IMG/VR virus record: IMGVR_UViG_3300047457_000500
Location: 32,001-96,000 of that record
Reading direction: 5' to 3' (one strand)
DNA from: a virus
DNA length: 64,000 bases
Shown here: piece after piece, positions 1 through 64,000 of the stretch
Layout: every line of letters begins with the position of its first letter
Numbering within the stretch: the first letter of the stretch is position 1
Translations under genes and position numbers: made by a program
The notes under the pieces: model-generated
Told to the model about the DNA's origin: nothing
What the model saw: the letters and a program-made list of their open reading frames with translations, nothing else
Database searches by the model: none

Positions 1-3000
1 AAATATTTCTATTCTCTTTTTGCCACCAAATAACTGATCCAAGGTCTTCATAGAAGCAGACCAGCCTTCTGTTACCTTGATTTGATTTTTGCGAACGTCT
101 CGTAATTTCTTTACAAGTTCATCAAGTACGGATGTTTGTTTGGTTCCTCCGCCTGAAGATGGTGTTTTTGTTGGGCCAGTTGTTGTATCTGCTGCCGTTA
201 CAGTAACACGTTGAGCATTCCATTGAGCGTACTCTTGTAATTGTGTTCCAGGTGGAGAATTTTTATATGCAGACCCTTCAGCGCTTAACCAAGACTGTAG
301 CGCTGGATCGTCTGGAGATACAGTTGTTATAGTTTGAACTAATGTCTGTAGGTAAACCTTCTTTAACTCATCAGTTTTAATACTATTAAAATAATCTAAG
401 TCATCATTTAATATTTTTAACTGATCTGCATTTAAAACTTTGCTTGCAACTGTAAAATCAATCTTGCCCTTAAGCGCTTCAATTTGTTCTGTTTGTTTCA
501 TCAATCTATCTGCTACTTCTGGGTTCTTTAATAAAAATTCAGTAATTATTGATGTATTTAAAACATTACCTGTTTTGGCCACCATTGCATAAAAACTTCT
601 AAGCCTTTCTGCCTCTTCTGCATTTCCAGCGCTTTCTATTTTAGCAATAAACTTAGTCTGCACACTCTTAACTGGATTACCATCTTTATCAACAAATAAA
701 GATGCAGTCGACATAATTTGATTTCCAAATGCTCCACCAAACTTAGTTATAATATTCATAACTTTAGTTATTGATTCTTTATCATTTCCAAATGACTCTA
801 AAAGATTTATCATTTGCATTGGATCTATTTCTCCAGATGCTAACTCCATCTTTAGAAGATATCTTTGTTCTCCAGTTAAATTTTGATTATCGTTAAGATT
901 TTGTTTTGCTAACTTTGCAACATCTTCCATGGCAGTGCCCTTATACTTATTAGTAATTGCTTTGTCTGCTCCTGTATCAAGTGCTTTTCTTGTTGCTCCC
1001 TCAGCAGTAGAATAAGAAGTTGCTATATCTTTTAATAATTTACCATTTTGTTCTAATAGTGCTGATCTATCTTTAAGATGCTTATTAGTTAATTCATCTA
1101 CCTTGGCTAAATCACCTGCTGCCTGTGCTTCTGCAATTCTTTTTTCATATGCAATATCTAATGAATCTACCATTTCTTGCTGCTGTTCTAGTGCCATTTT
1201 TTGCATAGCAATTGATGCCCCTGATGCTGTTCCTATTCTTTCTGCACGATCTTTCCTTGAGAATAAGTTTCCTGCTATAGAACCAGCAACTGCTCCAACT
1301 CCTGCACCTAATGCTGTTCCTATTACTGGAACAACAGAGCCTATGATTGCTCCAGTTGCTGCTCCTGCTAAAGCACCACCAACGGTACCACCTGCACCAA
1401 CCTTAAGCATATCTTTTCCAGTCCAAGCACCAGCAGACTTGGCCTGATCTCCGAATGACTGAACATTTTTTCTTGTTTCTTCTATTAATTTAACACGAAC
1501 TGCTAATGGATCTTTTAATAAATTTTCTCCATTAACGCCAATTAACTCTATAAGTTTTGCATTAACCTGAATTCCAAAACTATAATCTCCAAGTTCTTTT
1601 CCAATGTTTGCTGCAACGCTTCTTGCCTGGGCTGCTGTCATTGCTCCAGATGAAACCGCTGTTGCAAGTTGGTTAACCATTCTTCCCTGTGCTCCTGCAC
1701 GTCCCATACCCTGAATATTTTGTCCAGTTGCCTTTACTAAATCTTTGCCTTCTTGACTTGCAACAAAAGATTCTCCAAAGGTTGTCTTTCCTGTTTGAAT
1801 AGAGAATGGATTTACTGCTGCTTCTCTTCTTCTATCCATAACTTCGCCTGCTGTAACGCCTCCAGCAAACTTAGCCATGCTTCTTATTGCATCTTGCCCA
1901 GAACCTGTTGCTAAAGCAAGTTTCATTGCTGAGTCTTGTGCTTTATCAAAAGCCATTCTTAGCCTTACTGCTGCAGCAATAACTAATCCTATTCCTACTG
2001 CAAACAAACCTAGTTTACTTTGTAGTAATGGCAAGACCATAGTCAGCGCCATTAATGGCATCATTATCTTTTGTGCCATGTCGCCAATTGCTCCTGGCAT
2101 CATAGAGGCTCCCATGGTTATGGCTGAGGCTGCCATCATAGCGCCTCCAGCACCCATTCCTCTATTTGGAACACCATCTCCATCTGGATCCTGTGCAGTT
2201 GGCCTTCTAAGCCTTCCTAGTAGGCCTCCCTTAGCCTTGTTGCCAGCATTTCCTGAAGCACCAGCAGCAACCATACCAGTAACTTGTGACTGTGTAACTA
2301 GTTTCTTTTCTGCTAATGCCTTTAGTCTTGCTTGTCTTTCTAGTTGTCTTCTTAACGATTTCTGTGCTGGATCAATTGGTCCAGTTCCATAAAGTGCTGA
2401 TCTAGATGCTGCTGCCTTTTGTGCTTGAGACATTGCACCTTGTGCTACAGCACCACCTATTTGCTGTCCTGCAACTCTTGCATCATCAACATATTCTTTC
2501 ATGCCAATTACTGCGCCTGCTGCGATATCTGCACCAATCTTCTTTGTAACTCTAGATGGGGATGCAACCTGTGCTCTTTCCCTCATTCCTTCAGCCATGC
2601 TCTTTTCTGCAAAATCTACAAGGCTAAAACCTGTTCTCTTATAGAAAGTAAATCTATCTCCACCACGCCTAATTTTCATACCGTTGACGTCTACAGCACC
2701 CTTACTACCTCCACCTGGAGCAGTTGGTAGGCCTGCCATCTTTTGTGCTGCTTGAGAAATATTAATTCTTGCCTCGCCAGCAGTTACTGCTAATTGATCA
2801 AAGGCTCTAACTAATCTATTTTCTGCACCCATCTTTCTACGACCATAATCGTATGCTTCTTTAACATGAGTATCAGTTATTCTAGTATTTGCGTCAAGGC
2901 TTGTTAGGTAATCCTTCATATGTGTATCTAAGATAGCAAGATCTGCAGCAACATCTTGCATCTTCATTCCACCATTACGCAAAGATATCTTCCATCTATT

Positions 3001-5463
3001 GAGACCCCTCTTATCCCAATCTGCCATAAACTCGCCCTTACCAACTCCACGTCCACCTGGTTTCATAAGGTTATTCATTGATACCTGTCTGCCGTCAACA
3101 TTGGACATGCCAGTTGTTATACCTAGTTTTCCATAAAGATTAATCTTTAGGGTGTTAGCAAACTTCATGGCAACTGCTTCTATGGCCTGCATTGCTCTTG
3201 CACTAATAATACCTGCAGGCAATGCCTTTAACTTATTAACTAAGTCTAACGCCCCTACAGTTCTTGGAGTTCCTATATGAGAAAAATCACCAGCACCCTT
3301 TGTTCCAACGGAGAACATACTCATAGTTCCACCTGAAATCATATGCGCTATTGCTGGTTTATTTCTTGGATCTTGTGCTGGACCTGCTGGGATTACTGCC
3401 TCTCCAGGTGTCAGCATTGCTGGAACTGTGTCTGTTCCTCTTGCAAAATAAAATGGCTTTACCTTCTTTGTTCCATCAGCAAAACCTTTTCTTCCTTTGC
3501 CTACTATTGGTCCACCAAAACCTCTTTGTGCTGCAATTGCTCTTTGATATGCCTGAGTTAATGCATTAAGTGCTGCAACTTCAGATGTAAATGTTTGTTG
3601 TAACTTAACATGTACCTGCTCCAAAGATGCTGCGACAGCAGTTGCCTGTGCCTGTTCAGCAGTTAAAAATTGTGTTTGATTTCCTAATACAGTGGAAGAT
3701 TGACCAGCCCTATTAAATACAGATTTCATACTTACAAAAAGTTTAATTATATTAGCCAAACCATTAGCCAACAAACCAAATGTCATAAGAAGTACTGGAC
3801 CTATTCCTCCTAAAAGAGTAGTTAGGATAATAACAAATTTCTTTGTACCGTCTCCTAAATTATTAAATTTTTCTAATATTTTACTAACAAACTCTACAAT
3901 TGGAGTTATTGCTTTTAAGAACTGCTCTCCTACAGGGGCAAGAGTTACCTTTAGATCTTCTATTGTTTTCTTAAATTTATATGTAGTAGACTCTTCTACT
4001 CTTGCCAGTTCTCGCTCAGATAAAATAGCAAGTTCTTCCGTAGTTGCCTTTGTTAATGTTAAAACACGACTTGCCTGATTTCCCTCAGCAATTACGTTTT
4101 GAAATAATGTGGACAAACGTGAAAACTGGAACTTACCAAATAGTTGTTCGATTGCACGAGCACGGTTTAATGGATCAAGAGTATTTAATGCATTAGCAAA
4201 ATCAACAACAACACCCTTAACATTGCCCTTATTTGCTTCAACAATTCCAGTTATATTAACTCCCATTTCTCCAAGCATCTTGCTTGCTTTTTCTGTAGGG
4301 TTAATTAATGATGCCAGACCAGACTTGAGTGCGTTAGCGCCTTCGGAAGCATTGATGCCACCTTCCTTCATAGCAGTTAAGAAGAATGCTAAGTCTTCAA
4401 CATCTCCACCCAATTGCTGAACTACTGGACCTGCTTTTGGAATAGCAATAGTTAAATCTTCAATAGAAACAACTGTTTGGTTTTCTACTGCGTTTAGAAA
4501 GTTAATCTTTTTAGCAAGATCTTCAGATGCCAAACCGAAAGCGTTTGTTAATGATATTGTGGTTTCTAATGCTTGTTCTTGCTCTACTCCACCAAGAACC
4601 GCAAGTCTTGTTGCCTCATTTACCTGTGCTAAAAGGTCTGCACCTAGTTTACCGCTTGCTGCTGCTGATGCAGCCATCTCCATAGTTTTCTCAACAGAAA
4701 CTCCATACCTAGTAAACTCTTTAGCAAGTAGTTGAATTTCTTTAAGCATCTTATCTGTTTCTTCACCAGTAGTAAACATTTCACCATAAACACGCTTAAA
4801 TCTAATTGCCTGTTCTTCTAACTTCATAAATGTTTTTGCTGCTGCTGTTCCTAAATAAGCCAGAGGAACGGTGAAACCAACCATTAACTGACGACCAGCC
4901 CACTGTGTATTTTTACCGAAGTTAAGCATATTTGTAGCGCCCTGCTTTAATAATTGATTAAGCAATGCTTGGCGCTGTGACGCAATAGCAGTTTGAGTTC
5001 CAAGATTCTTCATATCAAGTGCCAACGGTCTAACTGCAATAGCCTTCATTGCGCCATTGGCATCTCTGCCTAACTTAACGTATTGTGTTTGTAAATCTTT
5101 AACTCTTTCTCTTGCTACTTTATTTACAGTATCAAATTCTGATTTAAAAAATTTACCAAATGTTTTTGTGGCACCCATCGAATAACGGTAATAATCCCGC
5201 ATCGACAGTTTGTTTTTTTCTAATGCATTTGTAAAAGATTCTGTGGTTGTTTTAACATTCCGCATAGAAGCGGACCATTTACCACTAGCATTAAGTGAGT
5301 TAATTAAATTTTGTTGCATGTTGGCAGAGACGGCTGCTGCTGCAGCGCCACTCTTTGCCATTGATGTATGGAAGGCTGATATCTGCCTTTGTAATGCTTT
5401 TATGCTGGCTAATGCTTCAGACGTATCTATATTTACATGAATATTAGATTGAACATCAGCCAT
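1..5463 (-). CDS. Tape measure protein (partial, runs off the left end)
   Basis: Manual translation from ATG at 5463 (RBS GAGGTG): MADVQSNIHVNIDTSEALASIKALQRQ... Long Ala/Leu-rich helical ORF with FARGTDTVPAMLTPGEAVIPA motif, directly downstream of the tail chaperones. Not in the ORF track because it is open at the edge. Confidence 0.9.
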   Translation of the reverse strand, partial: MADVQSNIHVNIDTSEALASIKALQRQISAFHTSMAKSGAAAAAVSANMQQNLINSLNASGKWSASMRNVKTTTESFTNALEKNKLSMRDYYRYSMGATKTFGKFFKSEFDTVNKVARERVKDLQTQYVKLGRDANGAMKAIAVRPLALDMKNLGTQTAIASQRQALLNQLLKQGATNMLNFGKNTQWAGRQLMVGFTVPLAYLGTAAAKTFMKLEEQAIRFKRVYGEMFTTGEETDKMLKEIQLLAKEFTRYGVSVEKTMEMAASAAASGKLGADLLAQVNEATRLAVLGGVEQEQALETTISLTNAFGLASEDLAKKINFLNAVENQTVVSIEDLTIAIPKAGPVVQQLGGDVEDLAFFLTAMKEGGINASEGANALKSGLASLINPTEKASKMLGEMGVNITGIVEANKGNVKGVVVDFANALNTLDPLNRARAIEQLFGKFQFSRLSTLFQNVIAEGNQASRVLTLTKATTEELAILSERELARVEESTTYKFKKTIEDLKVTLAPVGEQFLKAITPIVEFVSKILEKFNNLGDGTKKFVIILTTLLGGIGPVLLMTFGLLANGLANIIKLFVSMKSVFNRAGQSSTVLGNQTQFLTAEQAQATAVAASLEQVHVKLQQTFTSEVAALNALTQAYQRAIAAQRGFGGPIVGKGRKGFADGTKKVKPFYFARGTDTVPAMLTPGEAVIPAGPAQDPRNKPAIAHMISGGTMSMFSVGTKGAGDFSHIGTPRTVGALDLVNKLKALPAGIISARAMQAIEAVAMKFANTLKINLYGKLGITTGMSNVDGRQVSMNNLMKPGGRGVGKGEFMADWDKRGLNRWKISLRNGGMKMQDVAADLAILDTHMKDYLTSLDANTRITDTHVKEAYDYGRRKMGAENRLVRAFDQLAVTAGEARINISQAAQKMAGLPTAPGGGSKGAVDVNGMKIRRGGDRFTFYKRTGFSLVDFAEKSMAEGMRERAQVASPSRVTKKIGADIAAGAVIGMKEYVDDARVAGQQIGGAVAQGAMSQAQKAAASRSALYGTGPIDPAQKSLRRQLERQARLKALAEKKLVTQSQVTGMVAAGASGNAGNKAKGGLLGRLRRPTAQDPDGDGVPNRGMGAGGAMMAASAITMGASMMPGAIGDMAQKIMMPLMALTMVLPLLQSKLGLFAVGIGLVIAAAVRLRMAFDKAQDSAMKLALATGSGQDAIRSMAKFAGGVTAGEVMDRRREAAVNPFSIQTGKTTFGESFVASQEGKDLVKATGQNIQGMGRAGAQGRMVNQLATAVSSGAMTAAQARSVAANIGKELGDYSFGIQVNAKLIELIGVNGENLLKDPLAVRVKLIEETRKNVQSFGDQAKSAGAWTGKDMLKVGAGGTVGGALAGAATGAIIGSVVPVIGTALGAGVGAVAGSIAGNLFSRKDRAERIGTASGASIAMQKMALEQQQEMVDSLDIAYEKRIAEAQAAGDLAKVDELTNKHLKDRSALLEQNGKLLKDIATSYSTAEGATRKALDTGADKAITNKYKGTAMEDVAKLAKQNLNDNQNLTGEQRYLLKMELASGEIDPMQMINLLESFGNDKESITKVMNIITKFGGAFGNQIMSTASLFVDKDGNPVKSVQTKFIAKIESAGNAEEAERLRSFYAMVAKTGNVLNTSIITEFLLKNPEVADRLMKQTEQIEALKGKIDFTVASKVLNADQLKILNDDLDYFNSIKTDELKKVYLQTLVQTITTVSPDDPALQSWLSAEGSAYKNSPPGTQLQEYAQWNAQRVTVTAADTTTGPTKTPSSGGGTKQTSVLDELVKKLRDVRKNQIKVTEGWSASMKTLDQLFGGKKRIEIF

Positions 5464-5489
5464 TCCATAACACCTCTATATTATTAAGT

Positions 5490-5816
5490 TTATACGTTTC
5501 CAAGACCGCTTATTAACGAAGCATCTGTTAATTTGATTCCAGAAGCCTCTTCTACGATCTTGTAAACTGTTGGAAGATCAAGGTTCTCTTCAAGAGCAGT
5601 TAAATCTTCCGCTAACTCTGGCTTATATTGCTGCATAGCAATTGCTACACATTCCATAAGTAGAGTCATTGATTTTTCATTATCATCAGCGACTGCTGCA
5701 ATACCTTCAAACTTCTTCATAAATGGACGAAGTAAAGATATCTTAAGTGGTCTTACTTTTATTTTTGTGCCGTCAATGAGTGCTATTTCTTTTGTCTCAT
5801 GCACAGTTGTAGCCAT
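5490..5816 (-). CDS. Tail assembly chaperone, short (gpG-like) form
   Basis: 108 aa between major tail and tape measure genes; paralogous to the N-terminus of 5868..6551. Confidence 0.7.
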   Translation of the reverse strand: MATTVHETKEIALIDGTKIKVRPLKISLLRPFMKKFEGIAAVADDNEKSMTLLMECVAIAMQQYKPELAEDLTALEENLDLPTVYKIVEEASGIKLTDASLISGLGNV

Positions 5817-5867
5817 TAATTCCTCCTTATAAGGTTGAATTAATTATACCATAACGCACCTTTATTT

Positions 5868-6551
5868 TTAGTCGTTAATTTCTTCATAATCTAGGCCCAT
5901 GCCAATGCCAAACCCAGCCTTTTGAGCATTGATTCCTTGAAGTGATATTATGTCATTAGAATCTGTAGCCTTGCCACGACTGAATACTCTAGCCTTCATA
6001 TCTTCCCATGCATTAGACTTATTTGTATTTTTATCTAAATCTACCCCTTGAATTGCTGCATAAAACTTTTTGTCTGAATAATCTAATTCTCTTTTAATAT
6101 TTAATGTGGCTGTCAATTCTGGCATTGACATAGATGTTTCTAGTTCTTCGTAATCTTTCCATATACCCAAAAGAAATACCTCTGATTCTAACTTTACTAA
6201 GTCTAGTTTTTCCCAAGGGGATCCGCTGTCTACGGCCTGATCTTTCACCTTTTCTTTTGAATCTTTATCTATTTTAATTCCTGCAGCGATATCCAATATT
6301 TTATATATTGTTGACAGGTCTATGCTATCCTCAAGTTCTTCTATTGTTTTTATGCTTGGATAATACTGTTGCATTGTTATAAGAGCACATTTAGCCAACT
6401 CTCCTATTGCTTGGTCATCTCCCTTAGCCTTACCAACATTTTCAAATTGTTTCATGAATTGTCTAAGATATTTTATTTTTAAAGGAGTGATATATATTTG
6501 TGTTCCATCAATAAGATTTATATAATCACTTTCATATATTTCTGTGGCCAT
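5868..6551 (-). CDS. Tail assembly chaperone, long (gpGT-like) form
   Basis: N-terminal ~100 aa align with 5490..5816 (LIDGT.I...PLKI..LR.FMK.FE, MQQY.P, DL.T.YKI); carries a C-terminal extension. Confidence 0.65.
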   Translation of the reverse strand: MATEIYESDYINLIDGTQIYITPLKIKYLRQFMKQFENVGKAKGDDQAIGELAKCALITMQQYYPSIKTIEELEDSIDLSTIYKILDIAAGIKIDKDSKEKVKDQAVDSGSPWEKLDLVKLESEVFLLGIWKDYEELETSMSMPELTATLNIKRELDYSDKKFYAAIQGVDLDKNTNKSNAWEDMKARVFSRGKATDSNDIISLQGINAQKAGFGIGMGLDYEEIND

Positions 6552-6571
6552 CTATTTATTATATCAAACAG

Positions 6572-6597
6572 AAAAGCCCAGCCATTACGACTGGGCT
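6572..6597 (-). terminator. Intrinsic terminator after major tail gene
   Basis: Minus strand AGCCCAGTC-GTAAT-GGCTGGGCT followed by TTT. Confidence 0.75.
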
Positions 6598-6617
6598 ATC
6601 TGCTTTATTAAATTGTA

Positions 6618-7247
6618 TTATACTGGTGTTACAGTACGATCAATGATCTTACCGTATGAACCTGATGTGTCATCTGGAAGAAGACGGAATGAAACTTCGA
6701 ACATTGTAGCCTCATCACGCTTTGCTGATACTGTTACATTTTCAATTGAAAGTGCACGGTATGCAACATAAATTCTCTCCTTGTTAGATCCCTCATCACA
6801 GTCACCAGTTCCTGGTCCGACAGCAACCAAACCACGCTCTACTGGGCATTCGCCGAGATTACCTGATTTGATGTTGAATGTCTGGCCATTGGAAGTGTCC
6901 TTGTCACCTGTAAGATCAGAGTCTGATCCTGCAACTGCAACAAGAAGGTTTTCCAATGTGGATTCAGCAAAAGTAGTATTTAGGTTTACCTGCATGCCTT
7001 GCTTAAACAACTTAGCAACGTCAAGAACCTGGTCAACTTGAACTTCACCGAAATCTGGTTGGAACTGTAGTTCCAAACCATTCATGGTGTAACCGATATT
7101 ACGGAAGTCTGGTGTCTCGCCATCCATAGTTACTGAATACTTTTCACCTGAGACAGGAGTTGGGTTTCCACCTACTGCCAAAGGAGCATCAGCAACCCAG
7201 AGTTGCGCTGCACCGACGATAATATTATTACTATTACCTAGAGCCAT
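6618..7247 (-). CDS. Major tail (tube) protein
   Basis: 209 aa beta-rich with IGYTMNGLELQFQP motif; position before chaperones and tape measure; strong SD GAGGTG. Confidence 0.8.
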   Translation of the reverse strand: MALGNSNNIIVGAAQLWVADAPLAVGGNPTPVSGEKYSVTMDGETPDFRNIGYTMNGLELQFQPDFGEVQVDQVLDVAKLFKQGMQVNLNTTFAESTLENLLVAVAGSDSDLTGDKDTSNGQTFNIKSGNLGECPVERGLVAVGPGTGDCDEGSNKERIYVAYRALSIENVTVSAKRDEATMFEVSFRLLPDDTSGSYGKIIDRTVTPV

Positions 7248-7326
7248 ATTTATTTCACCTCTTTATTTTCTAGAAATTAAAAGGCGTGTTTCCTCGTCTA
7301 TAAGTATACAGCCTTTTATTAATTTA

Positions 7327-7890
7327 TTAAGGGTTTACAATGTCCTTATGTTGATGATAATCATAATCAATAATGATCTTATTACCCGCATAGGTTCGGG
7401 CTGTTCCGAAGTCTACTATATCCCGTGCCTCTTCTAACTGATATATCTTGAAGTTATGGAAATAGAATTTGCAATAAACTAGATCTGAAGGAAGGTTAGG
7501 GTTTCTGTTAAAATCTATAGGATTATTTTTAGCCCACTCATTTAACTCCTGAGCACTTTCATCTCCCCTATCCATAAGTCTCATCACTGCCTCTTGTATT
7601 TGGACCATTTTTTCAGCAGGAGTTAAACCTTGATTATCTCCCATAGCATAAAAATAATACAAAACCTGTTCACATTTAATGTGTGGAAAGGGGCCACGGC
7701 GCATCCTAAACATTCGATCCCACACAACCATGGTGCCGTCTTCAAATTGATTCTGTAATGCTTCTAATGTTGATGGACCTGTTGGGAAAAATGGCTTCAT
7801 TTGGAAGCCAGTCAACAAACTAATCTTTTCTTGTAAATATGTATTAATCCATAGCACTGGTGTATTTAATAATGATGTCGATTCTGTCAT
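7327..7890 (-). CDS. Putative tail terminator/completion protein
   Basis: Synteny only (immediately before major tail gene). Confidence 0.45.
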   Translation of the reverse strand: MTESTSLLNTPVLWINTYLQEKISLLTGFQMKPFFPTGPSTLEALQNQFEDGTMVVWDRMFRMRRGPFPHIKCEQVLYYFYAMGDNQGLTPAEKMVQIQEAVMRLMDRGDESAQELNEWAKNNPIDFNRNPNLPSDLVYCKFYFHNFKIYQLEEARDIVDFGTARTYAGNKIIIDYDYHQHKDIVNP

Positions 7891-8561
7891 AATCCAACTC
7901 CTGCGTTTGCTATCCAGCGATACCCTGTTTGATAACCCTTAACCTTGCCACCTTTTTTGCCAGCAGTCATATTCTTTTTATATGCTACTGGGTTTTCTAG
8001 GTATTGAGATATACCGCTTGTTATTAAAAATGCCTGAGTAAAATATCTTTTAAAAAATGAATCGAATATCTTTTCAAATGAACCCTCTACTTCGTCTCCT
8101 CCAGGATTTGATACTTCTACTGGTTGCTTAGTAAATATTTGTTCTCCATTTATATCAAAGGATAGTGCCTGTGCTTTTTTAGGTGCAATTACAACAGGAA
8201 TCCCCTCTTCCATTATTCTTGCCTTGTCGTAAAATGGAACTCTTGATCCATTTTTAATTGATGTTGATTGCTTAAATGTTGACTTAAAAGATAAGCCCAA
8301 ATTGCTTGTAGTATATTGAATATCATATAATCTTGCATCAGGACTTCCAGTCTGATTCCATTCATATACGTGGTGTAACATTCTAGGATTTACTCTAGCA
8401 TTTGAGTCTATATACTCTTTCATTAACTCTACAGTTTCCATACCTATTACATTAAGGAATGCTTTTTTACCGCCCTGAATACCATCTAAAAAGCCTATAG
8501 AATAATCAATAATATTTTTCATATCTTTCTTAAACATCGCATTATTAAACTTAACTATCAT
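7887..8561 (-). CDS. Putative neck/tail completion protein
   Basis: Synteny in head-tail joining block; ATGA-type overlaps with neighbours. Confidence 0.45.
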   Translation of the reverse strand: MIVKFNNAMFKKDMKNIIDYSIGFLDGIQGGKKAFLNVIGMETVELMKEYIDSNARVNPRMLHHVYEWNQTGSPDARLYDIQYTTSNLGLSFKSTFKQSTSIKNGSRVPFYDKARIMEEGIPVVIAPKKAQALSFDINGEQIFTKQPVEVSNPGGDEVEGSFEKIFDSFFKRYFTQAFLITSGISQYLENPVAYKKNMTAGKKGGKVKGYQTGYRWIANAGVGL

Positions 8562-9007
8562 ACATCTACCGCCTGGTTTTCAGATCTACGGATAACTAAC
8601 TTATAATATTCAACATTTCCGAATGGCCCAGCAAATGGATCTTGTGTCGCTATTTCAAATATTGTAGACTTGCCTGCACGTGGACCTGATGTTTCTAGAT
8701 ATATTTCATTACAATTTTTATCTCTTATGTTAGTTATAATTACGTTAGTTATAGAATTTCGAGCCTCTAGACTGGACATTCTGATATCTGTTTTAACACG
8801 ACCCATAAGTAGTTTATCTTGAGTTATATTAATGTTTGGCTGAACTTCTTCTTTAAATGCTGTACCTGCTGTAGTAAAAGAACATGCAATTGTTCTGTCT
8901 AAAATCCAAGTTTTCTTAACTTCTCCATATACACCTTGCTCAACAATTGGATGATAAACATCTGCTTGCATAGGAAATGCGAAGTCTGGTGTTTCGCATA
9001 TAACCAT
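8558..9007 (-). CDS. Putative head closure (stopper) protein
   Basis: 149 aa beta-rich; position after adaptor. Confidence 0.5.
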   Translation of the reverse strand: MVICETPDFAFPMQADVYHPIVEQGVYGEVKKTWILDRTIACSFTTAGTAFKEEVQPNINITQDKLLMGRVKTDIRMSSLEARNSITNVIITNIRDKNCNEIYLETSGPRAGKSTIFEIATQDPFAGPFGNVEYYKLVIRRSENQAVDV

Positions 9008-9885
9008 TATAGTACTCCAACGAACTCAATCGGTTTACGATATTTGTTAAGTATTTTATCTACTATTAAGTTTCCAGTGCCTTCAAATACAGCCTTATCA
9101 AACTGAATTCTAAATTGATCAGTATTATATGCACCAATATATCTCTTGTAATAATCTAACTTACCGCAATCAATATCATGTACTAGTAACTCTGTTGCCT
9201 TAACTATGTCTGATGGAACCTTATGATATCCCACTTCTAACTCTATCTTATAATCCCAGCCTCGTGGAAATCCTCTTTCAGAAAACATAAACTCTAAATA
9301 ATCTGTTGGAGATCCTGGATAAAATATTGGCTTTGATTCATTGCGATTAATTAAATCTGGATATGCAGTTCTAATTGCAGATCCATCCCCAGTTATTTCA
9401 AACTCAAAAGTAGAGTTTTCTAAATCATCTACGTCATACACCAGAACGTTATTCTCGTATACCTTTAATACCTTTTTGGCATCTACCCATATTGGAATAT
9501 AATCTAATCCCAAACCAGTTGTCTCTATAACTTTTTTCTTATAATAAAATTCTACATCGCAAACCGAATCAATTATTGCTCTTGCTAATTCTTCGCTTTG
9601 TCTATATGCTTCTATGTCACTAGCCGTTGTACCCTTAGTATTAGGATCTACATATGGACGTACTACATCTACATACGTATCCTCTCCATCTACCGTGACT
9701 TTATACTGAGTATCGTATTTTGAAGATAATGGAATAATTACTTTGCTTGATGCATTAGACGTAACTTCCCCTGTTATTTCTGAAGAGTCCGCCATATCAG
9801 TAATAGCGTATTCATACTCTGTAGTTGCTAAAGCAACATCAAGTGTAACGCTTAAATTATATGGCGGAACTCTCAGAACTTCCAT
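9007..9885 (-). CDS. Putative head-tail adaptor
   Basis: AIIDSVC...; GYHKVPSDIVKAT and VDKILNKYR resemble gp6/gp15-type connector ends; downstream of capsid. Confidence 0.6.
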   Translation of the reverse strand: MEVLRVPPYNLSVTLDVALATTEYEYAITDMADSSEITGEVTSNASSKVIIPLSSKYDTQYKVTVDGEDTYVDVVRPYVDPNTKGTTASDIEAYRQSEELARAIIDSVCDVEFYYKKKVIETTGLGLDYIPIWVDAKKVLKVYENNVLVYDVDDLENSTFEFEITGDGSAIRTAYPDLINRNESKPIFYPGSPTDYLEFMFSERGFPRGWDYKIELEVGYHKVPSDIVKATELLVHDIDCGKLDYYKRYIGAYNTDQFRIQFDKAVFEGTGNLIVDKILNKYRKPIEFVGVL

Positions 9886-10365
9886 TTAGCGACCAAACTC
9901 CTTGGCTACTTCTTCTGGTGTAGCAATTCTTACGTGGTCACGAGTAAGCCACTTATCTGCTTGCTCTTGTGTTACGATATTGTATCCACGATAAACTTTG
10001 CCAACCCCACCCCAACTTACATTTTTTGTTGAGAATACTGCGATGGTCTTATTTGACTTTTTCTTAGAGGCAGGTGCTGCACTCTTAACTGGTCTTGGTG
10101 TTTCTGCAACACCAATTACACCATTTACAATAGACCCTACAGCCTGTACTGTATCACTTGCAGATCTTCCTAAGTCGTTTGTGGTAATAGCATCAGGTGA
10201 TTCTGATACTTCAGAAACTGACGCTTCAATATTATTTGCAGCAGCAACTTCTTCTACCTTTGTTTCAACTACAGGTTCTTCAGTAACTACTGATTCAACA
10301 GGAGCCTCTGGAGCACTTTCAACTGATACTTCGTTATTTACATTATTAAAATTATTTTCTTCCAT
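9886..10365 (-). CDS. Hypothetical protein (acidic low-complexity N-terminus, small C-terminal domain)
   Basis: ORF with SD AGGAGG in head module. Confidence 0.6.
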   Translation of the reverse strand: MEENNFNNVNNEVSVESAPEAPVESVVTEEPVVETKVEEVAAANNIEASVSEVSESPDAITTNDLGRSASDTVQAVGSIVNGVIGVAETPRPVKSAAPASKKKSNKTIAVFSTKNVSWGGVGKVYRGYNIVTQEQADKWLTRDHVRIATPEEVAKEFGR

Positions 10366-10407
10366 TATTTAACCTCCTATATGAACTATTATAACAGAAT
10401 ACTAAAG

Positions 10408-10444
10408 ATAAGAGGGGGAGGAGAACTAGCCCCTGCCCCCTCTC
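10408..10444 (-). terminator. Intrinsic terminator after major capsid gene
   Basis: Minus strand AGAGGGGGCAGGGG-CTAG-TTCTCCTCCCCCTCT GC-rich hairpin followed by TATCTTT. Confidence 0.7.
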
Positions 10445-10463
10445 AAAGGTTACTGATTACAGA

Positions 10464-11603
10464 TTATGCATCTGCAGCAGCATCTGCCCACGCAATTGCG
10501 TCTTCTTCTTCCCATTGAATACCGAAGCGGACGAATACAGTGTATTCAATTGTGTCCTTCTTCGCAACGTATTCACGGTTTACGACGATATCACGCTGGA
10601 AGCCCCATACACGGTTCTGTGGGAACGTCAGATCAATATAATTGTCTGGGTAGTAAGGAACTTCTTGAACATCGATACCTAGAACACGAGTTGTACGTGC
10701 TCCACCGAATGTCTGGCCAGCACCGTCTAAATAAGACTGAGTGTTAGCGCTTGTGTTACCATTCTTTCCAAGTGCCTCTGCGATTGCATCAGACAATGTA
10801 CCGTTATTCTTAACGATACCTGCGAATGCATCTGTACCTACATAGAACTTAAGGTTATTCTTAAGTGCACGGTACTTACGTGGCATAGCGAGAATGATAT
10901 CCTGCATTACTGCAGGTGTCCAAGCATTGTCAGCAACTGTTACGGCTGCTTCATGCGAGTCTCCATTATCCTGGTGCTTCTTGATGAAACCAGGCATAAT
11001 AGATAGGAATGGTCCTGTTGTACCATCACCGTTGATAGCAAGATCTTCAATGTCATTAGCGAATGCATTTGTCATCAAGCGAACTAAATGATCTTCTAAT
11101 GCACCACCCTCGACATTGTCTTCTAGTGCTTCAGCAGAAACTTCCCAATCCAAACGGATCTTCTTTGTGGTAAGTTCTACCTTTGAGAAGGTTGCACCAG
11201 TGTTCTTGTAATCGCCAACTGCTTGAGCAGCAGCACGAATAACACGCTCACCGACGTTGATCTTCTCTAATTCCATGGTGTTTGCTCTCATCGTCACACG
11301 ACGACCATCTTTAGCGAGAACTGTAGCATCCCAAACGTAGTCAATAAAACGACGTGCCTGTTCAGGGCGTAGGATTCCGCTTGCAGCATCACCCGAAGGG
11401 TTTACGGCATTAGGACCAGTGGTAACACCAAGGTTGACGTTAGGAATATTTCCTAGTGCGCCACCATCTGTGTAATTGCCAGGGATGTTTGACCCTGCGT
11501 CAGAACCTGATGCGAATGCACCCTGTCCTTGATATAAACCTGGTGTTGTTCCACCGAGTTCGCCTGATTCTCCTGGCTGATTTTTCTTAATCTCTTCCGA
11601 CAT
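10464..11603 (-). CDS. Major capsid protein (HK97 fold)
   Basis: 379 aa; GILRPEQARRFID, VELTTKKIRLDWEVSAEALEDN and EDLAINGDG are typical HK97-type capsid segments; SD AGGAGGTG. Confidence 0.9.
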   Translation of the reverse strand: MSEEIKKNQPGESGELGGTTPGLYQGQGAFASGSDAGSNIPGNYTDGGALGNIPNVNLGVTTGPNAVNPSGDAASGILRPEQARRFIDYVWDATVLAKDGRRVTMRANTMELEKINVGERVIRAAAQAVGDYKNTGATFSKVELTTKKIRLDWEVSAEALEDNVEGGALEDHLVRLMTNAFANDIEDLAINGDGTTGPFLSIMPGFIKKHQDNGDSHEAAVTVADNAWTPAVMQDIILAMPRKYRALKNNLKFYVGTDAFAGIVKNNGTLSDAIAEALGKNGNTSANTQSYLDGAGQTFGGARTTRVLGIDVQEVPYYPDNYIDLTFPQNRVWGFQRDIVVNREYVAKKDTIEYTVFVRFGIQWEEEDAIAWADAAADA

Positions 11604-11626
11604 ATTGTCACCTCCTAAGTGATTAC

Positions 11627-12958
11627 TTAATTAAATAAGTCGGCTGTTTTGAGGAAACGTCCGCCCCATAGGGATTTTTCAACCATTACTGGTTGTTCCT
11701 GTACGATCTCGCCTAGATCGCCAGACTTTCGGAAAGCGGTATCTGCTTCTACTGCGTCAACACGCTTACCAAACTTATCTACATGTTCAATTGTTGCAGC
11801 AATGTCTTTGGCGACTGCATCAAGTGAACTCTTTACTGCTGCTGTATCAACCTTTGTAGACTTAAGCATTTCTACTTCTGCCTGCAAAGACTTTACAGTT
11901 TCAACTAAATCGCTAAAGGCTGATGTAATTGTATTCTTGATTTCAGCAACTGATTCAACAATTGCTTCATCTGATTTAGATACTTCTGTAGTGACTTCTG
12001 CTGCTGGTGCTTCGACTGATTCATCAGCCTTAGCAACTTCTTCTGCTGGAGTCTCTTCAGACTTCTCAACAGTTTCTTCCGCCACTGTAGCCTCTTCAGA
12101 CTTTTCAGTAACTTCGGCAACAGGAGTTTCAACTACTGCATCTGCCTCTGGAGCGATTTCTTCTGACTTAGCAACTTCGGTTTCTTCAACCTTTGTCTTT
12201 TTTGCCATAGGATTATCCTCCTTCTTAATCTTAGCATCAATGCCTTTAGCACTATCTACTAAGAATTTGACTATATCCATTTTTTCGTTGTCTTCTTTTT
12301 CAACGAAACCTATATTCTTCATTTGATTTCCTGTTGTAGGGCTTACTGCAGTTTCTTCTTCTGAAACCATAACTAATCCAGATTCTTCATCATAAAAAAC
12401 ATTTTCTAATGCAACATCCTGTCCTTTAACAACTTCAATGCCGTCAACTTTTTCTACGTGCATAATATTTGCAAACTGATTTGCTGGAGAGTCTACAAGA
12501 GACAACTCTACAAGATCATAATCTTTAATAATTCTAATTGTGGAGTCTGACTTCTCATCATAACCGTCATCCCACTTATTCATACGACCACCAATAGAAA
12601 ATCCTGTCAGTGTGCCATCTAAAACTTTTTCCCAAGTATCTTGTGCACCCTTTGAAACGTATGCTGATACAAAAACTCCAGAATAAAACTTTTTAGTTTC
12701 TGGATCAAAATATCTGTCTTCTTTAAAGTTAACCATTTTACCAACAGCAAGTGGCTGATGCATTTCACGAATATTTCCACGAAACTTAGAGAATGCTTTC
12801 ATTGATGCTTCTGCTGTTACGATGTCGCCCTGCTTGTCAATGTTATCAAGAGATGCAAAACCTGAGACGATACGTCTCTCCTTATCAACCTTCGCAAATG
12901 GAAGGGAAAGTCTTACTGAGTCGCCAGAGGTGTCCCAATGGGCTTTTGATATAGTCAT
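11627..12958 (-). CDS. Prohead serine protease (XkdF/HK97-type) fused to acidic scaffold-like C-terminus
   Basis: IVSGFAS..D.QGD, IREMH, TGFSIGG and ELSLVDSPAN motifs; Glu/Ala-rich coiled tail. Start set at ATG 12958 (MTISKAHW) behind a TATAAT. Confidence 0.85.
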   Translation of the reverse strand: MTISKAHWDTSGDSVRLSLPFAKVDKERRIVSGFASLDNIDKQGDIVTAEASMKAFSKFRGNIREMHQPLAVGKMVNFKEDRYFDPETKKFYSGVFVSAYVSKGAQDTWEKVLDGTLTGFSIGGRMNKWDDGYDEKSDSTIRIIKDYDLVELSLVDSPANQFANIMHVEKVDGIEVVKGQDVALENVFYDEESGLVMVSEEETAVSPTTGNQMKNIGFVEKEDNEKMDIVKFLVDSAKGIDAKIKKEDNPMAKKTKVEETEVAKSEEIAPEADAVVETPVAEVTEKSEEATVAEETVEKSEETPAEEVAKADESVEAPAAEVTTEVSKSDEAIVESVAEIKNTITSAFSDLVETVKSLQAEVEMLKSTKVDTAAVKSSLDAVAKDIAATIEHVDKFGKRVDAVEADTAFRKSGDLGEIVQEQPVMVEKSLWGGRFLKTADLFN

Positions 12959-13003
12959 ACTAGTATATATTATAGAGCCTTTTTTACACAAATGTTAATA
13001 AGA

Positions 13004-13023
13004 TGTGAATAACTTGTGGATAA
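13004..13023. promoter_or_regulatory. Tandem DnaA-box-like sites
   Basis: TGTGAATAA (13004-12) and TGTGGATAA (13015-23), reverse complement TTAT(T/C)CACA, intergenic between portal and protease. Confidence 0.5.
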
Positions 13024-14610
13024 TTACTGACTTGATCTACCCTCACCTTTTGGATTCCTTCCACTTATTGTGGCTGGACCATCTGATTGATTATTTACTC
13101 TTTCTCCGTCCCTTGCTCTTTCTGCATTATCCATTGGCTTAGGCTGGAATGGCTCGTCTCCCCCCTCTCTTTGTGGAAGACCTAAAACAGATCTTGCTTC
13201 ATTTGGTAGCATGACCTGGGTTTTAACATATCTTTCCAAAATTTGAGATTGGGCTATTTCATCTGTCAATGTTAATTCTTTGAACTTTAAAACAAGAACA
13301 TCTGTCTTTTCTTTAACAATTTTATTAATAACTTTTTCTAATTCTCTCTGGGCTGGTCTTGCTACTTGTTCCTTAAATGTTCTGTCTTGTGCTAATGCTG
13401 CTGCAATTGCGCCTGAGTCTCCTCCGCCAATTTTAGAAAGAGGAACTTGGTGTGCAATTAAAATATCATCACGATTTTGCTTTCTATATTTTTCAAAAGA
13501 TCCTTCTTGAACGCCATTCTCAATTGGCTCCATGTTAAACTCAACCTTATTGGTATCTGTGTCTCCAGGCAGTGGAATGTATAGAGTTCTATGTGACTGA
13601 CCCTTTAGGCTTGTCTGCAAAAACCTAAACATCTTATCTTCAGCATCTGCAGAAAGACGTGCACCCTTTAGTGTCACAACATAACGAGGGACAGCCTTAT
13701 TGCTAAAGTAGTCGATGTTATATTGTGACGCTAACTGGTCTCCATGGAGCGAGTTTATTGCCGACATTATATCTGGTACACCATAAAAAGTATTTAAAGG
13801 CGAATACTGTTTAAAGTGTATTATTTCATTTGGCCTAGTATCTGAGGTTACAGGATTCGGATTTCTAGCACCAAAATTTCTAAAATAAACAACCTTATTA
13901 CCTATAATTTGCAAATAACCATCTTTGAGTCTTCTAACACGAATTGTAGTTGCTGGAATGTGTCCAATGTATCCTATTTCACCACGTGTTGTTCTTCCAA
14001 TTTCTAAATAACCATTACCGATTGCCTGTACATCTGTATATACTTTTGTCATTGTAGTTGTAAATGAATCATCGTCGTTAAGTGATTCAATCCACTCGTG
14101 TAACTCTATCTTTGCTCTTTCAATTCTATTACGTGCTCTTTCAACTTGACCTTTATCTTTATTTGATTCAAGCCTTAACATTGTGCTTGGAGAAACTTCA
14201 AAGTCATACCCTAAGCCAACTATGTTTTCTACTTTTGCGTCAATTGCTGCATGGTTGGCAAATGATGTGTCATAGTAATTTGCTAATTCGTATACATTCC
14301 ATGGTGGAGTAATAACATCAAATAAACCGTATCCATTTCTATATACTGTACCAGGATTAATTTCTTTTGACTTTGCATCTCCCAAACCATGTTGTTCTGC
14401 TCTTGCACTATCTATGTATGCTTGGCTAGGATCATTAGCAGACTTTTCAATTGAACGAGAAATCCTTCTTTTAAAATTATTGTCTATGCCAGAATAAGAC
14501 TTTAATTCTGTCCATGTTTTATTAAATGGATCTGCTCCCTTAAATAAGTCAGTATTGTCTACTATATTGTCAATACTTGCTTTAAGGATATATTCTTTTT
14601 CTTCTGACAT
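13024..14610 (-). CDS. Portal protein
   Basis: 528 aa; GNGYLEIGR, HIPATTIRV, EIIHFK, FYGVPDI, YFSNKAVP and NEAR..LGLP are HK97/PBSX portal motifs. Confidence 0.9.
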   Translation of the reverse strand: MSEEKEYILKASIDNIVDNTDLFKGADPFNKTWTELKSYSGIDNNFKRRISRSIEKSANDPSQAYIDSARAEQHGLGDAKSKEINPGTVYRNGYGLFDVITPPWNVYELANYYDTSFANHAAIDAKVENIVGLGYDFEVSPSTMLRLESNKDKGQVERARNRIERAKIELHEWIESLNDDDSFTTTMTKVYTDVQAIGNGYLEIGRTTRGEIGYIGHIPATTIRVRRLKDGYLQIIGNKVVYFRNFGARNPNPVTSDTRPNEIIHFKQYSPLNTFYGVPDIMSAINSLHGDQLASQYNIDYFSNKAVPRYVVTLKGARLSADAEDKMFRFLQTSLKGQSHRTLYIPLPGDTDTNKVEFNMEPIENGVQEGSFEKYRKQNRDDILIAHQVPLSKIGGGDSGAIAAALAQDRTFKEQVARPAQRELEKVINKIVKEKTDVLVLKFKELTLTDEIAQSQILERYVKTQVMLPNEARSVLGLPQREGGDEPFQPKPMDNAERARDGERVNNQSDGPATISGRNPKGEGRSSQ

Positions 14611-15014
14611 TATTCTTCGTCTCCATACTTTGCAATAGTATCTTTTGCTGCCTGAACAGCACCTAAGTCATTAAGGTTAGGAATTAGGCCAGCCTTCATT
14701 CTGTCTACCTGCTCAGAATATTGCTCATCTGTTACCCTTCCCATACCTGCAAAGAAATATGGCTCGCCGTCTGGCTCTCCATAATGTGCTGCTGCCTGTC
14801 TTAATTCTGCGATTCTTGCAAGATCACCTTTCATAGATGGAATATTTAATATGTTGCCATTACCATCTGTAAACCACTTACCATTAGCCTTCTTCCAAAC
14901 ATAAATGCCCCAGTCATATTTTTTATCTATTACTGTTACTTTAGTTTCGCCTATTTGACCAGGCATTCTGGGCTTTCCTTTTTTGTCAAAAAGTGGTTGA
15001 TCCTTGTGTTTCAT
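14610..15014 (-). CDS. Hypothetical protein
   Basis: ORF; ATG 15014 lies 7 nt after TGGTATACT (leaderless). Confidence 0.6.
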   Translation of the reverse strand: MKHKDQPLFDKKGKPRMPGQIGETKVTVIDKKYDWGIYVWKKANGKWFTDGNGNILNIPSMKGDLARIAELRQAAAHYGEPDGEPYFFAGMGRVTDEQYSEQVDRMKAGLIPNLNDLGAVQAAKDTIAKYGDEE

Positions 15015-15032
15015 ATCCACAAGTATACCATA

Positions 15033-18000
15033 TCATACTGCACTTGATATCTGTGACTGCCATGATATATCCTTAAATACCGAATACTCGTACCCCTGAA
15101 TACCAAAAACAGAGTCATCCTCTACTATAATTTTATTTGTACCAGTATAGGACTTGTACAAGTCTGCTGGATCTACTCCATAATAACTGCTTGAAGACTG
15201 TATTAGGACACCTTCCCACATATAAAAATCATTCCAATATTCCCACTCAAAAAATCCGTCTGCAGAGAACTTAACCCTAGCCCAAGGCCTATTGGTAACA
15301 CTCTTTACCTCTTGTAAGTTAGTTGTTTGATAATATGATAAAGCATTAAATATAATTGGTCCGTTGATCATAATAGACCCTGTATAGGATTTAAAATTAA
15401 GAATATCTGAAAACCCTATCCCCAACAAAGCCCATTCATTTATATTTATTACTGGCTCTTTTACAATTTTTCCATTTAGATAAAATGATATGGCGTTATA
15501 AAGTTTTCCAGTATTACCGTCTAAAGCATAAATCTTTGCCCGTTTCCCAGATGGGTGATTTGCAACCATGTACAACTTAATAATTTTATTTTTTGCATTT
15601 ATTTGCATTATTTGTGTTGGCACATATGGGAAAAAGTCAGAATTAAATCTAATCAAACTTTGCATAGCCATAATTTCGTATGTCTGTATTTTAGAAGGAT
15701 TTATAGATATAGCAACTCCACGATTAATTAGTGGATCATAATCTCCCCTTATTTCTAACCCAGAGTCTTTTGTTAAATATAAATATGGCGAGGAGCCTTT
15801 GTATATTGAAAAAGGATTTTGAGTTTTATAGTCAAAATAATATCCTGTAGACTTATATGGATAAACCGATGTTCCAAATCTCGTACCTATGCTATTTGCT
15901 CCATTATAATTAAATGCTTGTGACGCTAATTGTAAGTTTTTGATTTTTAATGGGCTGTACTTTATGCCGTCAATATTTACTTCTATGTGAAGCACTATTG
16001 CCAAATCATTAAAATCAACGTCTTGTGGTGGATATACAATAACATTATCTACAACCTCGTATTTTGTGTTTATCCAGTTGCTTCCTGGATTAATTACACC
16101 ATTCTTTGGAACATCTTCTTTTCTTATAAAAAACGATTCTGGTGAGTTAGCACCTTCCTCTAAATATTCAAAAGTTATATATGTTTTTACAAGTTCACTA
16201 GAAGTGTCATATGTATATTTTTTAATTGATCTTTGCTGTAAGTCTTCATAGTTTAAGTATCCAGTAAATAAGAAATTATCTAAAGAACTATAAGACCTTT
16301 GCTGTGGAAAAGAATATTCTGAAGACAATTCTGAATATGGCCATCCATCTGGGTCTACCGTTTCTGTTTCTTTAAACTTTATAGATGCTGGATAATTAAT
16401 ATTAAACTGGATAAAGTCTAATTCAAATATCTGATTTCCATATTCATCTAAAACATTTTGACCAAAGTATGATAATGGAACGTAGTCTTTCCATGAACCA
16501 GACACTGTTGAATCTAAGTAAAATTTATTAAAGTATTTTTTAGGAACTATTCCCACACTCGGTATATGAGTTTTTAATAACCTTAAGTCTGGCAATAAAG
16601 GAGAATAACTATAATTTTCGTATTCTGGAACTACTGTGTCATATTGATCTTCCTCTAATGATGGGTTTGTTTCTCCTATGTAATCACTCCAGCCCAAATC
16701 ATTTTGGTTATATGAACCACCGTCTATGTCAACTCCTGGCTGATATAAATCAAATATATTTTCATAATCTATTGGAACTCCTATTTCGTTAAATAAGTTT
16801 CCTATATCAGATAAGTTCTTTTCCGAGCATATGCCTATTTTATATATCTTTCCAGTAAAAGTTTTTTCAAACTCTTTTGTTCCTCCAACATATAGTTTTA
16901 AGATTGATTGATTTGTAAAAAATGATATTACATTATCTCCAAAATAATTCTTAAACTTGTCTAACTCTAAACCTACAGCAAAAACAATATTAGCAGTTTC
17001 TCCTTCTTCGCCGTCATCTAAATTTGTTGCAGATAGTGCACTTACACGAGAACACTCGTATATGTTTTTTACAACATCATTGTATTTTAATATATACTTA
17101 ATTTTATCATTAACACATTCTATTGAAAAATAATTTGAGTTATTATCTTCTATTCTCATTAATACTTCGGTGCCAGAAAAAGAAGGTGGCACTTCAAACA
17201 AACCATATAATGCTTTTGTTATTTGATTATAAAGAGAAAAATTATCAAAGTATATATATGAGTTTACTGAGTCCCAAGAACTATTAGGTTTTAAAGAAAG
17301 AAACAGTGGGTTGGCAGACAGATTTTGATCTTCTAGCATTTCTTTTTCTTTATTTGCAGAACTGTCTGTAAGTATTTGAGGAGTAAATATACTTGGTACA
17401 GTTAAGACATTATCTTCTACTATTAGGTTATCTATAGATGCCTGACTCCAAGAACCTAGGTCTGGGTAGTTATAATTTTTTGTGTAATCGGCAAAAGAAT
17501 AATCAAAAAATACTGACTCTCCTCCGTAAATTGAATTTAAGTTTTGGGGATACTGAACTCCTTGACCAAATACAAATCTTCTTTTTGCAACAATAGATGG
17601 AACTATATATGGATATAAAGCAATACAATCTATCTCAATTGGCTCAATTTTTTCATATGCATAAAAGCCTATCCAGTTTTGATCTTTTCCGTTTGAATTA
17701 AAGTGATATGGTAAAGATATTGTGTCACTTTCTATAGGTATAACAATAATCTCTTCACCATTTAAAAGTAAAGACACCTGATTGTTTGTATATCTAAGAT
17801 GTATCAGCATTGGTCTTTCCCATTTTCCTACATAATAAGATCCATACTTGTCATCTATCTTTAATAATAAAAACGAACCATCTAAATATATGCCGTCTTC
17901 AGAGGCTATTGGACCTATTATTCTTTTTTGTTCTGTAGATGCATTATTAGTTCTTAGCCAAAATTCTAAAGTATAATCTTGATGCTTTCCAGAGTCAGAC

Positions 18001-18830
18001 AACATGCCTAAAGATGGAACTATTAATGAAGGGCTTTCATCATTATGATATAACTTAGTAATGTTTTGTGAACCAAAAACCATTGGAACTCCAAAATTTT
18101 TTGCAACTAAGGCATTGTCTTTAGAAAAGTAATAGCCTGAATTTTCTGAAAGTCCGTATGAGTCTGCCAAAACAACCTTAGAAGATGGCAGTGCAATGCC
18201 AGAAGGCAAATCAAATGTAGATACACCCAAAGAATGTGAATGAAATTCTTCTGACCACTGGCCTAACGTTAGTCCATTTGCGTAAACTAAATAGTCATCT
18301 TGATCATTAGTTGCAAATAAAAAATTAAACTTAATTATAATTTTTATTTCAGAATTATCAAAATCTGGACTAAATGTTTCTGACAAAAACATCCATCTTT
18401 CTTTAATTGAAATATCGTATGGTTTTAAAACATCCACATAAGAACTTAAAACTGAATCGTAGTATCTGTACCCTAACTCTATTCCGAGGATATATGGGCT
18501 TTCTGTATAAAAATATGACCCTATGGAAAATGTTTGCAAGGTTTTATTTATATCGTCAACATTTATTATATCTGGACTTACCAGCGTTACGGAAAACGTG
18601 TCTCCAGTCAAACTTGTTGGAACTATTCTGTTAACTATGCTTTCTGGAAATGGTAAATCTGAAAAACTTGTAACTGAAGATGATGTTCCATTGTCTATTG
18701 CCCAACCAGACATATCTCTAGTTGATTCATTAATAATAGAGACGTAGTCTAGTTTATCGTCTAAAGCCCATAGGCTTTGAGGATGTTCAGAAAATATTTT
18801 TTCAGCATATAAGTTTGATGGACTAGACAT
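15033..18830 (-). CDS. Large virion structural protein (LamG/concanavalin-like segment; baseplate/tail-associated)
   Basis: 1265 aa; SEHPQSLWALDD N-terminus and YTLEFWLR...LLLNGEE resemble LamG-type domains. Confidence 0.55.
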   Translation of the reverse strand: MSSPSNLYAEKIFSEHPQSLWALDDKLDYVSIINESTRDMSGWAIDNGTSSSVTSFSDLPFPESIVNRIVPTSLTGDTFSVTLVSPDIINVDDINKTLQTFSIGSYFYTESPYILGIELGYRYYDSVLSSYVDVLKPYDISIKERWMFLSETFSPDFDNSEIKIIIKFNFLFATNDQDDYLVYANGLTLGQWSEEFHSHSLGVSTFDLPSGIALPSSKVVLADSYGLSENSGYYFSKDNALVAKNFGVPMVFGSQNITKLYHNDESPSLIVPSLGMLSDSGKHQDYTLEFWLRTNNASTEQKRIIGPIASEDGIYLDGSFLLLKIDDKYGSYYVGKWERPMLIHLRYTNNQVSLLLNGEEIIVIPIESDTISLPYHFNSNGKDQNWIGFYAYEKIEPIEIDCIALYPYIVPSIVAKRRFVFGQGVQYPQNLNSIYGGESVFFDYSFADYTKNYNYPDLGSWSQASIDNLIVEDNVLTVPSIFTPQILTDSSANKEKEMLEDQNLSANPLFLSLKPNSSWDSVNSYIYFDNFSLYNQITKALYGLFEVPPSFSGTEVLMRIEDNNSNYFSIECVNDKIKYILKYNDVVKNIYECSRVSALSATNLDDGEEGETANIVFAVGLELDKFKNYFGDNVISFFTNQSILKLYVGGTKEFEKTFTGKIYKIGICSEKNLSDIGNLFNEIGVPIDYENIFDLYQPGVDIDGGSYNQNDLGWSDYIGETNPSLEEDQYDTVVPEYENYSYSPLLPDLRLLKTHIPSVGIVPKKYFNKFYLDSTVSGSWKDYVPLSYFGQNVLDEYGNQIFELDFIQFNINYPASIKFKETETVDPDGWPYSELSSEYSFPQQRSYSSLDNFLFTGYLNYEDLQQRSIKKYTYDTSSELVKTYITFEYLEEGANSPESFFIRKEDVPKNGVINPGSNWINTKYEVVDNVIVYPPQDVDFNDLAIVLHIEVNIDGIKYSPLKIKNLQLASQAFNYNGANSIGTRFGTSVYPYKSTGYYFDYKTQNPFSIYKGSSPYLYLTKDSGLEIRGDYDPLINRGVAISINPSKIQTYEIMAMQSLIRFNSDFFPYVPTQIMQINAKNKIIKLYMVANHPSGKRAKIYALDGNTGKLYNAISFYLNGKIVKEPVININEWALLGIGFSDILNFKSYTGSIMINGPIIFNALSYYQTTNLQEVKSVTNRPWARVKFSADGFFEWEYWNDFYMWEGVLIQSSSSYYGVDPADLYKSYTGTNKIIVEDDSVFGIQGYEYSVFKDISWQSQISSAV

Positions 18831-18845
18831 TATGGGTCTATTTTA

Positions 18846-19367
18846 TCATACGATGCGTGTGAACCACCTAGGAGTTGTATATCTTGTCCCCGATTCAATT
18901 GTTTTAACGCCATGAACATAGTCTGGGTTGTCTGGGAAACAAAGAAGATCTCCTGGCTTTGGCTTATAGGATATATCATACTTTGGAAAATATATGTCTC
19001 CGCCAGTATAGTCATCGTTTAAATAAACTAGAGTTGCTATATCGTTTGGTCTATTTGAGTCAAAATGCTCATGCATACCCTTGCCAGCAATAAACTTTGC
19101 TATATGTGTTTTTTCATGAAGAAAATCCTGAAACGGTCCCTCATAATTTTCTTTAACAAAATCATAAACTTTAAGAGCATACTCTTGCATTATGTCTAAT
19201 AGTTCTGAGTCTCTAGACTTTATCTCATTATATGTATGAACGGTAAACTCCTGCTCATTATTTCCATACTCTGGAAAATCATCAGAATACTTTTTTGCAT
19301 ACTCAGATATTCTTAAAGCAATATCTCTAGGCATAAATTCTTCTACATACTTAATTTTATCTATCAT
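18846..19367 (-). CDS. 2OG-Fe(II) oxygenase (prolyl 4-hydroxylase-like)
   Basis: HFD...LVYLNDDYTGGDIYF...PGDLLCFP...HGV...G.RY. Confidence 0.85.
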   Translation of the reverse strand: MIDKIKYVEEFMPRDIALRISEYAKKYSDDFPEYGNNEQEFTVHTYNEIKSRDSELLDIMQEYALKVYDFVKENYEGPFQDFLHEKTHIAKFIAGKGMHEHFDSNRPNDIATLVYLNDDYTGGDIYFPKYDISYKPKPGDLLCFPDNPDYVHGVKTIESGTRYTTPRWFTRIV

Positions 19368-21397
19368 GGTTTAACCTTTATCTCACAAGCATCAGTTGTA
19401 CAGTACATTTCTCCCTGTGCCTCCAAATTTTCTGCACCGTCGTAAATAGCAGACCAATCTATCTTTTTGATTTGGCCTATATAACTATTATACTCCTCTT
19501 CAGTAATTTCTGTATATGGTTGCTGTGGGTATACAGTATTTCCCATTGGCAAAAATGAAACGGCTTTTAATTGTCCCTCATACATATGAAGTGCTGGAGC
19601 AATATGCTTTGTTTCAGTTTCTTTGTTAAATGATAGAGTTACAGACACGCCGTTATCAGACCAATATTTCTGAGCAGTAGCAGCAAGCGCAATCTTCTCA
19701 AATAATGTTACATCCTTTTCAGATCTTGAGTGACCAGAGTGTACTGGGAAATATACGACAGTTGTATTCGCAGATACAAGGTCAGCCTCCATCTTATATC
19801 CAGCAGCCTTGAATAAGTGAATCATTGGGTCGGTATTCCCAAAACGAATTGCTCTTAAGAAATAGTTTCCACCAGGTGCCCAGTGAACTCCAGGGGTTGC
19901 GCCAGAAAGAATTGATACAGACCCTGATGGTTTAACAGTTGTGACCCTAATGGAATCACGAACGCATAACCACTCAGAATACTTGTGATCATATCTACGA
20001 ATAGTTTCATATCCTTCGTCCATCCATTCACGCACAACAGGCAAACCAAATTTGTCTGAGAATGAGGCAATTCCTGTAAGTGATGTACCAATACGACGAT
20101 TACGCTGCATAATACCGTTTGTCTGTTGCCAGTGTGTTGGTATCAGCGTTACCGTCTTTCCGTATAGGTAGGCAAACTTAAGGGTGCGGAGGAAGTCTTC
20201 CTTAGACTCATGACGATTTAAATGTACCTCAACCAAGGTGCACAGTTCGTATGATTCTAATGGCTGCTCTGCACAAGGATTAAATCCCATTACACGATAA
20301 TCCTTGCCATCCGCAGTATCCTTAAGTCTGCCATAGTTTCTGGCAACATCAAGCCAAATGAATCCTGGCTCTCCATTGCTTGCGATTAGGTCTACGTAGT
20401 CTTCGTACTTTGTACCTACCGTCGCAGAAATTGAATTGTTAGACATCCATGACCAACCTGGATTTTCTGGATCAAATGAATTTCTATCTGGGAAAACATC
20501 AGCATTCTTTAGGTTCATAAAGTCTTGATCTTTAGAATCCCCTAGGGCGAGTGTTGCAGACCTTCTAACATTTCCAGATACAACACATGTACCAATAAGA
20601 TTAACTATATCTACTATTGCTCTTGAGTCAAGTGTTTCTCCTGCTCTACCGCCTATTACAGCCCTTATCTGCTTATGCAACTGGATAAGTGGTGCTGGGC
20701 CACTCGCTGTGCCACCAAACCCCTTGATAGGTGCTCCCAAAGGCCTGATAAGGTCATAGTTAAAACCTTGTATATACATATTAGGCTTTAAGAATGAATT
20801 AATGAGTAATCTAACAGACTCCACCCATCCCTCTCTGGTATCTGGGATTTCATATACTTGTTCTGGTTCTGTAGGTGTATAAATAGGCAAATGCTTGTCT
20901 GCCCCAACTGTATCAAACCCTACACCAACACCCATCATTAATGCATCCATAACCCAGGCAAACAGAGTTCCTGGATCGTTTCTGTCTATGTCTTTAGTAG
21001 ATACCATGGCGCAATTTTGCAATGCTGCTGAGTTTTTCTTTTCCATTGTAAGTGCCGTGCCAAAAGACCATAAACCTCTTCCTGGCGGTGTCCATTTTAA
21101 TTCAAATAAACGCTGATAAGCCTCTTTTGCAGAAGATTGTGCCTTATAGTCATTCCATGGTAGTCTGTTTTCTTTTGCGTGATTCTTTTGTGCCGAATAC
21201 ATACCCTCGATTACACGACGACAAACCTCATACCATCTTTCTTTAGTTCCATCTTCTTTCATGCGGGAGTAGGTTCGTATAAACGTAATCTCTCCTAATG
21301 AGTTACCGCCTGCGTCTGTAAAACCGAATGGTGGTTCCTTTGTTTTATACTCATTTATGAAATCTTCTGACAAACGAAAACTAAAAAAATCTGACAC
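19364..21397 (-). CDS. nrdJ: Class II (adenosylcobalamin-dependent) ribonucleotide reductase
   Basis: PPGRGLW, ALQNC, GVGVGFD, GNVRRSA, NPCAEQPL, ELCTLVE, TTVKPSGSVS; C-terminal C..DAC; GTG start with SD AGGAG. Confidence 0.92.
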   Translation of the reverse strand: MSDFFSFRLSEDFINEYKTKEPPFGFTDAGGNSLGEITFIRTYSRMKEDGTKERWYEVCRRVIEGMYSAQKNHAKENRLPWNDYKAQSSAKEAYQRLFELKWTPPGRGLWSFGTALTMEKKNSAALQNCAMVSTKDIDRNDPGTLFAWVMDALMMGVGVGFDTVGADKHLPIYTPTEPEQVYEIPDTREGWVESVRLLINSFLKPNMYIQGFNYDLIRPLGAPIKGFGGTASGPAPLIQLHKQIRAVIGGRAGETLDSRAIVDIVNLIGTCVVSGNVRRSATLALGDSKDQDFMNLKNADVFPDRNSFDPENPGWSWMSNNSISATVGTKYEDYVDLIASNGEPGFIWLDVARNYGRLKDTADGKDYRVMGFNPCAEQPLESYELCTLVEVHLNRHESKEDFLRTLKFAYLYGKTVTLIPTHWQQTNGIMQRNRRIGTSLTGIASFSDKFGLPVVREWMDEGYETIRRYDHKYSEWLCVRDSIRVTTVKPSGSVSILSGATPGVHWAPGGNYFLRAIRFGNTDPMIHLFKAAGYKMEADLVSANTTVVYFPVHSGHSRSEKDVTLFEKIALAATAQKYWSDNGVSVTLSFNKETETKHIAPALHMYEGQLKAVSFLPMGNTVYPQQPYTEITEEEYNSYIGQIKKIDWSAIYDGAENLEAQGEMYCTTDACEIKVKP

Positions 21398-21610
21398 CGT
21401 TATTCTCCTTAAGAATCTGTAATTACTAAAGTATACCAGAGTTTTTAATTTTACAAAACTCTTATGCTATTATTTAGGTTTATAGTTATTTAAAACTTAC
21501 TCTTGAATGATTTTGTGGAAAACATCTTAAACATATATCTAACTTAGCACCAGTAACTGGACATTGAGATGTTTCTATATTGTGACCTTTAAAAAAACAA
21601 ATTATCTTTT

Positions 21611-22267
21611 TCATAAACTTATCCACAAGTCTGTAACTACGTGAGAGTTTTTTGGAGCAATATCATATGCAATTGTTATTCTTGGCTTATCCTCATACCA
21701 ATCATCTCTGCCATGGGGATGTCCTGTTTCTGATACTATTGCCCTATTGTTTTTGTTATGATTTTCAAATAAATCATTTCCATTAATTTTATAGTATGTT
21801 ATGGATGGCTCTGCATTTACACAATAGTACCCGTGAAATATCGGGGCACCCAAACCTTCTGCATGATCATGAAAAAATATGTCATTTTTTAATGGACTTA
21901 CTCCAGACGTTCCTTGTGTTTTATAATCAAGGTTATACCAACCGTGTATCATAAAATCAGATTCATCAAAACTAATACCATAATAAGTACATGCATCTTT
22001 AGTTATATTACGTAAATGATTTTTTAAATTATTAATATTTTCATTATCAAAATTAAAAATATTATAGAAGCCACCTAACTGTGTTGTAGGACCATTACTT
22101 TTATCATACTTAGATAAAACATCTTCTGGTATATTTCCAACTGAACCAGAAAGAATATCTTCTTGTTTTAATAATAAATAATTAAATAAAGAGTCTAAAT
22201 CATTATCAATAAATGATTCAAAAAATTTATGTGGTGGCTTCATTGCTATCATAACAATGGGATCCAA
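21611..22267 (-). CDS. Putative 2OG-Fe(II) oxygenase
   Basis: GWYN...HDH...FHGYYCVNAEPS...HPH...RITIAYDI; paralog of 22249..22908. Confidence 0.6.
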   Translation of the reverse strand: MDPIVMIAMKPPHKFFESFIDNDLDSLFNYLLLKQEDILSGSVGNIPEDVLSKYDKSNGPTTQLGGFYNIFNFDNENINNLKNHLRNITKDACTYYGISFDESDFMIHGWYNLDYKTQGTSGVSPLKNDIFFHDHAEGLGAPIFHGYYCVNAEPSITYYKINGNDLFENHNKNNRAIVSETGHPHGRDDWYEDKPRITIAYDIAPKNSHVVTDLWISL

Positions 22268-22908
22268 TGCTGTTCGGCAGCATTTGCCCTAATTAAATAT
22301 TCCAATGGAATGATGTCGTAAGCGATTGTTATTCTTGGACCTTCCCAATCCCAATCTGCCATAGCATGCTGATGACCCATTTCAGAAACAATTAATTTAT
22401 TATCAATATTATGATGATCAACTGTTTCCCCATAAACATGATAATGTGTAGTAGAAGGTTCGGCCTTTACGCTGTAATATCCGTGAAAATTAGGAGCGCC
22501 TGGTTGACCATGATCGTGCCAATCTAATTTACCCTTACCTTTATGGGTTATATTAAACCATCCCTGGACCATAAAGTTTTGTGCATTAAAATCTATATCA
22601 TAATATTCGCATGCTTCTTTGGTTGCATCTTTAACACCTTTAAAAACATTATATATTTCTTCGCTATGAAACTGAAAAACATTATATTCTCTCCACTTTA
22701 CTGTGGAAGTGCTTCCAGATTTTACCCAATACTCGTGTCCTGCAGAACCTAAAGGAGTTACGCCATCTACTTCTGCTCGTTCTATTTTTTCATATCTATC
22801 AGATAAAAAATTAGCCAATTTTGTAAGATCATTGTCTAAATGTCTCTCAAAAAACTTATGAGGCTTTGTGCCAAATTTTGGCGTTGGAGTCATGCCTTGA
22901 TTTTGCAT
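22249..22908 (-). CDS. Putative 2OG-Fe(II) oxygenase
   Basis: GWFN...WHDH...FHGYYSVKAEPS...HQH...RITIAYDI (double-stranded beta-helix pattern). Confidence 0.6.
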   Translation of the reverse strand: MQNQGMTPTPKFGTKPHKFFERHLDNDLTKLANFLSDRYEKIERAEVDGVTPLGSAGHEYWVKSGSTSTVKWREYNVFQFHSEEIYNVFKGVKDATKEACEYYDIDFNAQNFMVQGWFNITHKGKGKLDWHDHGQPGAPNFHGYYSVKAEPSTTHYHVYGETVDHHNIDNKLIVSEMGHQHAMADWDWEGPRITIAYDIIPLEYLIRANAAEQHWIPLL

Positions 22909-22950
22909 TTTGTCTTACCTTTCTACTGTATTACTACAGTATACCACGTT

Positions 22951-24165
22951 TTAGCCCCAAGGAGCGAAGTTAAACGCTGGTGAGAAGCCGAACACGCCGA
23001 ATGGTGAGAAGCCGAACACACCGAATGGCGAGAAGCCGAACACGCCGAATGGCGAGAAGCCGAACACGCCGAATGGTGAGAATCCGAACACACCGAATGG
23101 TGAGAAGCCGAAGACTGAGAAAGGTGCGAAGGAAAACACACCGAATGGTGAGAAGCCGAAGACTGAGAACGGCGCAAAGGAAAATACACCAAACGGAGAG
23201 AATCCAAACACAGAAAACGGAGTAAACTGAAATGTTGTAACGCTAGAAGATGCAGAAGAATAATTTCCAGCACCATTAGCATTTTCTGCACGAACTTGGT
23301 AAGTTTGAGCAGTTCCACCTTCCTGATTTACAGAAACTGATGTTCCTGCTGTTGTTCCTGACTTTCCATCAGAAGATGTCCACGTATATTGTGTAATTGC
23401 CTTACCACCAGTTGCAGGTGCTGTCCAAGATACGTTATCTGTTGTTGTACCAGCCACGTTAACTCCAGCAGAAGGTGTTGGAGACGACGCTGACGGCGCA
23501 GACGGTGTTGCTGGAACAGTTGTTACTGTGACAGCAGAAGAAGCAGCAGATGCTGCCGAAGTACCATTAGCATTTGTTGCAGTAACTGTTAATGTTGGAG
23601 TTGCTCCTGTTGCATATCCTGTTGGAGCCAACGGAGAAGAAGCACCTGTTGCTGAGTATCCTCCACCAGATACTGTATAACTTGTTATTGACTTTCCACC
23701 AGTACCATTTGCAGTAAATGCTACAGAAACAGATCCATTATCGTATGGTCGATTTGTTCCAACATCTGTGGCTGATGAAATTGATGGTGCTTGTGGAACA
23801 GTGGTAGCAGTTACAGAAGATGATGTAGTTCCACTTGATGAACCTACAGCATTGTTTGCCTTTACAGTAAATGTATAGGCTGTATTTGACGCTAAACCTT
23901 CAAATGTTGTGCTTGTTCCTGATACTGTTTTTGAATATGTAGAAGGAGTAGTAGTAATAGTATAAGATGATGCTGCAGCAGACCCTTCAGGTAAAGACCA
24001 AGACAGAGATACAGAGCCACCTACACCAGATGCTCCTGCTTCTGTCGATGCTGCTGAAGCGGCATATGGACGATTTGTACCAACATCTGTTGCTGTTACA
24101 CTTGTTACATTTTCAGGCCAGGATTGGTTTCCTGTTACCTTACCAGTTCTTTTATTAACTGCCAT
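22951..24165 (-). CDS. Fibronectin type III repeat protein with C-terminal Phe-rich octapeptide repeats
   Basis: Three FN3-like units (W..P..G....Y, YTFTVKA.NA.G), then 10 x F(G/S)VF(G/S)F(S/A)P and AFNFAPWG. Confidence 0.75.
   Translation of the reverse strand: MAVNKRTGKVTGNQSWPENVTSVTATDVGTNRPYAASAASTEAGASGVGGSVSLSWSLPEGSAAASSYTITTTPSTYSKTVSGTSTTFEGLASNTAYTFTVKANNAVGSSSGTTSSSVTATTVPQAPSISSATDVGTNRPYDNGSVSVAFTANGTGGKSITSYTVSGGGYSATGASSPLAPTGYATGATPTLTVTATNANGTSAASAASSAVTVTTVPATPSAPSASSPTPSAGVNVAGTTTDNVSWTAPATGGKAITQYTWTSSDGKSGTTAGTSVSVNQEGGTAQTYQVRAENANGAGNYSSASSSVTTFQFTPFSVFGFSPFGVFSFAPFSVFGFSPFGVFSFAPFSVFGFSPFGVFGFSPFGVFGFSPFGVFGFSPFGVFGFSPFGVFGFSPAFNFAPWG
22978..23217 (-). repeat. 24-bp coding tandem repeat x10 (F[GS]VF[GS]F[SA]P)
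   Basis: Visible in DNA and protein; synonymous variation between units. Confidence 0.95.
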
Positions 24166-24196
24166 TACTATTTACTCCTTCTATATTAACTTTCGA

Positions 24197-26071
24197 TTAG
24201 GCTGTGGCTAGGTCGCCAAGAAGTACCCAAGTGTCAGTTGCTCTCTTAAATAGAGTTGCAGATGACCATTGTGCTCTTAAATAAGCACCAGGAGTAGAAT
24301 TAACTACAACTCCAGATGCACCTACTATTCGTACACCGCCTGTGTTTGTACGAAGAATGTCAATTGATGTTCCAACTGGATATGCAACTGATGCATTGGT
24401 TGGAATTGTAATATCTACAGCAGTTCCACCAGTGTGAGATACTTCAATTAAAGAATCTCTTTCTGAAAGAGCAGATAATGTATATGCTGCAGTCTTTTGT
24501 GTAATTGGTGTGCGTGAAGGAACACCTTCCTTTGTCTGTGTGCCATCTGAGAAGACAACGCCAGATGAAGGGGTTACAGTTGTTGCTTCAAGTGCTGCAA
24601 CTGCAAGGTTATCAAGTGATCCCTGACCAAAGTTAACTGTTGTTGAAGGTTCTGTAGTTACACCCTTAAACAACTTCCACTTATCGTCAGATACGTCTCT
24701 AACGATACCTGAGTGCTTTGCTGCACCATCATTATATGCTACAACAAGACCAAGGTCTACGGTGTTTGCTGCATTTTGATGAGCAAGTTGAACCATATTA
24801 TCTTCAATTACGATAGATGTTGAACTTGCATTAAATGTTGTACCATTAACAGTTAAGTTTCCGTCAACTGTAAGGTTTTGATCAATTTCTACTGAACCCG
24901 TAAATGTTGCACCAGATAATGAAGCCTTTGCATCAAGTGCTGTCTGTGTAGCAGTTGATACTGGCTTGTCTGCATCTGCTGTATTATCAACATTTGCAAG
25001 ACCAACCATAGCCTTTGTAACTCCAGATACTGTTCCAGTAAATGTTGGTGATGCTAATGGTGCCTTAAGATCAAGAGCAGACTGTGTTGCAGTTGAAATT
25101 GGCTTGTTAGCATCTGATGTGTTATCAACATTTGCAAGTCCTACTGAAGACTTTGTTAAGGCTCCTACTGCTGTTGAAACTGCATTGTCAGCGTATGTTT
25201 TTGTAGCAAGTGCTGCTGTATCTGCAATTCCATGTACGTTTGTAGTTGCTACATTATGAGCAGTTAAGTCTGCTGTAGCAGATAAGCCTACTGCTGAGGC
25301 TGCGTTATCTGCATATGTCTTTGTAGCAAGTGCTGATGTGTCTGGAATTCCATGAACGTCTGCTGTATCAGAACTGTGATTTCCTACTGCTGTGCTAATT
25401 GCATCGTTTCTATCAGAAACCTCAGTAGTAATTGCTGTATCGATTGCCAAGTTTCTATCAGAAACTTCTGTTGCAATTTCATTTCCTATAGCAGCATCTC
25501 TATCTAAAACTTCTTGAGCAATAGCATTATCGATTGCTAAATCTCTAGCAGAAACTTCTAAAGCAATTGCATCTGAAACTGCAGTATTACGATCTAATAC
25601 TTCTTGTGCGATAGCATCAGAAATTGCATCTGCACGATTTAAAACTTCTTGCCCTATGGCATCAGAAATTGCATCATTTCTATTATTTACTTCTAATGAA
25701 ATTGCTTCATTTACTGAGTTTGATAGATCTACTTGATATACAAGGTTTGCTGTATTAGAGATTCCATGTACGCTTGTTGTTTCGTCATTGTGATCTTCTA
25801 TATACTGAGTTAACTCTGCATCTAATGCCACACCCTGTGGTATTAATGCGATATCGATCATACCTTGTGCATTAAGCGTTACTAATCCGCCAACTCCATC
25901 AAGGCCATCTAAATTTTTAAAGTAAGAGAGAGCAGACCATGCCGAAGACCCGTTTCCAATTTTGAACTGGTTGGTATCGGTTTCAAATCCGATTTCTCCT
26001 GCTGCTAAAGTTGGATTCGCTGCAATCCATTGTGCTGCAGTTCCTCTGCGTTGCTGCATTCTTGTTGCCAT
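24197..26071 (-). CDS. Tail fibre-like protein with Mtd_N-type N-terminus
   Basis: QRRGTAAQW..NPTLAAGEIGFETDT..KIGNG..W..L.Y; 15-aa EV.DR..AI repeats; VGLANVDNT.D..KP.STATQ repeats; C-terminal WVLLGDL domain. Confidence 0.7.
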   Translation of the reverse strand: MATRMQQRRGTAAQWIAANPTLAAGEIGFETDTNQFKIGNGSSAWSALSYFKNLDGLDGVGGLVTLNAQGMIDIALIPQGVALDAELTQYIEDHNDETTSVHGISNTANLVYQVDLSNSVNEAISLEVNNRNDAISDAIGQEVLNRADAISDAIAQEVLDRNTAVSDAIALEVSARDLAIDNAIAQEVLDRDAAIGNEIATEVSDRNLAIDTAITTEVSDRNDAISTAVGNHSSDTADVHGIPDTSALATKTYADNAASAVGLSATADLTAHNVATTNVHGIADTAALATKTYADNAVSTAVGALTKSSVGLANVDNTSDANKPISTATQSALDLKAPLASPTFTGTVSGVTKAMVGLANVDNTADADKPVSTATQTALDAKASLSGATFTGSVEIDQNLTVDGNLTVNGTTFNASSTSIVIEDNMVQLAHQNAANTVDLGLVVAYNDGAAKHSGIVRDVSDDKWKLFKGVTTEPSTTVNFGQGSLDNLAVAALEATTVTPSSGVVFSDGTQTKEGVPSRTPITQKTAAYTLSALSERDSLIEVSHTGGTAVDITIPTNASVAYPVGTSIDILRTNTGGVRIVGASGVVVNSTPGAYLRAQWSSATLFKRATDTWVLLGDLATA

Positions 26072-26135
26072 ATTTTATTCTCTCCTTATGGTATTTCTAC
26101 CAGTTTATTTCTGTGCCAATTATAACATCAATTTT

Positions 26136-26591
26136 TTAATTGAAATTATCTACAGCACTACCTCCATCGAATACCAAAGTCCATTCAGTTGTTGATGGTC
26201 CTCCAGCATCCAAACCTACACCCTGTGGGCTATTAAATGATGCTCCATCGTAGAACTGCGACACTATGAAGCCAGTTCCATCGATTGCTGTATCGTGAAT
26301 ATGCTGTGGAAGGTTTTGTGTATCATCTATCGTTGCTTGTGTATACCAAACACCGTTATAATAAAAGTTAACTCTATTGGTTAACGTATCCAACCACTGT
26401 GTTCCATTTGATGGTGAAGAGGGAGGGGTAGTCCCGACAGCCATTGATCCAGTCAATGAGTCTACATACTGCTTAGTTGCTGCATGATTATTATCTGTAG
26501 GTGTTCCTACTACTACAGCACCTCCAAAACTACCGCCATTTGTGACGACTAGTCCGTTCTTGACTTTAAAATCTTTATCTACTGTTGCCAA
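26136..26591 (-). CDS. Virion accessory/fibre protein
   Basis: MATVDKDFKVKNGL N-terminus shared with 26621..28501; DGG motifs; TTG start. Confidence 0.55.
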   Translation of the reverse strand: MATVDKDFKVKNGLVVTNGGSFGGAVVVGTPTDNNHAATKQYVDSLTGSMAVGTTPPSSPSNGTQWLDTLTNRVNFYYNGVWYTQATIDDTQNLPQHIHDTAIDGTGFIVSQFYDGASFNSPQGVGLDAGGPSTTEWTLVFDGGSAVDNFN

Positions 26592-26620
26592 GATCTACCA
26601 CTCCCTTTTCATTTATTTTT

Positions 26621-28501
26621 TTACTTTAAAAGCGTTCCAACAACAGCAACTGTTGAGTTGTTATTATCGGTTGTAACACGAAGACGAACATCGTCTCCAG
26701 ATACGTCTGCTGAAACTGATCCAAGTGAACCATTTGTTCCAACCATTGCGTATTCTGTAATAGCGACGTTGTCTGATGTATCAAGTGTTAAGATAACTTT
26801 TGAAACCTCTGTATGTGTTCCGTTTGCAATCTTAACAAGGAATTCAGCAGAACGGAAGTCTGCCTTAGTCCATGAAACTGCTGTGCTTGTGCTTGCAGTT
26901 GCGACAGTTGCCTGTGCTGCTACCTGCTTTGCTACAGAAGCAATATCTACTGCAGGGAAGTCTGGAGTAACTGCTTCAAGAGCAGAAACTGCACGAGCAT
27001 CTGTAAAGTATAGATTTGTTGTTCCTTCTGCAAGATCGTCTGTATCAGAATCTGCAACACCGTTTTCTGCAGTGATTGTTAGATTATCTGATCCATCCTT
27101 TGTAATTATGATATTTGTCTTCGTTGCATTTGCAAGAAGTGTTGCTGCCTCTGCCTTAGCACGAGCAGCAGTGTAGTAAAGGTTTGTACCTTCTTCAATG
27201 TCTGTTGTGGTAAGTGCATTGATTGCATTATTAATTGCAGCATTACGATCAGTTACTTCGTCAGCAACCAATCCGTCTGCATAAACCTTTGCATTTTGTT
27301 CTGCAGTAAGTGCTACACCATCAGCATAATTTTCATATGCAGAGGTAATTGCAATTTCACGAGCATCTGTATGAGCAATTGCTGCATCTTCTGCTGCGTC
27401 TGCCTTAGCCTGTGAACCAACAACAGTTTCGGTTACTGCTGTATCAATTTCAAATGTTGTTCCATCAAGTGTTAAACCGTTTCCAGCAAGGTATGTACCT
27501 TGACCTGAGAACTGTGTCCAATCTTGACCAGCAAAAGATGCTAAGTAATGATCAGACTGTACCCATGCTGTTGATGCATAGTTATTGCCTTCCATTACGA
27601 AGACTGCTGCTCCTACTAATTCAGAGAAAGCGTCTGCATCTGCTGGGCGTGAAGCAACAAGTGTTGCTCCAGAAGCAGAAAGTTCCCAGATACCATTTTC
27701 AGAATCAGTTGTTTGTCCTGTAAGAAGCAAACGATATCCAGCATCATTAATATCAAGTGGTGCGTGACCATCAATTACTGCACCTACAAAATCTCCTGCT
27801 ACATTTACGTTAGATGTTGCAAGAAGATTTACTGCTGCCTTCCAGTTAAGACCAGATGAGAGACCATCTGCATATGCCTTAGCATTATTTTCTGCAGTAA
27901 GTGCTGCTGCATCTGCATAGTTGTTTGAACGAGTTACCTCAGCAGCAATTTCATCATCTGTGTAAGAGTTGGCATCTGCAAGTGCTGCATTAGCCTTTGT
28001 TGTAGCATCTGATGCTGCATCTGCAATTGCATCATTCTTAGCAAGAAGAATTGCTGCATCACGAGCAATTACTTCGTCAGAGATTTCTCCGTCTGTGTAT
28101 TGCTGTGCTGCAAGAATTGCATCTGCCTCAGCATCTGCTGCTGCACCAATTGTATCCCACAAACCAGTGTTTGCAGTTACTGCTCTTGCATCTGTAAAAT
28201 ATTTATTTGATGCACCTTCTGAAAGGTCATCTGTATCATGGTTTGAAAGTGAAGAAACTGTACCAGTTACATCACCAACAAGGTCTGCTGTTATTGTTCC
28301 AGCAGCAAAGTTGCCTGAGCCATCACGCTTTACAACTGTGTTTGGTGTATTTGCTGAATCTGAGGATCCACCAATGAGACCAATAATATAATCTTGGTCG
28401 TCTTCCTTCTTTGTAAGAATGTCAAAATTGTCGATGGTACCTGTTGTGCCTTCAACAATAAGACCATGCTTTACTTTAAAGTCTTTATTTACTGTTGCCA
28501 T
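26621..28501 (-). CDS. Fibre-like structural protein
   Basis: TDDL.EG..N.Y.T.ARA repeats; RLLLTGQT..ENGIW; Ala-rich coiled segments. Confidence 0.6.
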   Translation of the reverse strand: MATVNKDFKVKHGLIVEGTTGTIDNFDILTKKEDDQDYIIGLIGGSSDSANTPNTVVKRDGSGNFAAGTITADLVGDVTGTVSSLSNHDTDDLSEGASNKYFTDARAVTANTGLWDTIGAAADAEADAILAAQQYTDGEISDEVIARDAAILLAKNDAIADAASDATTKANAALADANSYTDDEIAAEVTRSNNYADAAALTAENNAKAYADGLSSGLNWKAAVNLLATSNVNVAGDFVGAVIDGHAPLDINDAGYRLLLTGQTTDSENGIWELSASGATLVASRPADADAFSELVGAAVFVMEGNNYASTAWVQSDHYLASFAGQDWTQFSGQGTYLAGNGLTLDGTTFEIDTAVTETVVGSQAKADAAEDAAIAHTDAREIAITSAYENYADGVALTAEQNAKVYADGLVADEVTDRNAAINNAINALTTTDIEEGTNLYYTAARAKAEAATLLANATKTNIIITKDGSDNLTITAENGVADSDTDDLAEGTTNLYFTDARAVSALEAVTPDFPAVDIASVAKQVAAQATVATASTSTAVSWTKADFRSAEFLVKIANGTHTEVSKVILTLDTSDNVAITEYAMVGTNGSLGSVSADVSGDDVRLRVTTDNNNSTVAVVGTLLK

Positions 28502-28516
28502 TTATTATCTCCTTGT

Positions 28517-28963
28517 TTATGCCTTAAGTCCAATTCGTGCGTAACGAACTGTGACTGGCTTAATTGTTGGGTCTGGTGTAACAGTTAATGAAACTGTATT
28601 ACCTACCCTAGAGACGCTAACGGTGCCAATATTCCCATCATTGTCTATTGTGCCATATTCAGAGACGTTTACATTTGTACCGTCTACCAAAATGGTCAAC
28701 TCTGTTGCGTAAAATTTGTTATCTCCTGCAGTTACTTTTGCAATAGAAACAAGATACTTAACCATACGCCATTCTGTGGCGTCAAAATTGTCAATCACAG
28801 TAGCATTTTCAATGCCAGAGATTGTGTTTTCATTATTACCCATTGAACCAAGATCTGTTGAACGGGCTGAGGCTGAATCAATTAAATCCTCATAGTCCTG
28901 CTGTGTGGGACGATCACCAGTTTGAAATTTTGTTTTCAATGTTGGAATTGATATTTTTGCCAT
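28517..28963 (-). CDS. Structural accessory protein
   Basis: FQTGDRPTQQDYEDLID; C-terminal domain resembles the end of 26621..28501. Confidence 0.5.
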   Translation of the reverse strand: MAKISIPTLKTKFQTGDRPTQQDYEDLIDSASARSTDLGSMGNNENTISGIENATVIDNFDATEWRMVKYLVSIAKVTAGDNKFYATELTILVDGTNVNVSEYGTIDNDGNIGTVSVSRVGNTVSLTVTPDPTIKPVTVRYARIGLKA

Positions 28964-28991
28964 GGCCTTATTATAACTCCTTTTTTATATT

Positions 28992-29213
28992 TTAAAGAAT
29001 CCAGTTGCTAAAACCAATAACTTGTAGTGGAATTGGTGGCGGATTAGAAGAACTGTACCCTTCAATATTTATAGATTTAAACCTTACCCTAAAGGGCAAG
29101 TCATGTTTGATTGTTGCTGTTGGAGCAATTAGGTTTATTTGTTTTACAGAATAGTCAAGTGGTTTAATGTATTTGGTTTTATGTTGTATGGTTGATAGTG
29201 TTGCTCTTGCCAT
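28992..29213 (-). CDS. Hypothetical protein
   Basis: ORF coupled to upstream gene (TAATG). Confidence 0.5.
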   Translation of the reverse strand: MARATLSTIQHKTKYIKPLDYSVKQINLIAPTATIKHDLPFRVRFKSINIEGYSSSNPPPIPLQVIGFSNWIL

Positions 29214-29617
29214 TAATCAGTTACATCTTCAAGTATCTTCATGCTACCCTGACAAACTGTCCAGACTCTTGTAGCATCAGATAATTGAATATCAAAGATG
29301 TCCCCTGTTTCTAAAATTACTGATTGATCTGAAGTTAACCAAACAGTAAACTCTCCAACCAAATCATCAGCGTCTGCTTCTGGATTTAATTCCATAACTA
29401 ATGTGGCGTCGTCCGTAATAACTCCAAGGTCTGATGTATTGTTAGGTCTTTTAATTTTCATATTAATATTCCAATCTGGAATAATTAATGGTTCTCCAGC
29501 ATCATCAACAACATAAACTTTAAAACCAGATGTATCTCCACGAACAACAGTCCAAATAACTGTAGGTGGTTTTTCACCTATATCATAAGAAGAAGCGGAT
29601 CCACGAAAATTTGCCAT
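29213..29617 (-). CDS. BppU-N-like baseplate/fibre adaptor
   Basis: WTVVRGDT...FDIQL...G; paralog of 33850..34248 and 36084..36470. Confidence 0.5.
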   Translation of the reverse strand: MANFRGSASSYDIGEKPPTVIWTVVRGDTSGFKVYVVDDAGEPLIIPDWNINMKIKRPNNTSDLGVITDDATLVMELNPEADADDLVGEFTVWLTSDQSVILETGDIFDIQLSDATRVWTVCQGSMKILEDVTD

Positions 29618-29634
29618 GTTGTGATTATATCATA

Positions 29635-30192
29635 TTAGGCTAATCCAGCCTTCAATGCTCCCCAAGTTCCATTTCCTTTTGCTTGTATAACTATTACTCC
29701 ATCATTAACGGATGATAGTCCAACTACCCCGATTACTCCGCCAGTTGCAGTTGTTGTTAAGGCTCCAGAAGAATTTACATATAATAAATCACCTGCTTGA
29801 AATGATGAAGTATTTATTCCTGGTCCAGATAAAACTCCAGAAACTACTACCTCTCCAATTCCTCCATTTGCAGTTATCTCTGTTTTAGTTAATCCTAAAA
29901 ACGGATAATTATCTGAAAGTTCTGAAGTAAAAGGTTTAATAACTGTTCTACCGTCATGCTGTCCTCTTTCCTGATTTAATTCAGGATTAAACCAAGTCGC
30001 TGCATATACTGGTCTACCAGCGCCAATATTATCTTGTGTTTTATTAATAACTTTAACTCTAACATTAGATACATCTAAAGATTGTAGGGCTGAATCAACA
30101 GAGTCTGCTAATTTTTTAATATCATTATGAACATTTACAGAATCTGTTGCTTCTGGAAACTTTAAACCATAATTATCTGTTATATCGGCCAT
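29635..30192 (-). CDS. Structural accessory protein (cement/fibre-like)
   Basis: GEVVVSGV..INTS.F..GD.LYV...G; start moved to ATG 30192 behind TGATATAAT. Confidence 0.5.
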   Translation of the reverse strand: MADITDNYGLKFPEATDSVNVHNDIKKLADSVDSALQSLDVSNVRVKVINKTQDNIGAGRPVYAATWFNPELNQERGQHDGRTVIKPFTSELSDNYPFLGLTKTEITANGGIGEVVVSGVLSGPGINTSSFQAGDLLYVNSSGALTTTATGGVIGVVGLSSVNDGVIVIQAKGNGTWGALKAGLA

Positions 30193-30297
30193 AGAAAACA
30201 ATTATATCATTATTTGACTAAATGGCCTAAATTGTGTTATACTAGGAAGTAATATGGCACCCCTAAAAAGGTGTCATTCGTTTCTAAGGAGGAAACT

Positions 30298-30861
30298 ATG
30301 ATTACTTTTATGAATAATAACAAGAATATCATTGGCACACTCAGCATATTGGCTATGTTTTCCGTTTGGTCAAACGTGGCTAATGCTTCTGAAAACCGAT
30401 TAGACGATAGTAAACCTATCGTGCTTGAAGAAATAGTAGAGGCCACGCAAGTGGCCAAAAGTGTTTCTGAGGCTAAAGAAGATCAGTTAGAAAAATACAA
30501 AAATGCTGTAAATCTATCTGACAAAGACCTTAAAAATCTACTACGTTTAGTAGGGTTTGAAGGTCAAAAACTAAAGGAGGCTTGGGCTATTGCTAAAAAA
30601 GAATCTGGCGGTAGACCAATGGCGCTAAACCTTAGTAAAAGAACTGGAGATAGTTCTTATGGCTTATTTCAAATAAATATGATTGGCGACCTTGGTCCTG
30701 AGCGTAGAGATAAGTTTAAGTTAGAATCAAACTATGAGTTATTTAATCCAGTATTGAATGCTCAAGTTGCGTTTCATATGTCTAACGGTGGTGAAAATTG
30801 GATTGCCTGGAAAGGTATCACCCCAAGAACACAAGAGTGGTTAAATAAATTTCCACATTAA
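30298..30861 (+). CDS. SLT/lysozyme-like transglycosylase with N-terminal signal peptide
   Basis: AWAIAKKESGG...N...GDSSYGLFQINM...N...A...W.AW; hydrophobic N-terminus with ANA cleavage-like site; SD AAGGAGG before ATG 30298. Confidence 0.8.
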   Translation: MITFMNNNKNIIGTLSILAMFSVWSNVANASENRLDDSKPIVLEEIVEATQVAKSVSEAKEDQLEKYKNAVNLSDKDLKNLLRLVGFEGQKLKEAWAIAKKESGGRPMALNLSKRTGDSSYGLFQINMIGDLGPERRDKFKLESNYELFNPVLNAQVAFHMSNGGENWIAWKGITPRTQEWLNKFPH

Positions 30862-30870
30862 TTAAATGTT

Positions 30871-31590
30871 TTATCCCCAAGGGGCAAAGTTAAATGTTGC
30901 CTCTGGGGTAAAACTAAATACGCTAAACGATGATTCTGGGGTAAAACTAAATACGCTAAACGATGATTCTGGTGTAAATGAGAATACAGAAAACGCTGGC
31001 ATGAAGTTAAACGATGGTTCTGGCGTAAATGAAAATACTCCAAACGGAGAGAATCCGAATACGCCAAACGGTGGCATAAAGTTAAACGATGGCTCTGGCG
31101 TAAATGAAAATACCCCAAATGGAGAAAAGCCAAACACGCCGAACGGTGGCATGAAGTTAAACGATGGTTCTGGAACAAATGAAAACACGCCAAATGGAGA
31201 AAAGCCGAATACACCAAATGGTGGCATGAAGTTAAACGATGGTTCTGGAACAAACGAAAATACTCCGAATGGGGAAAAACCAAAAACGCCAAATGGGGAA
31301 AAACCAAAAACGCCAAATGGAGAAAAACCAAAAACACCAAATGGTGTAAATGCAAATGAATGAATCTTATAATTAACAGTGCTTTCATAATCTAGCAATG
31401 TATTTGCAGGAACATCTTGTGATTTTACTAAACCAGTAAGTGCTTCGTTGTCTTGAACTTCTTCTGTTTCGGTACCATATTTAAACCCTGCATTTTGAAG
31501 AGATGTTCTTGCTTGAAGTTTTGTTAAGCCAATTAAATTAGGAACCGCATTCATTCCTTTTGCAAAAAATGCCCATAATGAATTTAACAT
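30871..31590 (-). CDS. PASTA-domain protein with C-terminal Phe-rich repeats
   Basis: VPNLIGLTKLQARTSLQNAGF...V.SQ...A.T...V (PASTA), then FGVFGFSP and FGVFSF(V/T)PEPSFNFMPP repeats ending FNFAPWG. Confidence 0.75.
   Translation of the reverse strand: MLNSLWAFFAKGMNAVPNLIGLTKLQARTSLQNAGFKYGTETEEVQDNEALTGLVKSQDVPANTLLDYESTVNYKIHSFAFTPFGVFGFSPFGVFGFSPFGVFGFSPFGVFSFVPEPSFNFMPPFGVFGFSPFGVFSFVPEPSFNFMPPFGVFGFSPFGVFSFTPEPSFNFMPPFGVFGFSPFGVFSFTPEPSFNFMPAFSVFSFTPESSFSVFSFTPESSFSVFSFTPEATFNFAPWG
30874..31360 (-). repeat. Coding Phe/Pro-rich tandem repeats (8-aa and 25-aa units)
   Basis: Visible in DNA and protein; synonymously diverged units. Confidence 0.9.
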
Positions 31591-31597
31591 TTTATGC

Positions 31598-32230
31598 CTA
31601 CACCGTCAAATCGCCGATTAACACCCAGGTGTCTGTTGCATATTTTATTAAAGTAGCGCCAGCATACCTTGCAGCAATCTTCTTATTAGAATTTTTGCTG
31701 TTAATTATAACATCCACTGTAGCACCAGAGAAAGTTACATTCCCAGATCCTACCCTAATAACATCTATTCTTTGTCCTATTTCAAAAGGAACTGATGAGT
31801 TTAACGGTACAGTTACTGTTGTATCAGAACCAGAATTAATAGTTACTGTTTTACCAGCATCTCCCAAAACAAGGGTGTAGTTAGATGTTTTTTCATTAAA
31901 TATAACACTATCAAGTAATCCTACCCACTTAGTTCCATTATAATATTGAAGTTGACTTATATCTGTACCGCCATTAGTCTGCTCTACAAAACATACAGTT
32001 CCTTCTGTTGGAGAAGTTATTGCTGCATCTCTAGCAGTAGGGTTTTGAAATATATTTACTCCACCTTTTGCCTTTATAACATCATTTGCTGTTACTGTAG
32101 ATCCAAAAATATGAGCCTGTGTCCATGTGTATGGAACATTAGTATTTGCTACACCAGCAATCGCATACCATTTATTATCTCCAGCGTCATACATGTATGC
32201 TACTTTGCTTTGAGGTGCAATTTGAGCCAT
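31598..32230 (-). CDS. Fibre-associated structural protein
   Basis: F....ARDAAI..P.EG; YTLVLGDAGK...WVLIGDL C-terminal domain shared with 24197..26071. Confidence 0.55.
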   Translation of the reverse strand: MAQIAPQSKVAYMYDAGDNKWYAIAGVANTNVPYTWTQAHIFGSTVTANDVIKAKGGVNIFQNPTARDAAITSPTEGTVCFVEQTNGGTDISQLQYYNGTKWVGLLDSVIFNEKTSNYTLVLGDAGKTVTINSGSDTTVTVPLNSSVPFEIGQRIDVIRVGSGNVTFSGATVDVIINSKNSNKKIAARYAGATLIKYATDTWVLIGDLTV

Positions 32231-32231
32231 A

Positions 32232-33269
32232 TTAGATCTCCTCCACTATGAAAGTATCAGAAGTTTCACCGATTCTTTGTGTTATTACATTTGCAACATA
32301 ACCATTTGGAGTAATATTAATTAATCTATATGTTATAACATCTCCAGTTGTTGCTCCATGTGTGTCTAGCCATTCAAAATGAGAACTTGTAAATTCTTTT
32401 GATACCAAGCCTACATTTATTGTTGAGTACGCACCAGCATTAATTTTTCTTTGCAAACCTAAAAATACCTCTTTGTTCGTATCTGTTGTTGGTCTACATA
32501 CCCCTGTAAATGTTATCTTTGTTTTTGTAGAAGATGCACTTTTTGTTATTGATAACTCTAAGTCATCACCAGATATTGTTTTTAAAACTTCGTCTTCGGC
32601 AACTCCATTAATATGTATTCCAATTAAACTTGTTTCTGCATAATCTCCAAAATAAATTGAGGATATATTTTTATTATTTTCATAATCTAGGTCTGTCCAA
32701 GAAACTCCAAGGGGTGCACTGGAGTCTGCCGTTAAAACTTTTCCATTGCTTCCAACTGTAAGTATTTCTGTAACTCCGCTTGAAGCACCTACAATTAAAT
32801 CACCTTTTGCTTCTGTGTATGTTCCGACTTTTACAAAACTAGAAGTGTCATAAACATATATATCTTTATTTTCAGAATCTTTATCTATCCAAACAATTCC
32901 ATTTGCTAAGTTTGTTGTTGGCGCTTCATTCTGATAAAGTGCAATTCCATATGTTGATTGTACAGTTGATCCACTTGAATCTGATGCCATGGCAATGTAT
33001 CCATCTGTTGGCTGTGCTATTGCCTGTATTTGTGCAAGTGTTAAATAGTCAGACCCAATGCCCAACTCTTCCTGATCATCAACCCTGTTTTTTAGTTGTT
33101 GCAGATAGTATGCTATTGAAGGGTTTAAAAGTTGTTGAGGGTCTTCATTGGTAACATCATAGTTATAATTTCCATACAGGAATAACTTAAGCGCTGCTTG
33201 TATATCAGCCTTATCTTCATATCCTGGTTGCTTTGTATTCCACAAGCCACCAATGTCTTCTGCTGCCAC
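32232..33269 (-). CDS. Fibre-like structural protein
   Basis: KGDLIVG...L.VGSNG.VLTADS....GVSW motif. Confidence 0.5.
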   Translation of the reverse strand: MAAEDIGGLWNTKQPGYEDKADIQAALKLFLYGNYNYDVTNEDPQQLLNPSIAYYLQQLKNRVDDQEELGIGSDYLTLAQIQAIAQPTDGYIAMASDSSGSTVQSTYGIALYQNEAPTTNLANGIVWIDKDSENKDIYVYDTSSFVKVGTYTEAKGDLIVGASSGVTEILTVGSNGKVLTADSSAPLGVSWTDLDYENNKNISSIYFGDYAETSLIGIHINGVAEDEVLKTISGDDLELSITKSASSTKTKITFTGVCRPTTDTNKEVFLGLQRKINAGAYSTINVGLVSKEFTSSHFEWLDTHGATTGDVITYRLINITPNGYVANVITQRIGETSDTFIVEEI

Positions 33270-33286
33270 TTAGATCACCCCCTTGA

Positions 33287-33850
33287 TTATACCACCGAAA
33301 TATGCAGGTGGGCTGTTCTTGATTCAGATATATCTACCCAAGAACTTCCATCAAACTCCTTTGCATAAAATGTAATCTTTAAAACATCTACAGACCCATC
33401 ATTAATAATTTCTGTTTTTATTGAATTTGCAATAGGTCTTCCAGCAGATGTGGCTAATGTTGCCTGAACACTAAAGTTATCTACCCCAACATTACCAACA
33501 TAGGAAGGGTCTTTGATAAAACTTATTGGAATGGTGCAATAATTTTGAGTTGGAAAACTAATTTCTTTTAACGTATCATAAGTATTTGGTATTAGTTTAT
33601 TTAAAGGCTCCCACTGTGGAGTAGAACTTCCAAGACCATACGTGTACTGATACAGCATAAGATATTCTTCTGTATCGCTCTTTTGTAAATTTATGTATAA
33701 ATCAAAAACATTTGGGTCTTGCCCTATATCTGTTACATCTGGTCTTCCATTACCTACAAAAATTAAACTTCCACGATCACCTTTATCGCCAAAATCAACT
33801 TCTACTTTTACAGTGTCTGGTCCGCCTAAAACTAATACATCGTCTGACAT
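33287..33850 (-). CDS. Structural accessory protein
   Basis: G.KG.RGS....G.G.P motif; lies in structural block. Confidence 0.45.
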   Translation of the reverse strand: MSDDVLVLGGPDTVKVEVDFGDKGDRGSLIFVGNGRPDVTDIGQDPNVFDLYINLQKSDTEEYLMLYQYTYGLGSSTPQWEPLNKLIPNTYDTLKEISFPTQNYCTIPISFIKDPSYVGNVGVDNFSVQATLATSAGRPIANSIKTEIINDGSVDVLKITFYAKEFDGSSWVDISESRTAHLHISVV

Positions 33851-34248
33851 TATTTATCTGCTACCTGTTCTGTAATACTTATAGTTCCAGTTAATAAAGT
33901 TAATACTTGTGGATAATCTACTCCTGGCTTTCTAACCTGTACATCGTATACATAATCCTTAGAAGCGTCCATTAGTAAACCATCTTCTGGTCTAATAGTA
34001 CAAAGAACATAGTCTCCCTCGTCAGAAATTTTTGCTAAACACTTATGCCATCCTGGGGCTGTGCTTCCACCTCTTGTTTGTGCAAATGCAAAAATAACTC
34101 CTTCTACTTCGCCAGTAGTCAAAGGATCATCTGGGATGTTATATGCTGTTAATGGAAACGGCAATCCGTCTGGTTTCTTAGGGTATACACGAAATTCATA
34201 GGTGTCACCCTTATAATAATTTATGTTGTATGTTCCTGGAAATGCCAT
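33850..34248 (-). CDS. BppU-N-like adaptor protein
   Basis: YYKGDT...YVYDVQV...LLTGTISI. Confidence 0.55.
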   Translation of the reverse strand: MAFPGTYNINYYKGDTYEFRVYPKKPDGLPFPLTAYNIPDDPLTTGEVEGVIFAFAQTRGGSTAPGWHKCLAKISDEGDYVLCTIRPEDGLLMDASKDYVYDVQVRKPGVDYPQVLTLLTGTISITEQVADK

Positions 34249-34264
34249 AGTTCCTCCTCGTAAA

Positions 34265-34984
34265 TTATATCACAGATACGTATATGGAATTCATAATTGC
34301 AGAAGCGTTATAGTCTGTTCTAATTTGCGGAATAGCACCAGAGTTCCACATAACGTTGTCCTCTATATAAAAGTTCTGAGTTACATACATATTATATACA
34401 TATTGATATTTTAATGATGCTACAAACTGGGATATTTCCGTATTTGATTTAGGGAAAAATGTTCTTATCCAAACCTCTGTGTTGTTAGATTCTGTTGTAA
34501 GTTCAAAATTATATGTTACAAATACCTGAGACCCTATCTTTAATCCATGAAAATTAAGCATTCTTTGATGCTCATTCCAAAGGCTTGTGCATCCCTCTGG
34601 CAGATATTTTTCATTTGTATTACTTCCTTTTGAATCTACCCATACATTTACCCACCCATCTTCTCCGTAATTAACTCCTAAGTCGATAGGCTTTCTATTT
34701 TGATTAAAGTATGCTGCCCAGCCAGCCTGCTGACCAGAGGAGGATAACGAACTTAGACCATCCTTACCAGGTAGTCCTCTTTCGCCTTTAGGACCCTGAA
34801 TGCCGTCTTTTCCAGCAGGACCCGTATCTCCTTTAGGACCCATAGGCCCCTGTGGCCCCATAGGCCCAGGAACAGGTACATAATTAATTAATATATCAGT
34901 ATTTGTTGTTTGAGTTTCTACAACTTGTGCAGCATAACTAGATTTTTTGCTGCCAGGGAAATCCATAGACTTAGAAACAGGCAT
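34265..34984 (-). CDS. Collagen-like (Gly-X-Y) protein
   Basis: GPMGPQGPMGPKGDTGPAGKDGIQGPKGERGLPGKDG. Confidence 0.75.
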   Translation of the reverse strand: MPVSKSMDFPGSKKSSYAAQVVETQTTNTDILINYVPVPGPMGPQGPMGPKGDTGPAGKDGIQGPKGERGLPGKDGLSSLSSSGQQAGWAAYFNQNRKPIDLGVNYGEDGWVNVWVDSKGSNTNEKYLPEGCTSLWNEHQRMLNFHGLKIGSQVFVTYNFELTTESNNTEVWIRTFFPKSNTEISQFVASLKYQYVYNMYVTQNFYIEDNVMWNSGAIPQIRTDYNASAIMNSIYVSVI

Positions 34985-35001
34985 GGAGTTATTATCCCAT
35001 A

Positions 35002-35712
35002 TTATTCACAAATATAAGAAAACGACATATGGAATTTATCGTCTGTATCTATACCAACGGGTGTATTATGATTAAATGTTTGATCTGCAGCACTGCTTCC
35101 TATTGCCCACACTGTAAACGTTGAAGAGTTATCAGACAAATGTCCTTTAAGACTATAGTGATCTGTTCCTTGGTTTGTAATTTTATGAACTGATCCACCA
35201 TAAACATCTGTATGGTATTTAGAAGGGAAAGGAAGAGTAAGTGAATATTGTCCTGTTCCAAAATTAGTTACAGTAGTAAATAAAACATCAATTTGCACAG
35301 TAACTAGATTTCCAATCTTAATGTATGATCCAGTTGCTGGTGTGTTATTAAAAGTTAATCCTGTACCGCTCCAAACTGGATTGTAAGAATTAATTGTTGT
35401 TGTTCCAGTGTCTAAGTTTGCATCTTGACCGTCTGCACCGTCTTGACCTGGTTCTGCAATTGTTGTCCAATAAGAAGTTCCTGGTGGATATCCTGGATTT
35501 GGTTCTCCGACTCTGTAATAAGTTCCTCCAGCATATGTAACTACATCGCCAATATTGTAATCTGCTCCGTTATTATATTCACCAACAAAATTCCATAATG
35601 CGTCTGCACCATTAGCGCCTGCAGGACCTGGTTCTCCTTGTGGTCCTGGATCTCCTTGTGGACCAGTTCCTCCAGAACCTCCACCAATACCAGGGTGTGT
35701 AAACCGTGCCAT
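35002..35712 (-). CDS. Collagen-like protein with small carbohydrate-binding-like module and fibre-head-like C-terminus
   Basis: GPQGDPGPQGEPGPAG; Y..GDVV.Y.G..Y; GSYIKIGNLVTVQI. Confidence 0.65.
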   Translation of the reverse strand: MARFTHPGIGGGSGGTGPQGDPGPQGEPGPAGANGADALWNFVGEYNNGADYNIGDVVTYAGGTYYRVGEPNPGYPPGTSYWTTIAEPGQDGADGQDANLDTGTTTINSYNPVWSGTGLTFNNTPATGSYIKIGNLVTVQIDVLFTTVTNFGTGQYSLTLPFPSKYHTDVYGGSVHKITNQGTDHYSLKGHLSDNSSTFTVWAIGSSAADQTFNHNTPVGIDTDDKFHMSFSYICE

Positions 35713-35993
35713 TAGTTCTGACTCTCTAATCCAGTCTGCATTACTGCCAAGTTCATTGTTGTTGATCCAATTGCATATAATGCATCAGCGCTTGGAAGTT
35801 CAAAAGATATTGAGTGGTTTGGCATAATTCTAAAACCATAATTAGTTGAAGAAACTGTATCATCTCCTCCAAGGTAAATGTACCCAGTGTCATTTACATT
35901 TTGAAGTGTTATGTCCATACCGCCATGTTTTCCATTTGGCGTAAGTCTTACTGGTGTTGCGCTTGTTAGTTCTACGATGGAGTGTTGTGCCAT
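35712..35993 (-). CDS. Small beta-rich structural protein
   Basis: QN......YLGG..V....G......S; translationally coupled to the next gene. Confidence 0.5.
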   Translation of the reverse strand: MAQHSIVELTSATPVRLTPNGKHGGMDITLQNVNDTGYIYLGGDDTVSSTNYGFRIMPNHSISFELPSADALYAIGSTTMNLAVMQTGLESQN

Positions 35994-35994
35994 T

Positions 35995-36084
35995 TTATAC
36001 CTTCCTTATCTTAAAAGTTTTTGAATTAATCTTAATAACTGGTGGTAGTTCTGTTCTTGGAGATGTGATTTTAATAACTGCCAT
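35995..36084 (-). CDS. Unannotated 29-aa small protein
   Basis: MAVIKITSPRTELPPVIKINSKTFKIRKV; TAATG-coupled to the upstream gene and fills the gap exactly. Confidence 0.55.
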   Translation of the reverse strand: MAVIKITSPRTELPPVIKINSKTFKIRKV

Positions 36085-36470
36085 TATAAACTCCCTGGAG
36101 TAATATCTCCCAAAACATAAATTGTTCCAATAACTGGAGTCCACACAGTGTCATTATCAATTATTACCTCAACATCAAATGGAAGTTCTGCAACTGTTGA
36201 CTTATATCCGCTTCCCCAATTTTCTGTTGTTTCTGGATCTGCTTTTATGTCTACATAACCATCAGCGGCTTCACACTTTAAAGAATCTAATACATCTCCA
36301 AACTGATCGTAGGCCGTGCATCTATAGGTCCATCCGTCTGTGTTGTAATAGGTAACTTCGTCATCTTGATAAAACTCTACACGTAATGTTGCTGTGTCTC
36401 CACGTACAACTCTCCACTGTATGTTTGCTGGATCAGCACCAAAAATTTCGGGAGCACATGGATTTGTCAT
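36084..36470 (-). CDS. BppU-N-like adaptor protein
   Basis: WRVVRGDT...FDVEV...WTP..GTI. Confidence 0.5.
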   Translation of the reverse strand: MTNPCAPEIFGADPANIQWRVVRGDTATLRVEFYQDDEVTYYNTDGWTYRCTAYDQFGDVLDSLKCEAADGYVDIKADPETTENWGSGYKSTVAELPFDVEVIIDNDTVWTPVIGTIYVLGDITPGSL

Positions 36471-36499
36471 AATAGAAAGATTATACCATCAAATATGGA

Positions 36500-36544
36500 C
36501 TTGCCCCAAGATCGGTGGGTATGAGAGACGGATCAAGGGGCAAG
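36500..36544 (-). ncRNA. Candidate small hairpin RNA
   Basis: CTTGCCCC/GGGGCAAG plus GATC/GATC stems with a 17-nt loop; TGATATACT -10 just upstream on the minus strand. Confidence 0.4.
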
Positions 36545-36760
36545 CATTAAAAGTATATCATAAAGGACAAAACGGACATTAGTTGTTTACGTCACAAATA
36601 GTTTATGGTATAGTACTTATAGGGTTTGTGGGGACTTTGCACTAGAGATATTATCTTCACTTCCACCATTAGATGTAACTAAAAAATCTATGGGGGGAGG
36701 GGGGGACTTTCCCTAAAGATACTTACTATTATATAAAGAAAACAATGTTATAATCAATAT

Positions 36761-37387
36761 ATGATTAAAGTTTATAAAAATCTAATGTCCGAAGAAGACA
36801 GATTATCTGTTTTAGATGTTATGCAATATTTTGAAGAACCTCTATGGGGTCCTAGCATTTGTACAGATGAACCAGTAAGACAATTGAGGGACTGGCTGCC
36901 TATTTCAGTTCATAAAAAAATGTATTCTGTTCATAAAAAAGTTATACCATTAATAGAAAAAGATTTTAGATTAAGTGAAAGAAATGTAAAAATAACAAAC
37001 CCAGAATATTCAGACCTTATGAATACTTCATTTTTAACTATGGATCGAAGAGATCCAGGAATGAGCCTAGGTCCTCATCCAGACATTCCTACAGGAACAT
37101 ATCAGCCTCATCCAGGAATATCTTTGGGTGGAGGAAGCCCTATCACAATATCAGGTATTTTCTACTGGAATGATGATATTGAAGGCGGAGAACTTAAGTT
37201 TCACGATGACGACGTTGCTATAGAAAGACCAGAGGAATGTGATATTAAATCTCCGTATATCTATAAGCCAGTTGCTGGAGATTTTGTTGCTTTTGAGTCT
37301 AAATATATACATGAAATTCTAGAGGTAAAATCTGGACACAGATATTCGACTCAGTGGTTTTTTGCTAATGAAAATTGGAAAGGCTAG
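36761..37387 (+). CDS. 2OG-Fe(II) oxygenase (P4H-like)
   Basis: HPD...FYWNDDIEGGELKF...GDFVAF...HEI..VKSG.RY. Confidence 0.85.
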   Translation: MIKVYKNLMSEEDRLSVLDVMQYFEEPLWGPSICTDEPVRQLRDWLPISVHKKMYSVHKKVIPLIEKDFRLSERNVKITNPEYSDLMNTSFLTMDRRDPGMSLGPHPDIPTGTYQPHPGISLGGGSPITISGIFYWNDDIEGGELKFHDDDVAIERPEECDIKSPYIYKPVAGDFVAFESKYIHEILEVKSGHRYSTQWFFANENWKG

Positions 37388-37608
37388 TCCTTGTTTTTAA
37401 TAACAAGGTCATATATAACATTTACTTTTTCCTCAAGCCTATTGACCTGATCTTTTAAACTTGATCCACCATTTGGCTTAAATTGTGATTTAATTTCTTC
37501 AAAGTAATGTTTTGTTAACCACTTGATTCCATAGCCAACACCTGATAGAATAGTACATATGCCTATTATGATTTCAATTACTAACGCTGTACCCTGTGTA
37601 GCAAACAT
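37384..37608 (-). CDS. Single-TM membrane protein (holin-like)
   Basis: Hydrophobic N-terminal helix, then KPNGGSSLKDQVNRLE. Confidence 0.55.
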   Translation of the reverse strand: MFATQGTALVIEIIIGICTILSGVGYGIKWLTKHYFEEIKSQFKPNGGSSLKDQVNRLEEKVNVIYDLVIKNKD

Positions 37609-37641
37609 AACAGGATTAATTATAAGTGGAGTTTTTAAAAA

Positions 37642-38541
37642 ATGAGAACTACTGGAGACAAAATTAGGGGAATTTCTAATTTCTTTAAAGATGAAATTAT
37701 AAACGCATCGGACATAGTAAATGCTGACCCAAACGTGGTAAAAAGTCCATTAATATCTAACTCTTCTTTAAGACAAGTATGTTATGACTGTACATGTCAC
37801 GGTGGCCCAGATAACAAAAACATGGAACTTTATGATTTGGACGACATTGTATATAATATAAATAGTTTAGGATACAGGTCAGAAGAGTTCTCCAAGGAAG
37901 ATGCACCAAATAACTTTTTGTATATTGGATGTTCTGTAACTTTTGGAGTTGGCCTGCCAGACGATGTAATTTGGCCATACTTTTTAAATAAAAAGTTAAA
38001 TGGAGAAAAAATATTTAACTTAGGAATTAACGGTATATCTACTAATGTAATTACTTATAATATACATAAATATATAAAACAATTTGGTAAGCCCAAAGCA
38101 ATTTTTGCCTTGTATCCAAACATTCATAGAACAGAGTCTTTTTTAGATGACAAGTTAAGTATAATACATTTTAAGGAACATGCAGAGTTAGAGTTTGGAC
38201 CTAACTTAAAGAATAAAGTGGATATAGCAGCGTTTGCCTTTAGTCAAATAAACACAATAAAGATTTTGGCAGATTATTTAGAATCTATAGATATCCCATT
38301 TTTTTGGAGCAGTTGGTGGGGTGCGTTTGATAACTATGTACAATATCAAGACAAAGATCTTTTTAAAAATTTTGTAAAGTTTGATCGTTCGATAGACTTA
38401 GATTTAGTCGAACAATATAAAAATCATCACTACTTTAATGTTGCAAGAGACAATCAGCACTTTGGTATATTAGGACATATATCTATAACAGAATCATTTT
38501 TCGATGCTTGGAAGGAATACAATGAAAAAAGAAATTCTTAA
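37642..38541 (+). CDS. SGNH/GDSL-like hydrolase or acyltransferase
   Basis: YNINSLGYRS, GCSVTFG, NLG..G.S, D..H.G. Confidence 0.6.
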   Translation: MRTTGDKIRGISNFFKDEIINASDIVNADPNVVKSPLISNSSLRQVCYDCTCHGGPDNKNMELYDLDDIVYNINSLGYRSEEFSKEDAPNNFLYIGCSVTFGVGLPDDVIWPYFLNKKLNGEKIFNLGINGISTNVITYNIHKYIKQFGKPKAIFALYPNIHRTESFLDDKLSIIHFKEHAELEFGPNLKNKVDIAAFAFSQINTIKILADYLESIDIPFFWSSWWGAFDNYVQYQDKDLFKNFVKFDRSIDLDLVEQYKNHHYFNVARDNQHFGILGHISITESFFDAWKEYNEKRNS

Positions 38542-39295
38542 GACCTTAGAGGGCTTCGACAAAATAATAATATCTCCCGATATGGATGGTTTTATTTCGG
38601 CGCATTTCGTAAATAGGTTTAACGGCGCAAAGGTAGTTGGGACATATGATTCAAACAAGTTATGTCTTTCCGACGGGGTGAAAGTAGAAGAGTGCCTGTT
38701 CCTCGATTGTGACATAAACAGGCCAGATATAGTCTCGCTTGGAAATCATATGCGACTTATAAATGACAATATGTCTAAAAGATCGTTCAATCCAAATATT
38801 CATTTCGGCGTTACGAACTATAAAGACAAGTATCCATTTGCAACCGCATATCTTTTGGCGTTTGCGCTAGAGATTGAAACATCCCCACAAGACATAATAC
38901 GCATGGCATACGCTGACTCAACACTAAGGAATATGATTTCATACAGCGATAACATGCGAAATTGGTCAGATAAGATGCCTCATCCTTCTGTTAGATATGT
39001 GATCAACAACACAGAATATTCTAAAGCCCTGGATGACAATATAAGAGTCGAATACGGAAATGATCAATCATTTACCTCTTGGCGTTTTGGAAAAGAGCGG
39101 TATATGAAAACAATCAATGAAGCCCTAGTAAAAGAAAATGTTTCACATGAAACATTGACTACTGGTATAAAATATATTAAGGACAAGGTTGGGTATAATA
39201 CTGTTAAGAGATATATGAATGATATTTTCTCATATGCAGAAACATATCAGGGAGAATACTCAGTAACATATATGGAGGAAACCGAATGGAAATAG
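38522..39295 (+). CDS. DHH-family phosphoesterase-like protein
   Basis: IIISPDMDGFISA and FLDCD motifs; DHH triad itself not evident. Confidence 0.45.
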   Translation: MKKEILKTLEGFDKIIISPDMDGFISAHFVNRFNGAKVVGTYDSNKLCLSDGVKVEECLFLDCDINRPDIVSLGNHMRLINDNMSKRSFNPNIHFGVTNYKDKYPFATAYLLAFALEIETSPQDIIRMAYADSTLRNMISYSDNMRNWSDKMPHPSVRYVINNTEYSKALDDNIRVEYGNDQSFTSWRFGKERYMKTINEALVKENVSHETLTTGIKYIKDKVGYNTVKRYMNDIFSYAETYQGEYSVTYMEETEWK

Positions 39296-39510
39296 TACCA
39301 GGGTTTGGAGATAAAAAAGATGTTAAGGTTTGGGATTTAATTAATCCTAATAAACCAAGAAGTGAGCAGGAAGAAGCCCAACGAAGGCTAGATATCTGTA
39401 TGTCTTGTGAGCACCTAAACAAGCGTATGGTAAAATGTAATAAGTGTGGTTGTTTTATGAAATTAAAAACAACACTGCAAGGAGCAAAATGTCCAATAGG
39501 AAAGTGGTGA
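39286..39510 (+). CDS. Cys-rich small metal-binding protein (DUF6171-like)
   Basis: R..IC..C......C..CGCFM..KT.L....CP..KW. Confidence 0.6.
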   Translation: MEIVPGFGDKKDVKVWDLINPNKPRSEQEEAQRRLDICMSCEHLNKRMVKCNKCGCFMKLKTTLQGAKCPIGKW

Positions 39511-39513
39511 AAT

Positions 39514-39702
39514 ATGTATAGAGAAGAAGGCGTTGCGTTGATGACAAAGACGGTAAACGAGTACAATAGAAGAATGGCTGCAAACGCAGGTGTTCCAATG
39601 GACCAAGTAGAGTCCGTATTGGCACAACAGCAAGAACAGTTGAACGCTGTTAATGGGATGCTGTTTGACACTTTGAAGGAAAACGGATATATTCGTGACT
39701 AA
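39514..39702 (+). CDS. Hypothetical protein
   Basis: ORF in operon. Confidence 0.55.
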   Translation: MYREEGVALMTKTVNEYNRRMAANAGVPMDQVESVLAQQQEQLNAVNGMLFDTLKENGYIRD

Positions 39703-40294
39703 TAGTTCTTTATTCTCTGAGTTTGAGCCTATTGTTATTAACAATGTTTTCAGCGAAGAAGAGATTAAAGAAATTTATGATTCCCGCTCCAAAAGTGAGA
39801 ATCTTTTGGTTGATGCTAGTTGTGGCTACATAACTAATACAAAACCATTTAGCGAAAATATTAGGAAAAAGATTGTGCAGATTGTTCAAGACAATGTGCC
39901 GATAAAAGTTAAAGAGTGGGGCAATCATATGCCTAGGTATACTTTGGAATCCAATAGCAAGCCTAGGCTTCATCCCCATTATGATGTAGGGTTAGATCAA
40001 GCATCGTTTACTTTAAGTATTCAACTTGATCATACCTTACCTTGGACAGTTTATGTTGGACATCAAGGATATGATATTCCAAGAAATACCGCTGTCCTGT
40101 TCTCTGGATCACACCAAATACATTGGAGACCAGATATAGAGTTTGGGCCAAATGATTATTACGACATTATAGTTGCCCAAGTTGTAGAAGATACAGAAAA
40201 CCCACTTGTGCTAGACGATACTCATAGAGAGCATATGTCAAACCAAGTGGGTTCTTTTGTTGCTAAGTATTTTACTTCACAATCGGGAAATTAG
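39695..40294 (+). CDS. 2OG-Fe(II) oxygenase-like (H.D...HWR family)
   Basis: RY....P.L.PHYD...QLD...W...N.AVLFSG..Q.HWR. Confidence 0.65.
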   Translation: MTNSSLFSEFEPIVINNVFSEEEIKEIYDSRSKSENLLVDASCGYITNTKPFSENIRKKIVQIVQDNVPIKVKEWGNHMPRYTLESNSKPRLHPHYDVGLDQASFTLSIQLDHTLPWTVYVGHQGYDIPRNTAVLFSGSHQIHWRPDIEFGPNDYYDIIVAQVVEDTENPLVLDDTHREHMSNQVGSFVAKYFTSQSGN

Positions 40295-40544
40295 CCCTCT
40301 TAAGTGCATCCTTTAATGGTGGATCTAGTTCATCATACTTCTTGTCAATTACCCGCCCATCATTAGAATTAATGTGAACAATTTCAGTCTTTCTTAGTTG
40401 TGTGTTATCAGATGGATCTGCAAATGTTTTTAGAACAATAAGATAATCGCAAAAATCCTTAAAAATAAAGTCCTTTGCTTGAGCATTTCCGTCTTGAGTT
40501 GTATACCAATCAGTCTCTACAAAACTCATTTTTTCTAGTGCCAT
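40272..40544 (-). CDS. Hypothetical protein
   Basis: ORF with SD AGGAGG and TGGTATACT promoter. Confidence 0.6.
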   Translation of the reverse strand: MALEKMSFVETDWYTTQDGNAQAKDFIFKDFCDYLIVLKTFADPSDNTQLRKTEIVHINSNDGRVIDKKYDELDPPLKDALKRANFPIVK

Positions 40545-40599
40545 GGTGGCCTCCTATCTTCTTTAAAAGTATACCATAATCATATGTTATAATCTTTAT

Positions 40600-41286
40600 A
40601 TGGCAAATATCGATCCTTTAGTACCGCACACAGAGAAGCATTTCTTTACTGATGAAGAATACGGCATGATTTATGACACAATAAAAAAGACTATCGATCT
40701 TGGTGTTGCTGAAGCAAACGATCCATGGTTACATTTCCGTAAAAACACAAATAATGGATTTTTAGTTATATTCTTTAGTGAGCGTCGCAATGGACCACTA
40801 CCAGGATTGCCTAAGCAAGTAGAAGATAAGATTAGACAAAAGTTTGAAGAGAAAACAGGTGGACCTGTAGATCACATAGGTGTATTGTGGGCTAGATATA
40901 CGCCATTGAGTGGAGAGATTCCATCTTTATACCCGCACCAAGATAGATCAGAAACACATACAGCGTATATGTTTACAATTGAATTAGATAAAACTCTTGA
41001 TTGGGACTTCTATGTTGAAGATGAAAAGTTCCAAATGGAAAAAAACCAAGCAGTGTGGTTCTCTGGTACAAACCAAGCACACTGGAGACCAGATAGACAT
41101 TTTGGTGAAGAAGATTATTATGACATCTTGTTATGTCAAACACATCATGGAGAAGATGACAATCCTTTATCTGAAGAACATTATTTAGATGGAGACGATC
41201 ATGCTACTGAGGTTGCCCAGAAGTATGCTCATCTTCTACCCGAAACACTTTTGAAAGCATCTCGCCTTCAGGGTCCCTGCCAGTAG
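40600..41286 (+). CDS. 2OG-Fe(II) oxygenase-like (H.D...HWR family)
   Basis: ARY...PSLYPHQD...ELD...W...NQAVWFSGTNQAHWR. Confidence 0.65.
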   Translation: MANIDPLVPHTEKHFFTDEEYGMIYDTIKKTIDLGVAEANDPWLHFRKNTNNGFLVIFFSERRNGPLPGLPKQVEDKIRQKFEEKTGGPVDHIGVLWARYTPLSGEIPSLYPHQDRSETHTAYMFTIELDKTLDWDFYVEDEKFQMEKNQAVWFSGTNQAHWRPDRHFGEEDYYDILLCQTHHGEDDNPLSEEHYLDGDDHATEVAQKYAHLLPETLLKASRLQGPCQ

Positions 41287-41367
41287 TGTGATCTTTTTCT
41301 GATCTACAACTGCATCCATCACAACAAAAATCTGAAAAAATTTTGAATGCCAAACTATTATTTTCTG

Positions 41368-41529
41368 TCATATTGAAGTCCATCCTTGTGCTGTAGCCTT
41401 TCCGCTTGCTATCCAGTCACGATGTAACTCATGCTGAAAAGTCCAATTGGTCTCATGTGTATCCCGCCCACAATTATGGCAAAAATCTGAATTTATATCT
41501 TTATACACATGATCACAATATTTAGACAT
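41368..41529 (-). CDS. Small Cys/His protein
   Basis: MSKYCDH...C..CG..THE; leaderless behind TGGTATAAT. Confidence 0.45.
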   Translation of the reverse strand: MSKYCDHVYKDINSDFCHNCGRDTHETNWTFQHELHRDWIASGKATAQGWTSI

Positions 41530-41667
41530 AAAACCATTATACCAAAAATCTGAATTTTTTTCTTAAATGTACGATACATAATATATAAAAATAAAACAAA
41601 AAAAAATAGTGAGCACATATTTAGCGATCAAAATATATGTGCCCACTAGTAGGGGAAGGTTTTATTC

Positions 41668-41859
41668 CTATACTGGTACTTCCATTTTTCCAAATAGCCA
41701 CCCGTTGTGTATTCCAATGAGTGGTGCGTCTATACAAACCGCATAACCTATTGGCAAAGAGTCTGAGAATGTAGAAATAAAAGTTTCTACTGTTTCCTTG
41801 TTAGGGAGATTTATTGTCTTAGTTTCTCCGTTAGTTGTTGTTAGTCTGATTGGTATCAT
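41668..41859 (-). CDS. Hypothetical early protein
   Basis: ORF with SD AGGAG. Confidence 0.55.
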   Translation of the reverse strand: MIPIRLTTTNGETKTINLPNKETVETFISTFSDSLPIGYAVCIDAPLIGIHNGWLFGKMEVPV

Positions 41860-41982
41860 TGTTATTTTCTCCTAGTTCTATTTTATACCTTGTTTTGTAA
41901 TGGCTTCTATCATAGTTGGCAATAGTACCATATTTCTTGATGTGTGCGAGTCTTTTTAGTTGTTCCTCGCTATACCCTGCCA

Positions 41983-42093
41983 CTATTCAACACACTCGCA
42001 AGGTTCTACCGCATAGTCATTTTCATCACCAATAAAAATAACTCCTTGTCCATAGCATGATGAGCAATCTATAATTTGTACTGAGTTTATCAT
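41983..42093 (-). CDS. Small Zn-finger-like protein
   Basis: MINSVQIIDCSSCYGQG...PCEC; SD GAAAGGA; resembles 44782..44991. Confidence 0.55.
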   Translation of the reverse strand: MINSVQIIDCSSCYGQGVIFIGDENDYAVEPCECVE

Positions 42094-42141
42094 TTCTTAT
42101 CCTTTCGTTTCAATAATCTTAGCATAGGGCACTGACAAGGG

Positions 42142-42318
42142 TTAGCCTTGCCAATGTTGAGAGTCATCACCCTCATCTACTCTAACAGTTTCGATAGTGT
42201 AGCCCCAACGGACTAGGCTATCTAGCAAGTCATTTATTTGATACTCGCTAACCATGAGGCGATTTACTACCTCTACTAGTGTGCCGTCTTTTTCGGCTGT
42301 ATAACTTAAAGTTTTCAT
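42142..42318 (-). CDS. Hypothetical early protein (58 aa)
   Basis: MKTLSYTAEKDG...; SD AGAAAGGA. Confidence 0.6.
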   Translation of the reverse strand: MKTLSYTAEKDGTLVEVVNRLMVSEYQINDLLDSLVRWGYTIETVRVDEGDDSQHWQG

Positions 42319-42337
42319 TTTCTAATCCTTTCTAAAA

Positions 42338-42454
42338 TTAGTGCTTAGAGCAATCGTGAGTTTTGTAAACTTGGAAACCCCATACTGGGCAAACCTTGTA
42401 ATCTGCTGGGTTCACTATCATGTAATCGTTTCTGCTTTCGTAAATTGTGTTCAT
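42338..42454 (-). CDS. Hypothetical early protein (38 aa)
   Basis: MNTIYESRNDY...; SD AGAAAGGA and own promoter. Confidence 0.55.
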   Translation of the reverse strand: MNTIYESRNDYMIVNPADYKVCPVWGFQVYKTHDCSKH

Positions 42455-42550
42455 TTACTTATCCTTTCTTTTTCTATCTTTCTAGGAGTATCCTAACACC
42501 TACCACTGACATTTTGGGGTGTCTGTGGGGTGTGTCCCCTGTGATGTGTA

Positions 42551-42763
42551 TCACTCGAAGAATACAGCACCTCTAACATTTTTGTGATTTACACAAACAT
42601 TTCCACGAGGGATTTCCACATGGCATTTGAAGCATAGCATTTTGACTTCTGCTTTTGTAACTATTGCTAATTCTAAATCTAGCAATTCGCTACTAGTAGC
42701 ATTTTCTAACGATACCCAACCAGCACCGTTTTCATCTAATCTAAACATTTCTAATGTAGCCAT
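42551..42763 (-). CDS. Hypothetical early protein (C..C...C..H)
   Basis: ORF with SD AGAAAGGTGG and own promoter. Confidence 0.6.
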   Translation of the reverse strand: MATLEMFRLDENGAGWVSLENATSSELLDLELAIVTKAEVKMLCFKCHVEIPRGNVCVNHKNVRGAVFFE

Positions 42764-43148
42764 TTTGTGACCACCTTTCTTTCTAATCTAAAACTTATCT
42801 TGATACCTAGTATCCTAACACCTACCACTGACAAATTGGGGGTAACAATTCGGACATTTGGTATATTTGGGATTGTGAGTTACCTCACATTTTTTAGGCC
42901 ACTATTTATTTTTTATAGGAGTATCCTAACATATAAATCTAAAAAAGTCAACACGACACGCCGTATTTCTAGATAACATTTTCATAACGACACGCCCGAC
43001 AGCGTCGGCAAATGTCCGTTTTGTCCGATTTACGTTTATGTGATTATGCTCACAAAAATAAATCCCCGACACGCCCGAAAAACAGGCTAATTTGTCAGTC
43101 CCCCCTGTTAGAATACTAGTATTAGAAAATAAAGAAAGGTGGTCTAAA

Positions 43149-43328
43149 ATGACTACACTAAGAGAAATAGAAAATCTAGGCTTTTGCCTAACCGATAATA
43201 TCTGTGTGTTTTGCTCACACACTATGGACGGGTGGGATCGTGTATGCGTACCCTGTAACGAATATAAAGGCGTGATGAATATCGTTTCCGCCGTAGGCTA
43301 CTATGGGAAAGATATTCTTCCCGTGTGA
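43149..43328 (+). CDS. Small Cys-rich early protein
   Basis: CVFC...C.PCNEYKG; SD AGAAAGGTGG. Confidence 0.6.
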   Translation: MTTLREIENLGFCLTDNICVFCSHTMDGWDRVCVPCNEYKGVMNIVSAVGYYGKDILPV

Positions 43329-43430
43329 GCCACCTCACAAAAATAAATAAAATCTAACGGCGTGTCGCCTTGAAAATGTCAGCCAAAAATGCTAAAATTA
43401 CAGAGTAATAAAATGAAAGAAGGTAAAAAT

Positions 43431-43631
43431 ATGTCAGCAAATGTGTATCCAATCCAAGCCCTACTAATTGGTAAGGCTTATCGCTCTCGCTCTATTCAGG
43501 GAATTATTGAGGACGCAGAGCCTCGCCCTAATGTATGGTATAAAGGCGCAGATGCCTACGCCGTTCGTGTTCGTCCTGTAAATGGTGCTCGTGATGAATG
43601 GCGCACTCTAGCCGTAAAGGTTGGTGAGTAA
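43431..43631 (+). CDS. Hypothetical early protein (paralog of 44516..44731)
   Basis: Y.I..LL.G..Y...G.I..AE.R..VW....AYA.R...W.T.AV. Confidence 0.6.
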   Translation: MSANVYPIQALLIGKAYRSRSIQGIIEDAEPRPNVWYKGADAYAVRVRPVNGARDEWRTLAVKVGE

Positions 43632-43745
43632 TGAAACTAGATGAATTCAAAGCCTATATTGAGGCACAGCGCAAAGCGCAACAATTGACAAACTTAGAGA
43701 AAATCGCTAAAATTATAACAACAGAAAAGAAAGGTAACTAAATAA

Positions 43746-44009
43746 ATGACTACTACTAATTACACAGACTATAAATTTTCCGTCAATGGCGTAAAGTTTA
43801 TTTCAAGAATAAATGCTAACTCTCCATTCGCAGGCTCTCTCGCAAAACTTCCTTCGCAGGTTGTTATCGATATGAATGTTCAAGCCGTAACGGAATTAGT
43901 TGGTGACGCTTCTAAATTTACTCGTGATGAGTTATTGGAAGAATTAGAAAGAGTAAATGACGGCGGAACTCATGCATTCATTCTACTAGATGAAGAGGTG
44001 AGTGCATGA
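43746..44009 (+). CDS. Hypothetical early protein
   Basis: ORF with SD AGAAAGG. Confidence 0.6.
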   Translation: MTTTNYTDYKFSVNGVKFISRINANSPFAGSLAKLPSQVVIDMNVQAVTELVGDASKFTRDELLEELERVNDGGTHAFILLDEEVSA

Positions 44010-44197
44010 GCCTAACAAAAACACACTTCAAGGCTATCGCCTCAATTCTAAATGATGTCAAAGAAGAAATTCATCCGCAAGTCTATGAGGATTTAGTAGA
44101 AGGATTTTCAACTTATTTCGGAACAAAAAACGAAATGTTCGATAAAGCAAAATTTGAAACCGCTTGCGGTGTTGATGAGTTAGGAATAATTGCATGA
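44006..44197 (+). CDS. Hypothetical early protein
   Basis: T.THF.AIA.IL...N..FD..KF..AC, a common small phage motif. Confidence 0.6.
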   Translation: MSLTKTHFKAIASILNDVKEEIHPQVYEDLVEGFSTYFGTKNEMFDKAKFETACGVDELGIIA

Positions 44198-44383
44198 TTA
44201 GATTTCTAACTACACTTGTTCAAATTGGTTTAGTTCTTTCAATTTATTTTATAATAAAACTTGCCAAAGAATAAAATCAAATTTTCAAAATGTGAAATCT
44301 GCGGTAGAATTTTTATCGCAGATCTAAAATGTTTTGTGTGTGCTGCTAAACAATAGTTGAAATTTCAACAAGTTGCCGACCAC

Positions 44384-44404
44384 TTATCCACAGGGTTATC
44401 CACA
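44384..44404 (+). promoter_or_regulatory. Two perfect tandem DnaA boxes
   Basis: TTATCCACA at 44384-92 and 44396-404, intergenic, next to palindrome GTTGAAATTTCAAC (44356-69) and a Crp box. Confidence 0.65.
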
Positions 44405-44515
44405 ATGTGAATTACGTTACAATAAAAAAATTTCCCAGATTTTACGGCGTGTCGTTTTGATTTTGTCAGTCCTAGATGATAGGATTACAGAGTAATAAAA
44501 TGAAAGGAAAACTAA

Positions 44516-44731
44516 ATGAGAAGTTACTCTATTGAAGATTTGTTGGTAGGGCAATACTATAAGCCTACCTCTCTAGCCCGTAGATTTATGGGGGGAGAAA
44601 TAAATTTTGCTGAAAAGCGTGATGATGTTTGGGTAGGCACAGACTATCAAGCCTACGCAATTCGTTATCGTGTTGGACAGTCCCTAAAGACTGATTGGGC
44701 TACTATTGCCGTTCGTGTGTCTGATTTGTAA
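44516..44731 (+). CDS. Hypothetical early protein
   Basis: Paralog of 43431..43631; SD GAAAGGA. Confidence 0.6.
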   Translation: MRSYSIEDLLVGQYYKPTSLARRFMGGEINFAEKRDDVWVGTDYQAYAIRYRVGQSLKTDWATIAVRVSDL

Positions 44732-44781
44732 ATGTCAGACCAATATGCTAAGATTTCAGTATCAAAAGAAAGGATATAAAA

Positions 44782-44991
44782 ATGGATAAATTGGAATACG
44801 CACTACGCACTATCGCTAATTGCGATTTGTGTTATGGTCAAGGTTATAATGGTTGGGCTATTGGCGAGGACTATGATATGGAGGATTGTATTTGTAATCC
44901 TTATGGTCTAATCCTTGAAAATGGCGAAGTTATTTTTGATAATGGCTTACTAAGTGAGCCTGAACTATTCACAACGCAGGAGGCTTACTAA
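44782..44991 (+). CDS. Small Zn-finger-like early protein
   Basis: C..C.GQG...C.CNP. Confidence 0.6.
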   Translation: MDKLEYALRTIANCDLCYGQGYNGWAIGEDYDMEDCICNPYGLILENGEVIFDNGLLSEPELFTTQEAY

Positions 44992-44992
44992 T

Positions 44993-45277
44993 ATGGGAAG
45001 TAATTTTGCTAATGATTTGGCTTTGGCTGATAATCTAACTATTGAAACTCAGATTGAAATACACCTGAAGTCTAATCACTATCCACCCGTTCCGTCTTTC
45101 ATGGTGCCTACTTGTATTGAGGCTATTGACGCTGTAAATGACGCAGGGCTTTGGCACTTAGAAATACCTCTACCTGAAGGGGTATTGTATAAGGGTAATT
45201 TGACTACCGCACCAGCACACGCTATTATTGACCAACACCACCTTGAAGCGTGGCTTATTGAAAGAGAGGAATACTAA
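44993..45277 (+). CDS. Hypothetical early protein
   Basis: HL..NHYPPVP...I..HHL..W. Confidence 0.6.
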   Translation: MGSNFANDLALADNLTIETQIEIHLKSNHYPPVPSFMVPTCIEAIDAVNDAGLWHLEIPLPEGVLYKGNLTTAPAHAIIDQHHLEAWLIEREEY

Positions 45278-45278
45278 A

Positions 45279-45488
45279 ATGGAATACAACTATGTTCTAA
45301 CAACTTACTATGACGGAGAATTATTTTCTACTCATAGAATTAGCGACTTCATGGAAGCGCATGAGGCGTGGGCTAAATGTGTAGACTACGGCAACGCTAC
45401 CATGTTCGCAACTTATAATCTTACAGACCCAACAGGTAAAATGTATACAAAAAACTTTTATTCTGATGGCAGAGTAGAGATTAGATAA
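45279..45488 (+). CDS. Hypothetical early protein
   Basis: ORF with SD GAGGA. Confidence 0.55.
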   Translation: MEYNYVLTTYYDGELFSTHRISDFMEAHEAWAKCVDYGNATMFATYNLTDPTGKMYTKNFYSDGRVEIR

Positions 45489-45716
45489 ATGTCTGCTACA
45501 ATAAATGACATGGAACTAGTATTCGCTGATTATCTTTTGCCAAACCAATTGGCAGAAGGTGATCTAGTAAAGATTGAAGATCAATTTGTAACAGTAAAAA
45601 CAATCATGGAAGCAAGTAATGGTTATCATTTAGTTTTGCTTGATGACTTTGATGATGAAGTTGAAGCATTTGTTTTAGATGATGACAAAATTGAATGGTA
45701 CGTTTTTGTAGAGTAA
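45489..45716 (+). CDS. Hypothetical acidic early protein
   Basis: L.EGD.V SH3-like pattern. Confidence 0.55.
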   Translation: MSATINDMELVFADYLLPNQLAEGDLVKIEDQFVTVKTIMEASNGYHLVLLDDFDDEVEAFVLDDDKIEWYVFVE

Positions 45717-45957
45717 AAGTGCCCGACTCGATTTGCACTAAATGTCCGTTTTACGTAGTTTGTTAAGAACCTCCCTATTTGATTTTCTAATATTTTTATG
45801 ATATTATTATTTCATGTTTAGAAAAAGCAAAGAGGAATTAAGGCGTATTCAAGAATTACGCAGATCTAACGCTGCCTCTGCCTTGCCAAACAAAAAGGCC
45901 TATACTAGACAAAGCAGCAAAAAAATGTTAGAATTAGAAAAGAAAGAAAGGCCCTAA

Positions 45958-46677
45958 ATGAAACTAAAGCGCAGCAATGATAGGAAAGTAGCAAATGCAG
46001 TCTCCCCAAATGGAAAAACCCCAACAATCGCAAACACTTTTGGATTACCTAGTGGTAAGGCTTACTCATGTCCTGGTGAGACCTCTGTATGCAGCAAAGT
46101 ATGCTACGCAGGAAAACTTGAAAAAATCTACAAAGGTGTAAGAGATACCCTATTACATAACTGGAATTTATTGAAAGACGCAGACCATGACACTATGGAA
46201 GAGTTGCTCATGGAAATGATAGAAGACTTCAAAAAAGACTGTGATAAGCGTGAGGCTCCTAAACTATTTCGTATTCACTGGGACGGTGATTTCTTTTCGG
46301 ATGAGTACGCATTCGCCTGGAAGCATGTTGTGCTAAATAATCCTGATGTTCAATTCTGGGTATACACTCGTGTGGCTTCCGCTGCTAATATGCTCAAGAA
46401 TATTGAAAACCTAAGTTTATATTTCTCTGCAGATAGTGAGAATATCAAAACCGCTGTAGAGTTAAAACAAACTCATGGCATTCGTATGGCATACCTTGCA
46501 CAAAATTTTGCTGCAGGACAAGAAAAAATGAAAGAACTTATTTCTAAACCTGGAGCAAAGTGTCCTGAAAATGCAAAACGCATTCCGCTTATTTCTACTA
46601 ATGGAAGTGCGTGTGTGTCATGTGGGTTGTGTGTTTATAACAAGTCTGATATAGTATTCTCTGCTAGTAAAAAATAG
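45958..46677 (+). CDS. GP88-like Cys-rich protein
   Basis: SCPG...CS.VCYA, FRIHWDGDF, FW.YTR, NL....S.D, CP....C..C.LC. Confidence 0.7.
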   Translation: MKLKRSNDRKVANAVSPNGKTPTIANTFGLPSGKAYSCPGETSVCSKVCYAGKLEKIYKGVRDTLLHNWNLLKDADHDTMEELLMEMIEDFKKDCDKREAPKLFRIHWDGDFFSDEYAFAWKHVVLNNPDVQFWVYTRVASAANMLKNIENLSLYFSADSENIKTAVELKQTHGIRMAYLAQNFAAGQEKMKELISKPGAKCPENAKRIPLISTNGSACVSCGLCVYNKSDIVFSASKK

Positions 46678-46906
46678 GAGTTGAAATGAAAATGCAATAT
46701 GTATTCTTAGCATGGTTCGTATTGTTATTTTTTATTTATCAATAGATCCCCCGCAAAAGTGGTCGGCCCCTAAACCTTAGATTTGTCAAGTTACGACGCT
46801 GTGATTAAGGACACAGGAAAAAACCTCATAAAATGCCATAAACGATTTGTATTTCTTGTATTTTTTTGCTAAACTTATACTATAACGACAACAGAAAGGA
46901 AACGAA

Positions 46907-47074
46907 ATGACACTAGGCGGATACACTTATCAGGTAGGCGATTTATTCACCACCTCTAAGACAGGAGTTACAGGACGAATTGAAAAGTTTGTTCCTATCT
47001 CTCGTAATGTTACCAGAGTCATGCTACGCTTGGCAAATAACCAACAGCGTTTTGCTATGGTCAAAACACACTAA
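46907..47074 (+). CDS. Small SH3-like protein (paralog of 47171..47338)
   Basis: MTLGGYTYQVGDLFTTSKTGVTGRIEK; SD AGAAAGGA. Confidence 0.6.
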   Translation: MTLGGYTYQVGDLFTTSKTGVTGRIEKFVPISRNVTRVMLRLANNQQRFAMVKTH

Positions 47075-47170
47075 TCTCAAAATATGAGAAATCTCAGAAA
47101 TAACTTGACGAGAAATCTCAAAAATGCTAAAATTGAATATATCAACAACCAACTAACAAAGGAGAAAGAA

Positions 47171-47338
47171 ATGGCAGTAAATAACGCAACTTACAAGGTA
47201 GGCGACACCTACACCTCACAGAAGTCAAAGGTCACAGGTGTTATCACAGAAATCAAGCCAAACACAGACGGAACAAGCGTTCGTGTGAAACTTGATGTCA
47301 ATGGCTCACCTCGCTGGACTACTTGGACAGCAAAGTAA
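47171..47338 (+). CDS. Small SH3-like protein
   Basis: TYKVGDTYTSQKSKVTGVITEI; SD AAGGAG. Confidence 0.65.
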   Translation: MAVNNATYKVGDTYTSQKSKVTGVITEIKPNTDGTSVRVKLDVNGSPRWTTWTAK

Positions 47339-47353
47339 TTCCTAAACAGGAAA

Positions 47354-47382
47354 AGTCCTGAGCATGACTACTAAAACTGCTC
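47354..47382 (+). ncRNA. H-type pseudoknot motif, copy 1
   Basis: AGTC-CTGAGCAT-GACT-ACTAAAAC-TGCTC. Confidence 0.75.
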
Positions 47383-47418
47383 ATAACAACAAACAACGAA
47401 AGAAAAGGAAAATAACAA

Positions 47419-47841
47419 ATGGCACGACAAAAAGCAATTAGCGTGAAAATCGCTACAACCAAAGTTATCAAGGCTTTGGAAACTAAGTTAGCACAAATCA
47501 AGAAAGATAAGGCTAACCAAAAAACTAACGAGGAGAAGTATCAGAAGGCTCACGAAAAGTGGCTAAAAGATGTTGCTAAACTTTCTCTCGCTCAAATCTC
47601 AAAGGCAGAAAACCTACGAGCAAGCACACGCTACAATGGCATGGTAAATGTAGATTTTGATTTGCCTAAGTCTGTGGTAGCAGATTTCCCTGCTGAACCT
47701 GAAAAGGATTTTGAGACTTTTCATGAGTGGCAGTATAAGGAAATGGTTGAGGAAATTGAGAACGCAATTCGTATTCTCAAGATGACAGATGAGGAAGTAG
47801 TTTCTACTTCTACTTACAACGCTATCGCTAGATACTTGTAA
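47419..47841 (+). CDS. Hypothetical coiled-coil early protein
   Basis: 140-aa ORF, SD AAAGGA. Confidence 0.65.
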   Translation: MARQKAISVKIATTKVIKALETKLAQIKKDKANQKTNEEKYQKAHEKWLKDVAKLSLAQISKAENLRASTRYNGMVNVDFDLPKSVVADFPAEPEKDFETFHEWQYKEMVEEIENAIRILKMTDEEVVSTSTYNAIARYL

Positions 47842-47912
47842 TTTGGTTGGGGGAGGGTATTTGACTCCCCCACTAATAAATGCTATGATTAGATAATACG
47901 AAAGGATAAGCC

Positions 47913-48326
47913 ATGGAAACAACTAACATTCATAACGTCACTGAGGAATTTTTAAAAACTCAGATTACACAAAAAGATGAACGAATTCAGGTCCTGGAAG
48001 AGCATGTACAGCGTGTAACACAGCGTGACTACGCTACCGCTGGAAAACTGCAGGCAATGCGAGACGGTCTACACGAGTGGACTATGACTGAATTAGAAAA
48101 TAATGGAATCACAGAGGAGCAGGCTACTGAACTTTCTGAGATTGGTGGATTTGAACTTACAAAAGAAGTAGAGGCTGAAGTTACAGTCCGCTACTGGATT
48201 ACTCTTCAGATTCCTGCAGGAGAAGACGCAGAGTCTGTAATCAATGATATTGATTTCGACGCAATTACATATGATACTGATGTGATAACACATGTTAGTT
48301 CATCTGTAGACAGTATCGATATCTAA
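47913..48326 (+). CDS. Hypothetical acidic early protein
   Basis: 137-aa ORF with own promoter (TTGACT...TGCTATGAT). Confidence 0.65.
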   Translation: METTNIHNVTEEFLKTQITQKDERIQVLEEHVQRVTQRDYATAGKLQAMRDGLHEWTMTELENNGITEEQATELSEIGGFELTKEVEAEVTVRYWITLQIPAGEDAESVINDIDFDAITYDTDVITHVSSSVDSIDI

Positions 48327-48332
48327 CAATCT

Positions 48333-48437
48333 TCCTGGCCTTCATGAAAGGGGCCAGGATCTGCAAGCATCGCTCTTCTTTCATCCTTTCTTTCAAAGAG
48401 CATGCAAGGGACCTGAGCACGTCCACGTAAACTGCTC
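48333..48437 (+). ncRNA. Structured intergenic RNA: hairpin, anti-SD-loop hairpin and pseudoknot copy 2
   Basis: TCCTGGCC/GGCCAGGA; GCAT.GCTCTT/AAGAGCATGC with loop CTTTCATCCTTTCTTTCA; GGAC-CTGAGCAC-GTCC-ACGTAAAC-TGCTC. Confidence 0.65.
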
Positions 48438-48576
48438 ATTTTTTATTGAAAAAGTGGTCGGGCGATTTGTCCTATATGTCCGATTTACGAATTATGATCA
48501 TATTCCCCAATCCTGGATTTGCTTTTGTCACCCCATTGTGCTAAACTTTAGATAACAAAACAGAAAGGAAATAAAA

Positions 48577-49584
48577 ATGGCTCATGAATTAGAATCTGCT
48601 AATTCTTTCGCATCATTCCGTGAACCTGCTTGGCATGGTTTAGGAACTGTATTTCAGGAGGAAGTTACTACTGAAAAAATGTTGGAACTCGCTAACCTTG
48701 ATGGTTGGAATGTTCGTCTTGAAGATGTCGTAATCCCAGACACTCTTTCATCTGATAAATCTTATCAATATGTTGTGCGTGATAACCCATTCACCGCAAA
48801 TCAAGTTGATGTTCTAGGCGTTGTTGGTGAACGCTATGTCCCATTGCAAAATGAAGACCTATTCACATTTGGTGATGCAATTCTTGATGGCGGAGGTCGT
48901 TGGGAAACTGCTGGCTCATTGCGTGGTGGTCGTGTTGTATTTGGTTCTCTTGCTCTTGAGCGTGAGACTGTTCTAGACCCTAATGGCGTCGCTGATGTTG
49001 TCAAGACTTATCTTCTTGTCAACACATCACATGATGGTTCTGTTGCTATTCAAGCATCTGTAACACCTGTTCGTGTTGTATGCGCTAACACTCTTGCTGT
49101 TGCACTAGGTCGCACTAGCAAAAAGGGTGGCGTAAAACAATCATTCAAGATTCGTCACACACAATCTGCTGAGGGTAAAGTTCAACAGGCTCGTGAGGCT
49201 CTTGCTGTTGCCAATGCTTATATGGATTCATTCTCTCTAATGGCTAAGGCTATGATTGAGAAAGAAATCACAGCGCAACAATTCAATGATATTGTTCTCG
49301 CTGCGTATCCTAAGCCTGATGAAACCAAAAAGGGTGCATTGTCTAAGTGGACAACTAAGATTGACACTATCAATGACATCTATACAGGTGAATTCAATGG
49401 CATGATTGCTGGCACTGCATGGGGTGCATGGAATGCACTTACAGAAAGAATCGATTGGTATCGTGGAGGTAAGCGTGGTCTTACTGAATCAATTCTAATG
49501 GGTTCAAGTGGATTTGACCCTGCTATCACAGCAGAAAAAAATCGTTTGCTAACTATTGTTCGCAACTCTCTAGAATTGGTGTAA
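48577..49584 (+). CDS. DUF932 / TIGR03299-family phage-plasmid protein
   Basis: PAWHGLG, Y.P.QN, ETAGSL.GG, YLL..TSHDGS, TPVRVVCANTL, IRHT, GTAWGA.NA.TE. Confidence 0.85.
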   Translation: MAHELESANSFASFREPAWHGLGTVFQEEVTTEKMLELANLDGWNVRLEDVVIPDTLSSDKSYQYVVRDNPFTANQVDVLGVVGERYVPLQNEDLFTFGDAILDGGGRWETAGSLRGGRVVFGSLALERETVLDPNGVADVVKTYLLVNTSHDGSVAIQASVTPVRVVCANTLAVALGRTSKKGGVKQSFKIRHTQSAEGKVQQAREALAVANAYMDSFSLMAKAMIEKEITAQQFNDIVLAAYPKPDETKKGALSKWTTKIDTINDIYTGEFNGMIAGTAWGAWNALTERIDWYRGGKRGLTESILMGSSGFDPAITAEKNRLLTIVRNSLELV

Positions 49585-49591
49585 CAATTCA

Positions 49592-49618
49592 ACTCCTGAG
49601 CATGAGTAAAAACTGCTC
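49592..49618 (+). ncRNA. H-type pseudoknot motif, copy 3
   Basis: ACTC-CTGAGCAT-GAGT-AAAAAC-TGCTC. Confidence 0.75.
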
Positions 49619-49716
49619 TCTTGACAAAGATCAAAAAAGGTGCCGACCAAAAATATCATTTAGAAATTTAATTACGATACGTTGACAAAATCCCCAAATT
49701 TTGCTATTATTTATTC

Positions 49717-49911
49717 ATGGACCAAAAAGAACTAACGACATACATGACAAACCTGCGTAGTGGCCTGGATGAAGACCTACGTAATCTTGCTGCAGAAATG
49801 GACTCTATTGACCCTGCCTCTAAAGACTTTGCAGACCTAGACTTTGAGTTTAATTATATTACAGGACAAGTATCAATGTTAAGCCATATACTACAAAAGA
49901 TAGGACAATAA
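49717..49911 (+). CDS. Hypothetical protein
   Basis: Leaderless ORF behind TTGACA-N17-TATTAT. Confidence 0.55.
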   Translation: MDQKELTTYMTNLRSGLDEDLRNLAAEMDSIDPASKDFADLDFEFNYITGQVSMLSHILQKIGQ

Positions 49912-50121
49912 TGCTGGGGTATACAGAAGAACAAGTAGATAAGATGCTCACTACATTAAACTATACTATTCATCATCATATGACTGGTAAGTTTGCAGAT
50001 GAGGATAGGTCAGTACTTAGAGATCTAGAGGACTTCTTACAGGGTTTGTTAGCAGAGGGACGTATTTGACATCCCCCTGATATTTTGCTAGAATTGCATA
50101 CAACGACTAGAAAGGAATAAT

Positions 50122-50817
50122 ATGCCAAATTGGGTATATAACTCTCTAACTATTGAGGGTAATGCAGAAGACATTTCTGCTATCAAAACACAACTAAACC
50201 AACCATTCCAACGTCAACACGACCAATGGAATATGGAAACAAGACAAATGGAATTACAGGATGTTACTTATTCAAACCCTGTATTTGCATTCTGGAATAT
50301 TATCAAGCCAACTAATCTAGAGGCATACAATAAGCAGTCTGACCATTCATTACCTATGGAAGAACAACTTATGTTCAAGGGTGATAACTGGTATGACTGG
50401 AATGTAACTAACTGGGGAACCAAATGGGATGTTGCTGTATCAGATAATGAGCAGTATCCTGAGACTGAACTAATCAACGAAGAGGATTGGTCAGATAGAC
50501 TTACCTATAGTTTCAATACCGCTTGGTCTCCTCCTCTTCCTGCTATTGCTACATTGTCAGAACAATATCCTAATTTAGAATTTACCTTGTCATACGAGGA
50601 AGAAACAGGCTGGGGTGGCGAAATAGAGTTCCTCAATGGTCAAGATACTGTATTAGAAAACTATGAAAACAAATGTCGTGACTGTGATTCAATCAACACA
50701 CTAGAGTATTGCGAAAACGACTGTGGTGAGATATGCTCTGATTGCCATTACATGGGTGAGGCAGACTTAGAGTGTGTTGCAGAGTGTGACATACATAAAG
50801 AATACTTGGAGGCATAA
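50122..50817 (+). CDS. DUF1281/YubB-like ferredoxin-fold protein
   Basis: MPNW..N.L.I.G, WYDWN..NWGTKWD, F.TAWSPP, YEEE. Confidence 0.75.
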   Translation: MPNWVYNSLTIEGNAEDISAIKTQLNQPFQRQHDQWNMETRQMELQDVTYSNPVFAFWNIIKPTNLEAYNKQSDHSLPMEEQLMFKGDNWYDWNVTNWGTKWDVAVSDNEQYPETELINEEDWSDRLTYSFNTAWSPPLPAIATLSEQYPNLEFTLSYEEETGWGGEIEFLNGQDTVLENYENKCRDCDSINTLEYCENDCGEICSDCHYMGEADLECVAECDIHKEYLEA

Positions 50818-51068
50818 TGTTACCTGATTATCTAAAGAATGCAATCAATGCAGGTGCTACAGGACTAGATGTCATGCACGGGCACCTGAAGACGCTTATG
50901 CTTGACGCAGAACGGGAACTAGAAGAGGCGCAGCGGGTAGAAGACGAGACCGAAGAGGCCATTGATTCCATGGAGCGCAAGTACTGGGAGGGACAATTAG
51001 ACGCCCTATCATATGTTTATAGCCTTACATATGAACTGTCATTTGCAGTAGCGGATAGGGAGGAATAG
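50817..51068 (+). CDS. Hypothetical protein
   Basis: SMERKYWEGQLDAL; translationally coupled. Confidence 0.6.
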   Translation: MLPDYLKNAINAGATGLDVMHGHLKTLMLDAERELEEAQRVEDETEEAIDSMERKYWEGQLDALSYVYSLTYELSFAVADREE

Positions 51069-51147
51069 ATCCACGTGTATGAGCAATTGACATTAGACCT
51101 GGACCCTGATATCATTAATACAAACCCAACTACAGAAAGGACCCCCC

Positions 51148-51507
51148 ATGGGAGCACGTTGTAACTTTATCTTTAAACAATCAGAGGACCAGGCCGTAGC
51201 GCTGTACAGCCACTGGGACGAAGACCATATGTATGAACTCCTGGCAGCAGCCCTGCAGCATGCAATGCCACGTATTCAAATGGGTGATACCCCGTATGCG
51301 ACTCGTATGGCTATCAGTTACATTATCAAGGATAGTATCTTAGATGAGACTGGATATGGAATTTATGCCTGTGACCCCTCAGACCAGGGATTCATGGACC
51401 ATCCAATCACAATAGATTTCACAGACGGTACCGTGGGCAGCGGTGAAGACTGGCACTCAATTCCTGATTTTATTTCTTATCATTCTGCTCAGTTAATTAC
51501 AAAATAA
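51148..51507 (+). CDS. Hypothetical early protein
   Basis: MG.R......LYSHW...D..YATR...GYGI; SD AGAAAGGA. Confidence 0.65.
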   Translation: MGARCNFIFKQSEDQAVALYSHWDEDHMYELLAAALQHAMPRIQMGDTPYATRMAISYIIKDSILDETGYGIYACDPSDQGFMDHPITIDFTDGTVGSGEDWHSIPDFISYHSAQLITK

Positions 51508-51514
51508 TAACTTT

Positions 51515-51562
51515 GGGGCGTAAGGTTTGGTTTATTCCTTTCGTCGTTGTGCCTTGCGCCCC
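51515..51562 (+). ncRNA. Hairpin with loop antisense to the 50100-50120 leader/RBS
   Basis: GGGGCGTAAGG/CCTTGCGCCCC stem; loop contains TTATTCCTTTCGTCGTTGT; T-run shortly after. Confidence 0.7.
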
Positions 51563-51592
51563 TCCCACTTTTTTGATAGAATAGGAGTAACT

Positions 51593-51811
51593 ATGACTAC
51601 ACGCAGACACAGACTAACTGACGAGGAACGAGTTGCCATGCGCCTTGCCACTTTAGTATCTGACTTGCGACTTGACATCGAGCAGGTTGGGCAGTATTTA
51701 GCGCAGGTAGCACCAACAGTATCGTATAATAGACTTATCACAATCGCAGAAAGCGCACAACATCACAAAGAGGAGAAATACAATGAGCAATACCAATACA
51801 GACTTTTCTAG
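51593..51811 (+). CDS. Hypothetical protein
   Basis: ORF, SD AGGAG. Confidence 0.6.
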   Translation: MTTRRHRLTDEERVAMRLATLVSDLRLDIEQVGQYLAQVAPTVSYNRLITIAESAQHHKEEKYNEQYQYRLF

Positions 51812-52055
51812 TCGTTGTAATATTCTGGCAGACCTGTGGTTGAACTATAAAGATGATGCTGAGTTTTCTGACTTCATACAATATAATGACATGGGTTTGC
51901 CCCTAGCATTTTTTGTTAGTCAAGAAGTTGTTCCTAGTAATGATATGGTAATGAACTATGTCAATGAAACTTGGGAGTTATTCTTAGAGGCTCTAAAGAT
52001 AGAAGACACAGGGTTTGACACACTTGACGAATTGCTAATGGGATTTGACAAGTAG
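51783..52055 (+). CDS. Hypothetical protein
   Basis: ORF, SD GAGGAG. Confidence 0.6.
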   Translation: MSNTNTDFSSRCNILADLWLNYKDDAEFSDFIQYNDMGLPLAFFVSQEVVPSNDMVMNYVNETWELFLEALKIEDTGFDTLDELLMGFDK

Positions 52056-52063
52056 CCACGAAA

Positions 52064-52700
52064 GTGGTCGGCATATTATTTTAGTTATACAAACCATTAC
52101 GATACCAAACCATTTTTCCCCAAAATAGGATTACGATCCAAACCATATTTTTCCCAAACCATGATAAATGGTGTTATGATTATATGTATGCCAAGACATT
52201 TTTATAGAGTTAATTATCCAAACCAAGCAAATGATGATGATAGAGGTTTGCATAATGCCTTTGTAGCCTTTACTCATCTTATAGGTCTTAGTAAGTACTT
52301 CTCTTTTATCCCGCCCGTTTTTGACAGGGACGAGTGGCGGGCCGAACACGGGGCGGGATCTAAAAAAGATTACGATCATACCATATATCCCCCTAATAAG
52401 CAATAACAAACCATATTTCCTGGTTTTAAAACATTTTCAAACATAATAAAAAGTATTACGAACTTATTGGAATTTTCCCAGACTTTTGGCAATTTTTCTG
52501 CATAAATCTATTACGAAGATACTTGACAAACCATGGTTTTGCAGATATAATGCCCAAACCTTGATATATGGTTTGACAGATATGGGGCATATATGGTATA
52601 AGGGTTTGATGGATATAGGGTTTGATGGTTTGGCATTACGATCCCCGCATTAAAAAGCGCTTCATTACCCATATCTCTCCACTATCCTCCACTTTACTCC
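52064..52700. repeat. Probably non-coding region of dispersed ATTACGA and AAACC(AT)/(AT)GGTTT repeats
   Basis: ATTACGA six times; AAACC copies give way to GGTTT copies around the palindrome AAACCATGGTTT near 52528-39. Confidence 0.65.
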
Positions 52701-52761
52701 ACATATAAAATAACAGTAAGATTTATTTTTCAAAATAAGCGATGCTATAATTAAGTTTGCC

Positions 52762-53253
52762 ATGATAAAAGACGTATTTACGCAGCCACAAATAGATTTT
52801 ATAAACCAACTCGTGTTGGATAACTATGACAAATTGGATAGCAGGTATTCAGAACGAGGTAGGGAAGATATCGTTTTAACTCCCAATGGGACAGCAGCAT
52901 TTGAGAACCTAAACCCTATTGCCAAAGAAATATGTGACCGTGTGCTTTCATATTTTGATGAGGGTAAATACATCAATGCCATAACCTATGGTGAATACAC
53001 AAACAAACACACCAACCCTAATCTTCCACCACACAAGGATCCTATCCATACCAAGAATGGCCTAACCTTTGACTACCTATTGGATTCAAATGTTGATTGG
53101 CCAATATGTCTGGAAGGTGACTGTGTGAGCCTAGAAAAGAATGATGCTATCATTTTTAGTCCATGTGAGCAGTATCACCACAGACCAGAAATGATATTTA
53201 ATGATGGCGATTATGTTAAAGTTTTATTTTTTATGATTAGGACAAACCAATGA
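52762..53253 (+). CDS. 2OG-Fe(II) oxygenase-like (H.D...HHR family)
   Basis: Y....PNLPPHKD...TFDYLLD...W...NDAIIF...HHR. Confidence 0.65.
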   Translation: MIKDVFTQPQIDFINQLVLDNYDKLDSRYSERGREDIVLTPNGTAAFENLNPIAKEICDRVLSYFDEGKYINAITYGEYTNKHTNPNLPPHKDPIHTKNGLTFDYLLDSNVDWPICLEGDCVSLEKNDAIIFSPCEQYHHRPEMIFNDGDYVKVLFFMIRTNQ

Positions 53254-53630
53254 TATCTCACGACTCAAAAGTTGATATTATTGTAGAAATAATACACGAA
53301 CATCTAAAGGGTAAGCATAAGGACTCTCTATCTAAAAGATTGGCGGTAGAGATAATTGAAGCCCTAGATGACGAACCTACACCATCATGGTATGAACACG
53401 GTTAATGCTATAATGGAAAGATGTCTGATACATTGAAATGTTATTATTGTGATAACAAACCAGAATATACTCAACCAGATAAGACTACTGGTGTTATCGT
53501 CGATGTTTGTAAAAGACATTTTATCTACATGTATATGGGGTGATTATGGACAAAGATAAGGCAGATGCCAACTTCAAGGCTTTTTGGATTCTATTGGGAT
53601 CTATCATTGTTATTCTTACTATAGTAGGGA

Positions 53631-53813
53631 TTGCTATTGGGTAATAGGGCTAATAGGGATTACGAAGAACTTACAGATCCCGTCGAACTTTTGGTAAAAA
53701 CCAAAGCACCTACTAAATGGTTATTGATAGATAGGGAAACAGGACAAGTCTATCAAGGCAGTCCATATGGTCATTGGGATAGGTTAGATCCTGTTATAAA
53801 GGATAAAATATGA
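53631..53813 (+). CDS. Hypothetical protein
   Basis: TK.P.KWLL.DRETGQVYQG. Confidence 0.55.
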   Translation: MLLGNRANRDYEELTDPVELLVKTKAPTKWLLIDRETGQVYQGSPYGHWDRLDPVIKDKI

Positions 53814-54346
53814 GAGTTCATTTACTTACCCTGCCTGGAATGAAAGAAACTGTTGGAGAATATATCCAGATTAAGTTTGAAATCCCTCACGTTTCATTTA
53901 AGTATTCATTTGGACCAGATATGCCAGAAGATGATGTAGATCACATTATTGGCCTGTGCAGAAAACCACAAGAGGCCATTGCTGATCTTATTCATCAAGG
54001 ATATGAAACACCTGCAGCATTAGAAAAATATAGAAGATATTCGGATTATATATGTGACAATGCTAAAACCATAATAAACTATGAATCTCTTAAAGATATA
54101 GATGGTTTGACTAAGGCATTGTTTAATCATTTTGCCCTTGAGGATGATAACTGGAAAACCAAAACTGGCAAAGAGTCTTTGTTTGATGAGATAATGTCTA
54201 GGCAAATTCCATTTAATGTATGGGTTGAGCCATATCAGGATGCATTCAAGGGATTAATGTATCCAGAGATAGTCTTAAAGGGCATGATAGATGAAAGACT
54301 ATTAGAGCATTATGATAAGGTGGATACTAGAACTATTAAACCCTAG
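53810..54346 (+). CDS. Hypothetical protein, weak sulfotransferase-fold resemblance
   Basis: R.P.EAI and INYESL motifs; 5' PAPS loop not convincing. Confidence 0.35.
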   Translation: MRVHLLTLPGMKETVGEYIQIKFEIPHVSFKYSFGPDMPEDDVDHIIGLCRKPQEAIADLIHQGYETPAALEKYRRYSDYICDNAKTIINYESLKDIDGLTKALFNHFALEDDNWKTKTGKESLFDEIMSRQIPFNVWVEPYQDAFKGLMYPEIVLKGMIDERLLEHYDKVDTRTIKP

Positions 54347-54379
54347 TGCTAGTGTCTAGCATAAAATGGTTTGATATTT

Positions 54380-55267
54380 CTATTTACCGCCGAACTTTAA
54401 GCGCTTGTTTATTAGGTCTATAACTGTTTCAGAAACTTCTTTATTCCACCCACCGCCAGGGTGTTGATTATCGCCAGCCAAAAACCAATACTTTACATCG
54501 CTGTTACCGTAATCCTTTTTTGTGTAATCTGGATAAGATGTGGGTATTTTAAAATAAGAACTATATTGTTCAGCAAAGTTATCAAATACAGACTCTGAGT
54601 CAATATGCCAAGTACTCCACAAAAATATAGAGCCATTTGCCTTGAATATATTTTCTAATAAATCTATCATTGTCAAATAAACTATTGCATTTTCTTGCGG
54701 TATATAGTTTTCTTTATACTTTGATAACTCCTCATACATCCAGTCAACCGTATTGTCTTTATAGAAGTTTAATTGGGCTGGTATAAACTGATCTATGTAT
54801 GTGCTGTAAATCATCTTTCGATGGATGTCTGGCAATATCATTACTAGCACATCTGGTATTCCGTATTTATTAATAAAGGCGCATATATTTTTTATTATTA
54901 AATGAATTGATGCACCCATCATAGAAAGATTATAGCCTTTAGTGTCTTTTATATTTTTAAAGTATTCTGTTGTAAAATCAGACCATCTAAATTCTTGTGG
55001 GATATCCTGTCCAAAACTAAAAGAGCATCCACTGTACAATATGTTTAAATTGTCTTTATTTAAAGGCTCAAAGTTGTCTGTTCTAAATCCGTCTTTATTT
55101 ATCTTATATGTTATATCATCAGCATTTGTGCTCTTAGTATAAAAATAATCATTATCCCAGTACCCTTCTCTGGTTAGCATAGATCCATTAACACCTTTGA
55201 TATGAAATTGTGAATGATCAAAAACAGTTATGTTTTTATATATACTTTCATTAATGTTTAACGTCAT
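54380..55267 (-). CDS. SGNH-like protein
   Basis: YKINKDGFR, SGCSFSFG, NLS..GAS, DNQHPG. Confidence 0.6.
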   Translation of the reverse strand: MTLNINESIYKNITVFDHSQFHIKGVNGSMLTREGYWDNDYFYTKSTNADDITYKINKDGFRTDNFEPLNKDNLNILYSGCSFSFGQDIPQEFRWSDFTTEYFKNIKDTKGYNLSMMGASIHLIIKNICAFINKYGIPDVLVMILPDIHRKMIYSTYIDQFIPAQLNFYKDNTVDWMYEELSKYKENYIPQENAIVYLTMIDLLENIFKANGSIFLWSTWHIDSESVFDNFAEQYSSYFKIPTSYPDYTKKDYGNSDVKYWFLAGDNQHPGGGWNKEVSETVIDLINKRLKFGGK

Positions 55268-56136
55268 AAAACCTCAAGCACTCGTTTTGCAAATCTTTCA
55301 TGCCACCCACCACCTGGATGTCTACCATCCCCTGCTATTTTCCAATACGGAGATTCGTGCTCCTCATAGTCTTGCTTAACAGACCTTGGACCACTTATTA
55401 AGTTTTTAGAATCAAACCAGCAATCTAAATCGTTGGCAAACATAGAAAAACAATCCTCAGTTAAACCATCATATGTAGAAACTAAAAACTTAGAGCCAGC
55501 ATTTTTGCATAATAACTCTAATAATTTAAGCATTAATAAATTATTTAATAATAAATTTTCTGGCATCAGTTGATCAACAAAATTTTTAGCATCGGGCTTT
55601 TGTGTTCTAGGAGTTAAATCAAAAAATTCTGATGTCACTGGATCAAAAGTAACTGTTCTAGTTATATCTGGCATTAATGCAATTATTAAATCTGGCATTC
55701 CGTAAGTATTAATAAAAGCACATATGTTGCTAAGTGTTAAAAATATAGATCCACCCATAATAGACAAATTATATTCTTCAACATCTTTATTTTTAGATAA
55801 TTCTTTTGTTATTAGTTTTGTCCATAACATCTCTTCTGGTAGATCTTGTCCAAATGTTACTGAGCATCCGCTATACAAAACCGTAAACTTTTTCTTATCC
55901 ACTGGCTTAAAATTATTGCATCTAAAACCCTGTTTGTTTAACTTATATAATAAGTCTATACTAAGTTTCATTGTATGCACATTATGCGTATAATAATAAT
56001 CATCTTCCCAATATCCAGAATCCATTTTATTATTACTTTTATTAGAGTTAAAAACCATCTGCATTCTGGTATTTACTATAGTATTAGGGCTAAGAATATC
56101 CCTATTATTATTTAAAATATCAGTTTTATATGCCAT
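55264..56136 (-). CDS. SGNH-like protein (tandem paralog)
   Basis: YKLNKQGFR, SGCSVTFG, NLS..GGS, DGRHPG. Confidence 0.6.
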   Translation of the reverse strand: MAYKTDILNNNRDILSPNTIVNTRMQMVFNSNKSNNKMDSGYWEDDYYYTHNVHTMKLSIDLLYKLNKQGFRCNNFKPVDKKKFTVLYSGCSVTFGQDLPEEMLWTKLITKELSKNKDVEEYNLSIMGGSIFLTLSNICAFINTYGMPDLIIALMPDITRTVTFDPVTSEFFDLTPRTQKPDAKNFVDQLMPENLLLNNLLMLKLLELLCKNAGSKFLVSTYDGLTEDCFSMFANDLDCWFDSKNLISGPRSVKQDYEEHESPYWKIAGDGRHPGGGWHERFAKRVLEVL

Positions 56137-56185
56137 ATAATATATTGTACTTGACTTTTATTCCTATAGAGAATATAATGGTTAT

Positions 56186-56290
56186 ATGAATAGGTTTATT
56201 ATATGCCCAGCCTGCAAAAAAGAGATAGAGGTTAGGTGGGGTATTTTTGCCCATGATACACTTAATAGACACATAAAGGAGCATAGATGA
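56186..56290 (+). CDS. 34-aa C2H2-like zinc-finger peptide
   Basis: MNRFIICPACKKEI...LNRHIKEHR; leaderless behind TTGACT-N17-TATAAT-type promoter. Confidence 0.5.
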   Translation: MNRFIICPACKKEIEVRWGIFAHDTLNRHIKEHR

Positions 56291-56447
56291 AACAGCATAC
56301 ATTTCCAGACCCAGACAAAGAGGGATATGAAATTGTTATACCTAATGAAGTTAAAAAAGATATCATCATTGAATATTTAAGAACAACCTATTATTGGTCT
56401 ATTGCATTGGCATGTTTCATTATTGGATTTTTAGTTAGGTCCGTATT

Positions 56448-56705
56448 ATGATTAATTGGATTGTAGATAATTTATTTAAATGGGATAGCCTTCGCATTGC
56501 ACTTTTTTCAGAAGTCGATTGGTATAACTCTATTTCTCGTACCTTGGAAGATCCAGATTCTATGAAAACTGTTTCTACAATTTGGTGTGAGCCTGATGGT
56601 TGGCGTGGATGGAACTTAAAAGATGAAGGTACATATTATTTTCATGATTTGCCAGAAAAAGGTATTGCAGACATTATGGACATAATTTATGGGAGTGATG
56701 AATGA
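56448..56705 (+). CDS. Hypothetical protein
   Basis: ORF in operon. Confidence 0.5.
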   Translation: MINWIVDNLFKWDSLRIALFSEVDWYNSISRTLEDPDSMKTVSTIWCEPDGWRGWNLKDEGTYYFHDLPEKGIADIMDIIYGSDE

Positions 56706-57001
56706 CCTGGGCTTGCCCTTGTAATGGCTGTAAAAAGGCACAGAAGGTCATTATAGACCAGATCATTGAAGACTATAAGTCTTGTCCGAATATTGTTGAG
56801 TATGATGAAAAACTATACTGTTCTACATGGTATAGACATGATGATTGTGTAAGGCTAATGGAACTATTAAATAAGATTACGAATAAAGATTTATATTCCC
56901 TGCCAGAAACAAGGCCAGTAGTTAGAGATGCAATAGAGAAAATGATTAATGATCCAGATACCGCAGAAATATTACGAAGACTTGAAGACAACGGTATTTG
57001 A
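56702..57001 (+). CDS. Hypothetical Cys-containing protein
   Basis: CPCNGC...C...C; ATGA overlap. Confidence 0.5.
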   Translation: MTWACPCNGCKKAQKVIIDQIIEDYKSCPNIVEYDEKLYCSTWYRHDDCVRLMELLNKITNKDLYSLPETRPVVRDAIEKMINDPDTAEILRRLEDNGI

Positions 57002-57034
57002 CAAACAACATAGCACAAACTATAATTAAATAAT

Positions 57035-57108
57035 GGAGCAGTAGCCAAGTTGGTCAAGGCCCCGAACTCATAATTCGGCTATCGTAGGTTCGAGTCCTAC
57101 CTGCTCTA
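57035..57108 (+). tRNA. tRNA with CAT anticodon (Met elongator or Ile2)
   Basis: Cloverleaf; CCGAA-CTCATAA-TTCGG; GGTTCGAGTCC. Confidence 0.85.
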
Positions 57109-57111
57109 CAA

Positions 57112-57273
57112 GGCTCATCAGGAATTCGACCTCTCGATGAGTACAACTGCCCTGAAACCAGCCTGGTGGTAGTCGTTGGATAACCTGTGTCGAACAGGCC
57201 CAAGCAGACAGCATCTAAGGAGCAGAGCCAGTAGTTATATTCGCCGTAAAAACGGGTAGCGTGACTGGCACCC
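57112..57273 (+). ncRNA. Unassigned structured RNA inside tRNA cluster
   Basis: GC-richer than flanks, with several stems (GCTCATC/GATGAGT, CCTGT/ACAGG, GCCAGT/ACTGGC, CCGT/ACGG). Confidence 0.5.
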
Positions 57274-57275
57274 AA

Positions 57276-57348
57276 GCCCTTGTAGCCCAGTGGTAGAGGC
57301 ACACGACTTAAAATCGTGCAAGCGTTGGTTCGAATCCAACCAGGGGTA
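57276..57348 (+). tRNA. tRNA-Leu(TAA), short variable loop
   Basis: CACGA-CTTAAAA-TCGTG; GGTTCGAATCC. Confidence 0.9.
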
Positions 57349-57349
57349 C

Positions 57350-57426
57350 GCATCTGTAACTCAGTTGGTTAGAGTACCCGCCTTATATGCGGAGAGCCGA
57401 AGGTTCAAGTCCTTCCAGATGTACCA
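57350..57426 (+). tRNA. tRNA-Ile(TAT)
   Basis: CCGC-CTTATAT-GCGG; GGTTCAAGTCC; encoded CCA. Confidence 0.8.
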
Positions 57427-57427
57427 G

Positions 57428-57499
57428 ACCTCTGTAACTCAGCGGAAGAGTAGCGGACTTCTAATCCGTTTGTCGCAGGTTCGATTCCTGCCAGGGGTG
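57428..57499 (+). tRNA. tRNA-Arg(TCT)
   Basis: GCGGA-CTTCTAA-TCCGT; GGTTCGATTCC. Confidence 0.9.
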
Positions 57500-57515
57500 C
57501 TACAATTAAGTACTT

Positions 57516-57591
57516 TGGTCTGTAGTTCAGTTGGTAGAACACTCGACTGTTAATCGAGATGTCGCAGGATCGAGACCTGCCAGACCAGCCA
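57516..57591 (+). tRNA. tRNA-Asn(GTT)
   Basis: CTCGA-CTGTTAA-TCGAG; atypical T-loop ATCGAGA; encoded CCA. Confidence 0.85.
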
Positions 57592-57592
57592 A

Positions 57593-57666
57593 GGTCCGTT
57601 AGTTCAGTTGGTTAGAACGCTACCCTGTCACGGTAGAGGTCGTCGGTTCAAGTCCGATACGGATCG
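57593..57666 (+). tRNA. tRNA-Asp(GTC)
   Basis: CTACC-CTGTCAC-GGTAG; GGTTCAAGTCC. Confidence 0.9.
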
Positions 57667-57667
57667 C

Positions 57668-57738
57668 TGGAACATAGTGTAGTGGTAGCACAACGGATTC
57701 CAAACCCGTTAGTGTGGGTTCGATTCCTACTGTTCCTG
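57668..57738 (+). tRNA. tRNA-Trp(CCA)
   Basis: ACGG.-TTCCAAA-.CCGT; GGTTCGATTCC; 1:72 mismatch. Confidence 0.85.
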
Positions 57739-57742
57739 CAAT

Positions 57743-57814
57743 GGCACTATCGTCTATCGGTTAGGACATCGCCCTTTCACGGCGGAAAGACGGGTTCGAT
57801 TCCCGTTAGTGCTG
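57743..57814 (+). tRNA. tRNA-Glu(TTC)
   Basis: TCGCC-CTTTCAC-GGCGG; GGTTCGATTCCC. Confidence 0.9.
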
Positions 57815-57815
57815 C

Positions 57816-57848
57816 GGGTTGTCGTAGGTTCAAATCCTACAGGAGGCT
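57816..57848 (+). pseudogene. tRNA 3'-half remnant
   Basis: GTAGG-TTCAAAT-CCTAC T-arm plus AGGAGGC acceptor strand; no 5' half. Confidence 0.65.
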
Positions 57849-57874
57849 CTGGTATAATTTTAAAAAGGAGAATT

Positions 57875-58096
57875 ATGAGACCAGGAATGATAGTCATGAT
57901 AACTGACGAAGGACAGTATAATAAAAAGGCTGCAGAAATTATATCTTCTGTAGATGATGATTTTACTGTGAAGGTTTGTGACACTAGCGAAACAATAGTT
58001 TTAAAATCTAGTAGTTTAAAAAGAAGAAAACTATGTGTTTGTAATACATCAAAGAGCAAGCCATTTTGTGATGGCTCGCACTCTGGTTTATTTTAA
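57875..58096 (+). CDS. SH3-like plus CDGSH iron-sulfur domain protein
   Basis: C-terminal LCVCNTSKSKPFCDGSH; SD AAGGAG before ATG 57875. Confidence 0.75.
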   Translation: MRPGMIVMITDEGQYNKKAAEIISSVDDDFTVKVCDTSETIVLKSSSLKRRKLCVCNTSKSKPFCDGSHSGLF

Positions 58097-58848
58097 TTCA
58101 TAGTGTTATACTTTCCATCTATTACGATGCAGACTTGATCTAATATGTTTCTTGGCTCATTGTTAAAGTATAATCTTAGTCCATCTAATGTATCATGTAT
58201 AACTTTTTCGTTATTCATTGTTAGATTATAACAAAGAGCAGCCCTTCTTGTTTTTCCCAATATAGAAATTGCTTCTTCCAAAAAGTTTGGTATCTCATCA
58301 TGAAATTCTTGACCACGTTTTGCATTTCTTAGCATCAAAACCATTGGGTATCTATAATCTTTTCTTTCTTCTAAAAACAATAACCTTTCATCTTTAACAA
58401 AAGGCAAAAATGATTCAAATATAAAGTTATGCATGGTACCTGTAACTGCAACTGCTGCCATTACAACAGATGGTCCTGGAGTAGATGTAATATGTATTCC
58501 TTCTGATATGCATCTCTTTACAATTCTAGCGCCTGGATCAGCAACGCCTGGCATTCCCTCATCTGATATTAAATATACATCTTCTCCACTTTTTAATATA
58601 GACAAAACCTTTTCCATATTGTGTAATTCATATGCTTCTCCTGGCTCACCACCATCTGAATCATATTCTATTGATATTGTGTTTACGTTAGGCTTTTGCA
58701 TCCCTAGTGCTGGCCAAATTCTTTCAAATGCTTCTTCTCTTTCAATTACTATATTTTTTGCATCTTTAATATATTGATATGCTCTATTAGACATATCATC
58801 CCAGTTGCCTACGGGTAATCCAACTAAAAAAAGTTTTCCATATTTCAT
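58093..58848 (-). CDS. rsmI: RsmI-like (tetrapyrrole methylase family) methyltransferase
   Basis: GKLFLVGLPVGNWDDMS.RA, ISDEGMPGVADPG, PGPS, FIFESFLP, LT...E. Confidence 0.75.
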   Translation of the reverse strand: MKYGKLFLVGLPVGNWDDMSNRAYQYIKDAKNIVIEREEAFERIWPALGMQKPNVNTISIEYDSDGGEPGEAYELHNMEKVLSILKSGEDVYLISDEGMPGVADPGARIVKRCISEGIHITSTPGPSVVMAAVAVTGTMHNFIFESFLPFVKDERLLFLEERKDYRYPMVLMLRNAKRGQEFHDEIPNFLEEAISILGKTRRAALCYNLTMNNEKVIHDTLDGLRLYFNNEPRNILDQVCIVIDGKYNTMN

Positions 58849-58882
58849 ATATCAAGTATACACCATGTGATACAATGATTTA

Positions 58883-59464
58883 ATGATAGTAGATAAAGAG
58901 TTTTTATCTTTAGAAGAGGTAACGCATTTAAAAAATGTTATGTGCGAAGATCCAAAATGGAATTTTCCATGGATATTTCATAAATCTACAAATATAAAAA
59001 CAGATAATTATGCAATCTTAGATGGCGACAATATAGTTGATAGTCCACAGTTTGTCCATATGGCTATGTTTAATAAACAAAAACAATCTCCTTTTGCAGA
59101 TAACTGTATATCCATATTAAATCAATTTGCTAAAAAAAATAATATAAGAGTTGATGATATTATTAGAATTAAAGCAAATATGATATTAAAAAATTGTGAT
59201 GCTGGAATACATTATCCACATGTAGATGCAGATAAAGATCATCTAGTATTCTTGTACTATGTAAATGATTCAGATGGAGATACAATATTTTTTAATGAAA
59301 AATATGACGGTTCTAAAATAGATAATTTAACTGTTATGTCTAGAGTATCTCCAGAATCTGGAAAGGCTGTAGTATTTGACGGAAGAACATACCATGCATC
59401 TTCAAGCCCCTCAATAGGTGATTATAGGTGTGTTATTAATATAGACTTTATAGGAAGTTTGTGA
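58883..59464 (+). CDS. 2OG-Fe(II) oxygenase
   Basis: RIKAN...PHVD...LYYVNDSDGDT...FDG..YHASSSP...R.VINI. Confidence 0.85.
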   Translation: MIVDKEFLSLEEVTHLKNVMCEDPKWNFPWIFHKSTNIKTDNYAILDGDNIVDSPQFVHMAMFNKQKQSPFADNCISILNQFAKKNNIRVDDIIRIKANMILKNCDAGIHYPHVDADKDHLVFLYYVNDSDGDTIFFNEKYDGSKIDNLTVMSRVSPESGKAVVFDGRTYHASSSPSIGDYRCVINIDFIGSL

Positions 59465-59477
59465 TATAATATTAATG

Positions 59478-59527
59478 TACCTGCCCAAAGGGGGGTATAA
59501 AATGACTCGCTTAACAAGGAGAAAATA
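59478..59527 (+). promoter_or_regulatory. ROSE-like RNA thermometer leader of hsp20
   Basis: 5' hairpin, then CTCGCTT-AAC-AAGGAG (U(U/C)GCU opposite the SD with a bulged G); TGATATAAT promoter just upstream. Confidence 0.6.
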
Positions 59528-59947
59528 ATGGTAAGTTCATTTGCATTGGATCTATTTAAGGATCCATTTTTTATTGGTTTCAACAGAGAGTTGGACCGTC
59601 TTTCAAATATCCATCGTGAGGCAACTCGTCAATCTTATCCACCATACGATGTGGTAAAACTTGATGAGGACACTTACAAACTATCTTTGGCACTTGCTGG
59701 CTTTAGCAAGTATGAGGTAGAGGTTTCTGTGGATAATGGAAGTTTAATTATCAAGGGTGAGAAAGCCGAAGAGGACTCAACTAACGTCCTACATAAGGGT
59801 ATCGCAACTCGTAAGTTCACACGCACCTTTGCTCTTGGAGAGTATATGGAGGTTGATCGTGCTGAAATGGCAGACGGTATTCTTAGCGTCTTTGTGGAAA
59901 GAAACATCCCCGAAGAAAAGAAACCAAAAACTATCAAAATCAAGTAA
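59528..59947 (+). CDS. hsp20: Small heat shock protein (Hsp20/IbpA family)
   Basis: YPPYD, LALAGF, LHKGIATRKFTRTF.L, A.MADGIL, PEEKKPKTIKI. Confidence 0.92.
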   Translation: MVSSFALDLFKDPFFIGFNRELDRLSNIHREATRQSYPPYDVVKLDEDTYKLSLALAGFSKYEVEVSVDNGSLIIKGEKAEEDSTNVLHKGIATRKFTRTFALGEYMEVDRAEMADGILSVFVERNIPEEKKPKTIKIK

Positions 59948-59968
59948 GTAACAGTATTGTCATACTGA

Positions 59969-59995
59969 CCACCTGAGCATGTGGATAAACTGCTC
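59969..59995 (+). ncRNA. H-type pseudoknot motif, copy 4
   Basis: CCAC-CTGAGCAT-GTGG-ATAAAC-TGCTC. Confidence 0.75.
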
Positions 59996-60018
59996 ATTTG
60001 CCATGCTATAATATTCTT

Positions 60019-60336
60019 ATGCCATATCATGTAGGTGCTAAAGGTTCCCATGGATGTTCTGGATACCCTGCTGTAAAAGACACAGGAGAGGTTATGGGGT
60101 GCCATAAAACTCGTGCTGATGCTGCAGGACAAATCTATGCAATCAATAGGTCTGAAGGCAATATAAAGTCTTTAAATAATGAATGCTGCCCAGATGAAGT
60201 AGAAAAGAAAGCCCCTTGTTGGGAAGGATATGTTCAGCGTGGCATGAAAGAAAAAAATGGCAAGATGGTACCCAACTGTATTCCAGTAGAGAAAACAATT
60301 TGGGAAGGTTCAGCCTTCGATAGAAAGAAAAGATAA
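60019..60336 (+). CDS. Hypothetical protein (GCH.T...A..Q..A and CW.GY...K.VPNC motifs)
   Basis: Leaderless ATG 6 nt after TGCTATAAT. Confidence 0.6.
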   Translation: MPYHVGAKGSHGCSGYPAVKDTGEVMGCHKTRADAAGQIYAINRSEGNIKSLNNECCPDEVEKKAPCWEGYVQRGMKEKNGKMVPNCIPVEKTIWEGSAFDRKKR

Positions 60337-60488
60337 TGTCAAAAAGAAAATCATCTGGTAAATTTAGATCTAAGCATCCTTTTAATCCAATACAAATCAA
60401 AGATGGAATGATTGTTCGTCTTCGTAAAGATGGAACAATTAAAGCAGTTCTTGGTAAGTATGGCGAATATGGTAAAAATACTAAATAG
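60336..60488 (+). CDS. Basic 50-aa protein
   Basis: MSKRKSSGKFRSKHPFNPIQIKDGMIVRLRKDG...; TAATG coupling. Confidence 0.55.
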   Translation: MSKRKSSGKFRSKHPFNPIQIKDGMIVRLRKDGTIKAVLGKYGEYGKNTK

Positions 60489-61245
60489 TTATTTTTTGAT
60501 TTGTAATTCCATCAACGACTAAGCATAAATTACCCAAAACTTTATTATTTAATAAATACTCTTCTATATCTTTTAGCAATCCCCTTATTACTTTTTGTTT
60601 TGAAGTTGTTAGATCTATGCAAAGTACAGCACGTCGGTCTTCTCCAAAAAAAGAAATACATTCTTTAATAAAAACATCAGCATCAAAACAGTTATGTATC
60701 ATATGAATTTTATCGTCACTGTCTATAGGTCTAGTGTTTGGGTTATGTAAAAGAAAGATCATTGGTGCAGGTGATGTTTGTAAAAATTTAAATTTTTCAT
60801 GTCTGTCAGAGTTTGTATTAGACATAAATCCTTCAAATATAAAGTTGTTCAGAACATTGCATACAGATGCTGCTGCTACTACAGTGGATGGGCCAGGAGT
60901 TGTTACTATTTCTATATTATTTTTTATTGCTTCTTTTACTAATATTTCACCAGGATCTGCTAAACCAGGCATTCCTTCATCTGATATTATATAAACATCT
61001 TCTCCACCTTTAAGCAATGAAATAATTTTTTCTTTAATATTCATTTCTCTGTTATTGTTTAAAGAAAAGCATATGTCTATTAATTCTGCACTATAATAAA
61101 AATTATTTAAATTACAATATTCCTTAAACCTATCTATATCTTCAACACAAATATATTTAGCGTCAGAAAAAGCGTCCAGCAGTCTTTTGGAAACATCTAA
61201 ACTATTCCCTATTGGGGATCCAATTAGATATAACTTACCATACAT
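60481..61245 (-). CDS. rsmI: Second RsmI-like methyltransferase
   Basis: GKLYLIGSPIGN..DVS.R, ICVED, ISDEGMPGLADPG, PGPS, FIFEGF. Confidence 0.75.
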   Translation of the reverse strand: MYGKLYLIGSPIGNSLDVSKRLLDAFSDAKYICVEDIDRFKEYCNLNNFYYSAELIDICFSLNNNREMNIKEKIISLLKGGEDVYIISDEGMPGLADPGEILVKEAIKNNIEIVTTPGPSTVVAAASVCNVLNNFIFEGFMSNTNSDRHEKFKFLQTSPAPMIFLLHNPNTRPIDSDDKIHMIHNCFDADVFIKECISFFGEDRRAVLCIDLTTSKQKVIRGLLKDIEEYLLNNKVLGNLCLVVDGITNQKITI

Positions 61246-61414
61246 CTCGCAAATTACTTTCTTTTAAATACTTTTTAAATAACTGCATTAACTCATCAGC
61301 ATATTTATCGTAATCGATATCTAATATAAGATTTCCATCTATTAATTTGTGTACTTTAATTTCTTTTCCTATATTAAATAATACTTCTTTTATAGAGTCT
61401 TCTACATTTTTCAT
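61235..61414 (-). CDS. Hypothetical protein
   Basis: MKNVEDSIKEVLF...; starts right after the upstream stop. Confidence 0.5.
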   Translation of the reverse strand: MKNVEDSIKEVLFNIGKEIKVHKLIDGNLILDIDYDKYADELMQLFKKYLKESNLRDVW

Positions 61415-61415
61415 A

Positions 61416-62078
61416 TTAGTAAAAAGTACTTGGATCTGGATGCATATCATAATATTCAGAAAAGAATCTATTTCTTTCATGAAGTATTTGATCTTGATGA
61501 TCATCATAAGGCACATCTTCTACATATTCTAAATGACAGAATATCATGTCCTGATGGCTACCTGATTTTAATTCTTTCTTTCTTCTCCAATGAGGTTGTT
61601 GTGTTCCAGCAAAAACCAATGCTTGGTTGTCTTCTAGAAAATATTCTACATCTTCTACTACTACGCCCCACTCTTCGTCTGCTCTAATTTGTATGTCAAA
61701 GGTTATTCTTTGCTTATCTCTCATGTCTGTGTGCGGGAATAATTTAGTCATCCATCCATACTCCATGCTATATCTAGCAAATGAGTGATCATCAACCAGT
61801 CTAACATTATCACCCAAAGATCTTTTTACTGCTTCGTTTATTTTGTCTTTAATCCTTGGGCCTAAATCTATATGCCATGCTTTCATCCCGCCCCATTTTT
61901 GGATCTGAGTTTTATCCTCTGGAGTATTGTTTACAATTTCATATAAATGCTCTATATCTTCTTTTGAGAAAATATTATCTACAATAAATGGAACAAAATC
62001 TTGATTTGATATAGGTTCTTGAGATTTTTTGAGTTCCATGTATTTCTCATATGCTGGGCCTTTGACTGGTTCTTTCAT
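61416..62078 (-). CDS. 2OG-Fe(II) oxygenase-like (H.D...HWR family)
   Basis: ARY...LFPHTD...TFDIQ...W...NQALVFAGTQQPHWR. Confidence 0.65.
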   Translation of the reverse strand: MKEPVKGPAYEKYMELKKSQEPISNQDFVPFIVDNIFSKEDIEHLYEIVNNTPEDKTQIQKWGGMKAWHIDLGPRIKDKINEAVKRSLGDNVRLVDDHSFARYSMEYGWMTKLFPHTDMRDKQRITFDIQIRADEEWGVVVEDVEYFLEDNQALVFAGTQQPHWRRKKELKSGSHQDMIFCHLEYVEDVPYDDHQDQILHERNRFFSEYYDMHPDPSTFY

Positions 62079-62113
62079 AATACTTTATTATATCATAGTG
62101 TATAATCATTATT

Positions 62114-62872
62114 ATGCCATTAACAGACGAGCAAAAACGTATAACTGAGCAGGTTGAAAAAAATAGCGGTATGTCAAAAAAAATAGTAGAATCTTTTTCT
62201 TTAGATGAAATTAGAAAATTAAATAAGGATGAAATAGAGGATCCACGAGAACTAAGTCAGGATCAATTAGATGGTGCACTACTTTTTAAATCAAGGGAAG
62301 AGTATATCAAAAGCCTAAAAAAAGGATTAAGATATATGGAGGTTGGAGTTGCCTGGGGATATTATTCTGAATTAGTTTGTGAAAGCGCCAAACCATCGGT
62401 TATTGATTTGGTTTGTAGGTTTGATCAGGATATGAAATGTTGGTCATGGAGAAGGTTTGGCGAATGCCAATGTAAGCCTATAAAGCATACATATGATTTT
62501 TCTGCTGAAGAATCAGAAGATTTTATTAAAAATAAATTTTTAAAATACGGAAACGTTACAACATATAAAGGGGATGCAGAAGATATTCTTCCAACCTTTA
62601 TAGGCAGAGAGTATGACTATATATACATAGACATTCATAATGGAAGAGCAGCAACAAGAAAAGTTTTATCAGACTCTTCTAAATTAATTCCAATTGGTGG
62701 AATAATAGGACTAAATGATTATTTAATTTATGATGGAATAATAGATGGAGTTCAATATGGAACATATCAAACAGTAAATGAATTTTTACACTACAATAAA
62801 AATTGGTCTGTTAATGCACTCGCTCTTCATAAATTAGGATTTTATGATATCTATCTTAGGAGAGATTGGTGA
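62114..62872 (+). CDS. Class I SAM-dependent methyltransferase (Methyltransf_24-like)
   Basis: MEVGVAWGYYS, YDYIYID, GGIIGLNDY, VNEF. Confidence 0.75.
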   Translation: MPLTDEQKRITEQVEKNSGMSKKIVESFSLDEIRKLNKDEIEDPRELSQDQLDGALLFKSREEYIKSLKKGLRYMEVGVAWGYYSELVCESAKPSVIDLVCRFDQDMKCWSWRRFGECQCKPIKHTYDFSAEESEDFIKNKFLKYGNVTTYKGDAEDILPTFIGREYDYIYIDIHNGRAATRKVLSDSSKLIPIGGIIGLNDYLIYDGIIDGVQYGTYQTVNEFLHYNKNWSVNALALHKLGFYDIYLRRDW

Positions 62873-63759
62873 GTTTAGATAAAGATTATATATTAAAAAA
62901 AGACATTTCTAATCAAGGAATGTCTAATACAATATCAAATGAATTTGATTTATCTTGGCATAAAGGAAGTAATGTTTTTGAAGAAACTATAACCAAATCT
63001 GAAATTAAAACTAACGTTATAGATGACAAAACTGTTTTATATAAATATAATTCAAATTTTTTTAGATCTAGTGAATTTACAACAAATCCTTCAAGACCAC
63101 ATATTTTATTTGCTGGATGTTCGCAAACCGAAGGCATAGGCGGTAATCTAGAAACTGTTTGGCCAACCATTTTTTTACAAAACTCTAATGTTGAAGACAA
63201 GACATTGTACAGTTTAGCCAGGTCTGGTTGGGGATGGCAAATGATAATAGATAATATAAGAATATATATACGTGAGTATAGTAAACCAGATTATATTTTT
63301 ATTCTGTTGCCAAACATATCTAGAAGGTTTGAATTTGACACAATAAACAATAACGACTATTGCTATATGCAAAGGTATCCGAAGTCATCTGGTGGCCCTT
63401 CGGAAAAAGAAGACATAGGTATTTTATCTAAAAATGAATATTTTGAATCACTTATGAATTTTGTTGTTGGTTGGAGACTTTTTATAGATTACTGCAATTC
63501 AAATAATATCAAAATTTTGTGGTCTACTTGGTACTTTAATGATTTAGAAAATTTAAAAACATTAAAAATGATAGATAGTTCATATGTGCCCATGAATATA
63601 GATGATCAAGTAGATTATGTTGCAACCCAATATCAATCAGGGTGGCAAAAAACTGAGCATGACTTAAAGAAAAGAGATGGTCATGCTGGTACATTAATTA
63701 ATATGTATTATGCTAATTGCTTTTTAAAAACAGCAAAGGAGAAATGGAATGTTTTTTAA
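62866..63759 (+). CDS. SGNH-like protein
   Basis: YKYNSNFFRS, AGCSQTEG, DGH.G. Confidence 0.55.
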   Translation: MVSLDKDYILKKDISNQGMSNTISNEFDLSWHKGSNVFEETITKSEIKTNVIDDKTVLYKYNSNFFRSSEFTTNPSRPHILFAGCSQTEGIGGNLETVWPTIFLQNSNVEDKTLYSLARSGWGWQMIIDNIRIYIREYSKPDYIFILLPNISRRFEFDTINNNDYCYMQRYPKSSGGPSEKEDIGILSKNEYFESLMNFVVGWRLFIDYCNSNNIKILWSTWYFNDLENLKTLKMIDSSYVPMNIDDQVDYVATQYQSGWQKTEHDLKKRDGHAGTLINMYYANCFLKTAKEKWNVF

Positions 63760-63833
63760 AAAAATATACAGAAAATTTAAAAAGTGGAACTATATGAGAA
63801 GATTAAAAAAGCAACTAAAAGATCCACCAAACT

Positions 63834-64000
63834 TTATTTACTAACTAAAAAACATCTTATTGCATATTTTTTGCCAGACACTATTGGGTTTGACCTATGT
63901 GTATAAGGCCAGTTAGAAGGAAACATAATCAGACTATTTTTAGGAGGTGTAATTTTAATATCAAAATGTTTAAATTCTAATTCTCCACCTTCATAATCAT
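63834..64000 (-). CDS. 2OG-Fe(II) oxygenase, C-terminal part (runs off the right end)
   Basis: Manual translation: DYEGGELEF...LIMFPSNWPYTHRSNPIVSGKKY. Confidence 0.8.
   Translation of the reverse strand, partial: DYEGGELEFKHFDIKITPPKNSLIMFPSNWPYTHRSNPIVSGKKYAIRCFLVSK

Follow-up and report, generated by a model that had tools for sequence, protein, structure and literature searches.

The 6C RNA of actinobacteria and RsaE/RoxS are small RNAs of Gram-positive bacteria without Hfq, and their C-rich loops are thought to pair with Shine-Dalgarno (SD) regions. In the icaR mRNA of Staphylococcus aureus, a UCCCC motif in the 3' UTR pairs with the SD in the 5' UTR of the same mRNA, and in the RNA phage MS2 the coat-replicase arrangement sequesters a ribosome-binding site (RBS) over a long distance. 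In phage T4, the endoribonuclease RegB inactivates early mRNAs at GGAG SDs. We know of no earlier phage RNA that imitates the anti-SD tip of the ribosome to sort mRNAs by SD type, and the accessible part of the literature on anti-SD mimics in phage and on pseudoknots and actinophage intergenic RNAs contained nothing relevant.

The locus described here lies in a window of 64,000 nt, positions 32,001-96,000 of record IMGVR_UViG_3300047457_000500, from an uncultured freshwater phage. The similarity of its proteins to those of actinophages suggests that the host presumably belongs to the Actinobacteria, and the phage presumably falls in a very abundant, uncultured freshwater group whose hosts are low-GC actinobacteria. 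A search of cultured phages revealed no DNA nearly identical to the window.

Architecture of the element

The element occupies an intergenic region of the plus strand and consists of two hairpins and a pseudoknot (positions are those of the window):

48333-48359, plus strand: hairpin H1 of the minimum free energy (MFE) fold, with a stem of 8-10 bp and an 11-nt, purine-rich, SD-like loop, UUCAUGAAAGG
48367-48405, plus strand: hairpin H2 of the MFE fold, with 10 bp, a 1-nt bulge (C48371) and an 18-nt pyrimidine loop, CUUUCAUCCUUUCUUUCA, at 48378-48395
48384-48391, plus strand: core of the H2 loop, UCCUUUCU
48409-48438, plus strand: H-type pseudoknot, copy 2 of 4, with stem 1 GGAC/GUCC, stem 2 UGAGCA/UGCUCA and loop 3 ACGUAAAC

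The MFE fold of the element comprises three hairpins at -35.7 kcal/mol (z = -2.57), a value equalled by none of 200 shuffles. In the pseudoknot, 48409-48412 pair with 48421-48424 to form stem 1, and 48414-48419 pair with 48433-48438 to form stem 2. The loop sequence AUGAAAG of H1 is complementary over 7 nt to CUUUCAU in the 5' half of the H2 loop (-6.8 kcal/mol). The loop core UCCUUUCU is identical to the 16S rRNA tail motif as quoted for actinobacteria.

An earlier note on this DNA had described a three-part structure ending in the second pseudoknot copy, and all of these parts were found where it had placed them. Its claim that 11 nt of the element are complementary to RBSs elsewhere also held. 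The 11-mer ATCCTTTCTTT occurs three times in the window (42461 on the plus strand, 44765 on the minus strand and 48383 on the plus strand) against an expected count of 0.09, and three copies were reached in none of 100 shuffles. The two sites outside the element are the reverse complements of the RBS of a 69-aa gene starting at 44782 and of the RBS of a 38-aa minus-strand ORF starting at 42454.

Conservation among related phages

We aligned 57 distinct sequences from relatives that belong to the same class as the window, class A (alignment A1). In this alignment, 98.8% of the stem cells are paired, compared with at most 41.7% in a slid register. Changes on both sides of a pair were observed at 7 of the 8 pairs of H1 and 9 of the 10 pairs of H2 (16 of 18 jointly), or at 17 of 27 when all pairs tested are counted, and the covariation score was matched by none of 500 shuffles. 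The count of 23 G-U cells to 5 A-C cells points to the plus strand as the RNA strand. The H1 loop sequence UGAAAG is invariant across the 57 variants, and the H2 loop is likewise unchanged; because the pattern used to retrieve the variants imposed TCCTTTCT, the invariance of the latter is partly by construction.

The H2 loop, with the consensus tract (A/U)U(C/U)CCUUUCU, is kept across three stem and H1 contexts, which we termed classes A, B and C. Of 80 distinct variants, 79 place the loop motif inside a hairpin loop, on 40 different stem pairs, and among the 66 unique upstream regions of protein-anchored loci all 15 that bear H2 keep it. An upstream hairpin with a GGGG loop is present in a few class-C variants (L366, L373 and L380). 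Looser scans, with a 15-mer of the loop or with an 8-mer of the loop combined with an 8-mer of the pseudoknot, were dominated by chance matches; in the 15-mer scan, the element accounted for 7 of 116 loci among the matches listed. The element is a real conserved RNA structure of the plus strand, with a conserved and exposed pyrimidine loop on covarying stems.

Gene context and transcription signals

The element lies between two genes of the same strand, each preceded by a promoter-like site:

47861-47889, plus strand: promoter-like site of the upstream gene, TTGACT-17-TATGAT
47913-48326, plus strand: upstream gene (up137), 137 aa, no family, with the RBS GAAAGGAU at 47900-47907
48519-48547, plus strand: promoter-like site of the DUF932 gene, TTGCTT, 17 nt, TGc-TAAACT, 3' of the element; scores 8/12
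48562-48569, plus strand: AGAAAGGA, SD of the DUF932 gene, exactly complementary to 48384-48391 in the H2 loop
48577-49584, plus strand: DUF932 gene, 335 aa (Pfam DUF932, E = 1.5e-46)

The element starts 6 nt after the stop codon of the upstream gene. Across 59 variants, no conserved -35/-10 pair was found upstream of H1, where the preceding 75 nt are coding and divergent, and no plus-strand site between 47889 and 49514 scored at least 9/12 as a promoter. The two hexamers of the DUF932 promoter-like site and their 17-nt spacing are conserved in relatives, while the sequence of the spacer varies. Because this site lies between the element and the DUF932 gene, the main DUF932 mRNA may lack the element, and any action in cis would need read-through past the pseudoknot. 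In two RNA-library runs, contigs bridge the upstream gene and the element (48162-48359 in X16 and 48248-48398 in X17). The word depth over 48314-48414 was low (15.2, 6.4, 2.0 and 1.2 in X15 to X18) and the bin 48516-48616 had zero cover in all four runs, but these are assembled contigs, whose depth and gaps are no guide to expression levels or transcript ends and in which DNA carry-over is possible.

The element is linked to the gene downstream: a DUF932 homologue starts 115-186 nt after the signature of H2 and pseudoknot in 127 of 133 pattern-derived instances. No functional study of DUF932 was found in the part of the literature that was accessible. We also considered that the element travels with the DUF932 gene independently of the upstream gene, given that 83 upstream genes were not recognised by tblastn; this argument was dropped for class A because many of the unrecognised genes have C-terminal features in common and are perhaps homologues that have diverged. 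The upstream genes of classes B and C are clearly different ones and have GGAG-type SDs. Judged by the DUF932 protein, the nearest relatives in culture are BE-type phages of Streptomyces, which share 51-55% identity. The homologue in Jay2Jay follows a plain GC hairpin with a U-run, without H2 or the pseudoknot.

The pseudoknot as a gene-end motif

The pseudoknot is not confined to the element. The window holds three further copies, and 221 distinct cores were collected from related loci:

47354-47382, plus strand: copy 1, stem 1 AGUC/GACU, preceded by the small hairpin UUCCUaaaCAGGAA; the next start codon is 36 nt on
49592-49618, plus strand: copy 3, stem 1 ACUC/GAGU, adjoining the DUF932 stop codon
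59969-59995, plus strand: copy 4, stem 1 CCAC/GUGG, after a gene 10 kb distant

All of these pseudoknots are in sense orientation, 3' of genes. All four pairs of stem 1 form in 171 of the 221 distinct cores, in 33 different variants, whereas a slid register gives 3 at most; among distant relatives, stem 2 covaries as well. Copy 2 fits this motif of the clade with its fixed-register stem 1, its stem 2 and a loop 3 that ends in AAAC, and it is followed directly after UGCUCA by UUUUUU. Such a U-tract is not kept: a T-rich tail follows only 42 of the 221 cores, and two relatives (L004 and L009) have no U-run. Because copy 1 lies 36 nt before a start codon and leaves no room for a promoter, the motif does not appear to be a general terminator; we regard it as a generic gene-end motif of this phage clade. 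When bacterial genomes were scanned with the pseudoknot pattern, 3 of the 120 stretches listed had a complementary stem 1, which is about the chance level and thus indicates neither a host nor a cellular homologue.

Complementarity to Shine-Dalgarno sequences

The duplex between the loop core and the DUF932 SD was calculated at -10.4 kcal/mol. When both were folded in one RNA, 48384-48391 paired with 48562-48569 at P = 0.71-0.94 in the nested ensemble of the window; this fold requires the opening of the H2 stem. Across relatives, P exceeded 0.5 in 36% of 74 unique regions, compared with 3% when the start region was shuffled, with a median P of 0.145 and values near zero in many. In all three classes, AGAAAG(G) is retained opposite the loop in the DUF932 start region. 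The predicted duplex reaches 10-12 bp in some class-C variants (-12.7 and -13.6 kcal/mol) and 8-10 bp in others (-7.6 to -11.3 kcal/mol). In class A, the start region of the upstream gene, GGAAAGGAU(A/G)U, is also complementary to 9-10 nt of the loop (-11 to -15.7 kcal/mol), a length reached in almost all of the 52 loop and start-region pairs listed. Since the upstream SDs of classes B and C are of the GGAG type, not every element would pair with the mRNA that carries it.

Of 38 predicted genes in the plus-strand block at 42.4-64 kb, 7 are preceded by GAAAGGA and 9 by GAAAGG; elsewhere the counts are 1 and 7 of 155. SDs of this type are thus concentrated in the early-like block that surrounds the element; the statement of the earlier note that UCCUUUC matches most early RBSs was too broad, because 7 of 38 is an enriched subset and not a majority. 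GAAAGGA-type SDs are also 2.6 times as frequent near loci that bear H2 (48 of 141 unique start regions) as near those that lack it (68 of 522), in statistics that ignore shared ancestry. Over the whole window, 84 of 193 start regions pair with the loop at -8 kcal/mol or better, whereas shuffled loops gave 62.7 on average and 97 at most, so that the loop performs modestly better than its shuffled versions; the DUF932 start region ranks about 30th of the 193. Because the loop resembles the 16S tail, complementarity to SDs follows automatically. Because it has no CCUCC core, it would spare GGAG(G)-type SDs, which are commoner outside the block. CCTTTC is neither depleted nor enriched on the plus strand of 42.5-64 kb (5 copies, about 4 expected from composition).

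A proposed mechanism and its alternatives

The explanation that we favour, tentatively and at somewhat less than an even chance, is that H2 is an anti-SD hairpin carried on read-through or 3'-UTR RNA and pairs with the GAAAGGA-type SDs of early genes. The module of H1, H2 and pseudoknot would be encoded in cis on the plus strand and form the 3' portion of the upstream transcript or of a read-through RNA, in which the pseudoknot would be the generic motif of the clade and H2 an added hairpin displaying the anti-SD tract. We infer from the complementarity that the tract would pair in vivo with the SDs of the surrounding early block and lower their translation, either in cis within read-through transcripts or, following processing, in trans. 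Foremost among the targets would be the DUF932 gene 140-190 nt downstream, with the upstream gene as a further one in class A. The loop sequence AUGAAAG of H1 may act as an internal SD mimic that pairs with the 5' half of the H2 loop and competes with real SDs; for the invariance of that half, CUUUCAU, kissing with H1 is a better explanation than SD pairing. A bolder version, which we consider quite unlikely, is that the phage RNA is a decoy of the extreme 3' tip of 16S rRNA and causes a class-specific translational shut-off. A pseudoknot-capped RNA would then accumulate, its UCCUUUCU loop would sit on the GAAAGGA-type SDs characteristic of the early block while GGAG-type SDs, commoner outside it, were spared, and the kiss between the H1 and H2 loops would serve as a built-in antagonist or timer, which would make the element an RNA-only counterpart of T4 RegB.

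The same kiss could also mean that the element is a structural 3'-end module only, in which H1 and H2, joined through AUGAAAG/CUUUCAU, form a compact cap with the pseudoknot that shields or sets the 3' end of the upstream mRNA, or keeps read-through away from the DUF932 promoter, the likeness to the 16S tail being a by-product of purine/pyrimidine loop pairing. We regard this as unlikely, though to be taken seriously. The 7-nt complement joins two loops that are both invariant in the 57 class-A variants, and in class B, judged by eye, wobble changes preserve 5-6 bp of it in 7 of 8 variants; moreover, pseudoknots recur at gene ends, in four copies in the window, relatives without H2 have a hairpin with a G-rich loop and a pseudoknot at the equivalent site, and a UUCCUUUC loop is also found in a second terminator-like hairpin (51516-51563). 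However, the very invariance of both loops leaves the kiss unproven by compensatory change, most class-C variants (the L353 group) retain UUCCUUUCUUU without an H1 partner, and the 3' half of the loop, CCUUUCUU, is conserved although a 7-bp kiss can dispense with it. The scarcity of T-rich tails behind the pseudoknot cores (42 of 221) and the position of copy 1, with no promoter room in the 36 nt before the next start codon, also argue against such a module. A site for a protein or a ribonuclease, at which the loop binds ribosomal protein S1 or a phage protein, or at which RNase E-type processing separates transcription units, seems quite improbable to us. S1 and mycobacterial RNase E prefer such pyrimidine tracts, an invariant, unpaired, U/C-rich loop of 18 nt on covarying stems is typical of a sequence-specific ligand, and the invariant stem 2 and AAAC of the pseudoknot also suggest a protein partner, but no candidate protein was found, and the complementarity of the core to flanking SDs and the way in which H2 tracks the SD type would be left unexplained.

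The earlier note had gone further and proposed a stable, discrete RNA of about 105 nt that mimics the 16S tail globally in trans and titrates the SDs of early phage and, possibly, host mRNAs. In this full form the model is highly doubtful. The long open loop that matches the quoted 16S-tail motif over UCCUUUCU and the enrichment of target-type SDs in the early block speak for it, and the compact hairpins and pseudoknot could give stability; yet no promoter precedes H1, the terminator is not conserved, the contigs of X16 and X17 run from the upstream gene into the element, the loop is only modestly more specific than shuffled ones, a single RNA species would need to exceed many mRNAs in number, and tight linkage to one gene is unexpected of a global regulator. 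What stands of that interpretation is a conserved plus-strand RNA, an exposed loop and the SD enrichment of the early block, whereas the free-standing small RNA is not supported; the silencing of host mRNAs is pure conjecture. Almost certainly wrong is the reading of the tract on the minus strand, where GAAAGGA would serve a small gene as its RBS, or of the region as coding for a small plus-strand peptide. The minus strand does read AAAGAAAGGAUGAAAG, it contains ORFs of 43 and 38 aa, and its fold is nearly as stable as that of the plus strand; but the ATG abuts GGA with zero spacer, the ORF varies from 7 to 65 aa and changes frame over the 57 variants, and the stem substitutions are compensatory and without codon periodicity. 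The ratio of G-U to A-C cells (23 to 5) and the sense orientation of all pseudoknots, after genes, argue in the same direction. Indels of 1-2 nt in alignment A1 interrupt every plus-strand ORF, and the frame shifts that they cause ruled out a small one starting at the AUG of the H1 loop.

If the loop pairs with SDs as favoured here, it would be the first phage RNA known to us to sort mRNAs through mimicry of the ribosomal anti-SD, and it would provide abundant uncultured freshwater phages with a simple, RNA-based timing of gene expression.

Comparison with known RNA families and systems

A scan of the whole window with the gathering thresholds of Rfam 15 returned only 8 tRNAs, and a scan of 48200-48700 to E = 10 returned 4 weak matches, none of them near the cut-off. 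One known family considered was the wcaG RNA (RF01761), a two-hairpin motif from phage and aquatic metagenomes, whose whole model aligned to 48327-48418; membership was rejected, because this best Rfam score was 16.6 bits (E = 1.3) against a gathering threshold of 42 and the second stem of the model falls on the H2 loop. A likeness to the preQ1-I riboswitch, which is also a small H-type pseudoknot with an A-rich loop 3, was considered; the architecture is unlike, since stem 2 here has 6 bp and loop 2 has 1 nt, and no match was found in 48200-48700 at E <= 10. Whatever their function, the element and the pseudoknot that accompanies it are well-supported new RNA motifs that Rfam lacks, and with 57 to 85 distinct element variants and 221 distinct pseudoknot cores they are ready for a seed alignment.

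With 6C and RsaE/RoxS, neither of which matched the element in Rfam at E <= 10, it shares an unpaired pyrimidine loop on a stable hairpin, and the presumed host phylum is that of 6C. Unlike theirs, its loop is U-rich, with CCUUUCU, identical to the extreme 3' tip of the 16S tail, and no run of more than two C, and the element is phage-encoded, capped by a pseudoknot and without a promoter of its own. The icaR mRNA is similar in that a pyrimidine anti-SD motif lies 3' of the stop codon and, in class A, is complementary to the RBS of its own gene over 9-10 nt. However, the motif of the element sits in the loop of a covarying hairpin between a second hairpin and a pseudoknot, it is linked more strongly to the downstream DUF932 gene, classes B and C show no complementarity to their own mRNA, and its pairing is a prediction. 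As in MS2, an upstream segment is predicted to pair with the RBS of a downstream gene, here about 180 nt away, but the element comes from a DNA phage and a promoter-like site separates the partners. With T4 RegB the analogy is functional only: in both cases early genes would be shut off by class, according to the type of their SD, but RegB is a protein nuclease, whereas the hypothetical effector of the element would be an RNA decoy.

Structure of the element and of its pseudoknot

The minimum-free-energy fold of the intergenic RNA at 48333-48438 (+) reached -35.7 kcal/mol (z = -2.57), and none of 200 shuffled sequences was equally stable. The two hairpins (H1 and H2) and the pseudoknot that the earlier note had described were all seen in the sequence and in the fold. 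The loop of the third hairpin pairs with 48409-48412, and this part is therefore an H-type pseudoknot, one of four copies in the window:

48333-48359 (+), H1 hairpin, from sequence and fold
48367-48405 (+), H2 hairpin with the 18-nt loop CUUUCAUCCUUUCUUUCA, from sequence and fold
48414-48438 (+), third hairpin, loop pairing back to 48409-48412
47354-47382 (+), pseudoknot copy 1, 36 nt 5' of the next start codon
48409-48438 (+), pseudoknot copy 2, within the element
49592-49618 (+), pseudoknot copy 3
59969-59995 (+), pseudoknot copy 4

All four copies lie on the sense strand directly 3' of a stop codon, with a stem 1 that differs yet remains complementary. The related loci fetched gave 221 distinct pseudoknot cores (761 instances), in 171 of which stem 1 was fully paired (4/4, fixed register; 33 variants), compared with at most 3 when the register was slid. 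Stem 2 showed the U-G variants UGAGUA/UGCUC in 37 cores and was compensated in distant relatives, e.g., UGGCCA/UGGCC and UGGACA/UGUCC. Because the copies follow stop codons, a T-rich tail is present 3' of only 42 of the 221 cores, and copy 1 lies 36 nt from a start codon, in this clade the pseudoknot is a general RNA motif at gene ends, unlike a conventional terminator. No Rfam family matched the hairpins or the pseudoknot (the best-scoring model, wcaG, reached 16.6 bits, short of its cut-off of 42).

The window contains three copies of the 11-mer ATCCTTTCTTT, where 0.09 would be expected. As previously claimed, each of the two copies outside the element is the reverse complement of a ribosome-binding site (RBS), one belonging to the gene at 44782 and one to a minus-strand ORF at 42454. 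This 38-aa ORF (42338-42454, -), which was absent from the overlap-filtered gene list, may be a real small gene because its RBS is strong (AAAGAAAGGAU, 6 nt, AUG).

Relatives, covariation and loop conservation

A search anchored on the DUF932 protein encoded downstream of the element yielded 281 related viral loci, 80 of which were retained, and a search with the upstream gene added 24. In the 300 nt 5' of the DUF932 start, closer relatives shared the three-part element with changed stems and identical loops. A specific pattern search (loop 8-mer, gap and two conserved pseudoknot words) returned 47 viral and 93 metagenomic stretches. The element set comprised 160 instances and 85 distinct sequences, or 80 once trimmed, which we sorted into classes named here A, B and C and a few singletons. 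Class A (n = 57, window included) has the H1 loop UCAUGAAAGG and an H2 loop starting with CUUUCAUCCUUUCUU. Class B has a distinct H1 with the loop GCAAUGAAAUG and the H2 loop GUUCAUCCUUUCUUUCU or UUUUAUCCUUUCUUUCU, and the H2 loop of class C is UUCUUAUUCCUUUCUUUU; three class C members (L366, L373 and L380) have a GGGG-loop hairpin upstream. More distant relatives without H2 (L021, L023, L030, L092-L095 and others) have at the same place 5' of the DUF932 start a hairpin that overlaps the upstream stop codon, has a G-rich loop (UAGUAGGGGGCUACUA or GAUAGGGGGCUAUC) and is followed by one or two pseudoknots; where these are in tandem, the first copy is degenerate (GACCUGUCACAUGUCUUUAAACUGGAUAA).

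The 57 class A sequences were aligned with MAFFT, and pairing was tested against a manually written structure. In this alignment, 98.8% of 1534 cells pair, and sliding the 3' partners by 1-3 columns lowers this to 41.7% or less. Changes on both sides were found in 7 of 8 H1 pairs and 9 of 10 H2 pairs, and the covariation score was matched by none of 500 shuffles. G-U cells outnumbered A-C cells (23 vs. 5), and the folded strand is therefore the plus strand, the same as that of the flanking genes.

The earlier note had made its reading depend on a conserved and accessible loop, and this held: the pyrimidine tract lies within a hairpin loop in 79 of 80 variants with 40 different stem pairs, the invariance of the 8-mer TCCTTTCT being partly by construction because the retrieval pattern required it, while the remaining loop and the hairpin context were free to vary. 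Among the protein-anchored loci, the H2 motif was present in 15 of 66 unique upstream regions, and those of them compared by eye (L018 and L026) retained CCUUUCU. Nor is the tract the RBS of a minus-strand gene, the objection that the earlier note had raised against itself: in that reading the ATG abuts GGA, the ORF ranges from 7 to 65 aa and changes frame among 57 variants, and the substitutions are compensatory, without codon periodicity. A plus-strand peptide starting at the AUG of the H1 loop was also rejected, its frame being broken by 1-2-nt indels.

Source genome, position and transcription

The window covers bases 32001-96000 of a 123,487-bp IMG/VR record with a completeness rating of 100%; its GC content is 30-43%, and no near-identical DNA was found in the cultured-phage collection. 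Pfam assigns the product of 48577-49584 to DUF932 (E = 1.5e-46); its closest cultured relatives come from Streptomyces phages (51-55% identity). The protein matches 551 records, mostly actinophages (by phage host, Mycobacterium 197, Streptomyces 116, Microbacterium 58, Arthrobacter 50 and Gordonia 35), and the DNA runs in which the stretch occurs derive from freshwater or lake metagenomes. These matches and habitats make an actinobacterial host plausible. Eight tRNA genes are clustered at 57035-57814 (+), within the plus-strand block.

In 127 of 133 instances from pattern-only loci, a DUF932 homologue starts 115-186 nt (median 142) past the pseudoknot; of the other six, four have too little downstream DNA and two lack DUF932, one being a false positive. 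The stop codon of the upstream 137-aa gene lies 6 nt 5' of H1. No conserved promoter was found in the 75 nt before H1, a coding and variable stretch (59 variants), and the scan gave no promoter-like plus-strand site at its threshold in 47889-49514. Promoter-like sites flank the element:

47861-47889 (+), promoter-like site of the upstream gene, from the promoter scan
48519-48547 (+), promoter-like site TTGCTT, 17 nt, TGnTAAACT, between the pseudoknot and the DUF932 gene

Relatives keep the hexamers and the spacing of the latter site with a variable spacer. A conserved block at 48447-48500 (+), between the pseudoknot and this site, reads AAAAAGUGGUCGG(G/C)C.(A/U)UUUGUCC...AUGUCCG(A/U)UUUACG, with the word CCG(A/T)TTT repeated about 19 nt apart; words resembling TTTACG/TGTC are found again at 43339-43419 and 44426-44506 (repeat family D9).

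Contigs from two RNA-library runs span the upstream gene into the element without mismatch (X16, 48162-48359; X17, 48248-48398), which fits co-transcription of the two, and DNA carry-over could also account for them. In two RNA libraries, contigs of a relative joined 47843 to 49593 with 3-4 other letters between; the upstream gene, the element and DUF932 are therefore one present/absent cassette bounded by a pseudoknot, a copy of which is found at the junction, and the pseudoknots may serve as module boundaries for recombination. RNA-library contigs of relatives also pile up over the genes at 47084-47338 and 47419-47841 (X15 word depth ~5000 in the bin 47708-47808). The genes under this pile-up (47200-47900) may be early genes with high expression or high conservation, which contig depth cannot rank.

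Pairing partners of the loop

The Shine-Dalgarno (SD) sequence of DUF932, AGAAAGGA (48562-48569), is the exact complement of 48384-48391 in the H2 loop (-10.4 kcal/mol). With both on a single RNA, the predicted nested ensemble gave this pairing P = 0.71-0.94. Across 74 unique relatives, the mean P was 0.35 and the median 0.145, with P >0.5 in 36% vs. 3% for shuffled starts, a test that merely restates the complementarity and understates the contact because the H2 stem must open. AGAAAG(G) is retained in the DUF932 start region in all classes, and the class C loop forms 10-12 bp with it in some variants (-12.7, -13.6 kcal/mol) and 8-10 bp in others (-7.6 to -11.3). The class A upstream gene almost always has the RBS GGAAAGGAU(A/G)U, with which the loop forms 9-10 bp (-11 to -15.7 kcal/mol; -10.7 in the window); in its place, classes B and C have different small genes, whose SDs are of GGAG type.

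The earlier note had the loop core matching most early RBSs, which proved too broad. In the plus-strand block (42.4-64 kb), GAAAGGA precedes 7 of the 38 predicted genes, vs. 1 of 155 elsewhere; GAAAGG precedes 9 of the 38, all nine within 43.7-51.2 kb, vs. 7 of the 155. The gene calls come from a simple ORF heuristic in which the strength of the SD decides the start, so that SD counts are inflated throughout. GGAG(G) SDs are commoner outside the block and would escape the loop, since it has no CCUCC. Among protein-anchored loci, leaving aside DUF932 and the gene immediately 5' of the element, GAAAGGA occurred in 48 of 141 unique start regions from 18 H2-bearing loci vs. 68 of 522 from 62 loci without H2; the SD types of the DUF932 start region split 68 to 12 where H2 is present and 18 to 38 where it is absent, both contrasts being raw counts that ignore shared ancestry. 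At -8 kcal/mol or better, the loop pairs with 84 of 193 genome start regions; composition-matched shuffled loops averaged 62.7 and reached 97 at most. The specificity of the loop is thus limited.

A second anti-SD-like hairpin occupies 51516-51563 (+), between a gene end at 51507 and a gene start at 51593. Its 12-bp GC-rich stem (GGGGCGUAAGGU/GCCUUGCGCCCC) closes a 24-nt loop that includes UAUUCCUUUCGU, and the hairpin is followed by UCCCACUUUUUU; relatives (L108 and L332 groups) keep UUCCUUUC in the loop, and their stems and remaining loop differ.

Possible function of the element

The structure, conservation, strand and position of the element are established. As for function, we tentatively favor an anti-SD hairpin: the RNA would be carried on the upstream-gene or read-through transcript, and its loop would bind SDs of the GAAAGGA type in the early genes around it, DUF932 being its constant neighbor. 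This reading is favored because the SD complement is the only loop part common to all classes, because the element is tied to a gene whose SD the loop matches, and because the matching SD type is concentrated around the element and co-occurs with it.

The chief alternative, a 3'-end cap with a structural role only, formed by kissing of the H1 and H2 loops, appears rather unlikely. The H1 loop AUGAAAG can form 7 bp with CUUUCAU (-6.8 kcal/mol), and in 7 of 8 class B variants, compared by eye, wobble changes preserve a 5-6-bp complement; most class C members (L353 group) show no H1 partner hairpin, and in class A the kiss cannot be proved by covariation because both loops are invariant. The cap and the anti-SD hairpin are compatible rather than mutually exclusive, and the H1 loop may compete, within the element, for the anti-SD tract. 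Recognition of the element by a protein or an RNase is improbable. The stronger proposal of the earlier note, a free, stable mimic of 16S rRNA with global action, host mRNAs included, is quite improbable: no conserved promoter precedes H1 (59 variants), no terminator is conserved (T-rich tail, 42/221 cores) and no transcript evidence supports it.

Comparison with known systems

The proposed logic would resemble that of icaR, in which the 3'-UTR reportedly makes an anti-SD pairing with the 5'-UTR, and the long-distance RBS sequestration of MS2. RsaE/RoxS and the actinobacterial 6C RNA are sRNAs with C-rich loops, which the element would parallel with a U-rich one, and the likeness to T4 RegB, which acts in early-mRNA shut-off, would be functional only. 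The element belongs to none of the Rfam families tested. It is set apart from all these systems by its pseudoknot cap, its phage origin, its fixed place upstream of DUF932 and a U-rich loop identical to the tip motif ascribed to actinobacterial 16S rRNA.

Follow-up and report, generated by a model that had tools for sequence, protein, structure and literature searches.

The loop of a terminator-type hairpin at the end of a predicted early gene unit in an uncultured lake phage is complementary to the 5' leader of the same unit, and the match exceeds what chance would give. The leader has a second strong antisense match further downstream, and two such matches to one leader are unique in the 123-kb genome, in which 170 gene starts were scored. 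We favor, at a probability of about 0.45, the reading that this complementarity serves as an RNA-RNA brake on translation, in which the 3' untranslated region (UTR) of the message would pair with its own 5' UTR in the manner of the icaR mRNA. The window, meaning the whole 64,000-nucleotide stretch analysed here, represents the lineage that we call WIN. The phage is not T4-like; its portal protein is 46-47% identical to the portals of ~128-kb Streptomyces phages. The features of the locus, including the leader with its Shine-Dalgarno (SD) sequence, are as follows.

50066..50094, plus strand: promoter P1, TTGACA, 17-nt spacer, TG-n-TAGAAT; 11 of 12 consensus positions matched, TG present; kept in relatives
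50099..50121, plus strand: predicted g231 5' leader, starting at about +1 and including the SD GAAAGGA (50110-50116); sense partner of sites A and B
50122..50817, plus strand: g231, ATG at 50122; DUF1281_C (Api92-like) protein with a Cys-rich C-terminus
50817..51068, plus strand: g83; homologues syntenic in relatives
51087..51115, plus strand: internal promoter-like site upstream of g119, TTGACA-17-TATCAT with TG
51148..51507, plus strand: g119 (phrog_31860), the gene preceding the hairpin; SD AGAAAGGA
51515..51562, plus strand: terminator-type hairpin, arms 51515-51526 and 51551-51562, 24-nt loop
51527..51550, plus strand: the loop, site A; 51532-51550 antisense to leader 50100-50120; core CCTTTC, an anti-SD motif
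51554..51582, plus strand: promoter P2 for g72, -35 TTGCGC 51554-51559, 17-nt spacer, TG 51574-51575, -10 TAGAAT 51577-51582
51593..51811, plus strand: g72, stop codon 51809-51811
51803..51819, plus strand: site B, CTTTTCTAGTCGTTGTA; spans the g72 stop codon and g90 codons 7-13
51783..52055, plus strand: g90, 29-nt overlap with g72

The leader at 50100-50120 reads ACAACGAC-TA-GAAAGGAATAA. The loop at 51532-51550 reads TTATTCCTTTCGTCGTTGT, and its reverse complement is ACAACGAC-GAAAGGAATAA, so that 19 nucleotides (8+11) are complementary, with a 2-nt bulge on the leader side, just as the original prediction had described. Because P1, with 11 of 12 consensus positions and a TG, sits at 50066-50094, the complementarity begins at about +1. 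It covers the SD at 50110-50116, and the claim that the pairing runs from the predicted transcription start through the SD of a DUF1281-like first gene holds in both respects, the protein matching Pfam DUF1281_C with E = 1.1e-13. A 3'-untranslated segment is therefore complementary to the SD region of its own predicted mRNA. The 8-mer ACAACGAC occurs three times in the window against 0.68 expected, in the leader (plus strand), in the loop (minus) and at 51811-51818 (minus), all within 1.72 kb; the whole 123-kb genome holds four copies, the fourth in an unrelated context.

When both genome strands were scanned in 40-nt segments at 8-nt steps, the leader was the best duplex partner of the loop, at -30.1 kcal/mol compared with -23.5 for the next. 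In a complementary comparison of 170 gene starts, each scored against 3.5 kb downstream, the g231 start has the top antisense score (31, with no more than 29 elsewhere) and a second match of 30, where the second matches of the other starts reach 23 at most. A single strong match is roughly a 1-in-100 event; scores of 27-29 arise at two others of the 170 starts. The second match is site B, which forms 17 bp with leader 50099-50115 (15 Watson-Crick, one G-U and one G-C) at a cofold gain of -17.9 kcal/mol. It is mostly paired locally, with an unpaired probability of 0.26, and is ordinary coding sequence (FSSRC), the same codons (TCTAGTCGTTGT) being found in the distant relative L246.

Both partners of the main match appear accessible in predicted folds. 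The mean unpaired probability of the loop is 0.86; the minimum-energy fold (MFE) of the first 62 nt leaves the first 21 leader positions unpaired, and the leader averages 0.63 in a 122-nt context. A duplex of 19-26 bp is impossible inside a closed hairpin loop, in which ~10-13 nt would pair (-12.9 to -16.5 kcal/mol) unless the terminator opens. RNAcofold gives no verdict on loop pairing, since its model does not allow intermolecular pairs within a hairpin loop that is closed.

The hairpin has 12 pairs, eight of them G-C and two G-U, with an MFE of -24.2 kcal/mol (z = -2.6 relative to shuffles). It is the strongest of eight perfect-stem hairpins in the genome and the sole one of its form. The GC-rich stem thus stands as first proposed, except that it was given 11 bp, and the T-run said to follow it (51569-51574) begins 6 nt past the stem, inside the P2 spacer. 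A simple terminator scan missed the hairpin because of this offset and the 24-nt loop, and these two features make it a sub-optimal terminator; relatives have shorter loops and CTTATTTTT tails. Upstream of g72, 81 distinct sequences contain a terminator-promoter cassette, and its stems covary. In an alignment of 33 of the 36 distinct hairpin sequences (L171, L190 and L251 were left out as outliers), all six consensus pairs show double changes that preserve pairing, and CTTGC and TGATACAAT vary little or not at all. The -35 of P2 (TTGCGC-17-TG-n-TAGAAT) lies in the 3' arm, and the promoter overlaps both this arm and the T-run. We read hairpin 51515-51562 as a putative intrinsic terminator that ends the early unit g231-g83-g119 and is fused to the g72 promoter. 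Neither this fusion nor site B was part of the original prediction. A hairpin acting on the opposite strand was considered and rejected, as the T-run conserved in relatives is on the plus strand and none follows the stem on the minus strand. An N-terminal extension of g72 through the loop, where the frame is open from TTG 51527, was likewise discarded, L008 having an in-frame TAA 12 nt upstream of the ATG.

As an anti-Shine-Dalgarno motif, the loop core CCTTTC is generic and fits other early leaders too, notably those of the genes at 47913 (-22.6 kcal/mol) and 46907 (-18.0 kcal/mol). Any anti-SD loop will fit several early leaders because these share an A/C-rich tract and AGAAAGGA. The proposed specificity therefore survives in that the leader is the best partner in the genome, but not as exclusive targeting, and silencing of the first gene alone is too narrow a reading. 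Recurrence of such loops was borne out: CCTTTC stands at the same position in seven distinct loop sequences of relatives, in otherwise different contexts, and a second hairpin of this genome, with its loop at ~48380-48397, carries TCCTTTCTTTC.

Relatives show how restricted the extended match is. In IMG/VR pattern searches and a metagenome scan built on an alignment of nine closer sequences, the long loop occurs in two lineages alone, WIN and the L008 type, while other relatives have loops of 8-16 nt. A 14-nt loop pattern hits at least 126 IMG/VR loci, nearly all by chance, and the sole relative among the matches listed is L050, which is the L008 contig; longer loop patterns return two L008-type contigs and L260, an unrelated GC-rich chance match. 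Megablast of 49500-52200 against isolated phage genomes gave no match, and tblastn with g231 matched only a Puniceispirillum phage, at 38% coverage.

Between WIN and L008, fourfold sites in four flanking genes differ at 36/167, 11/26, 5/15 and 5/16 positions (22-42%), whereas the hairpin is identical at 47 of 48 positions and the loop at 25 of 26. An 18-nt leader core is identical and its flanking bases differ, the leader ending in CCCAATG in L008 and TAATATG in WIN. Leader, site A and site B are all conserved in L008. Combining the L008 leader with a WIN-type loop weakens the duplex from -30.1 to -25.1 kcal/mol, and the sole loop change of L008, T to G, brings it back to -30.0; it is the best of the 78 possible single substitutions for pairing with the L008 leader. 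Covariation of loop and leader, named beforehand as the check to make, is thus present as one substitution in one lineage pair, just two lineages carrying the long loop. It does not extend to the family. Of 32 loop/leader combinations, 15 placed the g231 start first, and over 10 loop classes the mean rank of this start was 0.19, compared with 0.36 for shuffled loops (p = 0.005) and 0.24 for reversed loops (p = 0.15). The reversed-loop control traces most of this preference to composition (G-rich loops, C-rich start region), and family-wide covariation is indistinguishable from it. A cross-matrix of loops and leaders resolves into clade-level blocks, with lineage-specific matching solely in the WIN/L008 pair. 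The close relatives L001 and L167, whose g72 is 88-90% identical, have loops without complementarity (that of L001 is ACAGTCAC), as does L189; therefore, pairing is not a required feature of the cassette.

Conservation of the two partners may also have other causes, namely the terminator role and the -35 element for the hairpin, and the start site and SD for the leader core. In addition, WIN and L008 are mosaic: the g231-g83-g119 module has 67, 57 and 39% amino acid identity between flanks of 85-93%, and the leader and the hairpin mark its junctions. Both elements may have been homogenised by recombination, because they are the junctions of the swapped module.

In the brake that we prefer, the loop would have been lengthened in the WIN lineage from 8-16 nt, the lengths in relatives, to 24 nt, most of it single-stranded RNA. 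It would pair with the leader either within one transcript or between accumulated transcripts or their 3' fragments. By covering the SD, the pairing would lower translation initiation and might create a substrate for a double-strand-specific RNase. Through its anti-SD core, CCUUUC, the loop would also have a weaker effect on other early leaders with AGAAAGGA, and site B, in the g72/g90 overlap, would offer a 17-bp partner for the g231 leader on read-through or P2 transcripts. The transcript start and end are predicted, and pairing in cells and its effect on translation are what we infer from the sequence. RNA-library contigs from runs X15-X18, which lack ends, strand or usable depth, are identical to the window over 50123-50680 and 50144-51262, and one bridges 51470-51809; DNA carry-over is possible throughout, and stretches that they leave uncovered carry no information. 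As a whole, the original prediction of a loop that silences its own operon is partly supported.

The complementarity could instead be a mutational relic without a regulatory role, which we regard as fairly unlikely. Part of the leader would have been copied into the loop by a template switch or a gene-conversion patch, primed by microhomology on TTCCTTTC of the ancestral loop, the complement of the SD; site B would be coding sequence that the leader happens to resemble, and the WIN/L008 identity would reflect cassette recombination, not selection. The short loops of L170 and L178 do hold TTCCTTTC and would supply the microhomology, the long loop is confined to one lineage pair, and close relatives manage without any complementarity. 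The mosaic with its junctions at leader and hairpin, and the presence of the TCTAGTCGTTGT codons in L246, also suit such an origin. However, the loop is not a plain copy of the leader because it lacks the leader's TA, and its 25/26 identity against the fourfold divergence of the flanks needs selection or very recent local exchange. Gene conversion would not be expected to produce a sole loop change that is the optimal compensatory one (1 of 78) and that matches the leader across a 3-nt bulge. Likewise, two separate high-scoring antisense sites for one leader, found at g231 alone of the 170 starts, count against it.

Leader-dependent control of termination is improbable. A free leader would pair with the loop region and keep the stem open, allowing read-through into g72-g90, and a ribosome-occupied leader would let the terminator form. 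The full 26-nt duplex (-30.1 kcal/mol) is comparable to the hairpin (-24.2 kcal/mol) and topologically incompatible with a closed loop. In the WIN lineage the g72 SD lies between the P2 -10 and the ATG, and since only 10 nt separate these two, SD-dependent translation of g72 may need read-through transcripts, of which the bridging RNA-library contig, unless it stems from DNA carry-over, could be a trace. Against this, the partners lie 1.4 kb apart, and their pairing would have to outpace the closing of a nearby GC-rich stem of 12 bp, the RNAcofold minimum-energy structure keeps the hairpin closed, and the literature searched held no precedent.

We give similarly low odds to a DNA-level element, in which the three ACAACGAC(TA)GAAA copies would bind a phage or host protein, or the loop DNA would act as upstream sequence of P2. 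All three window copies of the 8-mer fall within 1.72 kb, one of them sits at +1 to +20 of P1 and one at ~-28 to -46 of P2, and orientation is irrelevant for duplex DNA. The motif nevertheless has no dyad symmetry beyond CTAG, and one further copy stands elsewhere in the genome in an unrelated setting. Neither a PDB profile search with g72 nor a Pfam scan of the small neighbouring proteins at lenient settings gave anything usable, so a DNA-binding neighbour finds no support in them. Moreover, binding to DNA would leave unexplained both why one copy lies in a hairpin loop and why the loop change matches the leader change across the bulge. Chance resemblance of two A/C-rich, SD-containing sequences is very improbable: the shared tract and AGAAAGGA of early leaders and the two other starts scoring 27-29 make one good match unsurprising, but the second match of 30 (at most 23 elsewhere), the 6.6 kcal/mol gap to the next genome-wide partner and the conservation of all three elements in L008 count against it.

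To our knowledge, early protein shut-off by phages is understood in detail for few model phages and is mostly protein-based, and 3'UTR-5'UTR self-pairing has so far been shown in a handful of bacterial mRNAs. If the proposed brake is real, a terminator loop would be a very compact and evolvable timer that needs no extra gene, can be retargeted by few substitutions and travels with the terminator-promoter cassettes that these phages exchange. It would extend 3'UTR-5'UTR self-pairing to phages and polycistronic messages and offer a simple design rule for synthetic self-limiting operons. A relic would still be a clear case of templated copying that creates long-range complementarity, from which regulation could evolve later. 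A broader proposal, for now a doubtful one, is that freshwater phages of this group use early-operon terminator loops as built-in antisense regulators. The loop would mimic the anti-SD tail and be extendable to a gene-specific anti-leader, finished transcripts would titrate their own and sister early ribosome binding sites (RBSs) in a protein-free, self-timed shut-off, and in the present genome a second clamp, within the next operon, would link two adjacent units.

Among phage regulators, the c4 antisense RNA of P1 and P7, ~77 nt long after processing, is located upstream of its targets and has two exposed loops, which pair with RBS-containing leaders of its own transcription unit. The element described here is likewise a phage RNA loop complementary to an RBS leader of its own unit. 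Unlike c4, it is a 3' terminator loop, and Rfam, searched over 48000-53000 at E up to 1, returned no family, C4 included; in the loci of six relatives, tRNAs alone matched. In IS10, RNA-OUT is transcribed from the strand opposite its target RNA-IN. As in that pair, pairing would begin between the loop of a stable stem-loop and the extreme 5' end of the target and then extend over the SD. The complementarity in IS10 is automatic because RNA-OUT comes from the opposite strand of its target, whereas here it had to evolve or be copied, because the partners lie 1.4 kb apart on the same strand.

The fused hairpin also resembles the PeSL cassettes of T4-like phages, in which a stem-loop is followed by a sigma-70-type early promoter between small early genes (PMC4122927). 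P2 follows the stem-loop immediately, as in those cassettes. Gene modules between PeSL cassettes are swapped among related phages (PMC4122927), and a comparison of the window with L008 likewise shows much greater divergence in g231-g83-g119 than in its flanks. In contrast to PeSL, the present phage is not T4-like, the -35 forms part of the stem's 3' arm, and the many copies typical of the hyperplastic regions of T4-like phages are missing, only one of the eight strong hairpins in the genome having this form. The part of the PeSL account available to us credits the cassettes with recombination and regulatory roles, not with antisense loops (PMC4122927).

The closest parallel is the icaR mRNA of Staphylococcus aureus, in which the 3'UTR pairs with the SD of the same message, blocks initiation and makes an RNase III substrate (PMC3868564). 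In both cases the untranslated 3' end holds an anti-SD motif, rich in pyrimidines, that is complementary to the SD region of its own message (PMC3868564). The icaR message is cellular and monocistronic, its 3'UTR is long, and its motif, UCCCCUG, has 7 nt (PMC3868564). The present element, known from sequence alone, belongs to a phage and lies in a terminator hairpin loop of a predicted 1.4-kb polycistronic message. Its match is 19-26 nt and runs from the predicted 5' end of the transcript through the SD, and, unlike in icaR, the next promoter is joined to the hairpin, and there is a second site.

The virus record is 123,487 bp long, the window being its bases 32001-96000, with a G+C content of 37%. 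Lake-water metagenomes contain the window sequence, and the portal protein is 46-47% identical to portals of ~128-kb Streptomyces phages; a freshwater actinobacterium is our guess for the host. From 48.5 to 52.1 kb the window carries a series of small early-type genes, all on the plus strand:

48577-49584, plus strand, DUF932 gene
49717-49911, plus strand, g64
49911-50069, plus strand, g52
50066-50094, plus strand, predicted near-consensus promoter with TG (P1), upstream of g231
50122-50817, plus strand, g231 (DUF1281_C, E = 1.1e-13)
50817-51068, plus strand, g83
51087-51115, plus strand, promoter-like site upstream of g119
51148-51507, plus strand, g119
51593-51811, plus strand, g72
51783-52055, plus strand, g90, overlapping g72

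In the gap after g90, two 34-nt direct repeats with 71% identity lie in tandem (ATTACGATACCAAACC..., 52096-52163), and eight tRNA genes (Met, Leu, Ile, Arg, Asn, Asp, Trp, Glu) cluster at 57035-57815. One tRNA lies directly 3' of the DUF932 gene in the related loci L008 (3438-3511) and L016 (2798-2871), where the window has none; L236 also has one (1085-1158).

The 5' leader of g231 (50100-50120) reads ACAACGAC-TA-GAAAGGAATAA, and positions 51532-51550 (TTATTCCTTTCGTCGTTGT), in the loop of a hairpin after g119, are its reverse complement except for a 2-base TA bulge. The original prediction proposed that this loop feeds back on the first gene of its operon, and on re-reading of the sequence its coordinates were all correct. 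The hairpin arms (51515-51526 and 51551-51562) form 12 pairs, two of them G-U, around a loop of 24 nt, with an MFE of -24.2 kcal/mol (z = -2.6); a T-run (51569-51574) starts 6 nt past the stem. The loop is exposed, its unpaired probability being 0.86. The most likely reading, to which we give a probability of about 45%, is an RNA-RNA interaction between the terminator loop and the g231 leader. The main target of the loop would be the 5' end and SD of the g231 mRNA, with sister early leaders as weaker partners, and initiation would fall as transcripts build up. For loop segments of 11-13 nt the pairing energies are -12.9 to -16.5 kcal/mol. The closed loop cannot hold a duplex of 19-26 bp; the full duplex needs opening of the stem, which is not favoured by RNAcofold. 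Contigs from RNA libraries that match the window exactly extend over g231 and across the hairpin; they are uninformative on ends and strand and possibly contain DNA.

Comparison with L008 bears on whether the pairing is maintained. The flanking genes are 93% (DUF932 gene), 85% (g52), 87.5% (g72), 79% (g90) and 90% (g163) identical at the amino acid level, and g231, g83 and g119 are 67%, 57% and 39% identical. The mosaic breakpoints fall at the P1 leader and at the cassette of hairpin and g72 promoter (P2) (window 50099-51562, L008:3990-5600), which suggests that g231-g83-g119 may have been exchanged as a module via these cassettes. Fourfold-degenerate sites differ at 36/167 positions in the DUF932 gene, 11/26 in g72, 5/15 in g52 and 5/16 in g90; the hairpin is identical at 47 of 48 positions and the loop at 25 of 26. 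The leader core ACAACGACTAGAAAGGAA is the same in both and the bases on either side differ, the leader ending in CCCAATG in L008 and TAATATG in the window. The window loop pairs with its own leader at -30.1 kcal/mol and with the L008 leader at -25.1 kcal/mol; the L008 loop pairs with the L008 leader at -30.0 kcal/mol. Of the 78 single substitutions possible in the loop, the sole one observed, T-to-G, is the best for pairing. It fits selection for pairing and is the one comparative event to draw on. A mutational or recombinational relic is the best placed of the alternatives, and unlikely. Conservation of the hairpin and leader core could also reflect a terminator, a -35, a start site, an SD or a recombination junction; gene conversion is not a ready source of the T-to-G change, because the new pair sits across a 3-nt bulge. 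Further upstream, contigs of two RNA libraries (X15, X16) link 47843 to 49593, skipping 1749 bases that contain the 47913 gene, a 48333-48437 element and the DUF932 gene, with 3-4 other letters inserted; they probably come from a related phage without this module.

Relatives were gathered with g231 and g72 as queries (35, 11 and 80 loci). A g72 homologue is present in 110 of 127 sequences examined, and both genes in 61. Upstream of g72, 81 different 120-nt sequences were distinguished, nearly all with a GC-rich hairpin, then C-rich bases and a T-run running into TGATACAAT. When 33 of 36 distinct hairpins were aligned (L171, L190 and L251 omitted), CTTGC of the 3' arm was invariant, TGATACAAT nearly so, and double pair-preserving changes occurred at all six consensus stem pairs. 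In the window, a predicted extended -10 promoter comprises TTGCGC (51554-51559), a 17-nt spacer, TG and TAGAAT (51577-51582). Because the architecture recurs in relatives and the -35 lies within the 3' arm, the hairpin is a predicted terminator-promoter cassette. Leader-dependent antitermination at such a terminator is an improbable explanation of the complementarity. Rfam gave no match within 48000-53000 at E up to 1, and nothing but tRNAs in the loci of six relatives. Between g119 and the terminator most relatives have one or two further small hairpins (L166:2880-2925, L170:2890-2928, L236), the first, GTGAC-GACG-GTCAC, at the end of g119 and the second with a conserved (T)TGGGTC(A/C) loop on covarying stems, e.g. 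GGAGGG-TTGGGTC-CCCTCC; both are absent from L008 and the window (51508-51514), and neither matches Rfam. Near-leaderless or leaderless transcripts are expected from two predicted promoters, at 49682-49719 (TATTAT ending at 49710, ATG at 49717) and at 51577-51595 before g72 (TAGAAT ending at 51582, ATG at 51593, SD AGGAG between); the -10-to-ATG distance at g72 is greater in relatives.

Most relatives have loops of 8-16 nt. A common class, TTTGTGGTGGG, is kept while stems covary; another is GCGTGGGG, and there are several singletons. CCTTTC loops occur in seven distinct sequences of otherwise different context (L166, L170, L172, L178, L201, L008 and the window). CCTTTC complements AGAAAGGA, the SD of the phage's promoter-proximal genes (at 46907, 47419, 47913, 48577, 50122 and 51148). 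Apart from the window, only the L008 type (L008, L009, L183) has the 24-nt loop, in which complementarity continues to either side of the anti-SD core. Against maintained pairing, the loops of close relatives show no complementarity to the leader: L001 (g72 90% identical, loop ACAGTCAC), L167 (88%) and L189. A second hairpin of the genome bears TCCTTTCTTTC in its loop (~48380-48397). This anti-SD motif, within a structured intergenic element between the 47913 and DUF932 genes (48333-48437), is that of the L170 and L178 loops at the g72 position. In 15 of 32 loop/leader combinations, the g231 start was the top-ranked gene start of its locus. Over 10 loop classes its mean fractional rank was 0.19, against 0.24 for reversed loops (p = 0.15) and 0.36 for shuffled loops (p = 0.005). 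For covariation of loop and leader, the check attached to the original prediction, the support is a single compensatory change between window and L008; across the family, the preference for the g231 start is compositional outside the CCTTTC and long-loop classes.

A repeat search revealed a second site, site B, at which 51805-51819 (TTTCTAGTCGTTGTA) perfectly complements leader positions 50099-50113 over 15 nt, reaching 17 bp at 51803-51819 with one G-U and one G-C. Its cofold with the leader gains -17.9 kcal/mol over folding apart. Site B covers the g72 stop codon and g90 codons 7-13, is largely paired locally (unpaired probability 0.26) and is normal coding sequence, its TCTAGTCGTTGT codons also occurring in the distant relative L246. 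Antisense to the g72 3' end (51698-51796, minus strand) is a very hydrophobic 32-aa ORF with a TTG start, beginning 9 nt 3' of the site B reverse complement, which resembles an SD-bearing leader there; the ORF is probably due to chance, its conservation being inseparable from that of g72. ACAACGAC has three copies in the window against 0.68 expected, all in the leader-loop-site B region, and four genome-wide, the fourth in an unrelated context. That these copies mark a DNA-level site is about as improbable as antitermination.

As a chance control, the best and second-best antisense local alignments within 3.5 kb downstream were scored for all 170 ORF starts of the genome. g231 had the top best score (31; next two starts, 29 and 27) and a second-best score of 30, all other starts reaching at most 23. 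One match of such strength is roughly a 1-in-100 event; two to one leader are unique in this phage genome. When the 26-nt loop was scanned against both genome strands, the g231 leader was its first-ranked duplex partner (-30.1 kcal/mol), followed by a coding site (-23.5 kcal/mol) and the start region of the 47913 gene (-23.4 kcal/mol). Chance is a highly improbable source of the complementarity. The anti-SD core of the loop is generic: other starts also pair with it, those of the 47913 (-22.6), 46907 (-18.0), 47419 (-16.2) and g119 (-15.7 kcal/mol) genes.

The proposed loop-leader pairing is of moderate interest, chiefly because of the one compensatory change, the two antisense sites for one leader and the recurring anti-SD loops. 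The c4 RNA of P1/P7 and IS10 RNA-OUT are analogies to it, and a 5'/3'UTR interaction is reportedly found in hbs. The layout of the g72 hairpin cassette is like that of PeSL elements in T4-like phages, and the modular-swap pattern described for PeSLs is that seen between window and L008 (PMC4122927); the phage of the window is not T4-like. Our literature search found no account of a phage terminator whose loop is antisense to the leader of the operon it ends; this does not prove absence. The closest tested precedent is icaR, an mRNA in which the 3'UTR pairs with the message's own SD, blocking the initiation complex and making an RNase III substrate (PMC3868564). The proposed interaction would belong to a known class, 3'-5' self-pairing via an anti-SD motif, in a new form, that of a phage terminator loop acting on its own leader.
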